DNA from: an uncultured Sutterella sp.
Lineage (GTDB): Bacteria; Pseudomonadota; Gammaproteobacteria; Burkholderiales; Burkholderiaceae_F
Reading direction: 5' to 3'
Length of the DNA: 64,000 bases
Assembly (NCBI GenBank): GCA_902388655.1
Contig: CABMQD010000001.1
Span: forward strand, 11,728 to 75,727
Shown: one piece after another, positions 1 through 64,000 of the stretch
How the letters are laid out: each line of letters begins with the position of its first letter
Numbering within the stretch: the stretch's first letter is position 1
Notes under the pieces: model-generated
Told to the model about the DNA's origin: nothing
Database searches by the model: none
The model's input: only the letters and a program-made list of their open reading frames with translations
Program-made: the position numbers and the translations under genes

Positions 1-157
1 AGACACCAAAGCGGCAAAATCAACCAAATCCACGGGTTGTATGACCGAACGCCGTTATTCATTGTTCAAATAAAACTAAAGTAGAAACACAGCTGACACT
101 ATCGGTCAGGGACGGATAAATCGGCGTTAAAACGGTGTCAAATTCCCGTTAAATCGA

Positions 158-171
158 TTGACAGCAGTCAA
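158..171. promoter_or_regulatory. FNR/CRP-family-type palindrome TTGAC-AGCA-GTCAA upstream of the two-component operon
   Basis: Perfect 5-bp inverted repeat with a 4-bp spacer. The half-sites are the same as those of the palindrome in the hemN-fnr intergenic region. Confidence 0.3.
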
Positions 172-189
172 TTTCGCAAGGATTTCGCT

Positions 190-936
190 GTGTGGCTATT
201 GCAAGCCGCGAATACAAAGAGCACACTGAACCCAAAGTCAGTCATTTGGGACGGTGAGGTTATTGTGTCTTTACCTTTATTGCTGGTCGATGACAATGTG
301 GATATTCTCTACAACATTCGAGACTACCTGATCATTAAGGGATACTCGGTTGAAACCGCAATCAACGGCGCCGATGCGCTTGAGCGGTTGAAATCGGGTT
401 CGTATTGCCTTTGCGTGCTCGATATCGGCTTACCGCTTGTGGACGGCTTAACAATTTGCCAACACCTGCGACGTGAAGGCAATACCATCCCGATATTGAT
501 GCTCACAGCCCGCGACAGCATTGATGACCGCGTCCGAGGCCTTGAAGTGGGCGCGGATGACTACCTGATAAAACCTTTTGCATTGAAAGAATTGGCCGCG
601 CGGATTGAAGCGCTTTTGCGTCGAAGTTATGGCGCACCGAAAGACGTGCTCCAAGTCGGAGACCTTGTTTTTAACGTCAAAACGCTTCAGGTCTCTCGAG
701 CCGACACCCCTATTCATCTCAACCCCACCTGTTTGAGCATTTTGAAAGAATTGATGGCAAAAAGCCCCGCCGTGGTGAGTCGCTCTCGGCTGGAAACTGT
801 TGTTTGGAATGGATCGCCTCCGGACTCCGACAGTCTCAGAGCCAACCTTTATCTGCTTCGCCGAGCTGTGGACAAACCTTTTGATAAAGCTCTCATCAAA
901 ACCCATCCCGGAATGGGTTGGTCGTTAAGTGAATAA
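190..936 (+). CDS. OmpR/PhoB-family two-component response regulator (receiver domain plus winged-helix trans_reg_C)
   Basis: Receiver-domain signature (LLLVDDN...VLDIGLP...LTARD...DDYLIKPF) and a C-terminal winged-helix region. The true start is probably an internal GTG/ATG near 270. The stop overlaps the start of the kinase gene. Confidence 0.8.
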   Translation: MWLLQAANTKSTLNPKSVIWDGEVIVSLPLLLVDDNVDILYNIRDYLIIKGYSVETAINGADALERLKSGSYCLCVLDIGLPLVDGLTICQHLRREGNTIPILMLTARDSIDDRVRGLEVGADDYLIKPFALKELAARIEALLRRSYGAPKDVLQVGDLVFNVKTLQVSRADTPIHLNPTCLSILKELMAKSPAVVSRSRLETVVWNGSPPDSDSLRANLYLLRRAVDKPFDKALIKTHPGMGWSLSE

Positions 937-2236
937 AATGAAAAACCTAAAACGTTTCGGATTGGCCAGACGCATCCTTGTCGGCTGGATGCTGCAAACG
1001 GTTTTGATTGTCACGCTTTTTTCCGTGGCCATGCATGAGTCCACAGAATTTATGGAAGATAATCTGCTCAGCGACATTCTCAAAGACGAAATGTCGATTC
1101 TCGTCAGTGAAATTGAAGCAGGCGAAGACTTTGTACTGCCCAATTCCATGCAGCTTTATGGCAACGCTCCTCAGCTTCCGGCAATTCCAGACAAATACGC
1201 GGCCTACCCGGACGGTTACCAAGAAATTGTTCAAGCCGATGACTCTTCGTTTTTATACAAAATGACCACCAACGGTCACTCGTATATCCTCGTCCGAGAC
1301 CAGTATGACTTTGAGCGCAGTGAACAAATTTTTAAGATTTTGATTGTCGGCTGTTCGACGTTGATTTTTATATTTTGCCTCTGCTTCGGCTATTGGTGGA
1401 TTCAAAAGAAAATCATGACGCCCATCACCGCGTTGTCGAGCGCGGTTCGAAAGATGGCGGAGTCGCAAAAATACACGCCGCTCAGTGGTGAGATTACTGA
1501 AGATGAAATCGGTGAACTGGCGAAAACCTGTGACCATGCGTTAAAAAGCTTTCACGAGGCGCTTTCCCGTGAGAAACTCTTTACCGCCGACATCAGCCAT
1601 GAACTCCGAACGCCGCTCACAGTTATTCAAACATCCGCGGAACTGATGCAGCTCTATCCCCTATCAGACAAACAGAGCGAACAAGTTGAGCGCATTCTCA
1701 AATCCTCAAAAGCCATCGAGGATCTGCTCTCGGTTTTCCTGCAACTGGCACGAGGCGGGGCGTTTGAGAAAAACGGTTCAACTGACCGTGTCTATGACAT
1801 CATTTCTGAAATCGCTAAAAATTGGGAGAATCAAGCCAACGCCAAACATATTGAATTAAGCGTACAAAGTCTGTCGACCTGTCCCGGTCATTACTCCCCC
1901 ATTCTCCTAGGCACAGTGGTCAACAACCTGCTTAAAAATTCCGTGCTCTACACCCAAAAGGGAGAAGTCATCGTCAGAGAACTGGAAGATGGCTTTGAAA
2001 TTATTGATACCGGCAGCGGCATTCCGGAAGCGATGCGGGAACGAATTTTCCAACCCTTTACAAGAGCCACTCAGAGAACACCGGGCAGCGGCATGGGTTT
2101 ATCCATTGCCAAACGAATCTGCGATCGCTTCGGCTGGAAACTCGAGTTATTGGATTCCGAAAAAGGCGCCCATTTTAAGGTCACTTTAATCACCGACAGG
2201 CCGATCTTGCCTATGGATAGGAGAGCCCAGCTTTAG
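929..2236 (+). CDS. Sensor histidine kinase (membrane-anchored; HisKA H-box HELRTPL plus HATPase_c)
   Basis: Two N-terminal TM segments, an H-box (SHELRTPLT), and N/G-box motifs (NLLKNS, DTGSGIP, GSGMGLSI). Overlaps the response-regulator stop, so the two are translationally coupled. Confidence 0.8.
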   Translation: MNKMKNLKRFGLARRILVGWMLQTVLIVTLFSVAMHESTEFMEDNLLSDILKDEMSILVSEIEAGEDFVLPNSMQLYGNAPQLPAIPDKYAAYPDGYQEIVQADDSSFLYKMTTNGHSYILVRDQYDFERSEQIFKILIVGCSTLIFIFCLCFGYWWIQKKIMTPITALSSAVRKMAESQKYTPLSGEITEDEIGELAKTCDHALKSFHEALSREKLFTADISHELRTPLTVIQTSAELMQLYPLSDKQSEQVERILKSSKAIEDLLSVFLQLARGGAFEKNGSTDRVYDIISEIAKNWENQANAKHIELSVQSLSTCPGHYSPILLGTVVNNLLKNSVLYTQKGEVIVRELEDGFEIIDTGSGIPEAMRERIFQPFTRATQRTPGSGMGLSIAKRICDRFGWKLELLDSEKGAHFKVTLITDRPILPMDRRAQL

Positions 2237-2266
2237 CGAAAAATCCTTTCTAACATACGATAATAA

Positions 2267-2602
2267 TTGATAACATTGAGACAATCTGCGCTGTTATTGA
2301 AAGGAAAATTTCTTATAACAAAGTCAACAGCTTCAACACAATTGCCCGAACAATTTGTTGAAAGGATTGAACTGCTCGGCGAACAGATTCGTCAAACGCG
2401 CTTGAGCCAGAACCTTTCAGTGGAACTGGTTGCCAAACGAGCGCATTGTTTGCCTCGAACCATGCGAAAAGTTCAAAAAGGCGATCTGTCGTTATCTGTC
2501 GGCACTTATTTGAAGGTGATCGCCGCATTGGAGCTCGATGACACTCTCGACAATATCCTTATTTGGATGTGGGCCAATTTCGATTGGGATTGGAGCCGCT
2601 AA
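2267..2602 (+). CDS. Small XRE-family helix-turn-helix transcriptional regulator (putative)
   Basis: HTH-like segment (LSQNLSVELVAKRAHCLPRTMRKVQKG). Short ORF and the start codon is uncertain. Confidence 0.45.
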   Translation: MITLRQSALLLKGKFLITKSTASTQLPEQFVERIELLGEQIRQTRLSQNLSVELVAKRAHCLPRTMRKVQKGDLSLSVGTYLKVIAALELDDTLDNILIWMWANFDWDWSR

Positions 2603-2797
2603 AAAATAGATTTCGTTGTTTGATCCGACGTTCAACAACAAAAAATTCAATCGAAGAAAAAGAAGTGGCGAGCCTTATCCTCGGCACTACATTCACTCCG
2701 CTGTGGCTGCTCCGTTCCCGGCCTGACCAGGTTCACGGCGAATGCATGCGAGGGGACCCGCCGAGGCCGCAGTTTATCAAATTCACACTGAAATTTC

Positions 2798-2848
2798 AGC
2801 ACAAAAAACGAAACCGGCGGCCAAAGCTCATGCTTTGAAACCGCCGAT
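2798..2848 (-). terminator. Rho-independent terminator downstream of the S51 peptidase gene
   Basis: On the minus strand, a CGGCGG...CCGCCGG stem is followed by UUUCGUUUUUUG. The loop is long. Confidence 0.4.
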
Positions 2849-2871
2849 TCGTTATTAAGGACTAAACTTAA

Positions 2872-3738
2872 TTAGATCTTTCCGCCCGGAACGATCTTGC
2901 GAAGGTCAAACTTCGTGCCCAACGGGATACGTTCGAGCTTCATGCCCTTAGGAGCTTGGCGGAACCAATAGAGGGCTTCGCTGTCCTTCGGACCGATCAC
3001 TTCGCAGTCATATTCACCCGTCACAAACAAAGCCGTGCCTTCGGGCAAACCGATCACTTCTTCGTCCTTGTTGTACCAGAGGAATTCTTCCAAGCGGTCT
3101 TCACGGGTTTCATTGTTCAAACCTTGCGTACCGCCGGAGATGAAGTGCGGGTTGGTTTGGAACGGAATGAAACCGAAGGTGTTGAAGGACGGCGGTTCGG
3201 CGATCGGCATATCGTTAGTCGTGCGAAGCGTCGGGCAAGCCACGTTACCGCCGGCAGACCAGCCGCAGTACGGCACGCCGGCATTGACGCGTTCGCGGAT
3301 CAAATCAATAATGCCGGCTTCGTACATTCTCGTCACCAACGCCCAGGTGTTGCCGCCACCCACGGCGATCGCCTTGGCTTCGCGCACAGCCTTTTGCGGG
3401 TCCTTGAAGCGGTGGATGCTGACGATCTTGTGACCGAAGGGCTTGAAGGCATCTTGCACTTGCTTTTCATAAGCATCGTACGTGCCGGCTACCTTGGCAT
3501 ACGGAATGAACAAAATTTCATACTTTTCTTTGCCGAAGAGCTTTTCGTATTGGTCACCGGCAAAGTCCAAATAGCCCGAATTGTGATAGCGCGAGCTTGA
3601 TTGGATCAACACTCTGCGCTTCGGGCTGACTTTCATGGGTTTCAGAGGGGTCTTCTGCTTGGCTTGGGCAACAGTGCTCACCATGGCGGCAGCGCCCAAC
3701 AACGTAGCGGACAAAATATCACGACGGCTAACAGTCAT
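2872..3738 (-). CDS. Peptidase family S51 (dipeptidase E / cyanophycinase-like) with a predicted Tat signal peptide
   Basis: N-terminus MTVSRRDILSATLLGAAAMVSTVAQA carries a twin-arginine motif. The remainder resembles PepE-family aspartyl dipeptidases. Confidence 0.65.
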   Translation of the reverse strand: MTVSRRDILSATLLGAAAMVSTVAQAKQKTPLKPMKVSPKRRVLIQSSSRYHNSGYLDFAGDQYEKLFGKEKYEILFIPYAKVAGTYDAYEKQVQDAFKPFGHKIVSIHRFKDPQKAVREAKAIAVGGGNTWALVTRMYEAGIIDLIRERVNAGVPYCGWSAGGNVACPTLRTTNDMPIAEPPSFNTFGFIPFQTNPHFISGGTQGLNNETREDRLEEFLWYNKDEEVIGLPEGTALFVTGEYDCEVIGPKDSEALYWFRQAPKGMKLERIPLGTKFDLRKIVPGGKI

Positions 3739-3921
3739 TTTTTCACTCCTTTGATTGGCAAACAGAACTAATCAAAACTACTTAAGATGTTTGCCTTATC
3801 AGAGCTTACGCCTCTATTTCTGTCCTTAGAAAGTAATTTGTAACCAATTTTTATTTAAAAATCTTTAGGTTAAGATTCTTTCTAAATAGAAATCGTTTAA
3901 TCAGCCTCCCCTAAATAGAAT

Positions 3922-3951
3922 GAAAAAAAGACCACCTCTCATGAGATGGCC
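3922..3951 (-). terminator. Rho-independent terminator downstream of the NMO-family gene
   Basis: Hairpin GGCCAUCUCAUGAGAGGUGGUC followed by U7 on the minus strand. Confidence 0.5.
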
Positions 3952-3974
3952 TTTTAGCACACTAAAAGTATCCT

Positions 3975-5234
3975 TTAGAGTGGCTTGGGCAGCTGAATTT
4001 GATCTCCCGTGCTTGTGATGTAATCGTTATAGATTTCCTCAGCGCTCGGGAAATACCACTGACCGTTGGGCAACTTCACCGTCGTTTCTTTTAAGCGGAA
4101 TGTTTTCGCGCCGCACGTCCAAACGTTGTAGAGCTTCATGTGTGTGCACAGGCAGCATTTCCACTCTTCGGGCTTGGGCATCGCTTTTTTCGACATCATG
4201 TCCCACCACTGCTTTAAGTACGGGCACTTGCCTTCATTGAGCATATAGCCATAAGGTTCGCAATTGGGCGGAACGCGCTGCTTGATTGCGGGAGACGATT
4301 TGAGCATTCGCATCAGGTAGCCCGTTGCAGACAGGTGATTCACCTCGATATCGTTTTCATTGGCATTGAGGTACGCCGTTTTCACATTATCAGGTAAACC
4401 GCATTCCTTGCTGATCGTAAAGCGCGTAGCCACTTGCACACCGTCGGCGCCCACTTCAGTGATCATGCGCACGGCTTCGCCTCCCGTGAATACGCCGCCC
4501 GCGGCAAACACAGGGATGTTGAGTTGATTTTCCGCCAAGTACGCCTTCACCTCTTTGACAATCGTCTCCAAGGAATGTTCGCGCCAGTCTTCGCCAAAAC
4601 CCAAGTGTCCGCCGGCCAAAGGTCCTTCCACCACGATATAGTCAGGCAGGCGGTCAAGCGACTTATTGCGGCGCAAAAAGAGATTGAGCGCGCGCACGGA
4701 AGAAACCACAATGCCCAAGAGCGCCTCGCGGAAGCGCTTGTTTTCGCTCATCAGCTTAAAGCTGCCTAAATGAAGACCGGCTGACAAAGTGATTCCGTTA
4801 ATGCCCGCATCAAGCGCCGCATTCAAACGCACGCCGAGCGATTCGTGCGGCGCGTTATAGGTGAGCTTTTCCATGCAGTTGATAAACACCAGGCCCTTGC
4901 CCGTGGCGCGTTGCATCACATCCCCAACATAGCGCAGTGTCGCTTCGCGAACATCATTTAAATCAAAATGATTGTCGCTTTTGTCCGGATTATTGCGGCA
5001 ACCGTAATAACGCTTGGCTTTATTCGCCGTGAATGTGGTGCCGTAAAGGCGGTCAGACAAATCCATCAGCATGGCATCAGACAGGTGAGCGATTCCGCCC
5101 AGCTTTTCAACGGCCAACACCATTTCGGCCGTTGAAATGTTCACACCCATGCCGCCCACCATCAGGGGCACATATTCTTTATCCTTCAATCGGACTCGCA
5201 AGTCCTTCAGACATACAGCATTAGAGTCGGTCAT
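3975..5234 (-). CDS. Nitronate monooxygenase / FabK-like enoyl reductase family (NMO, TIM-barrel FMN) with a Cys-rich C-terminal extension
   Basis: NMO-family motifs (GGMG, AAGG, GADGVQVATRF). The start is set at MTDSNAV (ATG 5234) rather than the longest ORF. The C-terminal ~90 aa contain C-x6-C...CCLC...C. Confidence 0.65.
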   Translation of the reverse strand: MTDSNAVCLKDLRVRLKDKEYVPLMVGGMGVNISTAEMVLAVEKLGGIAHLSDAMLMDLSDRLYGTTFTANKAKRYYGCRNNPDKSDNHFDLNDVREATLRYVGDVMQRATGKGLVFINCMEKLTYNAPHESLGVRLNAALDAGINGITLSAGLHLGSFKLMSENKRFREALLGIVVSSVRALNLFLRRNKSLDRLPDYIVVEGPLAGGHLGFGEDWREHSLETIVKEVKAYLAENQLNIPVFAAGGVFTGGEAVRMITEVGADGVQVATRFTISKECGLPDNVKTAYLNANENDIEVNHLSATGYLMRMLKSSPAIKQRVPPNCEPYGYMLNEGKCPYLKQWWDMMSKKAMPKPEEWKCCLCTHMKLYNVWTCGAKTFRLKETTVKLPNGQWYFPSAEEIYNDYITSTGDQIQLPKPL

Positions 5235-5398
5235 CAGAAATCCCTTCGGATTAATATCGATATGATCCTGAAAGTATGTCAATGGATTGTGTAAAAACTG
5301 TAACAAAAAAATAGGATATACCCCTAGGCCAACCCCTCTTGACACTCATCGCATGATCAGTAAAGTAATTCAGTTTTAACTTCACGGAAGATATTGAA

Positions 5399-6196
5399 AT
5401 GGCTTTATTGACTGGTAAGAAATTACTCATCACCGGCATTTCTTCAAACCGCTCCATTGCCTACGGCATTGCCAAGGCCTGTAAAGAAGAAGGGGCCGAG
5501 CTCATCCTGACATACAACAATGAACGTTTCCGCGAACGTCTTGAACGTTTTGCCAATGATTTTGGAGCGGCAGGCGTGATTCAACTTAATGTCGCTGACG
5601 ATGACAGCATCGCTGCCGCGGCGGCTAAAGTTAAGGAAATTTGGTCTGACGGTTTTGACGGCTTTGTGCATTCAATCGCCTGGGCTCCCCGTGAAGCAAT
5701 CGAGGGTTCTTTCTTGGAAGGCCTGTCTCGTGACGGCTTCCTGACCGCCATTAATATTTCCGCTTACTCTTTTGCGGCGCTTGCAAAGGCGTTTTTGCCT
5801 CAATTGGAAGGTCACAACGCCTCTCTAGTCACACTCTCTTTCCTTGGCGCGGAAAAAGTGGTTCCCAACTACAACACCATGGGCGTTGCCAAGGCCGCTC
5901 TTGAAGCCGTGACTCGCTACATGGCCGCCGATTTAGGTCCCAAGGGCATCCGCGTGAACGCGCTCTCGAGCGGTCCGATCAGAACATTGGCCGCAAGCGG
6001 CATTAAGGACTTCACCAAGATGCTCGCTCACGCTCGCGATGTTTCGCCCTTGCGCGAAACGGTCACGATCGAAGATGTGGGTCGCTCCACGGCGTTCCTG
6101 CTCTCCGACTACGCCCGAGGCATCACCGCGGAAACGCTTTATGTGGATGCGGGCTTTCAGGCAATGGCCGGCCAAGTGCCCGCCCAAGCCGAATAA
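5399..6196 (+). CDS. fabI: Enoyl-[acyl-carrier-protein] reductase (NADH), FabI
   Basis: Classic FabI sequence (GKKLLITGISSNRSIAYGIAKA ... YNTMGVAKAALEA ... GPIRTLAASGI). Confidence 0.85.
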   Translation: MALLTGKKLLITGISSNRSIAYGIAKACKEEGAELILTYNNERFRERLERFANDFGAAGVIQLNVADDDSIAAAAAKVKEIWSDGFDGFVHSIAWAPREAIEGSFLEGLSRDGFLTAINISAYSFAALAKAFLPQLEGHNASLVTLSFLGAEKVVPNYNTMGVAKAALEAVTRYMAADLGPKGIRVNALSSGPIRTLAASGIKDFTKMLAHARDVSPLRETVTIEDVGRSTAFLLSDYARGITAETLYVDAGFQAMAGQVPAQAE

Positions 6197-6217
6197 ACGG
6201 CCGCATTTTTAGCTGAG

Positions 6218-6247
6218 AATCGCCCCTAAGCGGGCGATTTTCTTTTG
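6218..6247 (+). terminator. Rho-independent terminator after fabI
   Basis: AATCGCCC-ctaag-GGGCGATT stem-loop followed by TTCTTTTG. Confidence 0.6.
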
Positions 6248-6380
6248 AGCGCATCAAACTATTGCCAAAATAGAAAATTTCAAATTCCAAATCACTCGAA
6301 AATCGGCTATTCTCCCTTTAGTATCAAAGCGCCAATGAGCGCTCGGCCGATTTGTTTTTAGTTAATAAGGTGAGAAAAAA

Positions 6381-6698
6381 ATGAGCGATATTATTCACTT
6401 AAACGATTCCAATTTTGAAACGGAAACCGCACAAGGCGTGGTGGTGGTTGATTTCTGGGCTCCGTGGTGCGGACCGTGCCGCGCGCTGGCTCCGCATTTG
6501 GAAGCCGCCGCCCAAAAGTTTGACGGCAAGCTTCGCATCGCCAAGTACAACGTGGATGAAGCCAACGAATACGCCGCCAAACTCGGCATCCGTTCCATCC
6601 CGACATTGATCGTTTATGAAAACGGTCAAGCGATTCAACAACACGTTGGTTCCATGGGACAATCCCAATTGGAAGAATTTTTAAATCAATTCGTTTAA
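6381..6698 (+). CDS. trxA: Thioredoxin 1
   Basis: WCGPC active site. 105 aa with a typical TrxA sequence. Confidence 0.9.
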   Translation: MSDIIHLNDSNFETETAQGVVVVDFWAPWCGPCRALAPHLEAAAQKFDGKLRIAKYNVDEANEYAAKLGIRSIPTLIVYENGQAIQQHVGSMGQSQLEEFLNQFV

Positions 6699-6711
6699 AA
6701 TGCCCTCCGAA

Positions 6712-6740
6712 TCCGTTTCAGGCCACCGGTCTGAAACGGA
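6712..6740 (+). terminator. Perfect 10-bp stem-loop (TCCGTTTCAG-N9-CTGAAACGGA) between trxA and rho; trxA terminator or rho-leader attenuator-like element
   Basis: Perfect inverted repeat. The downstream sequence is AT-rich but has no clean U-tract. Confidence 0.35.
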
Positions 6741-6841
6741 ATCTTTAAGAAAAATTCGTTTTATTTTCTAACGATCAGAACAGCGGTGAAGGCTAATCTG
6801 CCGACCCCTGCCTTTTCAATTCACAATTTCAAATAATTCAA

Positions 6842-8104
6842 ATGCATCTTTCTGAACTCAAATCGTTGCATGTCTCCAAACTTCTGGACTGGGCAATTGA
6901 TCTCGGCATTGAAAATGCCAACCGTATGCGCAAACAAGAACTCATGTTCGCCATTTTGAAAAAACGCGCCAAAGAAGGTGAACAAATTTTCGGCGATGGC
7001 ACGCTCGAAATTCTGCCCGATGGTTTTGGCTTTCTCCGTAGCCCCGAAACGTCTTATCTCGCAAGCACCGACGACATCTACATTTCTCCGTCCCAAATTC
7101 GCCGATTCAACCTGCATACGGGTGACTCCATTGAAGGTGAAGTGCGCACTCCCAAAGAAGGTGAACGCTACTTCGCTTTGGTAAAAGTTGAAAAGGTAAA
7201 CGGACAATCTCCGGAAAACTTAAAGCACCGCATGTTGTTTGAAAACCTCACACCGTTGTTCCCGAACGAACATCTCGTGTTGGAACGCGACATCCGCGGT
7301 GATGAAAACCTGACCGGTCGAGTGATCGACATGATTGCGCCGATCGGTAAAGGCCAACGCGCTTTGATTGTGGCCTCTCCGAAGAGCGGTAAGACCGTAT
7401 TGATGCAACACATCGCTCATGCCATCACTGCCAATCACCCCGACTGCGTGCTCTTTGTTTTGCTCATTGACGAACGTCCTGAAGAAGTGACGGAAATGCA
7501 GCGCACGGTCCGAGGTGAAGTGGTTGCCAGCACGTTTGACGAACCCGCCTCCCGCCACGTGCAAGTCACGGAAATGGTGATTGAAAAAGCCAAGCGCTTG
7601 GCCGAAAGCAAAAAAGACGTGGTGATTTTGCTCGATTCCATCACACGCCTGGCTCGCGCCTACAACAATGTGATGCCGACTTCCGGCCGCGTGCTCTCGG
7701 GCGGCGTGGACGCCAACGCTCTTCATCGCCCCAAGCGTGTCTTCGGCGCCGCCCGCAATCTTGAAGAAGGTGGTTCTCTCACCATCATTGCGACGGCCTT
7801 GGTCGATACCGGCAGCCGCATGGACGATGTGATCTATGAAGAATTCAAGGGCACGGGCAACATGGAAGTGCATCTGGAGCGCCGTTTGGCCGAAAAACGC
7901 ATTTACCCGGCCATCAACGTCTTGCGCTCCGGCACACGCCGTGAAGAGTTGCTATTGAAACCCGACGTGTTGCAAAAGGTTTGGATCTTGAGAAAACTTT
8001 TAAGCGATATGGACGAAGTCGAGGCGATGGAGTTCCTGCTTGAACGCTTAAAAGCGACCAAGAGCAACGCAGATTTCTTCGATTTAATGCGTCGAGGCGG
8101 CTAA
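6842..8104 (+). CDS. rho: Transcription termination factor Rho
   Basis: 420 aa. Has the Rho N-terminal domain, RNA-binding domain and ATPase (Walker A GKT) with a characteristic sequence. Confidence 0.95.
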
Positions 8105-8132
8105 TCATCAGATTTCGTCTCAATACAAATTA

Positions 8133-8192
8133 ACGGCTTGAGCCCATTAAACTCTTTCCTATAGAGATCAATGGGATCAAGCCGTTTTTTTA
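8133..8192 (+). terminator. Rho-independent terminator after rho
   Basis: Long stem ACGGCTTGAGCCCATT ... AATGGGATCAAGCCGT followed by T7. Confidence 0.5.
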
Positions 8193-8234
8193 TGCCTATG
8201 CGCCAATTTTGAGCAAACACATGGCCAGAACCAT

Positions 8235-9437
8235 TCATGGCAATTGCGGTTCAATGTCTTGTCGTGAGATAAAACGCTTAATCATTGCAAAGCAAATGAG
8301 ACCGGCCACAAAAGCAAAAGCAGCCCCCGCATAACCGATCCATTCAATAGCCGGCAATGCGCAAACCCAACCACCTACCAACGCCCCTCCTCCGATACCG
8401 ACGTTGGCAATGCCAGAATAAATCGACATCGCAATAGGCGTCGCTTGAGGTTCAAGGCGAATCACAACCGACTGAAAGACAAGACCGAAAATGGTGAAGG
8501 TGACGCCCCAGAAGACGCACAAAACCATAGCCGACCAAATATGCACGGCGGAAAACTTTAAAAGCAACAAAAAGAGACTTAAACCGAAAGTGCCCGTGGC
8601 AAAAAAGAAAACGGGATGCCGTTCATAAAAGTGGGAAAAGAAAATACTTGCCACAATGCCGGCGATGCCAAACATCGTCAAAGAGAAAGTTATCTCGCTT
8701 TCGGGCATGTGCGCGATCTGCGCCATGAAAGGTTCAATGTAGCTGTAGGCCGTGAAATTGGCGGTAAAAATTAAAGCTGTCAGCGCATAGACGCCAATGA
8801 GGGCGGGATTTTTCACAATACCGGGCAATTTGCTGACAGAAGACCCCTGACTACCGGTCGGCACTCGAGGAAACACAAAAAGCAAAAATAAAGCTACTGC
8901 CAGGGCGACAATTCCGATGGAAAGAAAGGTGGCCCGCCATCCCATGTAAAGACCAATCATTCGCCCCAGGGGCAATCCCGCGATCATCGCCACAGATGTT
9001 CCTGTTATCACCATGCCGAGCGCAGCCGCGCGCTTACCTTGAGGTGCGATCTTGACGGCAAGAGGCGATGCAATTGACCAAAAAATCGAATGGGAAAAGG
9101 CTACGCCTGCTCTAGATAACATTAAAGTCAGGTAGCTTGGAGCAACCGCGGATAAAAAATGACTTAACACAAACAAAGAAAGAATCCCCAAAAGCAGTTT
9201 TTTAAACTCCACTTTTGAAGCCAAAAGCATAAGCGGTAAAGAAAGTACCGTCACAATCCAGGCGTAGACCGTGATGATCATTCCGGCTTGGGATTCTGTG
9301 ATTTGGAAATCACGAGCAATATCGCTCAAAAGTCCAATCGGAATGAATTCAGATGTGTTGAAGATGAAGGCCGACAAAGTCAGACCAGCCACCGGAGCCC
9401 AGAGCTTGAGAGCACCTGCCTCTTCTTGTTGAGCCAT
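8235..9437 (-). CDS. MFS sugar-efflux transporter (SET family, SotB/YdeA-like)
   Basis: 12-TM MFS protein. The N-terminal region (AFIFNTSEFIPIGLLSDIARDF) closely resembles E. coli SotB as recalled from memory. Confidence 0.75.
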   Translation of the reverse strand: MAQQEEAGALKLWAPVAGLTLSAFIFNTSEFIPIGLLSDIARDFQITESQAGMIITVYAWIVTVLSLPLMLLASKVEFKKLLLGILSLFVLSHFLSAVAPSYLTLMLSRAGVAFSHSIFWSIASPLAVKIAPQGKRAAALGMVITGTSVAMIAGLPLGRMIGLYMGWRATFLSIGIVALAVALFLLFVFPRVPTGSQGSSVSKLPGIVKNPALIGVYALTALIFTANFTAYSYIEPFMAQIAHMPESEITFSLTMFGIAGIVASIFFSHFYERHPVFFFATGTFGLSLFLLLLKFSAVHIWSAMVLCVFWGVTFTIFGLVFQSVVIRLEPQATPIAMSIYSGIANVGIGGGALVGGWVCALPAIEWIGYAGAAFAFVAGLICFAMIKRFISRQDIEPQLP

Positions 9438-9567
9438 GGCGCTTTCCTTTCTTTTCTTTGAATTAAAAACAAGCGCGGATTATAGATTAAGATCAAGGAC
9501 GGGCTTCATGGTAAACTCGTCATGCTCAAAAAGCAGGTATTGTTCGGCAGCTCCGTAGTCGGCGTTT

Positions 9568-9989
9568 TTAGAGTTGATATGCTTGAGTGTTGCCAACTGC
9601 GTCACCTACTTTCTTGAGGACTTCATACTTGAGGGCGGCAAGGTCGGCTATGGCGGCACGTACCTCGCCGGACAGCGCATGGTAGGGTGCGCCGTACTCA
9701 TTCAGATACCGGGCAATCTGATTGAGGTTGCCGCCGATCCTGCCGTACTCGGCGGCCAACTTTCCGACAGCGGAGAGCAGTTCATCATTGACCGCCGACA
9801 CATGGATAACGGGGCGCGTATGGTGGTGCACCGTATCGCCTGCCGGAGAAATTCCGACTGGCTGATACCATAGGGCGCAAGCCGCGCTGTGAAGTCGGCG
9901 TATTCATCTTCGGACAGCCGGGTTTTCACAACGCGGCTGCGGTGGGGCGTGTTGTATTTCTTTCGCATAGGCTGAAAACCTCCTCTCAC
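9568..9989 (-). pseudogene. mobC: Frameshifted plasmid mobilisation protein MobC (relaxosome accessory protein)
   Basis: The N-terminal RHH-like part (MRKKYNTPHRSRVVKTRLSEDEYADFTARLAPYGISQSEFLRQAIR) is in one frame. The MobC core with the GNLNQIARYLN motif is in another frame. The two halves overlap around 9700-9830. Local GC is higher than the flanks. Confidence 0.6.
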
Positions 9990-10660
9990 TACTCTTATTG
10001 CTGACTTTTTTCGGATTTTGGGCGGAGAAAATTTCCTCTCACTCCTCCCATTGCTTAACTTTTCGGGAAATTACAAAAACTTTTTTTGCATTTCGGCAGA
10101 AAAATCCCTCTATACCTCCCATTGGGCAACTTTTTGGAAAATAACAAAAACTGTTTTCAGCTTTTTCGCCCGTAAGGGCGTATAGCAGGGTTTGGGGAAG
10201 GCACTCCCCAACAAGTTTCCCGCGAGGGACAAAACCGCAGAATTGCGGATTTTGGCACCGTGGTAGAAACTTGCTCTAAGTGAGCCTCAGACTGCCCCCG
10301 TCTGGTTCTTTCGTACATAGAACGGACAGCACAGGGCTTGCGGCCCGCTGTGGGCGGCCTTTTTTCCTTTCGCCAAAGATACATTTGAAAGGCCGCCAGC
10401 TACCCGCTGACCGGGAACTTTTCAAATTTTCTTTTGCCTTAGTAATCCGGGAAATAGGATTTTGGCAACCGGTGGGGCAGAGAATTTTTCCTTTCACTCC
10501 CTACACCACCGCATTTTGAAATTTGCCAAACGGGGCAGGCAGCTTTTTTCTGGCTTCACCTACCTACTACAGGTGACTTCGCGATTTTGCCAAATGGACA
10601 ACAAAAAAGCAGCAAATCTTTTTCAGACTTACTGCTTTCGCTGACCGCCGGTGGCGGCTG
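9960..10660. repeat. Array of imperfect direct repeats (iteron-like) and several inverted repeats; putative oriT/oriV remnant adjacent to mobC
   Basis: At least four ~55-70 bp direct repeats share the cores CCTCTCACTxCTCCCATTGC and AAATT(A/G)CAAAAAC. The motif GATTTTGGCA(A)CCG(G)TGG recurs about 4 times. There is a perfect 10-bp inverted repeat GGCGGCCTTT...AAAGGCCGCC at about 10348-10392. Further stems include CCGCA-GAAT-TGCGG and GTTCT...AGAAC. Confidence 0.5.
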
Positions 10661-10731
10661 GTATTCAGTTTTGAAGTTTGGAGGCAGATTAGCTCGACAA
10701 ATTAGGATTTGTATGCCTTCTTTGAAAAAAT

Positions 10732-11277
10732 CTAATGAAGTAATGCGGTTCTGGTTGTAATTCTTTCTTTTACTTTCAAAACTGTATCTTTAACGGACAG
10801 GTTTGTTGTGTCTATAACATTCACTTCGTATGTTTCAAGATCATGGAATTGCTCCCACATTACCTCAACTAATTCAATGTTAGTCTTCCTGTCTAATTTT
10901 GAGCGGTTAATCGCTCTTCTCGTGGTCTCTTCTTTATTAGCTCTCAAAACGATATAGTGTACTTCATAACCCTCTTGCACAATTTTTAACCACGGCTTTA
11001 AAAACCACGGGCCGATAATACCGTCTACAATTACATCGTATCCACCACGGGCAAAACGCTTTGCTGATTCTAAAAAAGCCTCTATTACAATCAAGTTTTG
11101 TTCGTTTGATTCCGGTAAATGGGGAGGAATTGCTCCCTTTCTAAGATAATGATAAAAATCGTCGGTATGCATATACACAGATTTTTCCATATCAGATTCT
11201 TCAGCAATGATTGCTGATACTGTGCTTTTTCCTGTTCCAGGTGCTCCGGCGACTATAACAATTCTTCCTTTTTCCAT
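10732..11277 (-). CDS. P-loop kinase-like protein (AAA_33 / chloramphenicol-phosphotransferase / TmrB-like small NTP-binding protein)
   Basis: Walker A motif VAGAPGTGKST. 181 aa. The gene is very AT-rich relative to its neighbours, which suggests horizontal acquisition. Confidence 0.55.
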   Translation of the reverse strand: MEKGRIVIVAGAPGTGKSTVSAIIAEESDMEKSVYMHTDDFYHYLRKGAIPPHLPESNEQNLIVIEAFLESAKRFARGGYDVIVDGIIGPWFLKPWLKIVQEGYEVHYIVLRANKEETTRRAINRSKLDRKTNIELVEVMWEQFHDLETYEVNVIDTTNLSVKDTVLKVKERITTRTALLH

Positions 11278-11494
11278 TTATTTATCCCCTCAAATTCCAA
11301 TTTATCACTGATTTTATTACACTACGGGCAGGATAGGTTTGGAAATAGCTGAATTGTAAACTGTTAGGGCAAAAGCGGACATTTTCACGTTGCTCTAACA
11401 GAGTTTAGAAATAGTTGGGCTGCTGTCTGTCAAATTCTTGTGTGCTACTTTATAGCACATGAGCATTTAGTCGAGAGTTGTTTACGAACGATGA

Positions 11495-11526
11495 CCTGAG
11501 CCTCCATAGGTTCAGGCCACTTTTTT
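11495..11526 (+). terminator. Plus-strand stem-loop plus T6 with no annotated plus-strand gene upstream
   Basis: CCUGAGC-cuccauag-GUUCAGG stem, then CCAC, then UUUUUU. Confidence 0.3.
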
Positions 11527-11555
11527 AACTTTTTAGGACTGATCCGTGTGTTCAA

Positions 11556-12017
11556 TCACCGAGAATGGCAACCGCATTCGTGCTTAGTTTTCATCGCACG
11601 AATAAACCACAGCTGTTTCGAAAAACCTGCCACAAAGCCCTCAAACATCGCCTGGATTTCAAAATCATCCGATTCAGCAGCCTCTTTTCGGATCTCAAGC
11701 GCCAAGTCTCTCATCGCCATCATGTCGGCTTCAATCATAGAAACCACCTCATGACCGGAGAAGTCCTTGGGGGAAACCTCCTCGATAGTCGCAAACACCA
11801 AATAATCCTTCATCGTTGAAAGCGGCACTTCTGACTTCATTTTCAATGCTTCGGCAACTGAGTCAAAAGCTTCAAAAGTTTCGTCATAGAGAGCTTCGGT
11901 CAGGTCATGCAACGGTTTGAAGAAATGACCAGTCACATTCCAATGCAGATTGTGCAGCTTGACATTCCATACAGCGAGGTTCGCCAAATAAACGTTCAAT
12001 TTCTTGGAGCATGTCAT
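11556..12017 (-). CDS. dps: Dps-family DNA-binding ferritin-like protein
   Basis: Dps signature (LNxxLAxWNVKLHNLHWNVTGHFFKPLHDLTE..). Ferritin-like four-helix pattern. C-terminal tail ends KHECGCHSR. Confidence 0.8.
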   Translation of the reverse strand: MTCSKKLNVYLANLAVWNVKLHNLHWNVTGHFFKPLHDLTEALYDETFEAFDSVAEALKMKSEVPLSTMKDYLVFATIEEVSPKDFSGHEVVSMIEADMMAMRDLALEIRKEAAESDDFEIQAMFEGFVAGFSKQLWFIRAMKTKHECGCHSR

Positions 12018-12314
12018 GATTTTCTCCTTCTTTGTTAACTAATTCCTTTTGTGTTTATCTTATTATTCTTTTTAATGAGAATCAATCTTATTTTGTTTCT
12101 AAGTGTATGATTTATATTGATATCTATGGTTTCAATAGTTTTCTGTCCATCCATTGCTTAAGTTTTGCGAATATTTGCTATTTATTGGAATTTATTGGAT
12201 AATTCGGCTTCTCTGTCGGAACGTGGAGTTGCATGCCCGCGATAAGACCTCACCCTTGGGGCGCATGCGCAAGGCACTCAGGGCGGCCGATGATTTTTTA
12301 GGAAAACTATACAA

Positions 12315-12575
12315 ATGAAACAAGGTATTCATCCCGAATATCGCGAAGTGGCCTTCTGCGATTTGTCCATCAACAAGACGTTCATCATCAAGTCGACCGC
12401 CCAAACCAAGGAAACGGTTGAAATCGACGGTGTGACCTATCCGCTCGTCAAGCTCGATACGTCTTCTGAAAGCCATCCCTTCTACACGGGCGCTCAAACG
12501 CGTATCGTGGAAGCCGGCCGTGTGGAAAAATTCCGCGCCAAGTACGCCAATCTCGCCAAGAAGGCTGCGAAGTAA
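12315..12575 (+). CDS. rpmE2: 50S ribosomal protein L31 type B (non-zinc paralogue)
   Basis: 86 aa starting MKQGIHPEYREV. Lacks the CxxC pairs of zinc-binding L31. Resembles E. coli YkgM. Confidence 0.8.
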   Translation: MKQGIHPEYREVAFCDLSINKTFIIKSTAQTKETVEIDGVTYPLVKLDTSSESHPFYTGAQTRIVEAGRVEKFRAKYANLAKKAAK

Positions 12576-12671
12576 TTTTCTTTCGAAAGTTTTTCGCCAA
12601 AAGAGGCAGTCTGTCCATTAGACTGCCTCTTTTCGTTAAAATAGCTAAGTCAAATTCATTAGCCTGTATCC

Positions 12672-14390
12672 ATGTTTGAAGAACGCCCCTCCCCGGTTGT
12701 CGCATCGGCCGCTTCGGCGCGCAAGTTGCCCCGAATGGCCCTGTTGGCCCTGTTAGTCATATTCATTATTCCCGGGCTGTTGTCGCGAGACTTCTGGAGT
12801 TCCTACGAACTGACGAGTTTTGCTTTGGTGCAAGAGATGCTCCAAGGCGACGCCGTGTCTTGGCTTCTTCCGAAATTGGGCGGCGCGGACTATGTCACCG
12901 ATGGTCCGCTCACCATTTGGATCTCGGCTATTTTTGCCAAAATTTTCGGGCCGATTTTTTCTGAAGCGAGCGCCAGCCGCTTAAGTGTTCTTGTCTGGTT
13001 TGCCATCGCCTCTTCGAGCATCTGGTACGGAACATGGTACCTCGCTCGTCGCGCCGAAGCGCAACCGGTTGTGCTCGCTTTCGGCGGTGAAGCTTCCCCC
13101 ATTGATTACGGCCGAGTGGTTGCCGATGCCGCTTTATTAATGTTTGTAGCCACCTTCGGGCTTTTTGTACCGATTCGACAGCTTTATGTCGAGACCGCGC
13201 ATCTGGCCGTCATCGCGCTTTTCTTCTTTTCTCTAGCTTGGACTCTTCGCCGTGATGTGTTGGCACCTCTTTTAACCGGAATTGCCGCGGGCGCCGCGGT
13301 TTTGGTTTGCAACCTTTTCTCAGGCATTTCACTTTTGGTGATTGCCCTGTTTATTCATGCGCGTGTCCACGCCTACGAAACCCCATTTATTAACCGCGCC
13401 ACGCTCATCATTGTGGCGGCCTCGGCCACGTTCTTCATTTGGCCGATTCTGGCGGTCGCGGTTGCTATTGAAACGGTGGATGCCTGGTTTGCCAACTGGT
13501 GGCAGGCTCAGCTGGACTTTATTGGCGTAATCTCCACCTCGGATGTCCTTTGGTCGCTGGAAAACTTCATCTGGTATCTCTGGCCTTTGTGGCCCTTTGC
13601 TCTCCTAGGGTTGTATTCCTTCCGCAAGCAGCTGGATCGCACGCACATCAAGCTTCCGCTTTGGCTCTTCATCGGGTTATTTGCCCTGTCTCTGCTCGGA
13701 CATGTATCCGGTGAGCGCTTCCTGATGCTTTTGACGGTCCCGCTTTGCATTTTGTCGGCTTTCGGTCTTTTGTCCGCCAAGCGCTCCCAGGAAAATATCC
13801 TCGACTGGTTCTCGGCCACGGTCTTCACGTTGGGCATGGTGACGATTTGGCTTTACTTTTTTGCATGGCAAACCGGTTGGCCACCCAAGATGTACAAGTC
13901 CATCGTCAATCTCGCCCCGGGCATCCCGTCTTCCTTGCACGGACTGCTTTTCGTGCTCTGCTTTGTGACTTTCCTCGTGTGGCTTACTCTCGTACTTTGG
14001 CGCATGAACCACTCTCAAGTTGTGGCCTGGAAGGGTCCCTGGCTTGCCGCGGCGGGTATTTCCGCATTGAGCATCACCACGGTTTACCTCTTTGAGCCGG
14101 TGATTGACCGAGCTCGCAGCTATGAGCCCATCGTGCATGAGGTTATGAATGACTATCAGGCCCGCGCAGGACAAAAAGATTGCATGAGCGCCGAAGAAAT
14201 GGATCCCGTTAAAGAGGTCCTTTTTACCTATTACGGCTTACCCCTAACCAAAAGCGAATCCTGTCGTTTCGTTTTTACCACTGAGCGTTTTACCAAAGAA
14301 CAGGCCATCAAAGAGTCTTCTGTTTTAGGCCGTTACAGCCGTCCGCGTGACCGCGAACGCTTTGTGCTTTTCGACCAAGGTGAAGAATGA
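12672..14390 (+). CDS. GT-C family glycosyltransferase, ArnT/PMT_2-like (undecaprenyl-phosphate-sugar dependent, polytopic membrane protein)
   Basis: About 11 TM helices. The N-terminal loop motif resembles the ArnT DE-containing loop. The C-terminal periplasmic domain ends ...RERFVLFDQGEE, compared with ArnT ...RQERLVLIQYRPK. Comparison is from memory. Confidence 0.5.
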   Translation: MFEERPSPVVASAASARKLPRMALLALLVIFIIPGLLSRDFWSSYELTSFALVQEMLQGDAVSWLLPKLGGADYVTDGPLTIWISAIFAKIFGPIFSEASASRLSVLVWFAIASSSIWYGTWYLARRAEAQPVVLAFGGEASPIDYGRVVADAALLMFVATFGLFVPIRQLYVETAHLAVIALFFFSLAWTLRRDVLAPLLTGIAAGAAVLVCNLFSGISLLVIALFIHARVHAYETPFINRATLIIVAASATFFIWPILAVAVAIETVDAWFANWWQAQLDFIGVISTSDVLWSLENFIWYLWPLWPFALLGLYSFRKQLDRTHIKLPLWLFIGLFALSLLGHVSGERFLMLLTVPLCILSAFGLLSAKRSQENILDWFSATVFTLGMVTIWLYFFAWQTGWPPKMYKSIVNLAPGIPSSLHGLLFVLCFVTFLVWLTLVLWRMNHSQVVAWKGPWLAAAGISALSITTVYLFEPVIDRARSYEPIVHEVMNDYQARAGQKDCMSAEEMDPVKEVLFTYYGLPLTKSESCRFVFTTERFTKEQAIKESSVLGRYSRPRDRERFVLFDQGEE

Positions 14391-15796
14391 GTCATCCGCT
14401 TCCGCAACGCCTGACCCCGCCTGATATCTCCGGCCGCGCCATTGCCAAACTCGCGGGTCCGATTTTTGTTGCCAACATCGCCATTGTAGGCGGCGGCACG
14501 ATTGACACCATCATGGCCGGGCATTTGGGTGCGGACCACCTGGCCGCTATCGCCTTAGGGCTTGCCTCCATGATCATGGTTTTCATGGGACTTGTCGGTA
14601 TCCTGCAAGGGATGAGCCCGTTGGCTGGCCACCACTTCGGTGCCCGTCAGTACGAAAGAATCGGCTTTGAACTCTCCCAATGTCTGTGGCTTGCGCTTTT
14701 CTTATGCTTTATCGGCGTGCCGCTATTGGCCTGCACTGATATCTGGACGGACTTGGCTCAAGCCATGGGACCGGTCAAAACCATGGCGGCTCAGTATCTC
14801 TTAATCAGCACCGTGGGCTTGCCCGCGGCTTTGGGTGGTCGAGCCTTCGTGGCGCTAAACGCCGCAGTTTCCCGTCCCAAGGTGACCATGTACGTATCTG
14901 TAGCGATGGTGCTCCTAAAGGCTCCCTTAAACGCAGTATTCATGTACGGTTGGCTCGGCTTCGACGCCATGGGCGGAGCCGGTGCCGCGGTCTCCTCAAC
15001 AATTTTGACGTGGCTGTCTTTCTTCGTTTATATCTTTGTTTGGAAAAAAGACCGCTTTTACGAACAGATGCGCTGCAAGCGTTTTTACGGTCCCGATTTC
15101 AAGGCAATCGGCGCTCAACTGAAGATCGGCATCCCAATCGGTCTTTCCACTTTCTTTGAAGTGAGCTCTTTTACGCTGATGGCGATTTTCATTTCCCGTT
15201 TTGGCGCCGTGACGGTTTCGGCTCACCAGATCGTTGCGAACATCACCGGACTCTGTTATATGCTCGCGCTCTCCATCGGTATTTCCTGCACGGTGCTTGT
15301 CTCTCAGTGTTTGGGCGCCGGCTGGCCAAGCGTAGCTGAAAAAGCCACTCGCAAATGCCTCACCATCTCTGTGGTTGTCGCCAGCATTGTCGCTCTTTCA
15401 CTCTTTTTCGGCAGAAGCTTTTTGCTCGCCCTCTACACGAGTGATGAAACGGTGATTCGCATTGGCTTCTCGCTTATCATTTTCGGCATCCTCTACCATG
15501 TCTTTGATGCCATGCAATGCGTTAGCGCTTTCGCGCTCAGAGGCTATCGCGTCACCTTCTGGCCCATGGTGATTTACGGAGTTCTGCTTTGGGGTGTCGG
15601 TCTTTTGGGCGGCTACTACATCGCCTTTATCGGTGAACCCTTTACCCAACCGCTTGCCGCTTATGGTTTTTGGGGCATGACCGCTTTGGGGCTTTTCTTA
15701 GCCGGCGTGGCTTTGGCAATCACCGCGCTTTACGTGGCGCGCACCCGAACCAAAGAGGAAGAAGCTGTCGCGAAGAAAGCCGCCGAACTCCAATAA
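14387..15796 (+). CDS. MATE-family (MOP superfamily) transporter, NorM/DinF-like
   Basis: 469 aa with 12 predicted TM segments and a typical MATE sequence. The start ATG overlaps the stop of the upstream GT-C gene (ATGA). Confidence 0.8.
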   Translation: MSHPLPQRLTPPDISGRAIAKLAGPIFVANIAIVGGGTIDTIMAGHLGADHLAAIALGLASMIMVFMGLVGILQGMSPLAGHHFGARQYERIGFELSQCLWLALFLCFIGVPLLACTDIWTDLAQAMGPVKTMAAQYLLISTVGLPAALGGRAFVALNAAVSRPKVTMYVSVAMVLLKAPLNAVFMYGWLGFDAMGGAGAAVSSTILTWLSFFVYIFVWKKDRFYEQMRCKRFYGPDFKAIGAQLKIGIPIGLSTFFEVSSFTLMAIFISRFGAVTVSAHQIVANITGLCYMLALSIGISCTVLVSQCLGAGWPSVAEKATRKCLTISVVVASIVALSLFFGRSFLLALYTSDETVIRIGFSLIIFGILYHVFDAMQCVSAFALRGYRVTFWPMVIYGVLLWGVGLLGGYYIAFIGEPFTQPLAAYGFWGMTALGLFLAGVALAITALYVARTRTKEEEAVAKKAAELQ

Positions 15797-15832
15797 TTTC
15801 TTCTTTTTCAAAACCATTAACAACCACCGGCA

Positions 15833-15870
15833 TTTTGCAATTTGTCAAAACCACGACAAATTGCAAAATC
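15833..15870. promoter_or_regulatory. Perfect 15-bp inverted repeat ATTTTGCAATTTGTC-N8-GACAAATTGCAAAAT (putative operator, or AT-rich terminator) upstream of the SIMPL-domain gene
   Basis: Exact reverse-complement arms at 15833-15847 and 15856-15870. Confidence 0.5.
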
Positions 15871-15933
15871 GCTTTGTTTTGCTCTCGAGCCGCGATATGA
15901 TGAGATCAAGTCCATTTTTATCAGGAGTCGATC

Positions 15934-16632
15934 ATGAGCATGCAACAGAATTTAATCGCCGGAATTTGCGTGGCTGTCGGTATCGCCTCCGTGGGCGTAT
16001 CACTTAAGGCCGGAATTGATCATTTTGTCGACCGCGATCGCGTGGTCACAGTCAAGGGATTGGCCGAACGCAATGTGGCGGCCGATTACGTGATCTGGCC
16101 CGTAACATTCAGAGTCACCGGCAACGATCTCGGCGCACTTTACCAGAAAGCGCAAATACAAAGTGAAGAAATTCGTCATTTCCTGATGGACCAAGGCATT
16201 AAAGCCGACGACATTTCACAAGGCACACCCTCGGTTCAGGACTTGCATGCCGACTTTTACGGCAATAATCTGCCGCCCGAGCGCTATCGCATGGAAATGG
16301 CTGTCTCCGTTGCCACCACGGACGTTGACACGGTATTAAAAGCCATGGTCAACCAAAGTGAACTCATTCAAAAAGGCGTGCTTTTCACTCAAAACTACCG
16401 CACGCAGTTTTCGTTTAACGGTTTAAACGAAATTAAGCCCGCAATGGTTGAAGAAGCAACGAAAAACGCTCGGTCAACCGCGCAAAAGTTTGCAGAAGAC
16501 AGTGACAGTGAATTAGGGAAAATTCGCCGAGCTTCGCAAGGACAGTTTACGATTTACGATCGAGACAGCAATACGCCGTACATCAAGCGAGTGCGTGTGG
16601 TCACCACGGTTGAGTATTACTTAAAAGATTAG
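15934..16632 (+). CDS. SIMPL-domain (DUF541) periplasmic/membrane-anchored protein, YggE-like
   Basis: N-terminal TM/signal anchor. Length and pattern are consistent with the YggE family. Similarity is moderate. Confidence 0.55.
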   Translation: MSMQQNLIAGICVAVGIASVGVSLKAGIDHFVDRDRVVTVKGLAERNVAADYVIWPVTFRVTGNDLGALYQKAQIQSEEIRHFLMDQGIKADDISQGTPSVQDLHADFYGNNLPPERYRMEMAVSVATTDVDTVLKAMVNQSELIQKGVLFTQNYRTQFSFNGLNEIKPAMVEEATKNARSTAQKFAEDSDSELGKIRRASQGQFTIYDRDSNTPYIKRVRVVTTVEYYLKD

Positions 16633-16645
16633 GACATTTAGCTTT

Positions 16646-16670
16646 AAGGCCGTCTTGGAGCGGCCTTTTT
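16646..16670 (+). terminator. Stem-loop AAGGCCG-N8-CGGCCTT plus T5; terminator between convergent genes
   Basis: GC stem followed by TTTTT. Overlaps the miaA stop. Confidence 0.45.
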
Positions 16671-17596
16671 CAGGCGTTTAAAAAGGCTTCAATCGCCTTT
16701 GAGGCTACGGCGAAAGCGTCTTCTTCAAACGGGTCTATCGCCAAGAGTTCAGGCATGGAGCGCATCCAGGTCATCTGTCGCTTAGCAAGCTGGCGGGTCG
16801 AAGCAACGCCTGCGGCAACAAAGTGCTCGTAATTGGTTTCTCCCAAAAGATAATCGAAAGCCTGACGATAGCCCACCGCTCGCATGGAAGGCAAGTTGCG
16901 ATCAAAACGACAATCGTTCATTAAACCTCGGGCCTCGTCCAAAAAGCCGCCTTCGATCATCAAACGGAAACGTTTCTCAATTCGTTCATGCAGCAGGGCT
17001 CGATTTTTCGGTAACAGCCCCAAAGTCAAAAAATCATGTTTCGAGCCTTCATTTTTCTGATTCTGATAAAACGAAATGGGTTTACCGGTCTGCCGATACA
17101 CTTCAAGCGCGCGGCTGATGCGCTGAGAATCCGTTGTATGCAGGCGTGAAGCGGTCTGCGGATCCACAGACTTTAAATTCTCGTGCATTGCGGGCCAACC
17201 AAACTGCGCAGCTTCCGATTCGATTTGCGCACGCACCGCCAAGTCGCTCGATGGCATTTCATTGAGCCCATCTTTTAGCGCTTTGGCATAAAGCATCGTG
17301 CCACCCACAATTAAAGGCAACCGTCCTCGGGAAGCGATGTCTTCAATCAATGCTTCGCAATCTCGGAAAAAATCCGCCGCGCTGTAGCTTTCAAAAGGAT
17401 CCCGGATATCAATCAAATAATGCGGAACCCCTTCTCTTTCAGCTTCAGTGGGTTTGGCCGTGCCGATATCCATCCCCCGATAGACTAAAGCGGAATCGAT
17501 GGAGATAATCTCCGCATCAAAGTGATGAGCAAGACGAACCCCTAGAGCGGTTTTTCCGCTCGCTGTCGGCCCTAATAAAAGAACCGCCTTAGCCAT
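16670..17596 (-). CDS. miaA: tRNA dimethylallyltransferase
   Basis: P-loop GPTASGKT and a MiaA-typical sequence. 308 aa. Confidence 0.9.
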   Translation of the reverse strand: MAKAVLLLGPTASGKTALGVRLAHHFDAEIISIDSALVYRGMDIGTAKPTEAEREGVPHYLIDIRDPFESYSAADFFRDCEALIEDIASRGRLPLIVGGTMLYAKALKDGLNEMPSSDLAVRAQIESEAAQFGWPAMHENLKSVDPQTASRLHTTDSQRISRALEVYRQTGKPISFYQNQKNEGSKHDFLTLGLLPKNRALLHERIEKRFRLMIEGGFLDEARGLMNDCRFDRNLPSMRAVGYRQAFDYLLGETNYEHFVAAGVASTRQLAKRQMTWMRSMPELLAIDPFEEDAFAVASKAIEAFLNA

Positions 17597-19467
17597 TATT
17601 TACCCCGCATGAAAAGCTTATCGAGATCACTCATTGTCATCTGCACCCAAGTGGGGCGCCCGTGATTGCACTGATCAATGCGTTCGGTTTTTTCCATTTG
17701 ACGCAAAAGCGCATCCATCTCTTCAATGCTGAGGTAACGATGAGCCCGAACTGCACCGTGACAAGCCATTGTGGCGAGAATTTCGTTGCGTTTTTCTTCA
17801 ATCAGGTTGCTGCCGCCAAAACGTTTAATATCGGCAAGTAGCTCAGTGATAAGCGCTTCTCCGGTCTTTTCAATATCGCCAGCCAATACCGCGGGCACGG
17901 CTCTTAAGCGCAAATGCGTCGGAGAAGCCGCTTCCAATTCAATCCCCAGTGACAACAAAAGCGACTGATTATCTTCAAATGCCGCCATTTCTTCCGCATC
18001 AACTTGGAAAACCAACGGTATCAAAAGCTGCTGGACGGCCAACTTTTGCGCATCCATCTGAGCTTTTAATTTTTCATAGACGATGCGCTCATGGGCCGCG
18101 TGCATATCCACTAACACCATCCCATAATCATTTTCGGCAATGATGAAAACGCCACCGATCTGTCCCAGGGCTCGCCCTAAAGGATAAGAAAGTTTTTCCT
18201 GGTCCTCGGATTCTTTAATAGGCTCACCCGCTCGAATCGCCTGTACCGTATCAGGAACGATCTTTCCATGAGAGGTCTCGGATTTCGTCTGATAAAAATC
18301 CAGATAACGATTTAACTGAGAGGGCTCATAAGCACGAGCGGTTTGAGTTTTCAACTCAAAGGGGCGCGTTGGGTGATTAGACTCTGCAGAAACGGAGGAA
18401 GACTGCGATTGAGCATCACGATTTTCACCGCTTTGCTCCCCTTCTGAGGAAGCAATGGAAGCCAGAGCCGGCGCCAAAGCATTTTGCACCGCGTGCATGA
18501 CGAACTGATGAACCCATTGAGAGTCCCGGAAGCGCAATTCGCTTTTTGTCGGATGGACATTGACGTCTACTTTAACCGGATCGATATCGACAAAAAGGCA
18601 ATACATCGGTTGCAGCTGATTGTGAAGCACATCCGCGTACGCGTTTTTGACAGCGTGCGCCAAAAGCTTATCGCGCACAAAACGGCCGTTGACGTAGCAG
18701 TATTGAGCGTCGGTGCGCGCTCGTCCCGCCGTGGGCAAGCCTACCCAACCGTACACACGGGCTGTCGCCGTTTCAGCGTAAACCTCGCGCTGAGCGCGGG
18801 CAAACTCATCGGGCAAAATGCGGTTGACGCGAGAACGACTGTCTTCGACCGGAAGCATCAACACAGGCTTACCATTATTGACCAAACGGAATTCAATTGT
18901 GGGATGCGCGATCGCAATGCGCTCTAAAGCCACCTTGCAATGCGCGGCCTCGGTCGCTTCAGACTTTAAAAATTTGCGTCTGGCAGGCGTCTTAAAGAAA
19001 AGATCCTCAACATCCACTTTGGTACCTTGCGCACCCGCGGCCACTTCCACTTCACCTTCATGGATGCTGTAGGCGTGAGACTGCTCGGGCGTTCTGGAGG
19101 TTAGCGTCATAGCGCTCACCGAGGCGATTGAAGCCAAAGCCTCTCCCCGAAAACCCAAGCTGAGAACATGCTCCAACTCGTTGAGATCGCGAATTTTGCT
19201 TGTCGCATGGCGCTTGAGCGCAAGCGACAATTCGTCCTTGGCAATTCCCCGACCGTTATCAGTCACCGTGAGTCGCTTGATGCCCCCCGATTCGAGACGC
19301 ACCTCAATGCGCGTTGCATCGGCGTCAATAGCGTTTTCCACCAACTCCTTCAATACGGACGCGGGACGCTCGATCACTTCACCCGCGGCAATCTGACTGA
19401 CTAACTGATCAGAGAGCTCTTTGATGGATCTTTTCGGAGAATGTTCAGTTTTATTCAATACTTGCAT
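17596..19467 (-). CDS. mutL: DNA mismatch repair protein MutL
   Basis: GHKL ATPase N-terminus (QIAAGEVIERPASVLKELVENAIDA). 623 aa. The stop overlaps the miaA start. Confidence 0.9.
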   Translation of the reverse strand: MQVLNKTEHSPKRSIKELSDQLVSQIAAGEVIERPASVLKELVENAIDADATRIEVRLESGGIKRLTVTDNGRGIAKDELSLALKRHATSKIRDLNELEHVLSLGFRGEALASIASVSAMTLTSRTPEQSHAYSIHEGEVEVAAGAQGTKVDVEDLFFKTPARRKFLKSEATEAAHCKVALERIAIAHPTIEFRLVNNGKPVLMLPVEDSRSRVNRILPDEFARAQREVYAETATARVYGWVGLPTAGRARTDAQYCYVNGRFVRDKLLAHAVKNAYADVLHNQLQPMYCLFVDIDPVKVDVNVHPTKSELRFRDSQWVHQFVMHAVQNALAPALASIASSEGEQSGENRDAQSQSSSVSAESNHPTRPFELKTQTARAYEPSQLNRYLDFYQTKSETSHGKIVPDTVQAIRAGEPIKESEDQEKLSYPLGRALGQIGGVFIIAENDYGMVLVDMHAAHERIVYEKLKAQMDAQKLAVQQLLIPLVFQVDAEEMAAFEDNQSLLLSLGIELEAASPTHLRLRAVPAVLAGDIEKTGEALITELLADIKRFGGSNLIEEKRNEILATMACHGAVRAHRYLSIEEMDALLRQMEKTERIDQCNHGRPTWVQMTMSDLDKLFMRGK

Positions 19468-19698
19468 AGTGCGGAAATTTTAGCATTCTCAACATTCAAG
19501 ACATATTGTGAAGACGACTGAATCAATCAGATTTTTACAAGAACACGAGACAAGGTTCCAGTATGCAACATACGGATACGAAACTTTCTCTTAATTCTTC
19601 AAATCCTTGGTTAAGCCTCTTTTAAACTTTATTTGAAATGATTAAACTCTAGTCCGTTATATCGATAAAAATACTGTCATTGTTGTTTTCCCTCAATC

Positions 19699-20358
19699 AT
19701 GGATTGGTCTTTATTCATTGATTTATTCACCAATGCCGATCGTTTCCTGATTACGATCGCCAACGAATACGGCATACTGATTTACGTCATCATGTTCATG
19801 ATCTTTTTCCTGGAAACAGGGATTGTGGTCATGGCGTTTTTGCCGGGCGATTCGCTCCTATTTGTGGCCGGCGCCGTCACTGCCACGGGAGCCATTGATC
19901 CATGGTGGCTCACCGGTGTTGTCACCCTGGGCGCTATTCTCGGCAACACATCAAACTTTTACATTGGCTCTTGGCTTGGTCATAAAATCTACGACGGCTC
20001 CATCAGCTGGATTGATCAGGAAGCCCTCAATAAAACCCACCAGTTCTATTTGATGCACGGTGGTAAAACCATTTTCCTGGCTCGTTTTGTTCCGATTGTC
20101 AGAACCTTTGCGCCGCTTATTGCCGGCGCCGCCTCGATGCCTGTTTGGCGCTTTGAGTTTTATTCCATTACCGGCGCTTTTGCCTGGGTTTACGGTTTAA
20201 TTTGGGCCGGACACTTATTTGGCAATATGCCCTTCATTCGAGACCATTTAACAACAATTTTGTTGTGCGGCATTAGCTTCGCATTGATTCCTACGATTGC
20301 GATCGCGCTGTCAAAATTCTTGAAAAAGCGAAAAGAGCAAAAACAAGCCGCAAAATAA
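19699..20358 (+). CDS. DedA-family inner-membrane protein
   Basis: DedA/SNARE-associated motif region (ETGIVVMAFLPGDSLLF). 219 aa. Confidence 0.75.
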   Translation: MDWSLFIDLFTNADRFLITIANEYGILIYVIMFMIFFLETGIVVMAFLPGDSLLFVAGAVTATGAIDPWWLTGVVTLGAILGNTSNFYIGSWLGHKIYDGSISWIDQEALNKTHQFYLMHGGKTIFLARFVPIVRTFAPLIAGAASMPVWRFEFYSITGAFAWVYGLIWAGHLFGNMPFIRDHLTTILLCGISFALIPTIAIALSKFLKKRKEQKQAAK

Positions 20359-20419
20359 ACATTCAATGGGCGTGCGCCGCAAAAGGCATCACGCTCATTT
20401 TCTTAATGAGGAGACTTAC

Positions 20420-21700
20420 ATGCAACAATGGGACCACTTCATTGCGATCATTAAAAAGGAGGTCCAGCCGGCTTTGGGCTGTACGGAACCGACCTCGATT
20501 GCCTACGCGGCCGCTCACGCCGCCCGTCTTTTGGGACAAAAACCCGAACGCCTGACAGTGGCCGTCAGTGATAACCTCTATAAGAACGCCATGGGAGTGT
20601 TCGTCCCGGGCACCGGACAAATCGGTCTGCCGATTGCCGCGGCTGTCGGCGCCTTAGGCGGCGATCCTGACGCCGGTCTTGAAGTGCTCTCTACCGTCAC
20701 TCCCGCTAATGTGAAAGAAGCCATGAGCATGATTGAAGAAGGCAAGGTGACGATCGAACGCGCTGAAAGTCTTGACGCGGTATTTTGCAGCGCCACCGCT
20801 TACGCCGGTGACGAGTCGGCTCAAGTGACCGTTCAGGGTGACCACACCGGCATCGTCGAAGAACGCAAAAACGGCAAAATCGTCTTCCAGAAAGAGCAAG
20901 CTATCAGCACCGATGCCCAAGGACAAAGCGCGGTGGGCGGTGAAGAAATCAACCTCAAATCCATTTATGACTTTGCCCTCAACGCCCCCTTTGAAGATAT
21001 CGCCTTTATCCTGCAGGCTCGAGACATCAATATGGCGCTGGCCGCCGAGGGTTTAAGCCGTGAGTATGGATTGGAATTGGGCCGCACAATCAACGAGCAA
21101 ATCAAAGCCGGACTGATCAGCTCCGATCTGATCAACAATATGGCGGCCTGCACAGCGGCTGCGTCTGACGCGCGCATGGGTGGAGCAACCCTTCCCGCCA
21201 TGAGCAATTACGGCAGCGGCAACCAAGGCATCACCGCGACGATCCCAGTTGTCAAAATGGCCGAGTTCCTCAAAGCCGATGATGAAAAACTGGCCCGCGC
21301 ACTGATTCTTTCTCACTTGGGGGCCATCTATATCAAGTCTCATTACCCGGCGCTGTCGGCTTTCTGCGGAAACACGGCCACTTCATCAGCTGTGGCCATG
21401 GCGCTTGTGTATCTTAATGACGGCACCTATGAGCAAGGCTGCATGGCCATCAATAACGTGATCAGCGATACATCCGGCATGGTTTGTGACGGCGCTAAAT
21501 CCACCTGCGCGATGAAAGTGCACACGGCCGCTCAAACCGCCTACAAATGCTGCTTCCTCGCCTTGGCCGGTCATGGTGTCGCCGGACAAGGCATTGTGTC
21601 CGCTGACGTGGAAAAAACCATCGACAATCTCGGCGCAATGATTACCAAAGGCATGCAACAGACCGATGAGAAAATCATCGAAATCATGCGCCGCAACTAA
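20420..21700 (+). CDS. cyuA: L-cysteine desulfidase CyuA (YhaM/UPF0597 family)
   Basis: Strong match to E. coli YhaM as recalled (ALGCTEP ... ASDARMGGATLPAMSN.GSGNQGITAT ... CDGA..CAMKV ... QQTD..IIEIM). The start is set at MQQWDHF, which has a GAGGAG RBS. Confidence 0.8.
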   Translation: MQQWDHFIAIIKKEVQPALGCTEPTSIAYAAAHAARLLGQKPERLTVAVSDNLYKNAMGVFVPGTGQIGLPIAAAVGALGGDPDAGLEVLSTVTPANVKEAMSMIEEGKVTIERAESLDAVFCSATAYAGDESAQVTVQGDHTGIVEERKNGKIVFQKEQAISTDAQGQSAVGGEEINLKSIYDFALNAPFEDIAFILQARDINMALAAEGLSREYGLELGRTINEQIKAGLISSDLINNMAACTAAASDARMGGATLPAMSNYGSGNQGITATIPVVKMAEFLKADDEKLARALILSHLGAIYIKSHYPALSAFCGNTATSSAVAMALVYLNDGTYEQGCMAINNVISDTSGMVCDGAKSTCAMKVHTAAQTAYKCCFLALAGHGVAGQGIVSADVEKTIDNLGAMITKGMQQTDEKIIEIMRRN

Positions 21701-21745
21701 CTTTCTAAATGCCGAGGCCGGGATATGTCCGCGGCCCGGCATTTT

Positions 21746-22102
21746 CTAATCCATCCAAAATTTAGCGATAGGCAGGGCAACGTTGCCGTTATCGTACTCC
21801 TGCACTTCGTTACCGCAGTACAAAACAACCCCTTGAATTGGAGCTCCGGCATTGACCTGTTTAAACCATTCAATATTTTTGAAGTCAGTTTTGCTCACCT
21901 TATCTGAACTCTTAATCTCAATGGCCACTTTCCGACCACTCTCGTGTTCAAGCAACAAGTCAATCTCGTAGCGTTGATCGGCCCGTACGTGAAAAATACT
22001 CCAATCTCCCGCCAATTCGATATAAGGAATTAACTGCGTATAGACAAACGTTTTCACCAAATTACCGACAAAATCTGTCCCAGCCTTCCCACTATGCAAC
22101 AA
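21746..22102 (-). pseudogene. C-terminal fragment of a DUF4143/COG1373-family AAA ATPase (N-terminal ATPase part missing)
   Basis: 118 aa matching the typical C-terminus of DUF4143 ATPases (...YEIDLLLEHESGRKVAIEIKSSDKVSKTDFKNIEWF). An in-frame stop lies immediately upstream, and there is no Walker-motif region. Confidence 0.45.
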
Positions 22103-22252
22103 CCACGAAGTAAAAATCTATTGATAGCATACCAAAAACGCCAACATCCGGACAGAGTTCAACCTATCCAATGTTGGCGTTCAGAAGAGGCTAAATCGTT
22201 AGAACTATTCGAGAAAATCTTTTTCTCTCAACAATTCTTTCCGATTAACTTG

Positions 22253-23455
22253 TCATTGAGCGCGTTTTTCCAAGATTTCAATGGCGGGCAACACCTTACC
22301 TTCCAGGAATTCAAGGAACGCACCGCCACCGGTGGAAATGTAGGAAATACGATCAGCAATGCCAAATTTGCCCACGGCGGCCACCGTGTCACCACCGCCC
22401 GCAATGGAGAACGCGCCGGCTTCGGTTGCCTTGGCAATTGCCTCGGCCATCACTTCGGTACCATGAGAATAGGGTTCCATTTCAAACACGCCGACCGGAC
22501 CGTTCCAAACAATGGTGCCGGCCCTTTGCAAAATGTCGGCCAAAGCCTTCGCCGTTTCAGGCCCCACGTCCAAAATCATTTCATCATCTTGAACATCTTC
22601 AATGCGGCAAGTGCGATGTTCAGCTGTTTCTGAGAACTCCTTGGCAACCACAACGTCTGTGGGCAAGGGCAGCGTAGCGCCCTTTTGCTTTAATGTTTCC
22701 AAAATCTTCTTGCATTCATCGAGCAAATCGGCTTCGGCCAAAGACTTACCCACTTTGTAGCCAGCGGCCATCAGGAACGTATTAGCGATGCCGCCACCCA
22801 CAATCAGCTGATCAACTTTCTGAGCCAAGTTATTCAAAATTGTGAGCTTCGTGGAAACTTTCGAGCCGCCGACAATGGCGACGAGCGGATGCTTGGCTTC
22901 TTCCACCGCCTTGGTAAGCGCGTCAATTTCAGCGGCCATCAAGGGACCTGCGCAAACCACATCGGCGTATTGAGCCACGCCGTAAGTGGAGGCTTGAGCG
23001 CGGTGAGCGGTACCAAAAGCGTCATTGACAAACACGTCACAAAGCGCGCCGTACTTCTTCGAGAGCTCTTCCGTGCACTTCTTTTCACCAACGTTGCAGC
23101 GGCAGTTTTCAAGCATCACCACTTCACCCGGAGCGACTTCAAAACCGCCGTCCACCCAGTTGTCAATCAAACGAACCGGACATTGCAAGAGTTCAGACAT
23201 GCGCTGAGCGATCTTCACCAAGCTGTCAGCCGGCGTTTTTTCACCTTCCTTCGGACGCCCCAAGTGTGTCACCACCATCACTCGAGCGCTGGCGTCTCGG
23301 GCCATGCGGATGGCCGGGACGGAAGCCACCAAACGAGCTTCATTCGTGATATTGCCGTTTTCATCGCGCGGAGTATTCAAATCAGAACGGATAAAAACGC
23401 GTTTATCTTTCAAGGCACCGGCCTTGACCAATTGTTCGAGAGTTGTCACTCGCAT
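22253..23455 (-). CDS. pgk: Phosphoglycerate kinase
   Basis: 400 aa with a PGK-typical sequence throughout. Confidence 0.9.
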
Positions 23456-23501
23456 GGTGTCTTTCCCTTAAAAAGAAACAAGTTAATTTTTAAATTTTAA
23501 A

Positions 23502-26378
23502 TCATTGCAAAAGCACGGGTTCCGGTTCAAGTTCCACCCCAAACTTTGCCCGAACTTCATCGCGAATATGTTGGGCAAAAGCCAACAGTTCTTGACCGCC
23601 GGCCTGCCCCGCGTGATTGACCAAAACAAGAGCCTGCTTTTCGTAGGTTCCCGCCGCGCCATCACGCACGCCCTTTAATCCCGCCTGTTCAATGAGCCAG
23701 CCGGCAGCGAGTTTTTCACGACCGCCGGCGAGCGGATAATGAACAATGCTTGGGAATTGAGTTAAAAGCGCTTGGAATTGCTCACGGCTTACTATCGGAT
23801 TCTTAAAGAAAGAGCCGGCGCTAGGCACAAGCTTGGGATCCGGTAATTTACGGGTACGAATGCCGACCACAGCACTAAATATATCCTTAGGTGTCGGCTC
23901 TGCCCCTTCAGCAGCGACAATTGAGGCCAATTCTTTATAACTTAAATTGGGTTTCCAATTCGCGTCAAAGCCGAAAGTCACTGAAAGCACGATCAGGTTT
24001 TCACCTTCCTGAGTCTTAAAAAGACTGTGGCGGTAACCGAAATCACACTGCTCACCGGCAATCTCACGACAAGAGCCCGTCTGCGGATCGTAGACCTCAA
24101 CGCTTCTGACAAATTGAGACACCTCTGAGCCGTAAGCTCCGATATTTTGTACAATGGCGCCCCCTACCGTTCCGGGGATCAACGCCAGATTTTCCGGTCC
24201 GCCCCAACCCTGCGCGATAACGCGTTTGACAGTTTCGTGCCAACTTTCTCCGGCACCCACCGTCACCGTTCGCTCTGCCTCATTGACATCAAACCCTTCG
24301 ATTTCCATGTGAAGAACCAGGCGATCGACAAAGTCGGAAGTGATCAGAAGATTGGAACCGCCGCCTAACACAAAGGGGGCGAGATTGTTACGATGAGCCC
24401 AATCGAGGGCGAGTGCTAAATCTTCCGGACTCTTCACACGAGCAAAATTGCGAGCTGTTGCGCTGACCGCCATCGTGTTATAGGGCTTCAGATCCACCAA
24501 ACTTTCGATTAAAAGCACTTCTTTTATGCGATGAATGACGCTCTCAGCATCCAGTTGATTTTCACGCATGAGCTCTTCAATGGTGCCTTGGGGGATGAAT
24601 CGATCTTCAATCCCCATAACCAAGACGGGCTTTTGAATTCTCAACTCAGAAAGCACCTCCAGCACGCCGCTGCCGGCTCCGCCCGCTACGACACCATCTT
24701 CAATCGTGCAGAGAACATCATGGGTAGCGGCAGCCTCAATGATCATGTCTCGATCAAGAGGCTTTACAAAACGCATATCAATCAGCGTGGCATCCAATGT
24801 TTCAGCCACTTCGCGCATCCGGCTAACCATCAAACCAAAAGCTAAAATCGCGACACGCTGATTTTTCTTTTGACTCTGACGAACAACGCGAGCTTTACCG
24901 ACTTCAAGCGTCAGCAACTCATCATCCTGAGCCACGCCCGGCCCCTTTCCTCTCGGATATCTCACCGCCGCAGGCGTCTTCATCTTATAAGCCGTGGTGA
25001 GCATTTTGCGGCACTCGTTTTCATCCGAAGGGGCCATAACCGTCATATTCGGAATACTTCTCAAATAGGCGATATCGAAAACGCCCTGGTGCGTTTCCCC
25101 GTCGGCGCCTACAAGACCGCCTCGATCAATCGCAAACATAACAGGGAGATTCTGAATGGCCACGTCATGCAAAATCTGATCGTAGGCGCGTTGCGCAAAT
25201 GAAGAGTAAATCGCCACAACGGGTTTAATGCCGCTGGTGGCTAAGCCCGCCGCATAGGTAACGGCATGCTGCTCGGCAATAGCCACATCCCGGTATCGAT
25301 CCGGAAAGCGCTTTTCAAATTCCACCAACCCTGATCCTTCCCGCATCGCCGGCGTAATAGCGTAAAGCTTTTCGTCAGCTTCGGCCATATCGCAAACCCA
25401 GCGTGAAAATACTTCGGTGTAGGTCGGATGATTCGGATCCGGTTTTTTCTCAGTGATACCGACTTCAGGATCGAACTTGCCCACTCCGTGATAGAGCGTC
25501 GGATTTAGTTCCGCGGGCTCGTATCCCTTGCCCTTCTTTGTCACCACATGCAACACCATGGGACCGTCCAACGCCTGGATGTTGCGCAGAACCGTCACCA
25601 GATTTTCGATGTCATGACCATCCACCGGACCGTAGTAATTCAGGTCAAATGCGGAAAAAAGCGTTGAATGCGGAGCGACAAAATTAACCGTTCTCTGCTC
25701 CATGCTTTTGAAGAGATTCCAGAGTCTGGGCAAGGGCTTTAACGCGCGCTTGGAGAAATTTCTGGCGCTTGAAAACGCATGTCCTGAAACTAGTTTGGCC
25801 AAATGATGATTCAAGGCGCCGACTGAAGGAGAAATCGAGCAATCGTTGTCGTTGACAATGATCAGCAGCTTAATGCCGTCTTTGTAAGTCCCGGCATGGT
25901 TTAGCGCTTCAACAGCCATACCGCCCGTAAGCGCGCCGTCTCCGATCACCGCGATGTGCCAAGCGTCGTGATCACCGTTCATGGCATCGGCCACCGCCAT
26001 ACCGAGCGCGGCCGAAATCGAAGTGGAGCTGTGCGCCGTGCCAAACGCATCGTGTTCGCTTTCACCCCTCTTAGGGAAGCCCGATAAGCCCTTATACTGC
26101 CGCAACGTTTTGAATTGATCCATCCGGCCGGTGATCATCTTATGGGCATAGGCCTGATGCCCCACATCGAAAATAATCTTGTCTCGAGGCGAATTAAAAA
26201 CGTAGTGCAGGGCAACCGTCAGGTCGACGGCGCCAAGGCTGCTGGCTAAATGGCCGCCGGTTCTGGCAACCGACTCGACCATAAATTCGCGAATCTCACG
26301 AGCCAATGTCGGAAGCATCGGCACGGAAAGTTTTTTCAAATCCGTCGGAGAATGAATTCGATTTAATAAACGCATCAC
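23502..26378 (-). CDS. dxs: 1-deoxy-D-xylulose-5-phosphate synthase (~616 aa) fused in-frame to UDP-N-acetylenolpyruvoylglucosamine reductase MurB (~342 aa)
   Basis: N-terminal part is DXS (TPP-binding GDG, transketolase-like). The C-terminal part begins LKPYNTM... and matches E. coli MurB along its length (LENLALIPGTVGGAIVQNIGAYG, LPDPK..AGSFFKNP, LAAGWLIEQAGLKG). No stop codon occurs at the junction (...KEVLLIESLVDLKPYNT...). Confidence 0.75.
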   Translation of the reverse strand: MMRLLNRIHSPTDLKKLSVPMLPTLAREIREFMVESVARTGGHLASSLGAVDLTVALHYVFNSPRDKIIFDVGHQAYAHKMITGRMDQFKTLRQYKGLSGFPKRGESEHDAFGTAHSSTSISAALGMAVADAMNGDHDAWHIAVIGDGALTGGMAVEALNHAGTYKDGIKLLIIVNDNDCSISPSVGALNHHLAKLVSGHAFSSARNFSKRALKPLPRLWNLFKSMEQRTVNFVAPHSTLFSAFDLNYYGPVDGHDIENLVTVLRNIQALDGPMVLHVVTKKGKGYEPAELNPTLYHGVGKFDPEVGITEKKPDPNHPTYTEVFSRWVCDMAEADEKLYAITPAMREGSGLVEFEKRFPDRYRDVAIAEQHAVTYAAGLATSGIKPVVAIYSSFAQRAYDQILHDVAIQNLPVMFAIDRGGLVGADGETHQGVFDIAYLRSIPNMTVMAPSDENECRKMLTTAYKMKTPAAVRYPRGKGPGVAQDDELLTLEVGKARVVRQSQKKNQRVAILAFGLMVSRMREVAETLDATLIDMRFVKPLDRDMIIEAAATHDVLCTIEDGVVAGGAGSGVLEVLSELRIQKPVLVMGIEDRFIPQGTIEELMRENQLDAESVIHRIKEVLLIESLVDLKPYNTMAVSATARNFARVKSPEDLALALDWAHRNNLAPFVLGGGSNLLITSDFVDRLVLHMEIEGFDVNEAERTVTVGAGESWHETVKRVIAQGWGGPENLALIPGTVGGAIVQNIGAYGSEVSQFVRSVEVYDPQTGSCREIAGEQCDFGYRHSLFKTQEGENLIVLSVTFGFDANWKPNLSYKELASIVAAEGAEPTPKDIFSAVVGIRTRKLPDPKLVPSAGSFFKNPIVSREQFQALLTQFPSIVHYPLAGGREKLAAGWLIEQAGLKGVRDGAAGTYEKQALVLVNHAGQAGGQELLAFAQHIRDEVRAKFGVELEPEPVLLQ

Positions 26379-26386
26379 TTCTCCCT

Positions 26387-27292
26387 TTAGTGGTCGCGGC
26401 TCAAAATATATCGGGCGATTTCAGCCAACCGCACCGTTTTACCTTGATAGTTTTGAGCGAGCTGCTCAATTGTTTCCAATGCTTGCAGCGCCTTGTTGAT
26501 TTCGTTTTGAGCCATCGTCCGGGACTGCTCCAGACCTAAAATCGACACATAGGTCGGTTTATCCTCCGCGGCATCTTTACCCGCTGTCTTTCCCAACACC
26601 TTCGTATCAGCCGTCACGTCAAGAATGTCATCAATGACTTGGAAAGCCAAACCGATCGCATCGGCATATTGAATGATCTGAGCGATGAGAGCCACGGGCG
26701 GCATCTCTTTTGCAGCATAAAGCCCCATTAAAGCACTGGCTCGAATCATGGCGCCGGTCTTTAAACGGTGCATGAGTGTGAGCGTATCCAGATCCAGTTT
26801 TTGATGAACGGACAGTAAATCAACGGCCTGCCCGCCGCACATGCCCACCGATCCGGCCGCTGTGGATAAAAGCTTCACCAAGGTGGCGATTTGCTCACCG
26901 GAGAGCTTCGTCTGCGTTAATTCATAAAAAGCTTGTGCCTGAAGAGCGTCTCCTGTGAGCATGCCCATGGCCTCACCATACTTGCGGTGAGTGGTGAGCT
27001 TTCCGCGGCGAAGCGTGTCATTGTCCATGCAAGGCATGTCATCATGAACAAGTGAATAAGAATGGATATATTCCAGAGCCAAAGCGATGTGATCCAGCGC
27101 CCCTTCGTCGGCACCCACCAGTTCTCCGGAAGCATACGCAAGCAACGGACGAATACGCTTGCCGCCGTCAAGCACCGCGTAGCGCATCGCCTCGTGCAAC
27201 TTCCAAGGCAAACGATTATCCGGTGGCAAGGCTTTTTTTGCACATAACTCAAAATGCGCCGCGCGTTCCGCGCTCCAGCTCTTAAAGTCCAT
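26387..27292 (-). CDS. ispA: Farnesyl diphosphate synthase (geranyltranstransferase)
   Basis: FARM and SARM motifs (LVHDDMPCMDNDTLRRG; FQVIDDILD). The start is set at MDFKSW. Overlaps the xseB stop. Confidence 0.85.
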   Translation of the reverse strand: MDFKSWSAERAAHFELCAKKALPPDNRLPWKLHEAMRYAVLDGGKRIRPLLAYASGELVGADEGALDHIALALEYIHSYSLVHDDMPCMDNDTLRRGKLTTHRKYGEAMGMLTGDALQAQAFYELTQTKLSGEQIATLVKLLSTAAGSVGMCGGQAVDLLSVHQKLDLDTLTLMHRLKTGAMIRASALMGLYAAKEMPPVALIAQIIQYADAIGLAFQVIDDILDVTADTKVLGKTAGKDAAEDKPTYVSILGLEQSRTMAQNEINKALQALETIEQLAQNYQGKTVRLAEIARYILSRDH

Positions 27293-27542
27293 CAGGCATT
27301 CCTTTCTGACGAAGATCTGATTCCTGCAAAGCGACTTCAGTACCATCCTCAAGCTCACGAACCACTTCAGCGGCCTGATTTAAAAGGGTTTGACAACGCA
27401 ATGACAACTCTTTGCCTCGCTGATAAGCCTTCACGCTTTCCTCAAGCGTCAGCTCCCCTTTTCTCATGGTTTCGACAATCGCCTGCATTTCCTGCATGGC
27501 TTCTTCAAAAGTTAATTTCTGAACCGATTTCAACTGCGCCAT
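27282..27542 (-). CDS. xseB: Exodeoxyribonuclease VII small subunit
   Basis: 86 aa. Shows the XseB pattern (FEEAMQEMQAIVETMRKGELTLEESVKAYQRGKEL). Confidence 0.85.
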   Translation of the reverse strand: MAQLKSVQKLTFEEAMQEMQAIVETMRKGELTLEESVKAYQRGKELSLRCQTLLNQAAEVVRELEDGTEVALQESDLRQKGMPDGL

Positions 27543-27845
27543 CGCAACCTCTTCTTGCTATAACCTGTTTATTTTAGCGGTCAGACCGTCAAGATTGTAG
27601 GTTTAGATAATTTAGACCGACTCTTATCATCAACAGTTGCCCCCTAAAACAAGCATCCCTTTGAAAATCTGATGAAAATTAGTCTTGATCTCATAATTGA
27701 ATTATCAGATTATTAGGTTTTAGTCAGCAACATATGGGCAACCCGCTTCAATATTGCGCCTGAAGTATTAAGCAAACATTTCTCTGAGTATGTTGTGAAA
27801 TCAAGTCTTTCTTGATACTCTTTCCAACATAAAAGTGAGCGTATC

Positions 27846-28373
27846 GTGGAAAATCAAATTCTTTACTCCTCCTGGCGTTCCCCCTGTGGGGAACTCATCA
27901 TTGCCACCATTGACGGTGAGCTCGTGATGAGTGACTGGAAACAGGGGTGGCATCATGAAACGATTTTGAATCGTTTTAAACGCCTGACCGGCCTTCCTTG
28001 GGTCAAGGGAGAAAACGGCGTCATTGAAAAGACAATCTCGGAATTGAAAGAGTACTTCGCCGGTCAACGCCGTCAATTTGATCTACCGCTGCGGATGATC
28101 GGAAGCGCATTTCAAATCAAGGTCTGGAATGCGCTTTTGCAAATTCCCTATGGAGAACAATGCTCCTATGCGGATGTTGCCCATGCGATCCATAACCCCA
28201 AGGCAGTCAGAGCCGTCGGAGGTGCGGTCGGTCAAAATCCGTTCTCCATCATCATTCCCTGTCACCGAGTGGTGGGAGCCAACCGGTCACTCACCGGCTA
28301 CGGCGGAGGATACGAGGCTAAGAAATTTCTCTTAAGACTCGAAAATCCTCAGGCTGGATTGTTTTCCAATTAA
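27846..28373 (+). CDS. ogt: Methylated-DNA--protein-cysteine methyltransferase
   Basis: PCHRVV active-site motif. 175 aa. Confidence 0.85.
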
Positions 28374-29968
28374 TCTCCGAAAAGGTCTCGAGCAATTTTC
28401 ATCGGGCAGAATTTCGGACCGCACATCGAGCAAAAGTGCGTCTCACCTGCTCCGCTTCCGGACAATGTCTCCGAGCGCATCATTCGCGCTTTTTCAGGAT
28501 TTAACGACAACGCGTATTGATCAGTCCAGCGAAATTCAAAGCGCGCCAAACTCATAAGCGCATCCCAAAGCTGTGCGCCCGCCACACCTCTGGCAATATC
28601 GGCCGCGTGCGCGGCAATACGAAACGCGGCCATACCTTCTCGCACATCATCGGAATCCGGCAAGCCCAGGTGTTCCTTGGGTGTGACGTAGCAGAGCATG
28701 GCAGCCCCTTTGGAAGCAATTTCGGTCGCGCCAATCGCGGCCGTAATATGATCGTATCCTGCTCCGATATCGCAAACCAGCGGTCCCAGCGTATAAAACG
28801 GCGCCCCGTCGCACCAGGACGATTCAAGAAGCGCGTTTGCCTCAATCTCAGATTGCCGGATATGTCCCGGTCCTTCAATCATGACCTGGACGTCAAATTC
28901 GGCCGCTCGCCGATTCAATTCGGCAAGCGTCTTTAGTTCTGCCAATTGAGCCGCGTCGCTGCCGTCCATCACCGATCCAGGCCTCAAACCGTCTCCCAAT
29001 GACAAGGTGATGTCGTAGTGACGAGCGATTTCAAGAATCTCGTCAAAGTGTTCGTAGAGAAAATTTTCCTCTTCCTTGAGGTGCATCCACTGCGCCAAAA
29101 TGCCGCCTCCGCGGGAAACGATCCCACACAAACGATCGCGTGTCAGTTCTACATGACTGCGAAGAATGCCCGCATGAATCGTCATGTAGTCCACGCCTTG
29201 CTCCGCCTGCTGTTGCATCACACGGGCAAACAAATCCCAAGAGATCTCAGAAATATCCCCTGCGCGCTCCAACACCTCATACATGGGCACTGTTCCTACA
29301 GGCACAGGACTCTTACTGAGAATGTTTTTTCGAATCTCTGTGATATGTTTTCCAATTGACAAATCCATCACGGTATCGGCGCCATTGCGAACCGCCTCAA
29401 CCAGTTTGAAAATTTCTGTCTTCTTCCCATCGGCTCGGATGCTATCCGATGTACCGATATTGGCGTTGATTTTCGTTCGAAAGCGTTGACCGATCACCAT
29501 CGGCTGAGCTTGGGGATGCAAAAAATTAAGCGGCAGCACTGCGCGCCGGGCGGCGATTTCTTTTCGGACCGTCTCGGCGTCAATGCGCTCGCAACGGTTC
29601 AAAATCGCTTGCAACATCTTCTCCAGATGACTATTGCCGCAAGAGCGCACTTGCTCTTTGATTTGATCTAAAAACAGCCCTTCACAGACGGCCGCGTAAG
29701 CCATTTCGGCCGTAATTTCGCCTTTTTTAGCCAACGCGAGCTGCGTGGGCGAACCGGGTTTCGGTCGATGCCGTCTAAAAGAAATATTGTCTGAAAGGAA
29801 ATAAGTTGAATCGTGACGATAAACCGAAGGATTTTTCCCGCCGCCAAAAACACTCGGAGTATCTGTTTGAGGAATTCGTTTAAACGGGACTTTTTCTCCA
29901 AACTCGGTATTAAAAAACACTGTTTGTTCGGATGGAAAGGAGATGTTTTGCATGGTTGTCTCCGACAA
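28370..29968 (-). CDS. thiC: Phosphomethylpyrimidine synthase ThiC
   Basis: Radical-SAM ThiC family with a C-terminal CxxC...C cluster (CSMCGPKFC). At 532 aa it is shorter than E. coli ThiC. The start is TTG, or the internal ATG at MQNISFP. Confidence 0.85.
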
Positions 29969-29984
29969 TGAGGAGGACTTCCAA

Positions 29985-30100
29985 TGCGGTCGGCACTTTT
30001 TCTACGAAGAACGTTTCGCGCCGCAGGTATTAACCTGATCCGCTGATGGGAGTATTTCTCAACGGTCACCTTGACCGTACCTCCAACGTTTTCAAAGCCA
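29985..30100 (-). ncRNA. TPP (THI-box) riboswitch in the thiC leader
   Basis: The minus strand reads ...GGAGGUACGGUCAAGGUGACCGUUGAGAAAUACUCCCAUCAGCGGAUCAGGUUAAUACCUGCGGCG... The UGAGAAAUAC-CC core and the CAGG-UAAUACC-UGCG arm resemble the THI element. The limits are approximate. Confidence 0.5.
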
Positions 30101-30105
30101 AATGT

Positions 30106-30136
30106 AGCAAAAAGGACGGAAATTTTTCTTCCGTCC
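30106..30136 (-). terminator. Rho-independent terminator at the end of the his operon
   Basis: GGACGGAA-gaaaaau-UUCCGUCC followed by UUUUUG on the minus strand, directly after the hisIE stop. Confidence 0.7.
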
Positions 30137-30145
30137 CTCTCAAAT

Positions 30146-30808
30146 TTAAGCGTTCTTTTCTTTCTTTTCGTGCCGCAATTTCAAGTTCTCTGCGATGGCA
30201 GACAAATTAAGATTTTCCTGTTGTAAAAGAACCAGTAAGTGATAGAGCAAGTCCGAAGCTTCATCAATCGTTTCCTGCCGATTGTGAACAGTCGCCGCCA
30301 ACGCGGTTTCCACCGCCTCTTCACCCACTTTCTGCGCGATTCGCTTGGTGCCCTTTGCGTAAAGGGAGGCCGTGTAGGAACTATCGGGTGAGGCTTTTTT
30401 CCTCTCTGAGAGGATTTTTTCCAACTGGGCAATAAACTCAAGCGAGGGCGCCAAGTCACCAAAACAGCTCTCGCGCCCCAAGTGGCAGGTGGAACCTTGA
30501 GGATCGGCCAAAATTAAAAGGCTGTCGTTATCACAATCGGTGGCGATATCCACCAAATTTAAAAAGTGACCGGACGTCTCCCCTTTGGTCCAAAGTCTAT
30601 TTTTAGATCGCGACCAAAAAGTTACCTGCTTTGTTTGTAGTGTTTTTTGCAGTGCTTCACGGTTCATATAACCCAACATGAGCACTCGTCCTGAGACCGC
30701 ATTTTGAATGACAACCGGCATCAAACCGCCCGCTTTGTCAAAATCCAATTGATTCATTTCTTCTTTACTGAGCATTTCCAACCACTCCCTGCGCCGGTCG
30801 CATTTCAA
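30146..30808 (-). CDS. hisI: Bifunctional phosphoribosyl-AMP cyclohydrolase / phosphoribosyl-ATP pyrophosphatase
   Basis: Strong similarity to E. coli HisIE (GLMPVVIQ...VLMLGYMN ... [19 protein letters not shown]). The start is ambiguous, at 30808 or 30775. Overlaps the end of hisF. Confidence 0.85.
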
Positions 30809-31565
30809 TTCCCTGATCGATGAGCCAGGTCTTTAATTGAGCAATCGACAATATTTTTTTGTGAAAAACCGAAGCGGCAAGCGCTCCGTCAACTTTTGCA
30901 TCACGAAAAGCTTCTAAAAAATGTTCCCGGATCCCCGCTCCGCCGGAAGCGATGAGAGGCACACGACAAATTTCACGAACCTTTTGCAACTGTTCAATAT
31001 CGTATCCGCGTCGCACCCCGTCTTGATTCATCATGTTAAGGACAATCTCTCCGGCCCCCAGAGATTGAACCTCCTTGACCCAATCGAGTGTTCTCCACAG
31101 CGTTCGGCGGGTTTTCTTTTCGTCTCCCGTGAACTGATTGACCCAATAGCAGCCTGTTTCGTCGTCATACCAAGAGTCAATCCCCACAACAACACACTGC
31201 ACACCAAACTCTTGAGCCAATCGCGTTATCAAAGATGGATCGCTGAGTGCTGGGGAATTCACTGAGATTTTGTCCGCCCCCTTGGAGAGCACCCGCGCCG
31301 CCTCTTCAACACTGCGGATCCCGCCCGCCACGGCAAACGGAATATCAATGACTTCAGCCACTCGTTGAACCCAATCTTTGGAAACCGTGCGACCGTCGGA
31401 AGAGGCCGTGATATCGTAGAAAACCAACTCATCGGCCCCCTCATCACAGTAGCGACGAGCCAGAGTCAAAATATCGCCCATCACCTCATGATTTCTGAAC
31501 CTCACGCCTTTGACAACCTGCCCCTCTTTAACATCTAGACAAGGGATGATGCGTTTAGCCAACAT
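30765..31565 (-). CDS. hisF: Imidazole glycerol phosphate synthase cyclase subunit
   Basis: HisF TIM-barrel sequence ([10 protein letters not shown]...). Confidence 0.9.
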
Positions 31566-32302
31566 TCAATGGCCTCCTTAACCGTAAATTTTTCTTCCAA
31601 TAAAGCTCGCCCGATGATGACGCCATCGACTCCCGAAGGCGCCAAAGTCCGGATGTCATCTAGAGAGCCGATGCCACCGGAGGCCTGCACGTAAAGATCA
31701 GGATAGAGATCGGTCAGTTTTCGGTAAAGCGCAACATTGGTTCCCTTCAAAAGACCGTCTTTACTGACATCAGTGCATAACACATGCCTTAATCCGCACT
31801 CGCGATAGATCTTGATCGTATCTTCGACGGTAAGCTGCGATTGTTCTTTCCAAGCGTGCGTCGCAACCATTGCCCGCCCCAGATCATCAATTCGGCAATC
31901 CAATGCCAACACCAAATGATCGCCGCCGAATGTCTTAAACCACTCTTTGACCGTCTTAGGATCCTTCACCGCTAAAGAGCCTAAGATGACGCGAGCGACG
32001 CCGACCTCCAGAAGCGATCGCACATCATCTTCACATCGAACACCGCCCCCCGTCTGCACGGGCACATTCAATTGTCGGACAAGTGCCGAGATTAACTCCG
32101 TCTGACGCAAAGACGGATCGCGGGCACCGTCCAAATCCACAATATGAAGCCTCCTAGCGCCATCTTTCACATAACGGGAAAGTTGCTCCAGAGGATTGAC
32201 CGAATATTGTGTTTGACGCGCATAGTCCCCTTGCTGAAGACGAACCACGGAGCCCGAAATCAGATCAACCGAAGCAATAATCGCATCAGCCCCTTTCATC
32301 AC
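31535..32302 (-). CDS. hisA: ProFAR isomerase
   Basis: HisA sequence ([20 protein letters not shown]...). Confidence 0.9.
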
Positions 32303-32900
32303 AGACCTCTATGAAATTTCTCAATAACCTTGCCCCCGTCGCTCCCGAGCGCTCCGGATGAAACTGCACGCCCCAAAAGTTTTTGTATCGGACTGCCGAC
32401 GAAAAACTGCTCCCATAATTTGTCGTCGCGATGGTGCAGTCGTTGACCGCGTAGGCGTAGCTATGAACAAAATAAAAGTATTCCCCTTCCAAGCTGTCTA
32501 ATCCCTCAAAGAGAGGATCCTTCACTGAAACCCTGGCCTGATTCCAACCCATGTGAGGCAGAGTCAAATTACCGACTTGCAGCTTTTCGACTTTGTGCGG
32601 TATGACACCGAGCATTTTCACGCCGCCCGTTTCACTGCTCTCAGAACCCAAAAGCTGCATACCGAGACAAATCCCCAGAACCGGACAACGCGCCTGAAGA
32701 ATGCACGCACTCAATCCTCTTTGCTGCAACGCCCGCATAGCGGCTTGCGCAGTTCCGACTCCGGGCAAAAATAACCGTGAGGCGCCCGCGGCTTCTGAAG
32801 CTTCAGAAGTCACGATCGGCTCAATTCCTAAACGTCTGACCGCGGAAAGCAACGAAGTCAGATTGCAGCAGCCCGTATCCAAAATCACGACCTTTTTCAT
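32286..32900 (-). CDS. hisH: Imidazole glycerol phosphate synthase glutamine amidotransferase subunit
   Basis: Class-I GATase with a conserved Cys (GICLGMQLL) and His. 204 aa. Confidence 0.9.
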
Positions 32901-33973
32901 TGGAGCACTCCTTTTGAAGAGGCGAGAGTGTTACCTTTGACCGCAATCGCCTCTCTGAGCGCGCGAGCAAAAACCTTAAAGAGACTTTCGGCGCGATGGT
33001 GATCATTGGCGCCCTCGGTTTTCAGGTGAAGCGTGCAGCCCAACGTTTGCGATAACGAGCGGAAGAAGTGCTCAATCATCTCCGTTGACATATCGCCAAC
33101 CTTTTGATACTTGAATTGAGCGCTATAAACCAAATAGGGGCGATTGGAGAGATCGAGCGCACACTGCGCCAAACACTCATCCATCGGCAGCACGAAGCCA
33201 AACCGACCGATTCCTCTTTTATCACCCAATGCTTTTTTCAAGGCCTCGCCCAACACCAAGCCGACATCTTCAATGGTGTGATGATCGTCAACCCGCAAAT
33301 CCCCATCGGCGAGAATTTTTAAACGAATTCCGGCATGGGTGGCAATTTGATCGAGCATGTGGTCGAAAAAACCGATTCCGGTATGAATGTCACTCGAACC
33401 GAAATCATCCAAATCCACTTCAACACGGATTTTTGTCTCTTTAGTGACTCTTTCAACAAGAGCGCGGCGAGCGCGTTTCATGAGGAGAATTTTTCGGGCG
33501 ATTTCATCCCAACCCAATGTTTTTTCGTTGTAAAGAAACGCTTTTAAACCCATGTTTTTTGCGAGTTCCGCGTCTGTCGGCCGATCACCGATAACAAACG
33601 AATTCTCACTATCGATTCGACCGAACTCCAGATACGCCTTCACCAAACCGATTTTCGGTTTTCGACATTCACACTGATCCTCGGGTTTATGCGGACAAAT
33701 AAGAATTTCTTGAAAAGAAATACCTTGGCTTTCCAAAATCTGCAGAAGTAAATTCTGAGGACCCTCAAAGTCTTTGAGCGGGAAACTCTCCGTGCCTAAC
33801 CCATCTTGATTAGACACCATGACAAATGTCCACCCCGCCTCACGCAGTTTTTGAAGCGCGGCGATGCAACCGGGCTGAAGACGGAATTTTTCAAATCGAT
33901 CAATCTGAAAATCATCCGGCTCAGCTATGAGAGTCCCATCTCGGTCAATAAACAAAATTTTTTGGCCGCTCAT
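32897..33973 (-). CDS. hisB: Bifunctional histidinol-phosphatase / imidazoleglycerol-phosphate dehydratase
   Basis: 358 aa. The N-terminal HAD phosphatase domain ([11 protein letters not shown]) is fused to IGPD. This is the enteric-type bifunctional HisB. Confidence 0.9.
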
Positions 33974-35043
33974 CGTCTAGCCTCCTTCAATATTGCCGTG
34001 AGTTTGCGGACAAAAGTCCGACACTCTTCGAGTGTTCCCACAGATACCCGAAGAGTATTGTCACCGGTACCGGGCTCTCTGATTGCCACGCCTTTGAGCC
34101 ACAATTTTTGGTAGATATCGTGCGCATTGTCGAGCTCAAAGAGCACAAAATTTGTTTTTGTTTGAAACACCGAATTCACGGCCTTCAGTTTTCGCAACTC
34201 TCCGATCAAATAGTCTCGATTTTCAGCAATCACTTGAACTCGTTGCTTCATCGCGGCAATGCCGCCATTTGAGAGCGAATGCTCAGCAATGATCGCGACA
34301 GGCTCCGGAATCGGATAGGGCGCGATGACTTTGCGAAGCACATCAATAATTTCGCGATTGGCCAAAATCATGCCGCAGCGCAATCCCGCCAATGCAAAAG
34401 CTTTGGAGAGCGTGCGAACTAGCGCCAGATTCGTGTACTGATTCAAAAGATCGGCAACCGACTCTTCTGGACAGAATTCAATGTAAGCCTCATCGACCAC
34501 CACAATCGCATCTTTTGCTGCCAACAAAACCTTTTCAACCATGCCTTTCGAGACCACTTCGCCCGTCGGATTATTGGGTCTGCATAAAAAGACAATCTTG
34601 ACGTTCTGAGTGTCCTCTTTAAGAACAGAACACAAGCGGGTAATGTCCAACTGCAAATTCTTTTTTGAGGCGACCTCTATGACATGAACACCGCACGTTT
34701 TCGCACTGATGGCGTACATACTGTAAGTAGGCGCGGCGTAAAGCACTGCGTCTTTAAACGGCGTGCAAAAAGTTCGGATCAAAAGCTCAATGGCCTCATC
34801 GCCTCCCCGAGTCACGAGAACCTCTTCGGGCTTAACACCGGCATAGTCCGCATAGCGCCTAATGAAAGCCTGGGGCTGCACCTCGGGGTAACGGTTTAAC
34901 GTTTCAAACCGCATTTCAAATTTCGTCGCTATCGGATATTCATTGGTATTGAGCCAAATCATTGCCTCGGGCGCATTGTCCGTCGGAGAGGCATAGGGTT
35001 CTAACCTTTTTATAAAGTCCGGCACCAAGTCTTTGGGATTCAT
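33970..35043 (-). CDS. hisC: Histidinol-phosphate aminotransferase
   Basis: PLP class-II aminotransferase with the HisC pattern. 357 aa. Confidence 0.9.
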
Positions 35044-36347
35044 GATGATTTTCCTTGCAGTGCTGCCAGTCGGATGGATGCCGCGCGTTTGTGCGCCTGA
35101 AGTTTTTCGGCTTGCGCCAATTTCTCAACCGCAGGCCCCAACACTCTCAGTCCTTCGGGGCTGACCTCCTGAATCGTCATGCGGCGTTCAAAGTCCGCCA
35201 ACCCTAAACTGGAGTATGTCTTCGCGTAACCGTAAGTGGGCAGGACGTGATTGGTTCCCGACGCGTAATCCCCCGCACTTTCCGTTGACCAATCACCCAA
35301 AAACACAGAGCCCGCGTTTCGCACTTCACGGACTAATTCACGAGCATTTCGGGTCTCCAAAATCAAGTGTTCCGGCGCGTAACGATTGGAAATTTCCACA
35401 CAGGTTGCAAGATCTTTAGCCACGATGAGCCGACTCATCGACAATGCGACTTCGGCAATCGCTTTACGGGGCAGCGTTTGAAGTTGTCGATCCACTTCAA
35501 GGGAAACCGTTGCCGCGAAATCGGCATCGGGCGTCACCAGAACCACTTGAGAGTCTTTTCCGTGCTCAGCCTGAGACAGAAGGTCCGCCGCCACAAAAGC
35601 GGGATTGGCTCCAGAGTCGGCAATAACGAGGACTTCCGAGGGGCCTGCCGGCATATCAATGGCGGCGCCGTCCGCGCATTCACTCACCAGGCGTTTAGCT
35701 TGCGTAACAAAGGCGTTACCGGGGCCGAAGATTTTCAACACCTTCGGCACCGACTCCGTGCCGAAAGCCATGGCGGCAATCGCCTGGGCGCCCCCTGATT
35801 GATAGATTTCCGTCACACCGCAAAGCTTGGCCGCGTACAAAATTTCATCGGCAATCTTGGGCGGCGACATCAAAATGACTTTTCTGCAGCCGGCGATTTT
35901 GGCAGGAACGGCCAGCATCATCACCGTGGAAAAGAGCGGAGCCGTGCCCCCCGGCACGTACAAGCCCACCGAATCAATCGCATGCGTGACCTGCCGGCAA
36001 GTAACCCCCGGCATCGTCTCCACCGTCACAGGAGTCTGTTTCTGAGCGCTATGAAAAGCTTCAATATTTTTTACGGCAAGCCGCATCGCCTCTTTAATCT
36101 CATCGGACAAGCGCTCCTCAGCCGCTTCAATTTCTTTTTCGTCGACTCGAATAGCTTGAAGCGCTGTTTTATCAAACTTGGCCGCGTAGTCACGCAAAGC
36201 TTCATCACCGCGCTTTCTCACATCCGCGACAATCGCGTCCACCGTTTTAGCGATATCCGAACCCGCCAACACAGCCGGACGCATCAACAGATCCGTTTGC
36301 TCTTGATCCGTGAGCGATTCCCATACGATCGGTTTTAAAACAGACAT
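35040..36347 (-). CDS. hisD: Histidinol dehydrogenase
   Basis: 435 aa. HisD sequence with Zn-binding residues. Confidence 0.9.
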
Positions 36348-36363
36348 TGTCCACTCTCCTCGT

Positions 36364-37263
36364 TTACTTCAGCATCTTTTCAATCGGCAGAACCAAAATC
36401 GAACTGGCCCCCAGCGCCTTGAGTTTTTCCATCGTTTCCCAAAAGAGGGTTTCTCGGCTGACCATGTGCATCACAATCTTTGAGTCATCGTCGGCCATCG
36501 GCAACAGCGTCGGGTGTTCGGCGCCGGGCAAGAGTTTCACCACCTCTTCGATTTTGTCCTTGGGAGCGTGAAGCATGATGTATTTGGAACCGCGCGCTTC
36601 CAGAATTCCATCGATGCGAGCCAAGAGCATATCCATGAGAGCGCGCTTGTCGGCTGAAAATTCACCGGTGCGCTCAATCAGACAAGCCTTGGAGCGAAAA
36701 ACGGTTTGCACTTCTTTGAGTCCGTTGGCTTCCAGTGTGGCGCCCGTGGAAATCTGATCACAAATCGCATCAGCCAGTCCCGCCCGAGGGGCGATTTCAA
36801 CAGAGCCCGTTAAAAAACACGATTTGAAATCCACGCCCTGCTCACGCATCCAACGTCTTAAAAGATTGGGAAAAGTGGTGGCGATACGAAGCCCGCGCAA
36901 ATCCTCCGGTCCCCTCCAGGGCTTATCGACCGCTATGGCGATCCCCAAACGGCACTCGGCAAAATCCAGGCGGCGCCTGACTGTATAAGAAGCGTCATTG
37001 CCGAGAGCCTGACGAGACAACTTCATCTCTTCAAGCACCCCTTCTCCGACAATGCCCATATCCACCGTGCCATCCATTACCAAACCGGGAATGTCATCAT
37101 CGCGCACCAGAAGCACTTCCACCGGGAAGTTTTCTGCAATGGCGATAAGACGCTGAGCGCGAACACGAACCCGCAGGCCCGCCTGCTCAAGCAAATCAAA
37201 TGAATCTTCAGACAAACGCCCCGACTTTTGAAGCGCAATGCGTAAACGAGAATTTTCAGACAT
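36364..37263 (-). CDS. hisG: ATP phosphoribosyltransferase (long form)
   Basis: Very close to E. coli HisG as recalled ([18 protein letters not shown]...). The start is set at MSENSRL (ATG 37263), which has an AAAGGA RBS. Confidence 0.9.
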
Positions 37264-37321
37264 CGTTTTTCCTTTCAATGAATTTATTCATCGACCTTGA
37301 CGCCGGAAAAACGAGGAAGAT

Positions 37322-37352
37322 ACGAAAAACCCCCGGAATTCTTTCGGGGGCC
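37322..37352 (-). terminator. his operon attenuator terminator hairpin
   Basis: GGCCCCCGAAAGAAUUCCGGGGG followed by UUUUUCG, about 60 nt upstream of the hisG ATG on the minus strand. Confidence 0.6.
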
Positions 37353-37434
37353 TGCTCATTTTATGATCGGATTTTCTTGTTGCCACCGAAAGAATCTTTT
37401 CGTCTTCCGGCGCAAGCCAATCATTCGCCAGAGA

Positions 37435-37482
37435 CTACTCAAGCGAATGCTGATGGCTAAGGGCAACAAACAAATGTCTCAT
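37435..37482 (-). CDS. Candidate his leader peptide MRHLFVALSHQHSLE (atypical, only 3 His)
   Basis: 15-codon ORF with a TAAGGA RBS 7 nt upstream. It lies about 85 nt upstream of the attenuator hairpin. It contains His codons but no His run. Confidence 0.3.
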   Translation of the reverse strand: MRHLFVALSHQHSLE

Positions 37483-37808
37483 AAAAAATCCTTAATGATC
37501 GGTTTTTATTTTGACACCTTTATCCGGCCTCTGCCTACGTAAAAGAACGTATGGTTTGAAAATTTTTTCAAAATAGGATGCGCTGACGAATGTAAAGCTA
37601 ACCCCATTTCTCTCAGAAAGTCAATAAGGGATAGATTCTTATTTTCTTCCAATAATTTTTTATTAAACTTGGTATCAATGCAGCATTTTTGTTGCAGAGG
37701 AAGCACCTGGTGTTCCCTTTAATTTCAAATGTGTTCTGCGGCGCTGCTGCCCCCGGAACGCATTGGTGATTTTCTTTTGAAACGTTCTTCTCTTTAGTGG
37801 AGATTTAA

Positions 37809-39185
37809 ATGGTTGGTGTCATTGTTACGCTATTGGTGATCGCCGCGGTTGCCTATTGCGTACTGAAAAACTATTACCCGCCTATCATCCTGCTTTTAGC
37901 CGGTATTGTGATGCTCATTTGCGCATCCATGATGGGTGTGATGCCTGTGGCCGATGCAAAGTCTACTCATTTCCTTGGGTTTGACTATGCGCAGGCCTTC
38001 CAACAATTAATGTCAGGCCGCCTCCCGGGCTTGGGTCTGAACATCATGTTGATCGCAGGCTTTTCTTTCTATATGGATAAGATCGGCGCATCCAAGGCTC
38101 TCGTGAAATTGTGCGTCAAGCCCTTGTCTGCAATCCGTTCTCCGTACGTCCTGTTGGCTGTCACGTATGTGGTCGGTCAATTCATGGCGCTCTTTATCAA
38201 TAGCGCGGTCGGCTTAGGCCTGCTGTTGATGGCGAGCGTCTACCCGCTTTTGGTGGCTTTGGGCGTGTCCCGCGCATCGGCCGCTGCCGTGATCGGTTCG
38301 ACCTGCTGCTTGGACTTGGGCCCGTCCTCCTCGAACGCTATGCGCGCTGCCGACTTGCTGCAAACTGACGTTGTGAGCTACTTTGTGCAAAGCCAAATTC
38401 CAGTCGCCATTTGCGTGATCGCTACAGTTGCCATCGGTCACTTCTTCGTTCAACGTTGGTTTGACCGTAAAGACAAAGTTCACGAGGCGGCCGGTGTCGG
38501 CAAAGCGGATGCCAAAGACCTTGAAAAAGCCTTTGAAGGCGCGGGTCCCGCTTTCTACGCGATCCTGCCGATGCTTCCGCTCGTGCTTTTGATCATCTTC
38601 TCGCCGATGGTTTACGCCGAAGTGAAGCTTTCTTTGCAAACCGGCATCATCGTGTCGCTTTTGATCGCCTTTGTGATTGACTTCATCACGCATCGCCGCT
38701 TCAAGGAAGCCTGCCAACGCTCGCAAGCCATCTTTGAAGGCATGGGTAAGGTCTTCACCTCCACCGTGGCTTTGATCTGCTGCGCCGAATTGTTCGCCTT
38801 AGGTATGAACAAGATGGGCGGCATCACCACGTTGATTTCCGCCGCCGCTTCCATGGAAAGCGCTGGTGTTTGGGTGATGCTCTTTGTGATGCTCGCCATC
38901 ATGGTGATCGCTACGATTGTGACGGGTTCCGGCAACGCCGCGTTCTTTGCCTTCTCGCCGCTGCTTCCTGAAGCGGCCGCCAGTGTTGGCATTAACGCCG
39001 CTGTGTTGGCCGTTCCGGTGCAATTGTCCGCCGGTATCGCCCGTACGATGTGCCCGATCGCTGGTGTCATCATCGCCGTGGCCGGTATCGCCGGGTTAAC
39101 ACCGTTTGAAATCGTCCGCCGTACGTTCCCGGTCATGCTGATGGCATTAATCGTGAACGTGGCTGCTTCGGCAATTTTCCTCTAA
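37809..39185 (+). CDS. dcuC: Anaerobic C4-dicarboxylate transporter DcuC family
   Basis: 458 aa polytopic membrane protein with DcuC-like length and sequence. Confidence 0.7.
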   Translation: MVGVIVTLLVIAAVAYCVLKNYYPPIILLLAGIVMLICASMMGVMPVADAKSTHFLGFDYAQAFQQLMSGRLPGLGLNIMLIAGFSFYMDKIGASKALVKLCVKPLSAIRSPYVLLAVTYVVGQFMALFINSAVGLGLLLMASVYPLLVALGVSRASAAAVIGSTCCLDLGPSSSNAMRAADLLQTDVVSYFVQSQIPVAICVIATVAIGHFFVQRWFDRKDKVHEAAGVGKADAKDLEKAFEGAGPAFYAILPMLPLVLLIIFSPMVYAEVKLSLQTGIIVSLLIAFVIDFITHRRFKEACQRSQAIFEGMGKVFTSTVALICCAELFALGMNKMGGITTLISAAASMESAGVWVMLFVMLAIMVIATIVTGSGNAAFFAFSPLLPEAAASVGINAAVLAVPVQLSAGIARTMCPIAGVIIAVAGIAGLTPFEIVRRTFPVMLMALIVNVAASAIFL

Positions 39186-39209
39186 TCGTTTAGTCAAAGA
39201 GGTATTCTC

Positions 39210-40355
39210 ATGGCTCTTTTAATTAAAAATGCTCACGTCTTCGCCCCGAAGGATCTGGGCGTGCAGGATGTATTGATGGTGGCTGAAAAAGTGGTCGCCG
39301 TCGGCAAAGACCTCCCCAGCACATTGCCGGACACGGAAGTGATTGACGCCAAGGGCCAAATCATGACCCCGGGTTTCTTCGACCAACACATCCACGTCAC
39401 CGGCGGTGGCGGTGAAGGTGGCACGGTCACCCGTACGCCCGAAATCATGCTCTCGGAATTGGTCGCTTGCGGCACCACGAGTGTGGTCGGCGTCTCCGGC
39501 ACCGACTTCGTCACCCGTTCCATCGAAAACCTGTTGGCCAAGGTCCGCGCCTTGAAGTCTGAAGGGGTGTCTGCCTGGATGTACACCTCCAACTACAGAT
39601 ATCCGCCGACAACCATGTCGGGTTCCGTCGCTCAGGACCTCTTCCTTGTGCCGGAATGCTTGGGCGTGAAGATCGCTTTGGGCGACCATCGCTCCTCCTT
39701 CCCGACGACTCAGGAAGTTTTGGCCCTGTTGGCTGAAATCCGCGTGGGCGGCATGATCGCCGGCAAAACCGGGTTCCTGCACATTCACTCGGGCAACATC
39801 CCCGGCAGCTTCGACATGTACAAGGAAATCGTCTCCCGCGGCTTCCCGATCAAGCACATCCGTCCGACGCACTGCGGCCGTATCCGTCACGTCTTTGACG
39901 CCGCGGTTGAATTTGCCAAGGCGGGCGGCTACATCGACATCACCACGGGTGCAAGCTGCGCCTTTGACAATCCGGCCATTGCCGTCATGATGGCTTTGGA
40001 TGCCGGAGTTGATCCGACTCACATCACTTTGTCTACAGACGGTCACGGCTCCGTGCCGCGCTTCAATGACAAGGGGGAAATGGTCGGCCTGGGCGTGGGC
40101 GGTGTTTCCGGCAACCTCACCGAAGTTAAGCGCTTGATTTCTGAATACAAGATGCCGATCGAAAAAGCAATCAGCTTTATTTCGTCGAACGTCGGCAAGG
40201 CGCTTGATCTCCCGGGTCAAGGCGTTATCGAAGTGGGCGCCTGCGCCAATGCCTGTCTCTTTAACGATGCCATGGAACTGACCACGGTCGTTTCTCGCAA
40301 CCGCGTGATGATGCGCGGCGGTGAAATTGTTCAAAAGGGTACTTTTGAATACTAA
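39210..40355 (+). CDS. iadA: Isoaspartyl dipeptidase
   Basis: Matches E. coli IadA as recalled (PGFIDQHVHLIGGGGEAG.TTRTPE..LS ... SDGNGS). Confidence 0.85.
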   Translation: MALLIKNAHVFAPKDLGVQDVLMVAEKVVAVGKDLPSTLPDTEVIDAKGQIMTPGFFDQHIHVTGGGGEGGTVTRTPEIMLSELVACGTTSVVGVSGTDFVTRSIENLLAKVRALKSEGVSAWMYTSNYRYPPTTMSGSVAQDLFLVPECLGVKIALGDHRSSFPTTQEVLALLAEIRVGGMIAGKTGFLHIHSGNIPGSFDMYKEIVSRGFPIKHIRPTHCGRIRHVFDAAVEFAKAGGYIDITTGASCAFDNPAIAVMMALDAGVDPTHITLSTDGHGSVPRFNDKGEMVGLGVGGVSGNLTEVKRLISEYKMPIEKAISFISSNVGKALDLPGQGVIEVGACANACLFNDAMELTTVVSRNRVMMRGGEIVQKGTFEY

Positions 40356-40431
40356 TTGACCGAATGCCTGTGCCGGGATTAAATTCTCGGCACAGGAACT
40401 TCTCTCCAAATATTCTTTTGGGAACCAACAA

Positions 40432-41559
40432 GTGAATTTACACACCCTTGATACGCCGGCTTTGATTTTGGACGAAGCCAAGATGGACGCCAACATCGCT
40501 CGTATGCGCGATAAAGCGCAAGCGCTTGGCGTTACGCTCAGACCGCACTTAAAAACAAGTAAGTGCTGGGAAGTCGCAAAGCGCCAGCTTTGGACGCCGG
40601 AAGGCCCCGCCACGGTTTCAACATTAAAAGAAGCCGAAGAGTTCGCCGCCCATGGTGTTAAGGACATGATTTACGCGGTGGGCATCGCTCCGCAAAAACT
40701 TCATCGAGTGGCTGCGCTGCTTCGCCAAGGCGTGGACCTGAAGATCATCCTTGATAATGTGGATTCCGCTCGTGCCGTTAGCCGCTTCTGTCAGGAAGAA
40801 CATTTGCCGATCAAGGTGATGATTGAAATTGACTGCGACGGTCACCGCTCCGGCCTAAAACCACAAAGCGCTGAGATTTTGGAGGTCGCCGCCGCCCTAG
40901 AGGCTCCGGCAAAATTGGTCGGTGTTTTGACCCACGCGGGTGGTTCCTATGATGTGGATACCCATGAAGCGCTCCTGATTCGTTCGCGCGCAGAACGCGA
41001 CGGAATCTGTCACGCCGCTCAAATGTTAAGAGACGCGGGACACGATATTTCCATCGTTTCTGTTGGTTCAACTCCGACGGCGCTCACCGATGAGGATCTC
41101 ACTGGTGTGACGGAACTTCGCGCCGGTGTCTATGTCTTCTTCGATCTCTTTCAGGCCGGGGTCGGCATCTGTAAGCCAGAAGATATTGCGCTCTCATTAC
41201 TGGTTACAGTGATCGGTCATCAACTGGAAAAAGGTTGGGTCATTACCGATGGCGGCTGGATGGCTCTGTCTCGAGACAGAGGGACCGCCAACCAAAAAGT
41301 TGACCAAGGCTATGGACTCGTTTGCGACATCAACGGACAGATTATTGACGGTCTGTGGGTGAGCGGCGCCAACCAAGAGCATGGCATCATTTCGGCCCGA
41401 AACCCAAAGGGATTTGATCCGAAACAATTCCCCATCGGCACTCGCTTAAGAATTCTGCCCAACCACGCTTGTTCAACCGGTGCTCAGCACCCCTGCTATT
41501 ACGTGGTCAACAACAGCTTGGAAGTAAAAGACCGCTGGAACCGATTTTACGGTTGGTAA
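40432..41559 (+). CDS. Fold-type III PLP enzyme, alanine-racemase N-terminal domain family (DSD1 / D-serine dehydratase / D-threo-3-hydroxyaspartate dehydratase-like)
   Basis: RPHLKTSKC putative PLP-lysine motif. About 375 aa. C-terminal domain typical of the DSD1/D-TA family. Confidence 0.7.
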   Translation: MNLHTLDTPALILDEAKMDANIARMRDKAQALGVTLRPHLKTSKCWEVAKRQLWTPEGPATVSTLKEAEEFAAHGVKDMIYAVGIAPQKLHRVAALLRQGVDLKIILDNVDSARAVSRFCQEEHLPIKVMIEIDCDGHRSGLKPQSAEILEVAAALEAPAKLVGVLTHAGGSYDVDTHEALLIRSRAERDGICHAAQMLRDAGHDISIVSVGSTPTALTDEDLTGVTELRAGVYVFFDLFQAGVGICKPEDIALSLLVTVIGHQLEKGWVITDGGWMALSRDRGTANQKVDQGYGLVCDINGQIIDGLWVSGANQEHGIISARNPKGFDPKQFPIGTRLRILPNHACSTGAQHPCYYVVNNSLEVKDRWNRFYGW

Positions 41560-41577
41560 ACAACTTCTGAATTTCAA

Positions 41578-41612
41578 AAGGCTGAAGCTTGAGGTTTCAG
41601 CCTTTTCTTTTT
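41578..41612 (+). terminator. Rho-independent terminator after the DSD1-like gene
   Basis: GGCTGAA-gcttgagg-TTCAGCC followed by TTTTCTTTTT. Confidence 0.65.
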
Positions 41613-42090
41613 GATCACACTTCATGTCAATTCGACAATACCCTCCCAATAACGTTCAAAAAAACTTCTCAGAAAAAAATCTGAAATTTCTTATCTCTCT
41701 GCCATAGAAAGCTATCGCTGGATACTTCTGCTGGTAGATTTGAGCTCAAAATTGATCGAATTTGATCGCAGTCAAACTTTCAATTTGTCGACCGGATAAC
41801 GCTTTTCTTTAAAAATCATTCAACGTCTGCTTCAGGTTTTTACTGCAAAATCCTTATGCCGATAATCACTATTACGTATTCGGTGTGCCACCAAATAAGA
41901 TTTTTATCCAAGAAAAGTTGATCTATTCAAAATTTTCAGCTCATTTTGTCGGCCAATCTGACCATTTATTCAAACATATACTCGAAAAACTCGTCTATTT
42001 TCAATTGGTTAGAGAATTTTTGTTTGTCAAAACTTTTTGTAGACTGCTTCGCACCGCATTTAAACATCTCCGTGTGAAAGGATTTTTACA

Positions 42091-42837
42091 ATGAAAAAAA
42101 CTCTCGCAAGCCTCATCTTGGCATCCATTGTCGCCGCCAGCTCTGCTGCACAGGCTGCTACCATCCTCGTTGGCACCGATGCAGGCTTGGCCCCCTTTGA
42201 ATTCAAAGATCAAAAAAGCGAAGAAATTGTCGGCTTTGATATGGACATTATCAAAGCGGTTGCCCGAGCTGTCGGTGATGAAGCAAAAATTCAAAACATG
42301 CAGTTTGCAGGCATTATTCCCGCTCTTCAAACCAATATGATTGATGTAGCCGTTGCCGCTATCACGATTACTGAAGAGCGCAAAAAGCAGGTGCTTTTCT
42401 CTGATCCCTACTATGACGTTGGTCTGGCAATGGTCATTAAAGCGGCAAACAAAGATAAGTACTCAGAGCTCAAAGACATCGAAGGCAAAGCCATTTGCGC
42501 TCAGATTGGCTCCACCGGCTCTCTTTTAGCGCAATCGGTCAAAGGGGCGAAAGTCATGAACTTCGACCAAGTGGCCGAAGCATTGATGGAACTGAAAATG
42601 GGAGGCTGTGAAGCCGCGCTGTTAGGTGATACAACGGCTCGCCACTATCAAAGCCAACACCATGACAAGGATCTGTTGATTGTGCCTCACCTCTACAATC
42701 CTAAACAGGTCGGCTTCGCAGTCTCCAAAAATAATCAGGCGCTCGTCGAAAAACTCAATAAAGGCCTGGCAGCTATTAAGGCAAGCGGCGAGTATGACAA
42801 AATTTATGAAAAGTGGTTAGGCAAAAAAGCCCATTAA
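42091..42837 (+). CDS. Periplasmic polar amino-acid ABC transporter substrate-binding protein (family 3), orphan
   Basis: Signal peptide plus the SBP_bac_3 pattern. No adjacent permease or ATPase gene. Confidence 0.7.
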   Translation: MKKTLASLILASIVAASSAAQAATILVGTDAGLAPFEFKDQKSEEIVGFDMDIIKAVARAVGDEAKIQNMQFAGIIPALQTNMIDVAVAAITITEERKKQVLFSDPYYDVGLAMVIKAANKDKYSELKDIEGKAICAQIGSTGSLLAQSVKGAKVMNFDQVAEALMELKMGGCEAALLGDTTARHYQSQHHDKDLLIVPHLYNPKQVGFAVSKNNQALVEKLNKGLAAIKASGEYDKIYEKWLGKKAH

Positions 42838-43075
42838 CTCTACCTGTTGCGGAAAACAAACCTGAGATTGACCGGTTTCTCAAAATATTGAGTCGATCTC
42901 GGGTTTCGTATTTAACAGGTTGTCATTTCGCAATTTCGCGTAACCTAGTGTTCTTGATCAGGACAAGTCAACCTTCAGGATTAGAAAAAATCCTTCAGAC
43001 TTTCCCCAATCATTGTCCTAAATTTCTGCCAAGCGCTTTAAAATTCCTCATTTCACGAATTAACTCTGACGCGCT

Positions 43076-43942
43076 ATGAAATCACTCTGGATGCTCTCGG
43101 CCTCTTTTTTCTTTTCCCTCATGGCCGTATTTGTCAAAATGGGCGCAGAAGATTTCGGCACCTGTGAACTGATTTTTTACCGTTCTATCGCCGGTGTCAT
43201 TCTCCTTTACAGCTTCGTGAGAGCTAAAGGCTACACCATCGTCACCCCATACTTATTCGGACACTTCAAGCGCAGTTTTATTGGAACAGTGTCCATGTCA
43301 CTATGGTTTTTATCGCTGACGATGCTTCCGGTAGGCACCTCCATGACCCTGAACTACACATCACCGCTTTTTATGTCCTCATTCATGGTGGTGTATCTCT
43401 TAGTTCGGAAACAACCGATGCCTTGGGGATTATTAGGATGCATTCTTTTAGGTTTCTGCGGTGTCTGTCTCGTATTGCGTCCTTCCTTTTCTTCCGGAGA
43501 AATTCTGGGCGCTCTTTTAGCGTTAAGTTCCGGCTTTTTGGGCAGCGTGGCCTACTGGCAAATTAAAGAGCTCGGGCAATTAAAAGAACCCTCCTGGCGC
43601 ATTGTTTTTTATTTCACCGTCTTTGGCACTGTGTACGGTCTTGTCGGCAATCTTCTTTTTGAGGGCGGTCTCTCCCCCATCACCGCTGATAATGTCATCT
43701 ATCTGCTTGGCATGGCCATTTGCGCGACATTAGCTCAGTGCTCACTAACGCTTGCGTTCGGTCAAGGCAATGTTCTTCTGAGCTCCTGTTTGCAGTTTTC
43801 CGCCATCATTATGGCTGAACTCATGGGGTGGATTTTCTTTGCCGACGCACTCTCATTGGTAACAGAAATCGGGATTGTCGTGATTATGATCGCTGGCGTC
43901 AGCGCCACCATGCTCACACGCCGTCAGCAACAAAAACATTAA
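43076..43942 (+). CDS. EamA/DMT-family transporter
   Basis: 288 aa with 10 TM segments and two EamA repeats. Confidence 0.7.
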   Translation: MKSLWMLSASFFFSLMAVFVKMGAEDFGTCELIFYRSIAGVILLYSFVRAKGYTIVTPYLFGHFKRSFIGTVSMSLWFLSLTMLPVGTSMTLNYTSPLFMSSFMVVYLLVRKQPMPWGLLGCILLGFCGVCLVLRPSFSSGEILGALLALSSGFLGSVAYWQIKELGQLKEPSWRIVFYFTVFGTVYGLVGNLLFEGGLSPITADNVIYLLGMAICATLAQCSLTLAFGQGNVLLSSCLQFSAIIMAELMGWIFFADALSLVTEIGIVVIMIAGVSATMLTRRQQQKH

Positions 43943-44154
43943 CAAGTTGCAAATTTGACACGTAAGTTAAAAACATCTATCTGTTTGTTTTATTTGATAT
44001 TTTTAAAAACTTCGACTAAAAACAATCTTCACGCTGAAATATTTAGTTGCGAGCACATACATTTTGAATCGGTATTTGGAATGTTAGGTCTGTAAAGTTA
44101 GAGGCGTGAGAGACAAGCAGAGCTGGTCCTCCGGAACAAGAGAAGAGAGAGTTC

Positions 44155-44188
44155 GGCTAGGGATTGAAAAATTCCTAGCCTTTTTTTT
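44155..44188 (+). terminator. Strong Rho-independent terminator (GGCTAGGGATT-gaaaa-ATTCCTAGCC plus T8) about 210 bp downstream of the EamA gene; possible 3' end of a small RNA
   Basis: Perfect 10-bp stem followed by eight T residues. No ORF lies between the EamA stop and this structure. Confidence 0.6.
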
Positions 44189-44282
44189 CGAAAATTCCCA
44201 AATCGCAACAATGTGCAAAAAAACTGGAGAGACGAAACGCTTTCGTCTACGATCTCTTTAGACATTTTTACGGAAGACAAAC

Positions 44283-44741
44283 ATGCAAAAATCTTTTATC
44301 GCCCTCTTAGGAGCATTTGTCATGGCACTGACAGGCTGTACAGAAAAAAGCCCCGCTGATAACTTAACCGGTGAGGCAGTGAAAAATCTGCAAGGCACAT
44401 CTTGGCAATTGGTGACAGCGCAGCCTGCCGCTAAAGAAGGTGACTGTGAAAACTTACCGCCTGTTATGGATTTTCTGGAAGACTCCAAGGTCGCAGGCAA
44501 TTTGGGCTGCAACCTTTTTAACACAACGTATACGCTGGACGGTAAAAAATTCTCGTTTGCCCCTGCGGCCACCACCCGTCGGATGTGCTCGCCGGATGTA
44601 ATGAAGCTTGAGGGACAGCTTCTTAACATGCTTCAAAGCACCCGCTACCTGACCCAAAATGCAAAGGGATTGATGTTCTGGGATGAAAACGGCAAGCTTC
44701 TTGCCCAATACGAACCGGAACAATCCGGTCAATGCCAATAA
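44283..44741 (+). CDS. META-domain lipoprotein (HslJ-like, DUF306)
   Basis: Lipobox LTGC. Motifs LxGTSWQL and GNLGCN are characteristic of the META domain. Confidence 0.65.
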   Translation: MQKSFIALLGAFVMALTGCTEKSPADNLTGEAVKNLQGTSWQLVTAQPAAKEGDCENLPPVMDFLEDSKVAGNLGCNLFNTTYTLDGKKFSFAPAATTRRMCSPDVMKLEGQLLNMLQSTRYLTQNAKGLMFWDENGKLLAQYEPEQSGQCQ

Positions 44742-44790
44742 GCATTTCAGAATGAGGCCTTTGAAGAAAACTTCAAAGGCCTTTTTTTGA

Positions 44791-47559
44791 TCAGTGCGCG
44801 GATTCCCAACTGTCACCGCTTCCCACTTCCGCAATCAGCGGCACTGATAGCTTCGCCACACTCTGCATTAACCGAGGTAAAGCATCTTTAACGATCTCAA
44901 GCTCATCCTCAGGCACTTCCAAAACCAATTCATCGTGAACCTGCAGCACAAGAAGCGATTTCAGATGTTTTTCCTCAATCCAGGCCTGAACAGCGATCAT
45001 GGCTTTTTTAATTAAATCCGCCGCCGTTCCCTGCATGGGTGCATTAATAGCTGCGCGCTCAGCCGCCGCTCGCACAGGCGCCCGAGAACTCGCGATATCA
45101 GGCAGCCAAAGACGACGACCGAACGCCGTCTGCACAAATCCCTGTTCATGCGCCAACGCGCGCGTTTTTTCCATATACGCTTTCACGCCGGGATAACGGG
45201 CGAAGTAACGTTCGATATAGTTTCTTGCCGCCTGAGGCTCTATTCCCAAATTCTGAGCCAAACCAAACGCGCTCATGCCGTAAATCAAACCGAAATTAAT
45301 CACCTTGGCCGTGCGCCTTTGATCGGGAGATACCTTATCCAACGCGACACCGAACACCTCGGCAGCCGTCGCTCTATGAATATCCAACCCCTTATGGAAT
45401 GCATCCAAAAGACCGGGATCGGCCGACAGGTGCGCCATGATGCGAAGTTCAATTTGTGAGTAGTCCGCGGAAACAATTTCACAGCCCGAAGAGGCGACAA
45501 ACGCTTCCCTCACTCTTCGACCTTCCGTGGTTCGCACGGGAATGTTTTGCAAATTGGGGTCACTTGAAGCCAAACGTCCCGTTACCGCCGTTGTTTGACC
45601 AAATGTTGTGTGTACGCGGCCCGTTTTCGGATAAACCATCAAGGGCAACTTGTCGGTATAGGTGCTCTTTAATTTGCTTAATCGTCGGTATTCAAGAATG
45701 GCCTTGGGAAGCGGATAGTCCAGGGCGAGCTGCTGCAAGACGTCTTCATTGGTGCTGTAGCCACCCGTGGCCGTCTTCTTCGTCTTTGGCGGCACCGGAA
45801 TTTGCAGAACTTCAAAAAGAATATGTGACAACTGTTTGGGGCTGGCGACATTGAACTTTTGTCCGGCCATATCACAGCACTTTTGCTCCAGGCGCACAAT
45901 TTCATCGCCCAGTGTGTCACTTTGAGCTCCCAGGCGCATGGAGTCAATAAGCACCCCATTTCTTTCCATCGTGAAAAGCACATTTTGCGTGGGTAACTCG
46001 ACCGTCTCGTAAATCGACCTCAGTCCCTCATCCTCATTGACGCGATTCCTCAAAACTTTAAATACTGCGGCAATCGCCCGAGCTCGCAATGCGCAAAAAC
46101 GCGCCGCGGCATCGCAGTCCACATCCGCGCACTGGATTTGTTTAGCGCCCTTGCCAATTAAATCTTCAATCGCAGGAACATCGCTTTTGAGCCAACGAAG
46201 GGCTAAATTAGCAAGCTCATGCTTCATATGAGCCTCAATAACGTAGCTTAAAAGCGTCACGTCCTCTGTTTGCGCATTAAGCGAAATACCCATGTTAAGC
46301 AGCGCATGGCGGGCGTACTTACATTGATCCCCCACCTTTTGGCTCGGACCGGCAAACCAAGAACCGAGAATTTGGGCGATTTCATCAGCCTCAATGCCAC
46401 GAGTGCCCGAATCTCGGCAAACAGGCACATAGATATTGTCATTGCCTAGCGTAAAGGCCATACCACTGACCACGGCATGCATCCCATCGGAGGGATCAGT
46501 CAACAGACAGAATGAAACCGGATCTTTAAAAGCCGCCAATTTTTCAGCAAAGGTTTTTAACTTTTGAGTATTTTCAATGATGTCAACCACGATATCGTCG
46601 GATTGGGTGACGATCGGCGCTTCAGGCTCAGCAGGAATGCTTGCGAAAAGATCCGGCGTTAAATTTTCAAACTTGGGCTTTTTCGGCTGTGCTGTCGTTT
46701 GTTTTTGAACCGATTTTTTACTTTGCTGCATTTCCCAACGGGCATAAAAGTCCGTTAAAAACGCACTGTCCTCATCTTTAAATGTTAGAGAACATACGTC
46801 GGCGTTTGACACATACTCTGACAAATCTGCATCGGTTTTGATCGTGACCAAAGCTCTCGCCGTCGGTAAAAAGGCAATGCCTTCGCGTAGGTATTCGCCG
46901 GCCTTTCCCTTCACTTCGCCGGCTCTGCGCACGATTTCATCCAGACTGCCAAAATCATTAACCCATTTGGCCGCTGTTTTCGGCCCGCACTTGGTGATGC
47001 CGGGGACATTGTCCACTGCATCGCCCATCAAGGACAAATAATCAATGATTTTGTCAGGCGTCACACCGAACTTATTTTTCACCCCTTCAACATCCAAAAT
47101 CTGCCGAGTCATGGTATTGAGGATGAAAACATTGTCCGTCACGAGCTGGCTCATATCTTTATCGCCCGTGGCAATGAAGACCTTGAAGCCCTTTTTCTCT
47201 GCCTGTTTAGCTAACGTGCCGATCACATCATCGGCTTCAATGCCCGGTACTTGCAAAAAGGGCCAGCCTTGCGCTTTGACCATGGAGAAAATCGGCTCGA
47301 CCTGGCAAGCCAAATCATCAGGCATCGGAGGACGATTCGCTTTGTATTCGCTGTAGATTTCATCTCGGAATGTGCCGCCATGAGCATCAAAGACGCAAGC
47401 CGCGTAGTCCGGTTTAATCATCGAGCGGATCATCTTGAGCATATTGGCAAAGCCTTTAATTGCCCCGGTGGGTTCTCCGGCGCTTGTTCTCAAATCCGGC
47501 AAACCATGGAAAGCGCGGTATAAGAAATTTGATCCATCAACTAATAAAACTGTTTTCAT
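44791..47559 (-). CDS. polA: DNA polymerase I
   Basis: 922 aa with 5'-3' exonuclease, 3'-5' exonuclease and polymerase domains (motifs A/B/C present). Confidence 0.95.
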   Translation of the reverse strand: MKTVLLVDGSNFLYRAFHGLPDLRTSAGEPTGAIKGFANMLKMIRSMIKPDYAACVFDAHGGTFRDEIYSEYKANRPPMPDDLACQVEPIFSMVKAQGWPFLQVPGIEADDVIGTLAKQAEKKGFKVFIATGDKDMSQLVTDNVFILNTMTRQILDVEGVKNKFGVTPDKIIDYLSLMGDAVDNVPGITKCGPKTAAKWVNDFGSLDEIVRRAGEVKGKAGEYLREGIAFLPTARALVTIKTDADLSEYVSNADVCSLTFKDEDSAFLTDFYARWEMQQSKKSVQKQTTAQPKKPKFENLTPDLFASIPAEPEAPIVTQSDDIVVDIIENTQKLKTFAEKLAAFKDPVSFCLLTDPSDGMHAVVSGMAFTLGNDNIYVPVCRDSGTRGIEADEIAQILGSWFAGPSQKVGDQCKYARHALLNMGISLNAQTEDVTLLSYVIEAHMKHELANLALRWLKSDVPAIEDLIGKGAKQIQCADVDCDAAARFCALRARAIAAVFKVLRNRVNEDEGLRSIYETVELPTQNVLFTMERNGVLIDSMRLGAQSDTLGDEIVRLEQKCCDMAGQKFNVASPKQLSHILFEVLQIPVPPKTKKTATGGYSTNEDVLQQLALDYPLPKAILEYRRLSKLKSTYTDKLPLMVYPKTGRVHTTFGQTTAVTGRLASSDPNLQNIPVRTTEGRRVREAFVASSGCEIVSADYSQIELRIMAHLSADPGLLDAFHKGLDIHRATAAEVFGVALDKVSPDQRRTAKVINFGLIYGMSAFGLAQNLGIEPQAARNYIERYFARYPGVKAYMEKTRALAHEQGFVQTAFGRRLWLPDIASSRAPVRAAAERAAINAPMQGTAADLIKKAMIAVQAWIEEKHLKSLLVLQVHDELVLEVPEDELEIVKDALPRLMQSVAKLSVPLIAEVGSGDSWESAH

Positions 47560-47627
47560 GGTCCGAGAGCTCTGAAAATCAAACTTGACAGGTGTCTATT
47601 GTAGAGAATACGAGAACAAAATCTGAA

Positions 47628-48806
47628 TCACTCTTTTTCCATAGAACTCATCTTCCTGCGAAATGCGACAAAAAGCACCAAGCCAAACAAGGCAGCAACG
47701 CCCAAGGCAAAAAACGCGCCCGAGTAACTGATGTGATGTGCAAAATAGCCGCCATAAGAATTACTCAGCGCAGCTCCCAATCCCTGAATGGTTAACACAA
47801 AGCCCAGCCCCATATTGGTGTGTCCGCTTCCTTTTAAAAGCCACGCAACAATTCCGGGCGTTGCCACACCCAAAAGTCCGGCTCCCACACCATCGAGGAT
47901 TTGCACGGGAACAATGCTCCAGGGACTGTCCCACACTCCTGCAATGCAGCCTCTGATTGGCAAAGCCACCAAAGCCAAAATAAAAAGGAGGGCGTACCCT
48001 CTTTTTTGGGCTAATCGCGCCGCCCAAATCGCCATGAGGATCATGGTCGCCTGCGCAAGCACAACCGTCGCGGCTGTGTACGCCGCAGGATTGACGTCGA
48101 AACGGGCCACCGCAGACTGCCCCAGCAGAGGCAGCATCGCAGCATTACCCAAATGGAAAAGAAAAAGCGTAGCGGAAACCAGAAGCAAAGACGGATTCCT
48201 GAGCACCTCAGAAAAACGGACTGCCGTCTCATGCGTTTTCCCGCGTGCGCGCTCATAATCAATATCCCGAGGATTAATGCCGCCAAGCGCCCACAGGCTC
48301 AGCACTCCCATCACAGTCATCACAAAGAAAACGCCGACAATCCCATAGAAATACCCGACAAGTCCGCCAATGAGTGCACTCATCATATTACCGGCGTGGT
48401 TGAAGGCTTCGTTAACACCTAAACGCATCGGCAATTTTTCTTCGCTCACGAGCCCCAAGGTGATATTGGTGATCAACGGAGCAATCGCCGCTCCCGCTAT
48501 CCCTTGAATGAGCATAGTTAACGCAGCACTTAAAAAATCACTACGGACAAAAAGCCAACCGCAACCGGCAACGATTAACACAATACAAAGAAAAAGGTAG
48601 GCTCGTTTGTGTCTCGTTTGATCAGCAAGCGCGCCGGCAAATGTGCTCACAAACAACCCGGCAAGGCTGCCAGCGGTCATCACATAACCGATTGAATCCG
48701 CGCTCCAACCGCAGGATTGGAGATAGACACCGAAAAAAGGGCCTAATCCGTCTCTAACATCGGCAAGGAAAAAACACAAAAGAGATAAGCTGAACAATGA
48801 TCGCAT
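47628..48806 (-). CDS. MFS transporter
   Basis: About 390 aa with 12 TM segments. The start is set at MRSLFSL. Substrate unknown. Confidence 0.7.
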   Translation of the reverse strand: MRSLFSLSLLCFFLADVRDGLGPFFGVYLQSCGWSADSIGYVMTAGSLAGLFVSTFAGALADQTRHKRAYLFLCIVLIVAGCGWLFVRSDFLSAALTMLIQGIAGAAIAPLITNITLGLVSEEKLPMRLGVNEAFNHAGNMMSALIGGLVGYFYGIVGVFFVMTVMGVLSLWALGGINPRDIDYERARGKTHETAVRFSEVLRNPSLLLVSATLFLFHLGNAAMLPLLGQSAVARFDVNPAAYTAATVVLAQATMILMAIWAARLAQKRGYALLFILALVALPIRGCIAGVWDSPWSIVPVQILDGVGAGLLGVATPGIVAWLLKGSGHTNMGLGFVLTIQGLGAALSNSYGGYFAHHISYSGAFFALGVAALFGLVLFVAFRRKMSSMEKE

Positions 48807-49045
48807 TTCTGGCAAATGACTATAACAGCGAATTAACATTCAACAAAAAAACAAAATCGAGCAAGCTCTCGATGAACATTCGCCTCTTTGGGTATAAAGC
48901 TTCTTAACAATTTGTAAAGAAGCCATCATTTCATCGGCATTACCTAATTCGCAAAATTGTTCCAGTTTTGTGACTCAAACGACAAATAACAAAAAAGAGT
49001 ATTTTTCGTGACAATTTTTTTAAAGATTGTTTTTTTATGCCAAAA

Positions 49046-49076
49046 CCGTCATGAAATTGACAGTGTTTTGTCACGG
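49046..49076 (+). promoter_or_regulatory. Pho box-like element (three direct repeats GTCAT / GACAG / GTCAC at 11-bp spacing) upstream of phoA
   Basis: CCGTCATGAAATTGACAGTGTTTTGTCACGG, about 80-105 bp upstream of the phoA ATG. It is followed by a candidate -10 region. Two further TGTCAC half-sites in the opposite orientation occur at about 48990-49040. Confidence 0.5.
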
Positions 49077-49152
49077 ATTGCTCATATCTGATTTTTAAAC
49101 TGACGGCAATTCTTCAACAGACGTTTGAAGTTTTTTCAAAGGAAGATTGACT

Positions 49153-50895
49153 ATGAAATCTACGAAGATCGCCGCCAGTGTGGCCTGCGCTTTAGCCGGT
49201 GTGTGCGCGATGAGCGCCCAAGCCATTGAAATTTATCCTGTTGATCACGCGCGTTTTATGACAAACGCGCGTTTTGATTTTAAGGTCGAACTCGATAACG
49301 TGACCGCTCGCGATAAAGTCACAGTGGAGATCAACTGCAAGAACTTCAACCAAACGCTCTCCGGCAAAGAAATTTGGATGGAAAAGGAAGAGGGGGTTGA
49401 GGCTTCTGCTTTAATCATGCGCGGTGTGGAAATTAAAAATCCCGGTCAGTACACCGTGACGGTTAAGGCACCCAACGGCACGAAGACCGTTAATTGGGAT
49501 GTGTACACGACGGGCGACAAACCCAAAGCGAAAAATGTGATTTTACTTTTGGCTGACGGGTTGTCTGTGGGTCACCGCACTGCTGCCCGCATTCTCTCCA
49601 AGGGTGTCACGAATGGCATGTATAACGCGCCGCTTGCGATGGACAATATGCCGTATATGGCCCTTTTGGGTACAAGCTCCGTGGACACGATCGCTGCTGA
49701 CAGCGCCAACACGGCTTCGGCCTACATGACCGGTCACAAGTCTAGCGTGAACGCCTTGGGTGTTTATGCCGACCGCACGAAGGCTAGCCAAGACGATCCT
49801 AAGCAGGAAACGATCGCGGAATTGATCCGCCGCAAGACAAAGATGGCCGTGGGTGTTGTGAGCGACGCTGAAATTGAAGACGCGACGCCCGCATCCGTTG
49901 TGTCTCATACGAGAAAGCGCTCGGACAAGGCCGATATTGTCGGTATGTTCTATAACGTGAAGCCTGAAGTAATCCTGGGCGGCGGTTCTGCCTACTTCCT
50001 GCCGCAATCGACCGCGGGTTCCAAACGCAAAGACAATATCAACTACATCGAAAAATTCACGCAAGCAGGCTATACGCTCGTGACCGACCGCACCTCGATG
50101 GTTGAAAAGGCCGCAGGCAGCAATCGTCTCCTTGGCCTTTTCCATACCGGTAACCTCGACGGCTGGGTCGATCGCCATCAATGGAAGGGCAACACAGTGA
50201 AGAAGTTCCCCGATCAGCCCGATTTGACGGATTCTTTTGCAGCTGCAATCAAGGTGCTTGAAAAGAATGAAGAGGGCTTTTTCCTGATGCTTGAAGCGGG
50301 TCTTGTGGATAAATACTCACACCCACTCGACTGGGCGCGCTCCGTAGGCGACACAATCGCCTTTGATAAGGTTGTGGAAGCGGCTCAAAAGTACTGCGAC
50401 GAACATCCCGATACGCTTTTGATCGTCACGGGCGACCACACGCACTCCATCTCGGTGGCGGGTACCGTTGATGACAATAAGCCCGGTAACGATTGGCGAG
50501 AAAAAGTAGGGGTCTACGCAAACGCCGGTTATCCTAACTATGAAGACAAGAACAAGGACGGCTTCCCAGATGACTTTGCACCGAGTAAACGCTTGGCCGT
50601 TTTCTTTGGCGCGCACCCCGACTACTACGAAACATATCGCTCTTTCCCGGATGCCACGTTTAATCCCGCTGTGCAAAACGAAAAGGGGCAGTATGTGGCC
50701 AATGCCAAGTACAAGGACGTGCCGAGCGCTCACTTTGTCGAGGGTAACCTCCCGCGCTCTGAAAGCCAAGGCGTACACACGGTTGACGATTTGGTTGTGA
50801 CCGCTCGCGGTCCCAACGCCGATCAAATCCGCGGTTTCATGAACTCCACGGAAATCTTCCGTGTGATGGCTGAGGCGCTTGCTTTGGGCCGCTAA
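49153..50895 (+). CDS. phoA: Alkaline phosphatase (PhoA family) with an N-terminal ~100-aa extra domain
   Basis: Signal peptide. Active-site serine motif DSANTASAYMTGHK. Metal-ligand motifs (GDHTH). About 580 aa, versus about 470 aa for canonical PhoA. Confidence 0.75.
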   Translation: MKSTKIAASVACALAGVCAMSAQAIEIYPVDHARFMTNARFDFKVELDNVTARDKVTVEINCKNFNQTLSGKEIWMEKEEGVEASALIMRGVEIKNPGQYTVTVKAPNGTKTVNWDVYTTGDKPKAKNVILLLADGLSVGHRTAARILSKGVTNGMYNAPLAMDNMPYMALLGTSSVDTIAADSANTASAYMTGHKSSVNALGVYADRTKASQDDPKQETIAELIRRKTKMAVGVVSDAEIEDATPASVVSHTRKRSDKADIVGMFYNVKPEVILGGGSAYFLPQSTAGSKRKDNINYIEKFTQAGYTLVTDRTSMVEKAAGSNRLLGLFHTGNLDGWVDRHQWKGNTVKKFPDQPDLTDSFAAAIKVLEKNEEGFFLMLEAGLVDKYSHPLDWARSVGDTIAFDKVVEAAQKYCDEHPDTLLIVTGDHTHSISVAGTVDDNKPGNDWREKVGVYANAGYPNYEDKNKDGFPDDFAPSKRLAVFFGAHPDYYETYRSFPDATFNPAVQNEKGQYVANAKYKDVPSAHFVEGNLPRSESQGVHTVDDLVVTARGPNADQIRGFMNSTEIFRVMAEALALGR

Positions 50896-50914
50896 TCAAT
50901 AAACGACTCGTTGG

Positions 50915-50958
50915 GTAAAAGGCGCGCGGTGTTTTACTGATAAACGCCCGCGCTTTTG
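50915..50958 (+). terminator. Weak stem-loop plus TTTTG after phoA
   Basis: A 6-bp GC stem (GCGCGG/CCGCGC) with an 18-nt loop, followed by TTTTG. Could instead be regulatory. Confidence 0.3.
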
Positions 50959-50977
50959 CCTGTTAAGGGAGAGTGGG

Positions 50978-51424
50978 ATGAAACGGAGAAACTTTTTGGC
51001 GGCGATGCTCTTTTGCGCGATCGCTCCAGTTGGGGTAGTCAAAGCCGCCTCTGATTTAAGGCTCAGTTTTGAAGAAATGTACGAGGGTAACCCCATTTTG
51101 GGGCTGCAGTTCAGTCAAAAGCTCAAGTCGTTTGCCGATAAAACGGTGTCCGTTGAAGGCTTTATGGCGCCGCCCTTAAAACCTGAAGCGGATTTTTTGG
51201 TGATGACCCGAGAACCCGTAAGTCTTTGCCCGTTTTGCAACAGCGATCAGGACTGGCCTGACAATATCATTGTGGTCTATTTAAGTAAGAAGCAGGAATT
51301 TGTTCAGCCCAATTGTCCGATTGTGGTTACGGGTCGCCTTGAGCTTGGATCGTTTACCGACAAAGAGACCGGCTTTGTGAGTTTGGTGCGGCTTGTTGAT
51401 GCCACGTTTGAGGTGGTGAAATGA
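50978..51424 (+). CDS. DUF3299-like secreted protein with a CPFC motif
   Basis: Signal peptide. Pattern GF.APPL ... FLV ... CPFCNSD ... IIVVYL ... VVTGRL ... RLVDA matches the DUF3299 architecture as recalled. The stop overlaps the ABC ATPase start (ATGA). Confidence 0.55.
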   Translation: MKRRNFLAAMLFCAIAPVGVVKAASDLRLSFEEMYEGNPILGLQFSQKLKSFADKTVSVEGFMAPPLKPEADFLVMTREPVSLCPFCNSDQDWPDNIIVVYLSKKQEFVQPNCPIVVTGRLELGSFTDKETGFVSLVRLVDATFEVVK

Positions 51425-52104
51425 GCCCAGACTTCGATCTCAAGCTCGATCATGTCGCCTATCAGGTAAAAGACGGCGTTAGCACTCGTACGATTCTGTC
51501 CATTGATGATCTTTCCATCCAAGCCGGAGAAGTTTTGGGTCTTCGAGGGGCTTCCGGCAGCGGAAAATCCACTTTTTTGAAAATCATCAGCGGGATTGTG
51601 ACGCCGCAGCGGGGAAGGGTTACTTGGGGCGATCTGTGTTTGAATGCGCAAAGTGAATCTGCCCGTGATGACTGGCGTGGGGAAAACTGCGGTTTTTTAT
51701 TCCAGGATTTTCGGCTCTTTGGCGGTTTGAGCGCACTTGAAAATGTACTTTTGCCCTTAACCTTCAGGGGAAAAATTACGTCACGTGACCGTGCTCGCGC
51801 TGAAAAAATACTCCAAGGCTATAGGGTGCCCGCGCAAACGCTTGCGGCTTATTTATCAAGAGGTGAAATGCAGCGTACAGCGCTTGTCCGCGTGCTTATC
51901 AGTTCTCCTAAAGTGATTCTTGCAGATGAACCCACGGCAAGCCTTGATTTCAATAACGCCACGCGCGTGATGGACGCGTTGATTGAAGCGGCTTTTCATC
52001 TGAAAGCGACACTTTTGGTTGTGACGCATGACTCGCAAATGCTCAAACGCTTTCACCGGGTGCTCACTATTGAAAACGGAACCATTCGGGGAGCAGGACT
52101 ATGA
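51421..52104 (+). CDS. ABC transporter ATP-binding protein (LolD/MacB-type)
   Basis: Walker A GASGSGKST, signature LSRGEMQR, Walker B ILADEPT. Overlaps both neighbouring genes. Confidence 0.85.
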   Translation: MSPDFDLKLDHVAYQVKDGVSTRTILSIDDLSIQAGEVLGLRGASGSGKSTFLKIISGIVTPQRGRVTWGDLCLNAQSESARDDWRGENCGFLFQDFRLFGGLSALENVLLPLTFRGKITSRDRARAEKILQGYRVPAQTLAAYLSRGEMQRTALVRVLISSPKVILADEPTASLDFNNATRVMDALIEAAFHLKATLLVVTHDSQMLKRFHRVLTIENGTIRGAGL

Positions 52105-53318
52105 GAGCGCTTTTGTTTTTGAAAAACGAGTGTCTGCAGTCTTTCAAAATTTTGTGTTCGCTTGCCTGCATTTTGGCGCTTGCTTTATCTATTGCCACAG
52201 CGATCGGACAGACCGAAAGGATGATTAAATCCTCAAGCGCGAAGGCTGCCGAACAGTTTGATATTTTGGTGGGTGCGAAAGGTAGCCGCACTTCGCTTTT
52301 ACTCTCAACGGTTTACCTGCGCGATGAAATGATTTCGCTCACGCCTGCATCCGCCTTGAATGTCTTAAAAAAATACGACGGCGTGAAGTGGTTTGCGCCT
52401 TTGACCTTCGGTGACCGAGTGGGAGATTCGCCGCTCGTGGGTACCACGCGCACGTTTGTGACATTGGACGGCGAGCGAGTGCTTCATAAGGGCAGAGAAT
52501 TTGCTGCCCGAGACGAAGCGGTCGTGGGGATTCATTCCGGGCTTCAATTAGGTGAAACGGTTTATCCGCATCACGGCAGAATTTCAGGCGTCGGCCACAA
52601 ACACGAAAACGGCTTTAAGGTAGTGGGCATCTTACCTCAAACGGGCACGCCCTGGGATCGGTCGGTTTTGGTGCCGATTGAGTCCATTTGGGCCATGCAT
52701 GAAAAAGGAAAGCATGTAGAGCCAAAGAGAATTGAATCTTGGCTTAAAGCCTCTGATTTTTCTCACCTTGCGGGATTTTCTGCGATTGCTGTAAAACCGG
52801 TTTCAATTTCAGATGCCTATAAGATCCGACAAGGATTGTCGTCCGCTTCTGTTAATGACGCAAAAGGGCAGGTGGTTAACCTAATGGCGATTTTCACGGG
52901 CGAAGTGCTTGTTGAACTGTATGCCACGCTTGATTCTGCCATGACCGCTTTTGAATGGTTTGCAGCGAGTTCCGTTTTGATTTCACTTTTGGCGGTATTA
53001 ATTACGGGTTTCATTTTGGGTGAACTCCGTAAACCTCAATTTCTGCAACTCAGAACAATGGGAGCACCACGCGGTTATGTAATGCAGGTGGTTTGGTTAT
53101 TGATTATGTCGGTTGTGTTAAGCGGCGTTGTGATGGGGCTTATGGGCGGTTGGGGTTTGGCTCAGATCGCTGCGGTTTTCATCGCGCGTGACACCGGTAT
53201 TGCCATGACGCCGGTGATTGGCCTGCAAGAACTTCAGGTGGGTGTCGTGACGCTTGTGCTTGGTGCGATTTTTGCAATTTTGCCTGCGCTTAAAGTGGGA
53301 CATTCACAATTGCGTTAA
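52101..53318 (+). CDS. FtsX-like ABC transporter permease (MacB/LolC-type, large periplasmic domain)
   Basis: One N-terminal TM segment, a periplasmic domain of about 240 aa, and three C-terminal TM segments. 405 aa. Confidence 0.75.
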   Translation: MRALLFLKNECLQSFKILCSLACILALALSIATAIGQTERMIKSSSAKAAEQFDILVGAKGSRTSLLLSTVYLRDEMISLTPASALNVLKKYDGVKWFAPLTFGDRVGDSPLVGTTRTFVTLDGERVLHKGREFAARDEAVVGIHSGLQLGETVYPHHGRISGVGHKHENGFKVVGILPQTGTPWDRSVLVPIESIWAMHEKGKHVEPKRIESWLKASDFSHLAGFSAIAVKPVSISDAYKIRQGLSSASVNDAKGQVVNLMAIFTGEVLVELYATLDSAMTAFEWFAASSVLISLLAVLITGFILGELRKPQFLQLRTMGAPRGYVMQVVWLLIMSVVLSGVVMGLMGGWGLAQIAAVFIARDTGIAMTPVIGLQELQVGVVTLVLGAIFAILPALKVGHSQLR

Positions 53319-53376
53319 GACGTCATGAGGAATTCACGCTCCTGAGACCGAATGTTCATTTTGTAATCGCACAATA

Positions 53377-53407
53377 GGGTTGCCGTTTGGGCAACCTTAT
53401 CGTTTTT
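53377..53407 (+). terminator. Rho-independent terminator after the FtsX-like permease gene
   Basis: GGTTGCC-gttt-GGCAACC followed by TTATCGTTTTT. Confidence 0.5.
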
Positions 53408-53422
53408 AGAGCAGAGGAAGAA

Positions 53423-54526
53423 ATGAGTACCTTGTCTCGTCGAAATTTTTTGCATGGCAGCGCTCTAGTCGGTGTGTCTGTGGCCGCCGCTGCGATGACC
53501 CCGATGGCCGCTGCCGCGGCCGCTCCGAAAAAGTGCCGCACTGTGAGTGAGGTGTTTTCCATGTCGGAAGTGGACATGGCTAAAAATAGCGAAGTAGTGC
53601 AATCGGCATACGACACGATTGTGAAGTCGGTAAAGAAAATTCATAATCCGTCGCTTCGTTCAACCGTTCTGAATATTATTCAAAATCCTGCGCCCACGAT
53701 CGTCAGAGGTGATGAAGCGGCCATTATGGCCTCGCTTAAAAAAGCCGGGCTTTTAAACGTCAACGCCAAGAGCGTTTTCCCGCGCATTGAGGATAAAACG
53801 CGTTCGCCTCAGCCTTTCTGGAGCGCGCCGGGCTCGGGCTACGGCTCTCACCACGCCTATCCAGGCGGCTTGGCAACGCACACCGCTTTAAATGTTGTCT
53901 CGGCTGAAGCGCTCTACGAAAACTACCGCCACATCAACAATCTCGAGCTGGATTGGGACGATGCCGTGGGCGGTGAAATCCTTCACGACTTGCATAAGCC
54001 CTGGGTTTTCCAATGGGAAAAGGATCACTCCTGCCGTGTTGAACAAAGCTTGGCCGGTACCGGTGAGCACCATGTGCTGAGCATTGCGGAATCCATCAAG
54101 CGCGGTCTTCCTTCCTCGTTTGTGGTGGCTCAGGCCTGCGCGCACGATCATCCTTCCTCAAAACAAGGCGAAGCGCTTGTGGTGGGGTGGCTTAAGGCTG
54201 CTTCGATTATCGCAGGTGTCGATCCGGTTTTGCATGGCTTGATTGCGCCGGACGGAAAGACTCTGCCGTTACCGCGCCGCATGGAAGGCTACGTGGTGCA
54301 CTTGGCTGACCACGATTGGGTGATTTCTTCGTCAGCTTGTCAATGGTCTGTGCAAGCGCTTAAAGATCTTGCTCAAGAACAATATGGCATCACTGAAGCC
54401 GCAAAATTCAATGCTTTTAGAAATTACGTTTTGGCCAATCTTACGGCCATGCGTCTTTACGGTATCCTAAGCGCTCAGGGTCGCAAGGCGTTTGTAGCTG
54501 ACGTCGCACGTGTCATTAAGCTCTAA
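53423..54526 (+). CDS. Tat-exported HD-domain metal-dependent phosphohydrolase (putative periplasmic)
   Basis: Twin-arginine signal (MSTLSRRNFLHGSALVGVSVAAAAM). HD motifs ATHTALNV (motif I) and ILHDLHKPW (motif II), plus further downstream His/Asp residues. The start is set at MSTLSRRNFL, not the longest ORF. Confidence 0.6.
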   Translation: MSTLSRRNFLHGSALVGVSVAAAAMTPMAAAAAAPKKCRTVSEVFSMSEVDMAKNSEVVQSAYDTIVKSVKKIHNPSLRSTVLNIIQNPAPTIVRGDEAAIMASLKKAGLLNVNAKSVFPRIEDKTRSPQPFWSAPGSGYGSHHAYPGGLATHTALNVVSAEALYENYRHINNLELDWDDAVGGEILHDLHKPWVFQWEKDHSCRVEQSLAGTGEHHVLSIAESIKRGLPSSFVVAQACAHDHPSSKQGEALVVGWLKAASIIAGVDPVLHGLIAPDGKTLPLPRRMEGYVVHLADHDWVISSSACQWSVQALKDLAQEQYGITEAAKFNAFRNYVLANLTAMRLYGILSAQGRKAFVADVARVIKL

Positions 54527-54862
54527 TCATCGGGTTGGTGACGGGATATAACCGTCTCCACCCAGAACACCGTACGTGCGACTCCGCACACGGCGTGTCA
54601 TTTAGGCAATCTACTGAAGTTTGAGAGAATACTATACAACCGAACAAGCAGAGCATTCGGAATACTTAACATCGAATTGAACCATGCGAAAAAAATTGAA
54701 CTGCCTAGTTCTAGCTTTTTCAGACAATATTAAGTATTTAGCGATATCCACCGCAGCGCTGTCTTTCTTAAAACAAATCCCCTGAAAGTTTTTCTCCTAA
54801 GGTACAATCCAAAAACCTATAATCAAAGTGAAGACTGTGAAAAACATTCTCTGAGTTTTACT

Positions 54863-55327
54863 ATGAAAAAAACGCTCCTAATCACCGCTATTGCGGCCTT
54901 ATCTCTCGGTTCCGCGGCTTTAACCCCCGCCCTTGCCGCCGACACGGTCAGCGCCCCTCCGCAAATCAGCGAAGCCGATGCGCAAACGGCCAAAGGTCAA
55001 GCCAAGGCCCCGCGCGCCAGCAGCTCTTACGACAAGTTTTCTGAAAAAGCGCGCCAATATGAGGTCAATCCCGATTTAGCGCCCACAGATGCTGACTACG
55101 CTAAAGCTCGCCAGGCTCGAGCCGAAGGCAAGGATAAACGTCCCTCTCAGCACACGGAAATTGAAACGATCCGTGACCAAAACAATCGCATTACCGAATA
55201 TGTTGTGACACCGGGCAGCACCAAGATCCCGTATTCAATTGAAAACCGCTCTGAGCGTCCCAACGCCAATCCGGGTCATAGCAAAGACACGCTTGGAACG
55301 CCTAAATTCATTAATTTCGGGTTCTAA
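54863..55327 (+). CDS. Secreted low-complexity protein of unknown function (possibly DUF2782-like)
   Basis: Signal peptide. Ala/Lys/Asp-rich sequence. Family assignment is uncertain. Confidence 0.45.
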   Translation: MKKTLLITAIAALSLGSAALTPALAADTVSAPPQISEADAQTAKGQAKAPRASSSYDKFSEKARQYEVNPDLAPTDADYAKARQARAEGKDKRPSQHTEIETIRDQNNRITEYVVTPGSTKIPYSIENRSERPNANPGHSKDTLGTPKFINFGF

Positions 55328-55330
55328 AGC

Positions 55331-56101
55331 ATGCAAGGCCATATCGCCACATTTTCCTCACCGATCAAATGGCTCCGTGAGGGCTGGAAGGCTGTTCGCC
55401 ATGCCCCTTTCGGCATGGTAAGCGTCTGCGTTTTTTATGTTTTCACCATGTCTTTGCTCGGAGCATTGCCCATGGTGGGACTGGTGATCGCTGCCTTCTT
55501 TATGCCTTTCGGAACCATGCTGGTCATTAAAGGCACGCAAGACGCCTACCACAGCAGACAGCCTACCTATTCCATTTTGGTCGATTTATTTAAAGAACCG
55601 AATACACGCTCACGCCTGATGCAAGTGGGCGCGATTTACGCCGTCTTCATTTTAATTGCCAATTACGCGTATATCTTTCTGGCAGTCGATCAGGTGAGCC
55701 AATGGGAAATTGTTGACGGACGACTCAATTGGGATTCCGTCTATGCGAATTTTCCCTGGACAGCGGCCGTAGTGACAGTGATGGTTTATGCAATCGGACA
55801 AATGGCAACCTGGTTTTCTCCGGCATTAGTGGCTTGGAAAAACATGACGGTTGGCAAAGCCACGTTCTATTCCTTTTTCGGATGCTTGAGAAATTGGCTG
55901 CCGATTTTGATCTTGCTCTTTATTATTTTTGGCATCACTCTTTTGAGCGCCTTTGTTGTTATTGTTTCTACCCAAGCTCTGGGAGTTGGAGATTATTCCC
56001 TTTTCTTTCTCACTCCCCTGGCCTTTCTTTTGACGACTGTGGCCTACAGCACCATCTGGCCAATGTGGATAGATATCTTTGGTGACGTCAGTATGAACTG
56101 A
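55331..56101 (+). CDS. Conserved integral membrane protein of unknown function (5-6 TM)
   Basis: Hydrophobic segments throughout. Follows the previous gene after a 3-bp gap. Confidence 0.5.
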   Translation: MQGHIATFSSPIKWLREGWKAVRHAPFGMVSVCVFYVFTMSLLGALPMVGLVIAAFFMPFGTMLVIKGTQDAYHSRQPTYSILVDLFKEPNTRSRLMQVGAIYAVFILIANYAYIFLAVDQVSQWEIVDGRLNWDSVYANFPWTAAVVTVMVYAIGQMATWFSPALVAWKNMTVGKATFYSFFGCLRNWLPILILLFIIFGITLLSAFVVIVSTQALGVGDYSLFFLTPLAFLLTTVAYSTIWPMWIDIFGDVSMN

Positions 56102-56112
56102 TACTCATGGCA

Positions 56113-56142
56113 ACAAAAAACTCGGCGTTGCCGAGTTTTTTG
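56113..56142. terminator. Bidirectional Rho-independent terminator (A6-CTCGGC-gtt-GCCGAG-T7)
   Basis: Perfect 6-bp GC stem flanked by an A-run and a T-run, between convergent genes. Confidence 0.75.
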
Positions 56143-56158
56143 TTGCAGAAGACTTCAA

Positions 56159-56386
56159 TCATTTGTGTTCAATGTAGTGTCGCCACTCACCGTTCACATT
56201 TTCCTGAAGCAAAATTTTATGACCGGTTTGAGCGGCAAACTGAGCCAAGTCAGCGACACTGGCCGGATCCGTCGCTAAAACCAGCAACACCTCGGCGTTC
56301 TGCATGGTCGCCAAAGCCTTTTTTGTTTTGAGAACCGGCATGGGGCACTTCGTGCCCCGAGTGTCGATCTGTTGATCAAAGTGCAT
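56159..56386 (-). CDS. TusA-family sulfurtransferase-like protein
   Basis: CPxP motif (KCPMPV). 75 aa. The start ATG directly abuts the alaS stop. Confidence 0.7.
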   Translation of the reverse strand: MHFDQQIDTRGTKCPMPVLKTKKALATMQNAEVLLVLATDPASVADLAQFAAQTGHKILLQENVNGEWRHYIEHK

Positions 56387-59008
56387 TTACTTGCCTTGCA
56401 GGAAGGTTTCAACAGAGGCCAACGCTTGGACCAAACCCTCAGCCTTCGGAGCACCGGCCATGGCCAAATCGGGCTTGCCGCCTCCTTTGCCGCCCATCAT
56501 AGAGGCGACATGTCCGGCCAATTCTCCGGCCTTCACACGCGAAATCAAGGACTTCGCCACACCGGCCACGATCTGCACCTTGCCGTCATTAACACTTGCC
56601 AAAACCACAATGGATTCACCCAATTGATCGCGCAAGCTTTCGGCCATAGAACGCAACGCCTTGGCTTCAATGCCTTCAACCTGGGTGACAAGCAACTTAT
56701 AGCCGTTGAAATCCTTGGCGTCGGCCACAAGGGTCTTCGCCGTCATTTGCGCGATCTTTTCCTTTAAGCGCGTTACTTCTTTCTCAAGGCTCTTTACCGT
56801 ATCGAACACGGCGTGGGCCTTCTCAGTCACTACATCAACCGGAGACTTCAATGCCGCACATACTTCACGGATTGTGCCTTCTTGTTCACGCGTAAAGTCA
56901 ACGACATTCATACCGGTCGTCACCTCCACGCGACGGATACCGGCCGCGATCGCCGATTCACTCAAAATCTTGAAAGAACCGATGTCACCGGTGCGAGAAA
57001 CGTGCGTACCGCCGCACAATTCACAAGAAGGACCGATTTTCACGACACGCACGGTCGAACCGTACTTTTCACCGAAAAGCATCAGTGCACCGGTCTTCTT
57101 CGCCTCTTCAATCGGCATTTCCTGAACTGAAACTTCAGCATTGGCCAAAATTTCATGATTCACGATATCTTCGACCTCGTGAATTTGTTCAAGCGTCATG
57201 GCTTCCGTGTGCGTGAAGTCAAAGCGCGTCACATCGGGGCCAACCCAAGAACCACGCTGCTGGACATGTTCGCCCAGCACTTGACGCAAACCGTATTGCA
57301 GCAAGTGAGCCACGGAGTGGTTGCGGCGGATGCTTTCACGACGTTGAGCATCGACCGTCACATCAAAAACGTCACCCACTTTCACGTGACCTTCTTCAAC
57401 ATGAGCGTGTTGACCGGTCACCTTCGCCTTGATCTTTTGCGTGTCAATCACGCGCACAAGCGAAGTGCCATTCTTCATGACACCGGTGTCACCGACTTGA
57501 CCGCCACTTTCACCGTAGAAAGGCGTCACATCGAGAACAATGACACAGTCTTCGCCAGCGGGCACTTCTTCGACCTGTTCACCGTCAAGGTACAAAGCAA
57601 TAACCTTGGAACCCGTATGCTGCGTTTCCGCATAGCCGGTAAATGTCGTATCGGCGCCGTTATATTCGAGGCCTGCGACCATCTTAAACTTAGCGCTTGC
57701 ACGAGCCTTGTCACGCTGCTCCTGCATGGCGGCATCAAAACCGTCCATATCCACCGTCATATTGCGTTCACGGCAGACGTCAGCGGTCAAATCAACAGGG
57801 AAACCATAGGTATCGTGAAGCTTAAAGGCCACCTTGCCGTCCAAGACACCGTTCTTCGTTTCGGCGATCGCGTCTTCAAGCATTTGCATGCCTTGAGAGA
57901 GCGTTTGAGCGAAACGTTCTTCTTCTTTGGCCAAAATGGTCTTGATCTTGGAATTTTTGATTTCAGGATAAGCATCACCCATTTCGGTGACCACCGCGTC
58001 AACCAAACCGGCAAAGAACGGTTTACGAGCGCCAAGCTTATAGCCATGGCGAATGGCACGGCGGCAAATACGACGCAACACATAGGCGCGACCTTCATTG
58101 CCCGGCAAAATACCATCGGCCACTGAGAACGTGCAGGCGCGGATATGGTCAGCAATCACCTTCAAAGAGGGACTCGTCAGATCCACATCGGTGGCACCGG
58201 CGTCTTCGACCGCTTTTTTCACCGCAGCAAGCAGATTCTTAAAGAGGTCGATTTCATAGTTGCTGTGGACATGCTGCAAAACTGCGGCGATACGTTCCAA
58301 ACCCATACCGGTATCCACAGAGGGCTTCGGCAACTTATGCATCACACCGCTTTCATCGCGGTTAAATTGCATAAACACCAAGTTCCAAATTTCAATGTAA
58401 CGGTCGCCGTCTTCATCGGGGCTTCCCGGAGGGCCGCCTTGGACTTCTTCGCCGTGGTCATAGAAGATTTCGGAGCAAGGACCGCAAGGACCCGTATCAC
58501 CCATCATCCAGAAGTTGTCAGACATGTAACGGGCGCCTTTGTTATCTCCGATACGAACAATACGTTCGGCCGGGATACCGACTTCTTTATTCCAGATATC
58601 GTAGGCTTCGTCGTCTTCAGCGTAGACCGTCACCCAAAGCTTTTCGGGCGGAAGATGGAAATGCTGGGTCAAGAGTTCCCAAGCGTTCTTGATAGCGTCA
58701 CGCTTAAAGTAGTCGCCGAAACTGAAATTGCCCAACATTTCAAAGAACGTATGGTGACGAGCGGTGTAACCGACGTTATCCAAATCGTTGTGCTTGCCGC
58801 CGGCACGGATACACTTTTGAGCCGTCGTGGCGCGCGTGTAGGGGCGCTTATCAAAGCCCAGGAAAACATCTTTAAATTGGTTCATGCCCGCGTTCGTAAA
58901 GAGCAGCGTGGGGTCGTTGCCCGGCACAACGGGGCTGGAATGCACAATCGTATGACCTTTGCTTTCAAAAAATTTCAAAAAGGTCTCGCGAATTTGCGAA
59001 GTCTTCAT
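56387..59008 (-). CDS. alaS: Alanine--tRNA ligase
   Basis: 873 aa with class-II aaRS motifs, an editing domain and a C-terminal DHHA1-like region. Confidence 0.95.
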
Positions 59009-59187
59009 AATTAGTCTCTTTTCATAAAAAACGGATTTCTTTGGCTTTTTTCAAATCCAAAGAGCGAATTTGTTAATTCTAGTCATTTTTGGCACTCGTG
59101 GGAGTGAGACGTCGAAAAGGTTAAGAAATCGAACTGAGAAAAGCGTAAGCTCAACCATGTCAGAGTCTTTGCTTTAAAGGTCACACT

Positions 59188-60357
59188 ATGAAGGAAGAAA
59201 CTATACTGGTCCATGCCGGACGCCATATTTCAGATGATTACGATTTCGTCAATCCTCCGGTGATTCGCGCCTCAACCGTTTTGCACCGTTCTACCCAGGA
59301 CATGATGGATCGGGCAATGCACGAACGCGACATGATTGAAGACAAAATTCCTTATGGCACTTACGGCACGCCGACGCATCAGGCCTTTTACAAAGCGCTT
59401 TGCGCTCTTGAAGGAGAAAAAGCAGTAGGCGCCTGGGCCTTTCCTTCCGGACTCGCCGCCTGCACTGTCCCACTGCTCGCATTTTTAAAGGCCGGCGACC
59501 ACGCTCTATTTATCGATACGATTTATGGTCCGACCCGTGAATTTGCTGAAGAGATTCTTCAACGCATGGGCATTGAAGTCGAGTTTTTCTCTCCGTCTAT
59601 CGGGGCGGACATTGTCAAATTATTTAAACCGAACACCACGCTTTTAATGTTGGAGACTCCCGGATCGCACACTTTCGAGATGCCGGATGTGCCCGCCATT
59701 GCCCAAGCCTGCCAAAAGCATAATGTTGTCAGCGTCATTGACAACACTTGGGCCACTCCGCTTTACTTCAAACCGCTTGATGCGGGCATCGATGTTGTCA
59801 TCCACGCGGCCACCAAATACATCGGCGGTCACTCCGATCTCACCATGGGCGTTGTGATTTGCAACGCCAAAACCTGGCCTCGGGCGTATCGCACGATTGT
59901 TCAGACCGGGCAAACCACAAGCTGTGATGATATCTATTTGGCCTACCGCGGTTTGCATACGATGACCTGTCGCCTGAAGACGGCTTCGGAAAATGCCAAA
60001 AAGATTGTGGATTGGCTCTTGACTCGAAATGAAGTCGAGCGAGTCTTATATCCCGCGCTTCCTTCCGATCCTTCCTATCCTATTTGGAAGCGAGATTTCA
60101 AAGGGGCGTCCTCTCTGTTCGGTGTCATGTTCAAGGATCGCTATGCCGGAAAGCTCGCGCCGATGATTGATGCATTAAAACTTTTCGGACGCGGCTACTC
60201 CTGGGGTGGATTTGAAAGTCTGCTGATTCAAAGTTATGGCACACGATCACAATGCCCGATGCCTTTTGAACGAATGATCCGTATTGCCGTAGGTCTGGAA
60301 AATCCCGACGATCTTATTGAAGACCTGAAACAAGCTTTTGAAAAGTTGCCTCGTTAA
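59188..60357 (+). CDS. metC: Cystathionine beta-lyase (PLP-dependent, Cys/Met metabolism family)
   Basis: 389 aa. Lysine-containing PLP motif region (ATKYIGGHSDL). MetC-like N-terminus. Confidence 0.8.
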   Translation: MKEETILVHAGRHISDDYDFVNPPVIRASTVLHRSTQDMMDRAMHERDMIEDKIPYGTYGTPTHQAFYKALCALEGEKAVGAWAFPSGLAACTVPLLAFLKAGDHALFIDTIYGPTREFAEEILQRMGIEVEFFSPSIGADIVKLFKPNTTLLMLETPGSHTFEMPDVPAIAQACQKHNVVSVIDNTWATPLYFKPLDAGIDVVIHAATKYIGGHSDLTMGVVICNAKTWPRAYRTIVQTGQTTSCDDIYLAYRGLHTMTCRLKTASENAKKIVDWLLTRNEVERVLYPALPSDPSYPIWKRDFKGASSLFGVMFKDRYAGKLAPMIDALKLFGRGYSWGGFESLLIQSYGTRSQCPMPFERMIRIAVGLENPDDLIEDLKQAFEKLPR

Positions 60358-60387
60358 TAAGCAAAGACTTTTCGAGTTTTTTCTTCA

Positions 60388-60424
60388 AAATCGGCGCCAC
60401 TTGGGCGCCGGTTCTGTCTTTTGT
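60388..60424. terminator. Bidirectional terminator between metC and hemN (CGGCGCC-acttg-GGCGCCG)
   Basis: 7-bp GC stem with T-rich tracts on both sides. Confidence 0.6.
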
Positions 60425-60431
60425 TTGGCAA

Positions 60432-61826
60432 TTAAGCAATCTTCGAGTAACCGCCCGCACGGTCAGACTCTCTCAGATAACGGTCAAATTGCATCGCCAC
60501 CGCGCGCACAAAAATCTTGCCTTTGGGACTGACGACGATTTCATCGGGAGTGAGCTCCACAAATCCCACTTTTTGGTAGTTTTGCAATTTTCTTAATTCA
60601 TAAGCGAACGTTTCATCAAAATGAATGCCGAAACGCGCTTCGATCTCTGCCTTAACCACTCTGAACTGACACATGATCGTCATGATGACCGCGTGACGGA
60701 GCTGGTCTTCAAGACTTAACTTGTAGCCGCGGTTTGTCGCCAGATGACCGGCACGGATTGCTTCATAATAAGCAGACAATTCGCGCGGATTACAAGCGTA
60801 GCAATGATTCACATTGCTGATCGCTGAGACGCCGAGCGCCACCATGTCACAATCGGGACGGGTGGAATAGCCCTGAAAATTGCGCTGCAGCTTGCCTTGC
60901 CGTTGAGCAATAGCCAATTCGTCCGTTATTTTGGCGAAATGATCCATGCCGATATAGCGATACCCGTTTTCAGTCAATCGGGTGATCGCATCCATCATGA
61001 TGTGCACCTTCTCGACCGTGCCCGGCAAATCCGCATCCAAAATTCTGCGCTGAGGCGGGAAATGATGCGGCAAGTGAGCGTAGTGATAAAGCGCGATTCG
61101 ATCCGGAGACAATTCCAAAACCTGATCGAGCGTTTTCTCAAAGCTCTTTCGGGTCTGCTTCGGCAAACCGTAGATCAAATCCATATTGATCGAATGAAAT
61201 CCCGCTTCACGAGCGGCTAGCATCGTATCGCGCGTCATCTCGAAGGGCTGAATACGGTTGACCGCTTTCTGCACGTCGGGATTGAAGTCCTGCACGCCGC
61301 AGCTCATACGGTTTAATCCCACTTTGGCCAGTGTTTGAACTTTATCGGGCGGACAGGTTCTGGGATCCACTTCAATGGAAAACTCACCGCCCTCTTCCAA
61401 CGGAAAACGACTCGTAATGAGTGACATCACGCGTTCAATTTCCTCATTATTTAAGAATGTGGGTGAGCCACCGCCGAAATGCAGTTGACTCACGGTGGTC
61501 TTTCCCGTGATTTTTGCTTTCACCAAATCCATTTCGCTCTCAAGCACGTCAAGGTACTCGGCGCTCTTGCTGTGATCACGGGTCACCTGCTTATTGCAAC
61601 CGCAATAAAAACAAACGTCATTGCAAAACGGAATGTGCACATAGAGACTTAACGGTTTTTCAGCGTCTCGAGTCCTCAAAGCCTCTTCATAATCGGCCAC
61701 CCCGAAATTCTTGTTAAAGCGGTCCGCGGTCGGATACGACGTATAGCGGGGCGCAGGCACGTCAAACTTTTGAAGCAGTTCAATCGACGGCAATTCCACA
61801 CCAGTTAAATTCGGGTCTGTCAACAT
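60432..61826 (-). CDS. hemN: Oxygen-independent coproporphyrinogen III oxidase (radical SAM)
   Basis: CNDVCFYCGC radical-SAM cluster motif. 464 aa. HemN-typical sequence. Confidence 0.9.
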   Translation of the reverse strand: MLTDPNLTGVELPSIELLQKFDVPAPRYTSYPTADRFNKNFGVADYEEALRTRDAEKPLSLYVHIPFCNDVCFYCGCNKQVTRDHSKSAEYLDVLESEMDLVKAKITGKTTVSQLHFGGGSPTFLNNEEIERVMSLITSRFPLEEGGEFSIEVDPRTCPPDKVQTLAKVGLNRMSCGVQDFNPDVQKAVNRIQPFEMTRDTMLAAREAGFHSINMDLIYGLPKQTRKSFEKTLDQVLELSPDRIALYHYAHLPHHFPPQRRILDADLPGTVEKVHIMMDAITRLTENGYRYIGMDHFAKITDELAIAQRQGKLQRNFQGYSTRPDCDMVALGVSAISNVNHCYACNPRELSAYYEAIRAGHLATNRGYKLSLEDQLRHAVIMTIMCQFRVVKAEIEARFGIHFDETFAYELRKLQNYQKVGFVELTPDEIVVSPKGKIFVRAVAMQFDRYLRESDRAGGYSKIA

Positions 61827-61891
61827 GGGTTTTTCCTAAATTCCAGCAGTTTGATTTAAATTAAACTTCTGATATCATTTCACAATCTGAC

Positions 61892-61907
61892 TTTGACGCA
61901 AGTCAAA
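61892..61907. promoter_or_regulatory. FNR-type palindrome TTTGAC-GCAA-GTCAAA in the hemN-fnr divergent region
   Basis: Perfect inverted repeat about 66-81 bp upstream of the hemN start and about 130 bp upstream of the fnr start. Confidence 0.5.
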
Positions 61908-62033
61908 AGTCAAACGATAACAGCGGCAACGTTCACATTGTGCACGGGAATTATTACAGCAAACTGAAAAGGTTTGTACAGTTCCGGTGCCGTCTGTTTC
62001 AATTGTTTTGATCAAATTTATAGATTGGCATTC

Positions 62034-62789
62034 ATGTCGACTTTGTCACCGAATATCTCAGCCGTTCCGTCTCTCCGAGTCAGTTGCTCGCACTGCAACC
62101 TTCGTGAACATTGCGTTCCGCTCGGCCTGTCGTTGCGCGACATTGATCGTTTGGAAGATTTGATTGCATCTCGCAAACGTATTCATCGCGGTGAACCCTT
62201 GTTTCGAGCCGGCGACCGATTTGAAGCGATCTACGCCATCCGTTTGGGCTTTTTAAAAAGCTCCGTGATGAGCAGTGACGGTCGCGAACAGGTGACCAAT
62301 TTCCATATGTCCGGTGAGTTGGTCGGCTTAGACGGCATTGCCAACGAAGTGCACTCATGCGATGTGATTGCGCTTGAAGACACCGAAGTGTGTGTCATTC
62401 CCTATGAACGCATCCTCGCTGCCTGCTCTGAAATTGAAGATTACAACCTGCACTTTCAAAAAGTGCTTTCGCGTGAAATTGTGCGTCAACACGGCCTAAT
62501 GCTCCTGTTGGGCTCAATGCACGCCGAAGAGCGCCTCGCCGCGTTCCTTTTAAACCTCTCTCAACGCTTTGAATCCCGCGGTTACTCCCGGACCGAATTC
62601 GTGCTGCGCATGACGCGCGCGGAAATCGGCTCCTACCTCGGTCTCAAGTTGGAAACCGTCAGCCGCGTCTTATCCCGTTTCTCGCACGACAACCTCATCT
62701 CCGTGAACCAAAAACACGTTCACATCATTGACGCCGATGGTCTTCGTGCGATTGTTTCCGGTCAAAATTCGGAAATTGAACAAGAGTAG
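62034..62789 (+). CDS. fnr: Fumarate/nitrate reduction transcriptional regulator FNR (oxygen-sensing, [4Fe-4S])
   Basis: N-terminal C-x2-C-x5-C cluster plus a central Cys. CRP/FNR cNMP-binding fold. C-terminal HTH (ETVSRVLSRF). 251 aa with the start at MSTLSPN. Confidence 0.9.
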   Translation: MSTLSPNISAVPSLRVSCSHCNLREHCVPLGLSLRDIDRLEDLIASRKRIHRGEPLFRAGDRFEAIYAIRLGFLKSSVMSSDGREQVTNFHMSGELVGLDGIANEVHSCDVIALEDTEVCVIPYERILAACSEIEDYNLHFQKVLSREIVRQHGLMLLLGSMHAEERLAAFLLNLSQRFESRGYSRTEFVLRMTRAEIGSYLGLKLETVSRVLSRFSHDNLISVNQKHVHIIDADGLRAIVSGQNSEIEQE

Positions 62790-62801
62790 GAAGAGGTTTT
62801 T

Positions 62802-64000
62802 CTTGAACACCTTCAAGCACCTGGCCATTGTCATTGCCGGGCTCGGATGGTCTCTGAGCGCGACGGCCTCAGATTATGTGGATCTGCTCGCTGACCTTCC
62901 GATTGAAGATGAACTGGTCAAAGCCGTTGAGCTTCGTGAAGCGCAGCGTACACGCGTCAATCCTGATGACACCATTTGGGTGACGATTCGCCGCGGATTC
63001 GGCTTGGCAGATCTGCCCGATGACGTTGTGGACAAAGAACTGCAACGCTACACCAAGGCCCTGCCCTACACCGAACAGATGGCGTTTCGGGCGCGAATGT
63101 ACCTCTACTTTATCGTCTCCGAAACGCAAAAAAGAGGAATGCCCACGGAATTGGCGCTGCTGCCTTTTGTTGAAAGCGCCTTTCAACCCGAGGCTCTATC
63201 CCGATCAAAAGCCGCCGGTCTTTGGCAATTTCTGCCGTCCACCGGCGATATTTTTGATTTAAGACAGTCCAGTTGGCGTGACGACCGACTCGATGTGGTG
63301 GAAAGCACCCGAGCCGCGCTCGACTATCTCCAATACCTTCATAATCAGTTTGAAGACTGGCATTTGGCCCTGGCCGCTTATAACTGCGGCGAAGGTTTTA
63401 TCCGCAGAGCGGTCGCGGCCAATAAAGCCAAAGGTAAAGCCGCCGACTTTATGAGTTTGCCGCTTCCGGCAGAAACCGCACGTTACGTACCGAAACTGCT
63501 TGCCATCAAAAAACTGATTGAAAATCCTCAGCAATATGACCTCAAACTGCCCTCCATCGCCAACGAGCCATATTTCGTCCGCGTCAATAAGAACCGTGAC
63601 CTCGATCTGGAAACCGCGGCGCAATTGGCAGAAACCGATTTACAGGAATTCCGACTCTTAAATCCGAGCTTTAACCGCCCGGTCGTTGTCGCTGCTCACC
63701 AAGGCTCCATTCTTATTCCGGCGGCCAAAGCCGATGCCTTTGTCTCCAATCTCATCAATTGGCAGGCTACCGGCAAGCCTCTTTCCAACTGGTCCACGCA
63801 CACAATCAAAAAAGGCGAATCGCTTAAATCCATCGCGAAGCGCTATAACATGACCGAAGATGAGTTGCGGGCGGCCAACAAGATTCCGAAAAACCGCCGT
63901 GTGCAGATCGGCAGCACCATTTTGGTCAAAGACCCCCACGCGACCCAAGACATCCAAGTCACGGAAGCGGATTCAGCCATGCGTCTTGTGCCTCTGCCCA
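62802..64000 (+). CDS. mltD: Membrane-bound lytic murein transglycosylase D (partial, continues past the window end)
   Basis: TTG start with a GAAGAGG RBS. Lipoprotein-like signal. SLT catalytic region (LPFVESAF...GLWQF...AYNCGEG). LysM repeat begins HTIKKGESLKSIAKRY. Confidence 0.75.

Follow-up and report, generated by a model that had tools for sequence, protein, structure and literature searches.

A predicted bifunctional DXS-MurB fusion gene in Sutterellaceae-type Burkholderiales

The window analysed here, a 64,000-nucleotide stretch of a contig of an uncultured Sutterella sp., contains a single minus-strand open reading frame at 23502..26378 (958 aa) that spans dxs and murB (Table 1). 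An in-frame ORF without a stop between the two genes had been described in the original prediction, and both the ORF listing of the window and the stop-free translation of the junction (...HRIKEVLLIESLVDLKPYNTM...) bear this out; the junction itself was misplaced at 24525-24545 (plus strand) and lies at about 24495-24512. The mechanical ORF begins with GTG at 26378, one codon ahead of the likely translation start, an ATG at 26375 that yields a product of 957 aa. A candidate Shine-Dalgarno sequence, AGGGAG (26381-26386), is separated from this ATG by a spacer of 5 nt. P0001, a 957-aa protein from an independent contig, is 99% identical to the product, and its junction is identical. Look-up of the exact 958-aa sequence returned no record, the closest match being 99% identical; relative to the 957-aa P0001, this query has an additional N-terminal GTG codon.

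Table 1. Coordinates of the fused gene, its modules and its neighbours in the window.
Feature	Position	Strand	Remarks
xseB (exonuclease VII small subunit)	27282..27542	-	first gene of the xseB-ispA-dxs::murB cluster; 11-nt overlap with ispA
ispA (farnesyl-diphosphate synthase family, 301 aa)	26387..27292	-	directly upstream of the fused gene, same operon
dxs::murB fused gene	23502..26375	-	957 codons from ATG plus TGA stop; 99% identical to 957-aa P0001
DXS module, aa 2-624	24507..26375	-	DXP_synthase_N, Transket_pyr and Transketolase_C domains
Junction, aa 623-628 (L-I-E-S-L-V)	24495..24512	-	no stop; effective linker of 2-3 residues
MurB module, aa 625-958 plus stop	23502..24506	-	FAD_binding_4 and MurB_C domains
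pgk (phosphoglycerate kinase)	22253..23455	-	downstream neighbour, 46 nt past the end of the fused gene

The ispA stop codon lies 11 nt ahead of the dxs ATG, and this arrangement is the same in loci L004-L010. Synteny of xseB-ispA-dxs::murB-pgk is seen in 7/7 fused loci, which come from six different samples, and the pgk neighbour is kept at all fused loci examined. Named relatives of the Pgk protein are those of 'Burkholderiaceae bacterium' (84%) and Sutterella parvirubra (76%).

Both parts of the ORF are full length, as had been claimed for MurB, with profile matches covering aa 7-622 for DXS and aa 625-957 for MurB. In the NCBIfam/Pfam comparison the former region corresponds to positions 3-615 of the 616 in TIGR00204 (816 bits versus a cut-off of 466), and E. 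coli DXS (2o1s) aligns end to end, aa 8-620 with 14-617, at 713 bits. The equivalents of H49, D152, N181, E370, Y392, R398, D427, H431 and R478 are conserved relative to 2o1s_A. The ThDP/Mg2+-binding GDG...N motif is identical to that of 2o1s_A, as are His49, Glu370, Arg398, Asp427, His431 and Arg478, and the motif and these catalytic residues fall in invariant columns of alignment A1. The roles of the DXS residues (E. coli numbering) follow the 2o1s literature. The DXS half is thus a predicted 1-deoxy-D-xylulose-5-phosphate synthase, which would convert pyruvate and glyceraldehyde 3-phosphate to DXP.

MurB membership was gauged by the NF000755 and TIGR00179 equivalogs. NF000755 matches aa 625-957 over positions 5-335 of its 343 (388 bits versus a cut-off of 277), and PF01565 and PF02873 are both detected in the MurB half. 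It retains the equivalents of R159, Y190, R214, K217, S229, N233 and E325 of the E. coli enzyme. When aligned with 1mbb_A, it is identical at the catalytic Arg159, Ser229 and Glu325 and at the substrate-binding Tyr190, Lys217 and Asn233 (E. coli numbering). This half is predicted to be a UDP-N-acetylenolpyruvoylglucosamine reductase and would be active in the fused state. No Mur ligase domain was found in the fused protein with NCBIfam/Pfam profiles, and it does not qualify as a MurB/C fusion.

How widespread is this gene? A search for other full-length fusion homologues, proposed along with the original prediction, recovered ~48 protein clusters (90% identity) of the same architecture, whose ~1,500 members are 955-965 aa long and 57-99% identical. 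They stem from ENA, NCBI, Logan and JGI assemblies, on contigs of up to 1.88 Mb (ERZ28753817 contig_18052), and the DNA of six additional fused loci was inspected. In both halves the non-synonymous difference is 0.08-0.38, against a synonymous difference of 0.70-0.81 (saturated). With pN far below pS, both halves are under purifying selection, and the frame is kept across the junction despite the saturated synonymous divergence.

Could the fusion be an assembly or sequencing artefact, or a private lost stop, with dxs and murB separate in the true genome and merged by a 1-nt indel? The two genes do occupy different frames in unfused relatives, and a 1-nt difference in a T-run toggles the state: L001 (ERZ28613954 scaffold_8422), which falls inside a fused clade, is split, reading gcgcttTAAtt where its fused relatives read gcgcttTTAAtt. 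The indel originally envisaged at the junction finds a parallel in this T-run change, but the change in L001 runs in the opposite direction and splits the gene; L001 would represent either a tolerated split state or a sequencing error. Set against an artefact are the in-frame junction in all the clusters described above, the identical junction of the independent P0001, and the frame kept in the face of saturated synonymous change. An artefact is extremely improbable, and these sequences effectively refute it already. The natural fusion that had been entertained from the start is supported by the in-frame junction and synteny that dozens of independently assembled sequences, 57-99% identical, have kept; close relatives do not all have separate genes, many of them being fused. 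The junction recurs in divergent, independent genomes and is flanked on either side by sequence under purifying selection, as expected of a natural fusion maintained by selection and not of an artefact or pseudogene.

Within the collections searched, the fusion is confined to one bacterial family, Sutterellaceae-type Burkholderiales. Only one fused cluster emerged when 1.84 billion representatives were searched with a junction profile, and a profile scan of contigs with the junction alignment returned mostly generic MurB (pattern VQNIGAYG) and one family member, Duodenibacillus L025. Literature searches found no published description of a dxs-murB fusion; the two enzymes are known, but their domain architecture is new. 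The label of at least one fused protein at its source is just 'DXS' and most are nameless, so that murB may seem to be missing when the metabolism of these genomes is reconstructed.

In the AF2 model, the last DXS helix (611-623) continues directly into the first MurB strand (624-629), with pLDDT values of 87-94 across the junction; the inter-domain geometry is based on a shallow alignment of 37 sequences. The junction-spanning peptide of the fused protein reads ...EVLLIESLVDLK..., and 13/13 aligned representatives read through, with linker lengths that vary by up to ~5 residues. In the alignment, the junction sequence differs between fused clades.

Might free MurB also, or mainly, be produced from the fused ORF, through internal TTG/GTG initiation or proteolytic cleavage, so that the genes would still behave functionally as two? 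At the very head of MurB, the window junction holds TTG GTG, where an additional internal start may exist in this species; several clade-A relatives likewise have GTG there, and in the split L001 MurB would need to start at this junction GTG. Across fused loci, however, the codon for Val at the MurB head varies between GTG, GTT (L004-L007, L009 and L096) and GAG (L010), and the codon before it may be TTG, TTT, CTA, GAT, TAC or AAC, a variability that rules out a conserved internal MurB start. No conserved Shine-Dalgarno sequence is visible at the junction in the compared fused loci. Over 21800-28600, promoter-like and terminator-like matches do not exceed the number in shuffled sequence, and the junction has none, which leaves an internal promoter or terminator there unsupported. 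Cleavage, too, would have to act on a junction that is predicted to be structured instead of a flexible linker, and whose sequence is unconserved between clades. That free MurB is also, or mainly, made is, in our estimate, improbable.

Because L001 differs by one T at CTT-TTA-A, a programmed +1 frameshift or termination at this site (a prfB-like CUU slip onto UAA) was considered as well. It was rejected, since the motif varies synonymously in clade A (CTG TTG ATT, CTT CTT GTT, CTT CTT ATT) and is missing from the non-A fused clades.

Unfused relatives point to the source of the fusion. In Ca. Aphodousia gallistercoris (GCA_018714185.1) the separate dxs and murB overlap by 11 nt, in L092 the dxs stop and murB start overlap in TAATG, in L091 the gap is 1 nt, and in an uncultured Duodenibacillus sp. 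murB lies directly downstream of dxs at ~100 nt. The genes thus overlap or stand 1 nt apart in 3/4 unfused relatives examined, and such pairs are apparently translationally coupled. The usual lack of linkage between dxs and murB, as stated originally, is seen at 79/80 murB loci sampled from other bacteria but not in the Sutterellaceae-type family, where they are always adjacent. Since murB directly follows dxs there, with ends overlapping or nearly touching, small boundary changes can create a fusion, which in a family with adjacent and apparently coupled genes is a small step. The fused gene derives from these adjacent genes; it arose in situ from a murB directly behind dxs, where the xseB-ispA-dxs cluster ends, through boundary changes that removed the dxs stop and aligned both frames. 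In the trees, unfused clades fall between three fused ones, which implies at least three changes of state at the boundary. Parsimony on a bootstrapped NJ tree (key nodes with 65-77% support) favours three independent fusions, requiring 3 events, over one ancient fusion followed by fissions, requiring 4.

The visible part of the genome amounts to 64 kb, and evolution is faster in the MurB half than in DXS (69% versus 88% identity to L006). One half could be a non-functional relic, with the true enzyme encoded elsewhere in the genome. MurB is, however, also less conserved than DXS in the unfused relatives, every checked catalytic residue is conserved in both halves, and both score above their equivalog cut-offs with pN far below pS. 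No second murB copy occurs within the 64-kb window, and no stand-alone full-length MurB of >61% identity was found among 5.8 billion proteins, whereas fused MurB modules reach 69-99%. We consider a relic very improbable.

Very probably the ORF is a real gene, kept in evolution, that encodes a bifunctional DXS-MurB and arose in situ from adjacent genes, its predicted product of ~105 kDa combining a complete N-terminal DXS with a complete C-terminal MurB. Translated as one chain, as the reading frame suggests, it would carry both activities. The fusion would impose obligatory 1:1 co-synthesis and co-localisation of DXS and MurB and, if DXS keeps its usual homodimer, place two MurB modules on each dimer. 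Substrate channelling is not expected, because the two reactions have no common substrate or product. Any regulatory advantage may plausibly lie in coordinated expression of the isoprenoid entry step (for the undecaprenyl-phosphate carrier; the operon also contains ispA) with UDP-MurNAc synthesis. It is just as possible that the fusion is nearly neutral, and a deeper coupling of lipid-carrier supply with muropeptide synthesis, such as the tie between undecaprenyl-phosphate supply and UDP-MurNAc synthesis proposed originally, would be conjectural.

DXS and MurB are essential in most bacteria possessing them, and both are antibiotic targets. Their union in one chain is a 'Rosetta-stone' hint that MEP entry and muramic-acid precursor synthesis may be co-regulated or physically associated in this gut-associated family. 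A block of the MEP pathway impairs peptidoglycan assembly via the lipid carrier (PMC6818789). Three apparently independent fusions, together with stop-to-start coupling in 3/4 unfused relatives, might reflect a physical DXS-MurB unit in these bacteria that couples the committed step of isoprenoid (undecaprenyl-phosphate) supply to UDP-MurNAc synthesis, a proposal that we regard as doubtful. If it were true, DXS might join a cytoplasmic Mur-enzyme assembly, or one activity might regulate the other, and cell-envelope synthesis would have a control point that has so far gone unrecognised. Closely related lineages in either state, with at least three switches between fused and unfused, also offer a natural experiment on the benefit of fusing non-consecutive enzymes.

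How does DXS-MurB compare with known systems? E. coli Dxs (PDB 2o1s) has the same fold, length, ThDP/Mg2+ motif and catalytic residues, and stands at the end of an xseB-ispA-dxs operon, so that the upstream partners xseB and ispA are common to both; unlike this stand-alone enzyme, the fused DXS has a C-terminus that runs on into MurB. Stand-alone type I MurB proteins (E. coli 1mbb/2mbr; P. aeruginosa 4jay) match the fused module in length, domains, and catalytic and substrate-binding residues, whereas the latter is attached to the DXS C-terminus and has no conserved start of its own. In E. coli, we take murB and dxs to be unlinked. The unfused Sutterellaceae-type pairs share gene order and operon context with the fused gene and encode orthologous proteins (DXS 70-82%, MurB 59-61% identical), but as two polypeptides, with murB in another frame and provided with its own ATG or GTG. 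A further MurB fusion is the MurB/C protein of Verrucomicrobium spinosum and other Verrucomicrobia, which is monophyletic within particular lineages and whose gene can complement both murB and murC mutants of E. coli (PMC4803751). Like DXS-MurB, it is a lineage-specific fusion of MurB with an essential enzyme from a neighbouring gene. In MurB/C, however, the partner MurC catalyses the next step of the same pathway and is fused on the other side, within the dcw cluster, whereas in DXS-MurB the partner belongs to another pathway (MEP/isoprenoid, thiamine, PLP), with MurB as the C-terminal module.

Is dxs::murB a natural fusion, or an artefact of sequencing or assembly? The ORF listing of the window returns one uninterrupted minus-strand frame at 23502-26378, and the boundary reads ...CAT CGC ATA AAA GAA GTG CTT TTA ATC GAA AGT TTG GTG GAT CTG AAG CCC TAT AAC ACG ATG... 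with no stop. This bears out the original prediction of an in-frame ORF of 958 codons; the stop-free junction exists, but lies slightly to the left of the predicted position. Two complete enzymes are contained in the ORF: DXS at amino acids 7-622 (profile TIGR00204, 816 bits, profile positions 3-615 of 616) and MurB at 625-957 (NF000755, 388 bits, 5-335 of 343). The DXS part aligns to E. coli DXS (2o1s) until 3 or 4 residues before the end of 2o1s, and the MurB part to E. coli MurB (1mbb) from residue 4 or 5 onward, which leaves an effective linker of 2 or 3 residues. Translation likely starts at ATG 26375, giving 957 aa. We prefer this codon over GTG 26378 because of its 5-nt spacing from an AGGGAG Shine-Dalgarno sequence and the match to the 957-aa homologue P0001.

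Both halves keep their catalytic residues. In residue-by-residue alignments with the E. coli enzymes, DXS H49, D152, N181, E370, Y392, R398, D427, H431 and R478 are identical (D152 and N181 belong to the GDG...N ThDP/Mg motif), as are MurB R159, Y190, R214, K217, S229, N233 and E325; we take their functional roles to be those described in the structural literature. Judged by sequence, each half qualifies as a member of its enzyme family. No second dxs or murB lies within the 64-kb window. In a search with the MurB half alone, full-length stand-alone MurB proteins did not exceed 61% identity, while the fused modules of relatives reach 69-99%; this speaks against a closely similar, separate murB in the fused clade.

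The fusion is no artefact. Searching 5.8 billion proteins for other full-length homologues recovered ~48 clusters (90% identity) whose proteins, 955-965 aa long, share the five-domain architecture and are 57-99% identical to the query. They hold ~1,500 member sequences in all, from ENA, NCBI, Logan and JGI assemblies with contigs up to 1.88 Mb. The junction is read through in 13 of 13 aligned representatives, in which linker length varies by up to ~5 residues and linker sequence differs between clades; six further fused loci, read at the DNA level, are in frame too. All seven fused loci compared (7/7, six different samples) share the order xseB-ispA-dxs::murB-pgk. Between the window and fused orthologues, synonymous sites are saturated (pS 0.70-0.81) and non-synonymous difference is low (0.08-0.27 in the DXS half, 0.21-0.38 in the MurB half), indicating that the frame has long been kept, with purifying selection on both halves. 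Clusters, in-frame junctions, shared synteny and selection together support the natural fusion originally proposed.

Features of the window and of related loci
Sequence	Position	Strand	Feature	Remarks
Window	23502-26378	-	dxs::murB ORF
Window	about 24495-24512		dxs/murB junction
Window	26373-26378		Start region	Mechanical ORF begins at GTG 26378, one codon before ATG 26375
Window	27292		ispA start, most likely	301 aa, 11-nt xseB overlap as in relatives; not GTG 27358
Window	27500-27999		Low-G+C stretch	G+C 0.41 vs ~0.51 in flanks
Window	27846-28373	+	ogt	Divergent from the xseB cluster
Window	28370-29968	-	ThiC	Radical-SAM thiamine pyrimidine synthase
Split variant L001 (ENA ERZ28613954 scaffold_8422)	5565-5615		Junction	cttTAAtt vs cttTTAAtt of fused relatives
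Ca. Aphodousia L002	7958-10942	-	Autotransporter	994 aa
Ca. Aphodousia L003	5854-8838	-	Autotransporter	994 aa
Unfused relative L092	1237-2490	-	IS605-type OrfB/TnpB gene	Cas12f1-like TNB domain; immediately upstream of xseB

By sequence similarity, the window is assigned to an uncultured Sutterellaceae-type member of the Burkholderiales. The nearest named relative is Ca. Aphodousia gallistercoris by DXS (82% identical), and by Pgk 'Burkholderiaceae bacterium' MAGs (84%) and Sutterella parvirubra (76%); one related contig with the fusion carries the label human gut metagenome. Upstream of the xseB-ispA-dxs::murB cluster, the gene just past ogt encodes ThiC. Thiamine diphosphate is needed by DXS, whose product DXP is itself a precursor of thiamine. 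Two relatives (L005 and L006) carry histidine-biosynthesis genes at the ThiC position, so this neighbourhood is not conserved. The low-G+C stretch spans the xseB end (recorded as 3') and the intergenic region to ogt, and is presumably a shared promoter region of the xseB cluster and ogt.

How did the two genes become joined? In every unfused relative examined, murB lies directly downstream of dxs. The murB ATG of Ca. Aphodousia gallistercoris (GCA_018714185.1) precedes the dxs stop by 11 nt, in a different frame; the boundary is TAA-C-GTG in L091 (1-nt gap) and TAATG in L092 (1-nt overlap), and an uncultured Duodenibacillus sp. (L025) has a gap of ~100 nt. Only 1 of 80 murB loci from other bacteria, that of Duodenibacillus, has dxs within 4 kb, in a sample that included many other Burkholderiales genera (Roseateles, Acidovorax, Hydrogenophaga, Aquabacterium, Advenella). 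Close dxs-murB pairing is therefore characteristic of the family, and small boundary changes that remove the dxs stop and join the frames would suffice for fusion. A dxs stop and a separate murB start, which the original prediction proposed to look for in close relatives, are present in the unfused ones, but other relatives keep the in-frame fusion. After murB, in place of pgk, the two Ca. Aphodousia loci carry on the opposite strand an autotransporter with an ESPR signal and an Autotransporter domain; pgk does not follow murB in L091 and L092 either. Among the loci examined, dxs-murB-pgk linkage occurs only in fused clades, and the split L001 retains pgk.

Neighbour-joining trees of the DXS part, of the MurB part (rooted with Oxalobacteraceae MurB) and of their concatenation (100 bootstraps) agree on three fused clades, each with 100% support and interleaved with unfused lineages: A (the window, P0002-P0042 and P0043/44), B (P0045/46) and C (P0050/51). 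B joins L091/P0098 (72% support), A joins Aphodousia (65%) and then P0058 (76%), and all but C form one clade (98%). On this topology a single fusion followed by fissions takes four events, against three for independent fusions. Clade by clade, the fused junctions also resemble the MurB N-terminus of the nearest unfused relative: ...SLVDLK vs MLANVDLK in A, ...EIREYVELK vs MQVLEYVDLK in B, and ...DIRENVSLK vs ...VKENVVLK in C. Independent, recurrent fusion is thus better supported, if not settled, at moderate node support; DXS-MurB probably arose more than once, from two genes that were already coupled.

In the trees, L001 (P0049) is nested in the fused clade and nearly identical to its fused neighbours. 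A single T is missing from its run gcgcttTTAAtt, which yields a TAA stop and places murB in another frame. DXS then ends after 621 aa, and murB has a frame of its own with GTG only and no visible Shine-Dalgarno sequence. Either the gene split very recently, or the homopolymer was misread in sequencing. The site of the deletion, CTT-TTA-A, was also considered as a prfB-like +1 frameshift site, at which slippage on CUU would expose UAA. Because the motif varies synonymously in clade A (CTG TTG ATT, CTT CTT GTT, CTT CTT ATT) and the other fused clades lack it, no signal is being kept at the nucleotide level, and we rejected this candidate.

Is the product a single chain? The fused loci have no conserved internal MurB start: at the MurB head, GTG, GTT or GAG stands in the place of the Val codon, and the codon before it is variable. 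Promoter-like and terminator-like hits are no more frequent than chance, with none at the junction. In an AlphaFold2 model (mean pLDDT 79, pTM 0.70, 37-sequence alignment), the last DXS helix (611-623) passes straight into the first MurB strand (624-629) at pLDDT 87-94, so that the junction is predicted to be rigid rather than a flexible or cleavable tether. Together, these observations make one ~105-kDa predicted bifunctional polypeptide the most likely product. Since DXS enzymes are homodimers, the likely assembly would be a DXS dimer bearing two MurB modules. Channelling is not expected, because no intermediate is common to the two reactions. As its direct effect, the fusion would fix co-production of DXS and MurB at 1:1, from an operon also holding ispA. 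Coordination of undecaprenyl-phosphate carrier supply with UDP-MurNAc synthesis would be a plausible selective benefit; the data fit equally well with a near-neutral fusion that the overlap of stop and start codons made easy.

A junction profile, comprising the C-terminal DXS domain and the N-terminal MurB domain, was searched against ~15 billion proteins, reduced to 1.84 billion representatives at 50% identity. Only one representative (P0011, 955 aa) was matched over both halves; the other 149 best matches were stand-alone MurB, matched from the N-terminus. The architecture appears confined to this lineage. Four of the MurB homologues matched are well above the usual ~340 aa, P0433 (470 aa), P0491 (488 aa, MurB from residue 150), P0554 (476 aa) and P0469 (415 aa), and may represent further MurB fusions or extensions that have nothing to do with DXS. 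A full-text literature search found no description of a dxs-murB fusion. Public databases hold fused sequences, one cluster member being labelled merely '1-deoxy-D-xylulose-5-phosphate synthase'. DXS-MurB combines two well-known enzymes in an architecture that had not been described before and is restricted to a single family. It offers a clean Rosetta-stone link from isoprenoid entry to muropeptide synthesis and a good natural system for gene-fusion study, and would be mechanistically surprising only if real functional coupling were demonstrated. Among described MurB fusions, the closest is the MurB/C enzyme known from Verrucomicrobium spinosum and its relatives among the Verrucomicrobia (PMC4803751). 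It is specific to its lineage, and MurB is joined there to the enzyme that follows it in the pathway. DXS-MurB falls outside that group because it lacks the Mur ligase domain.
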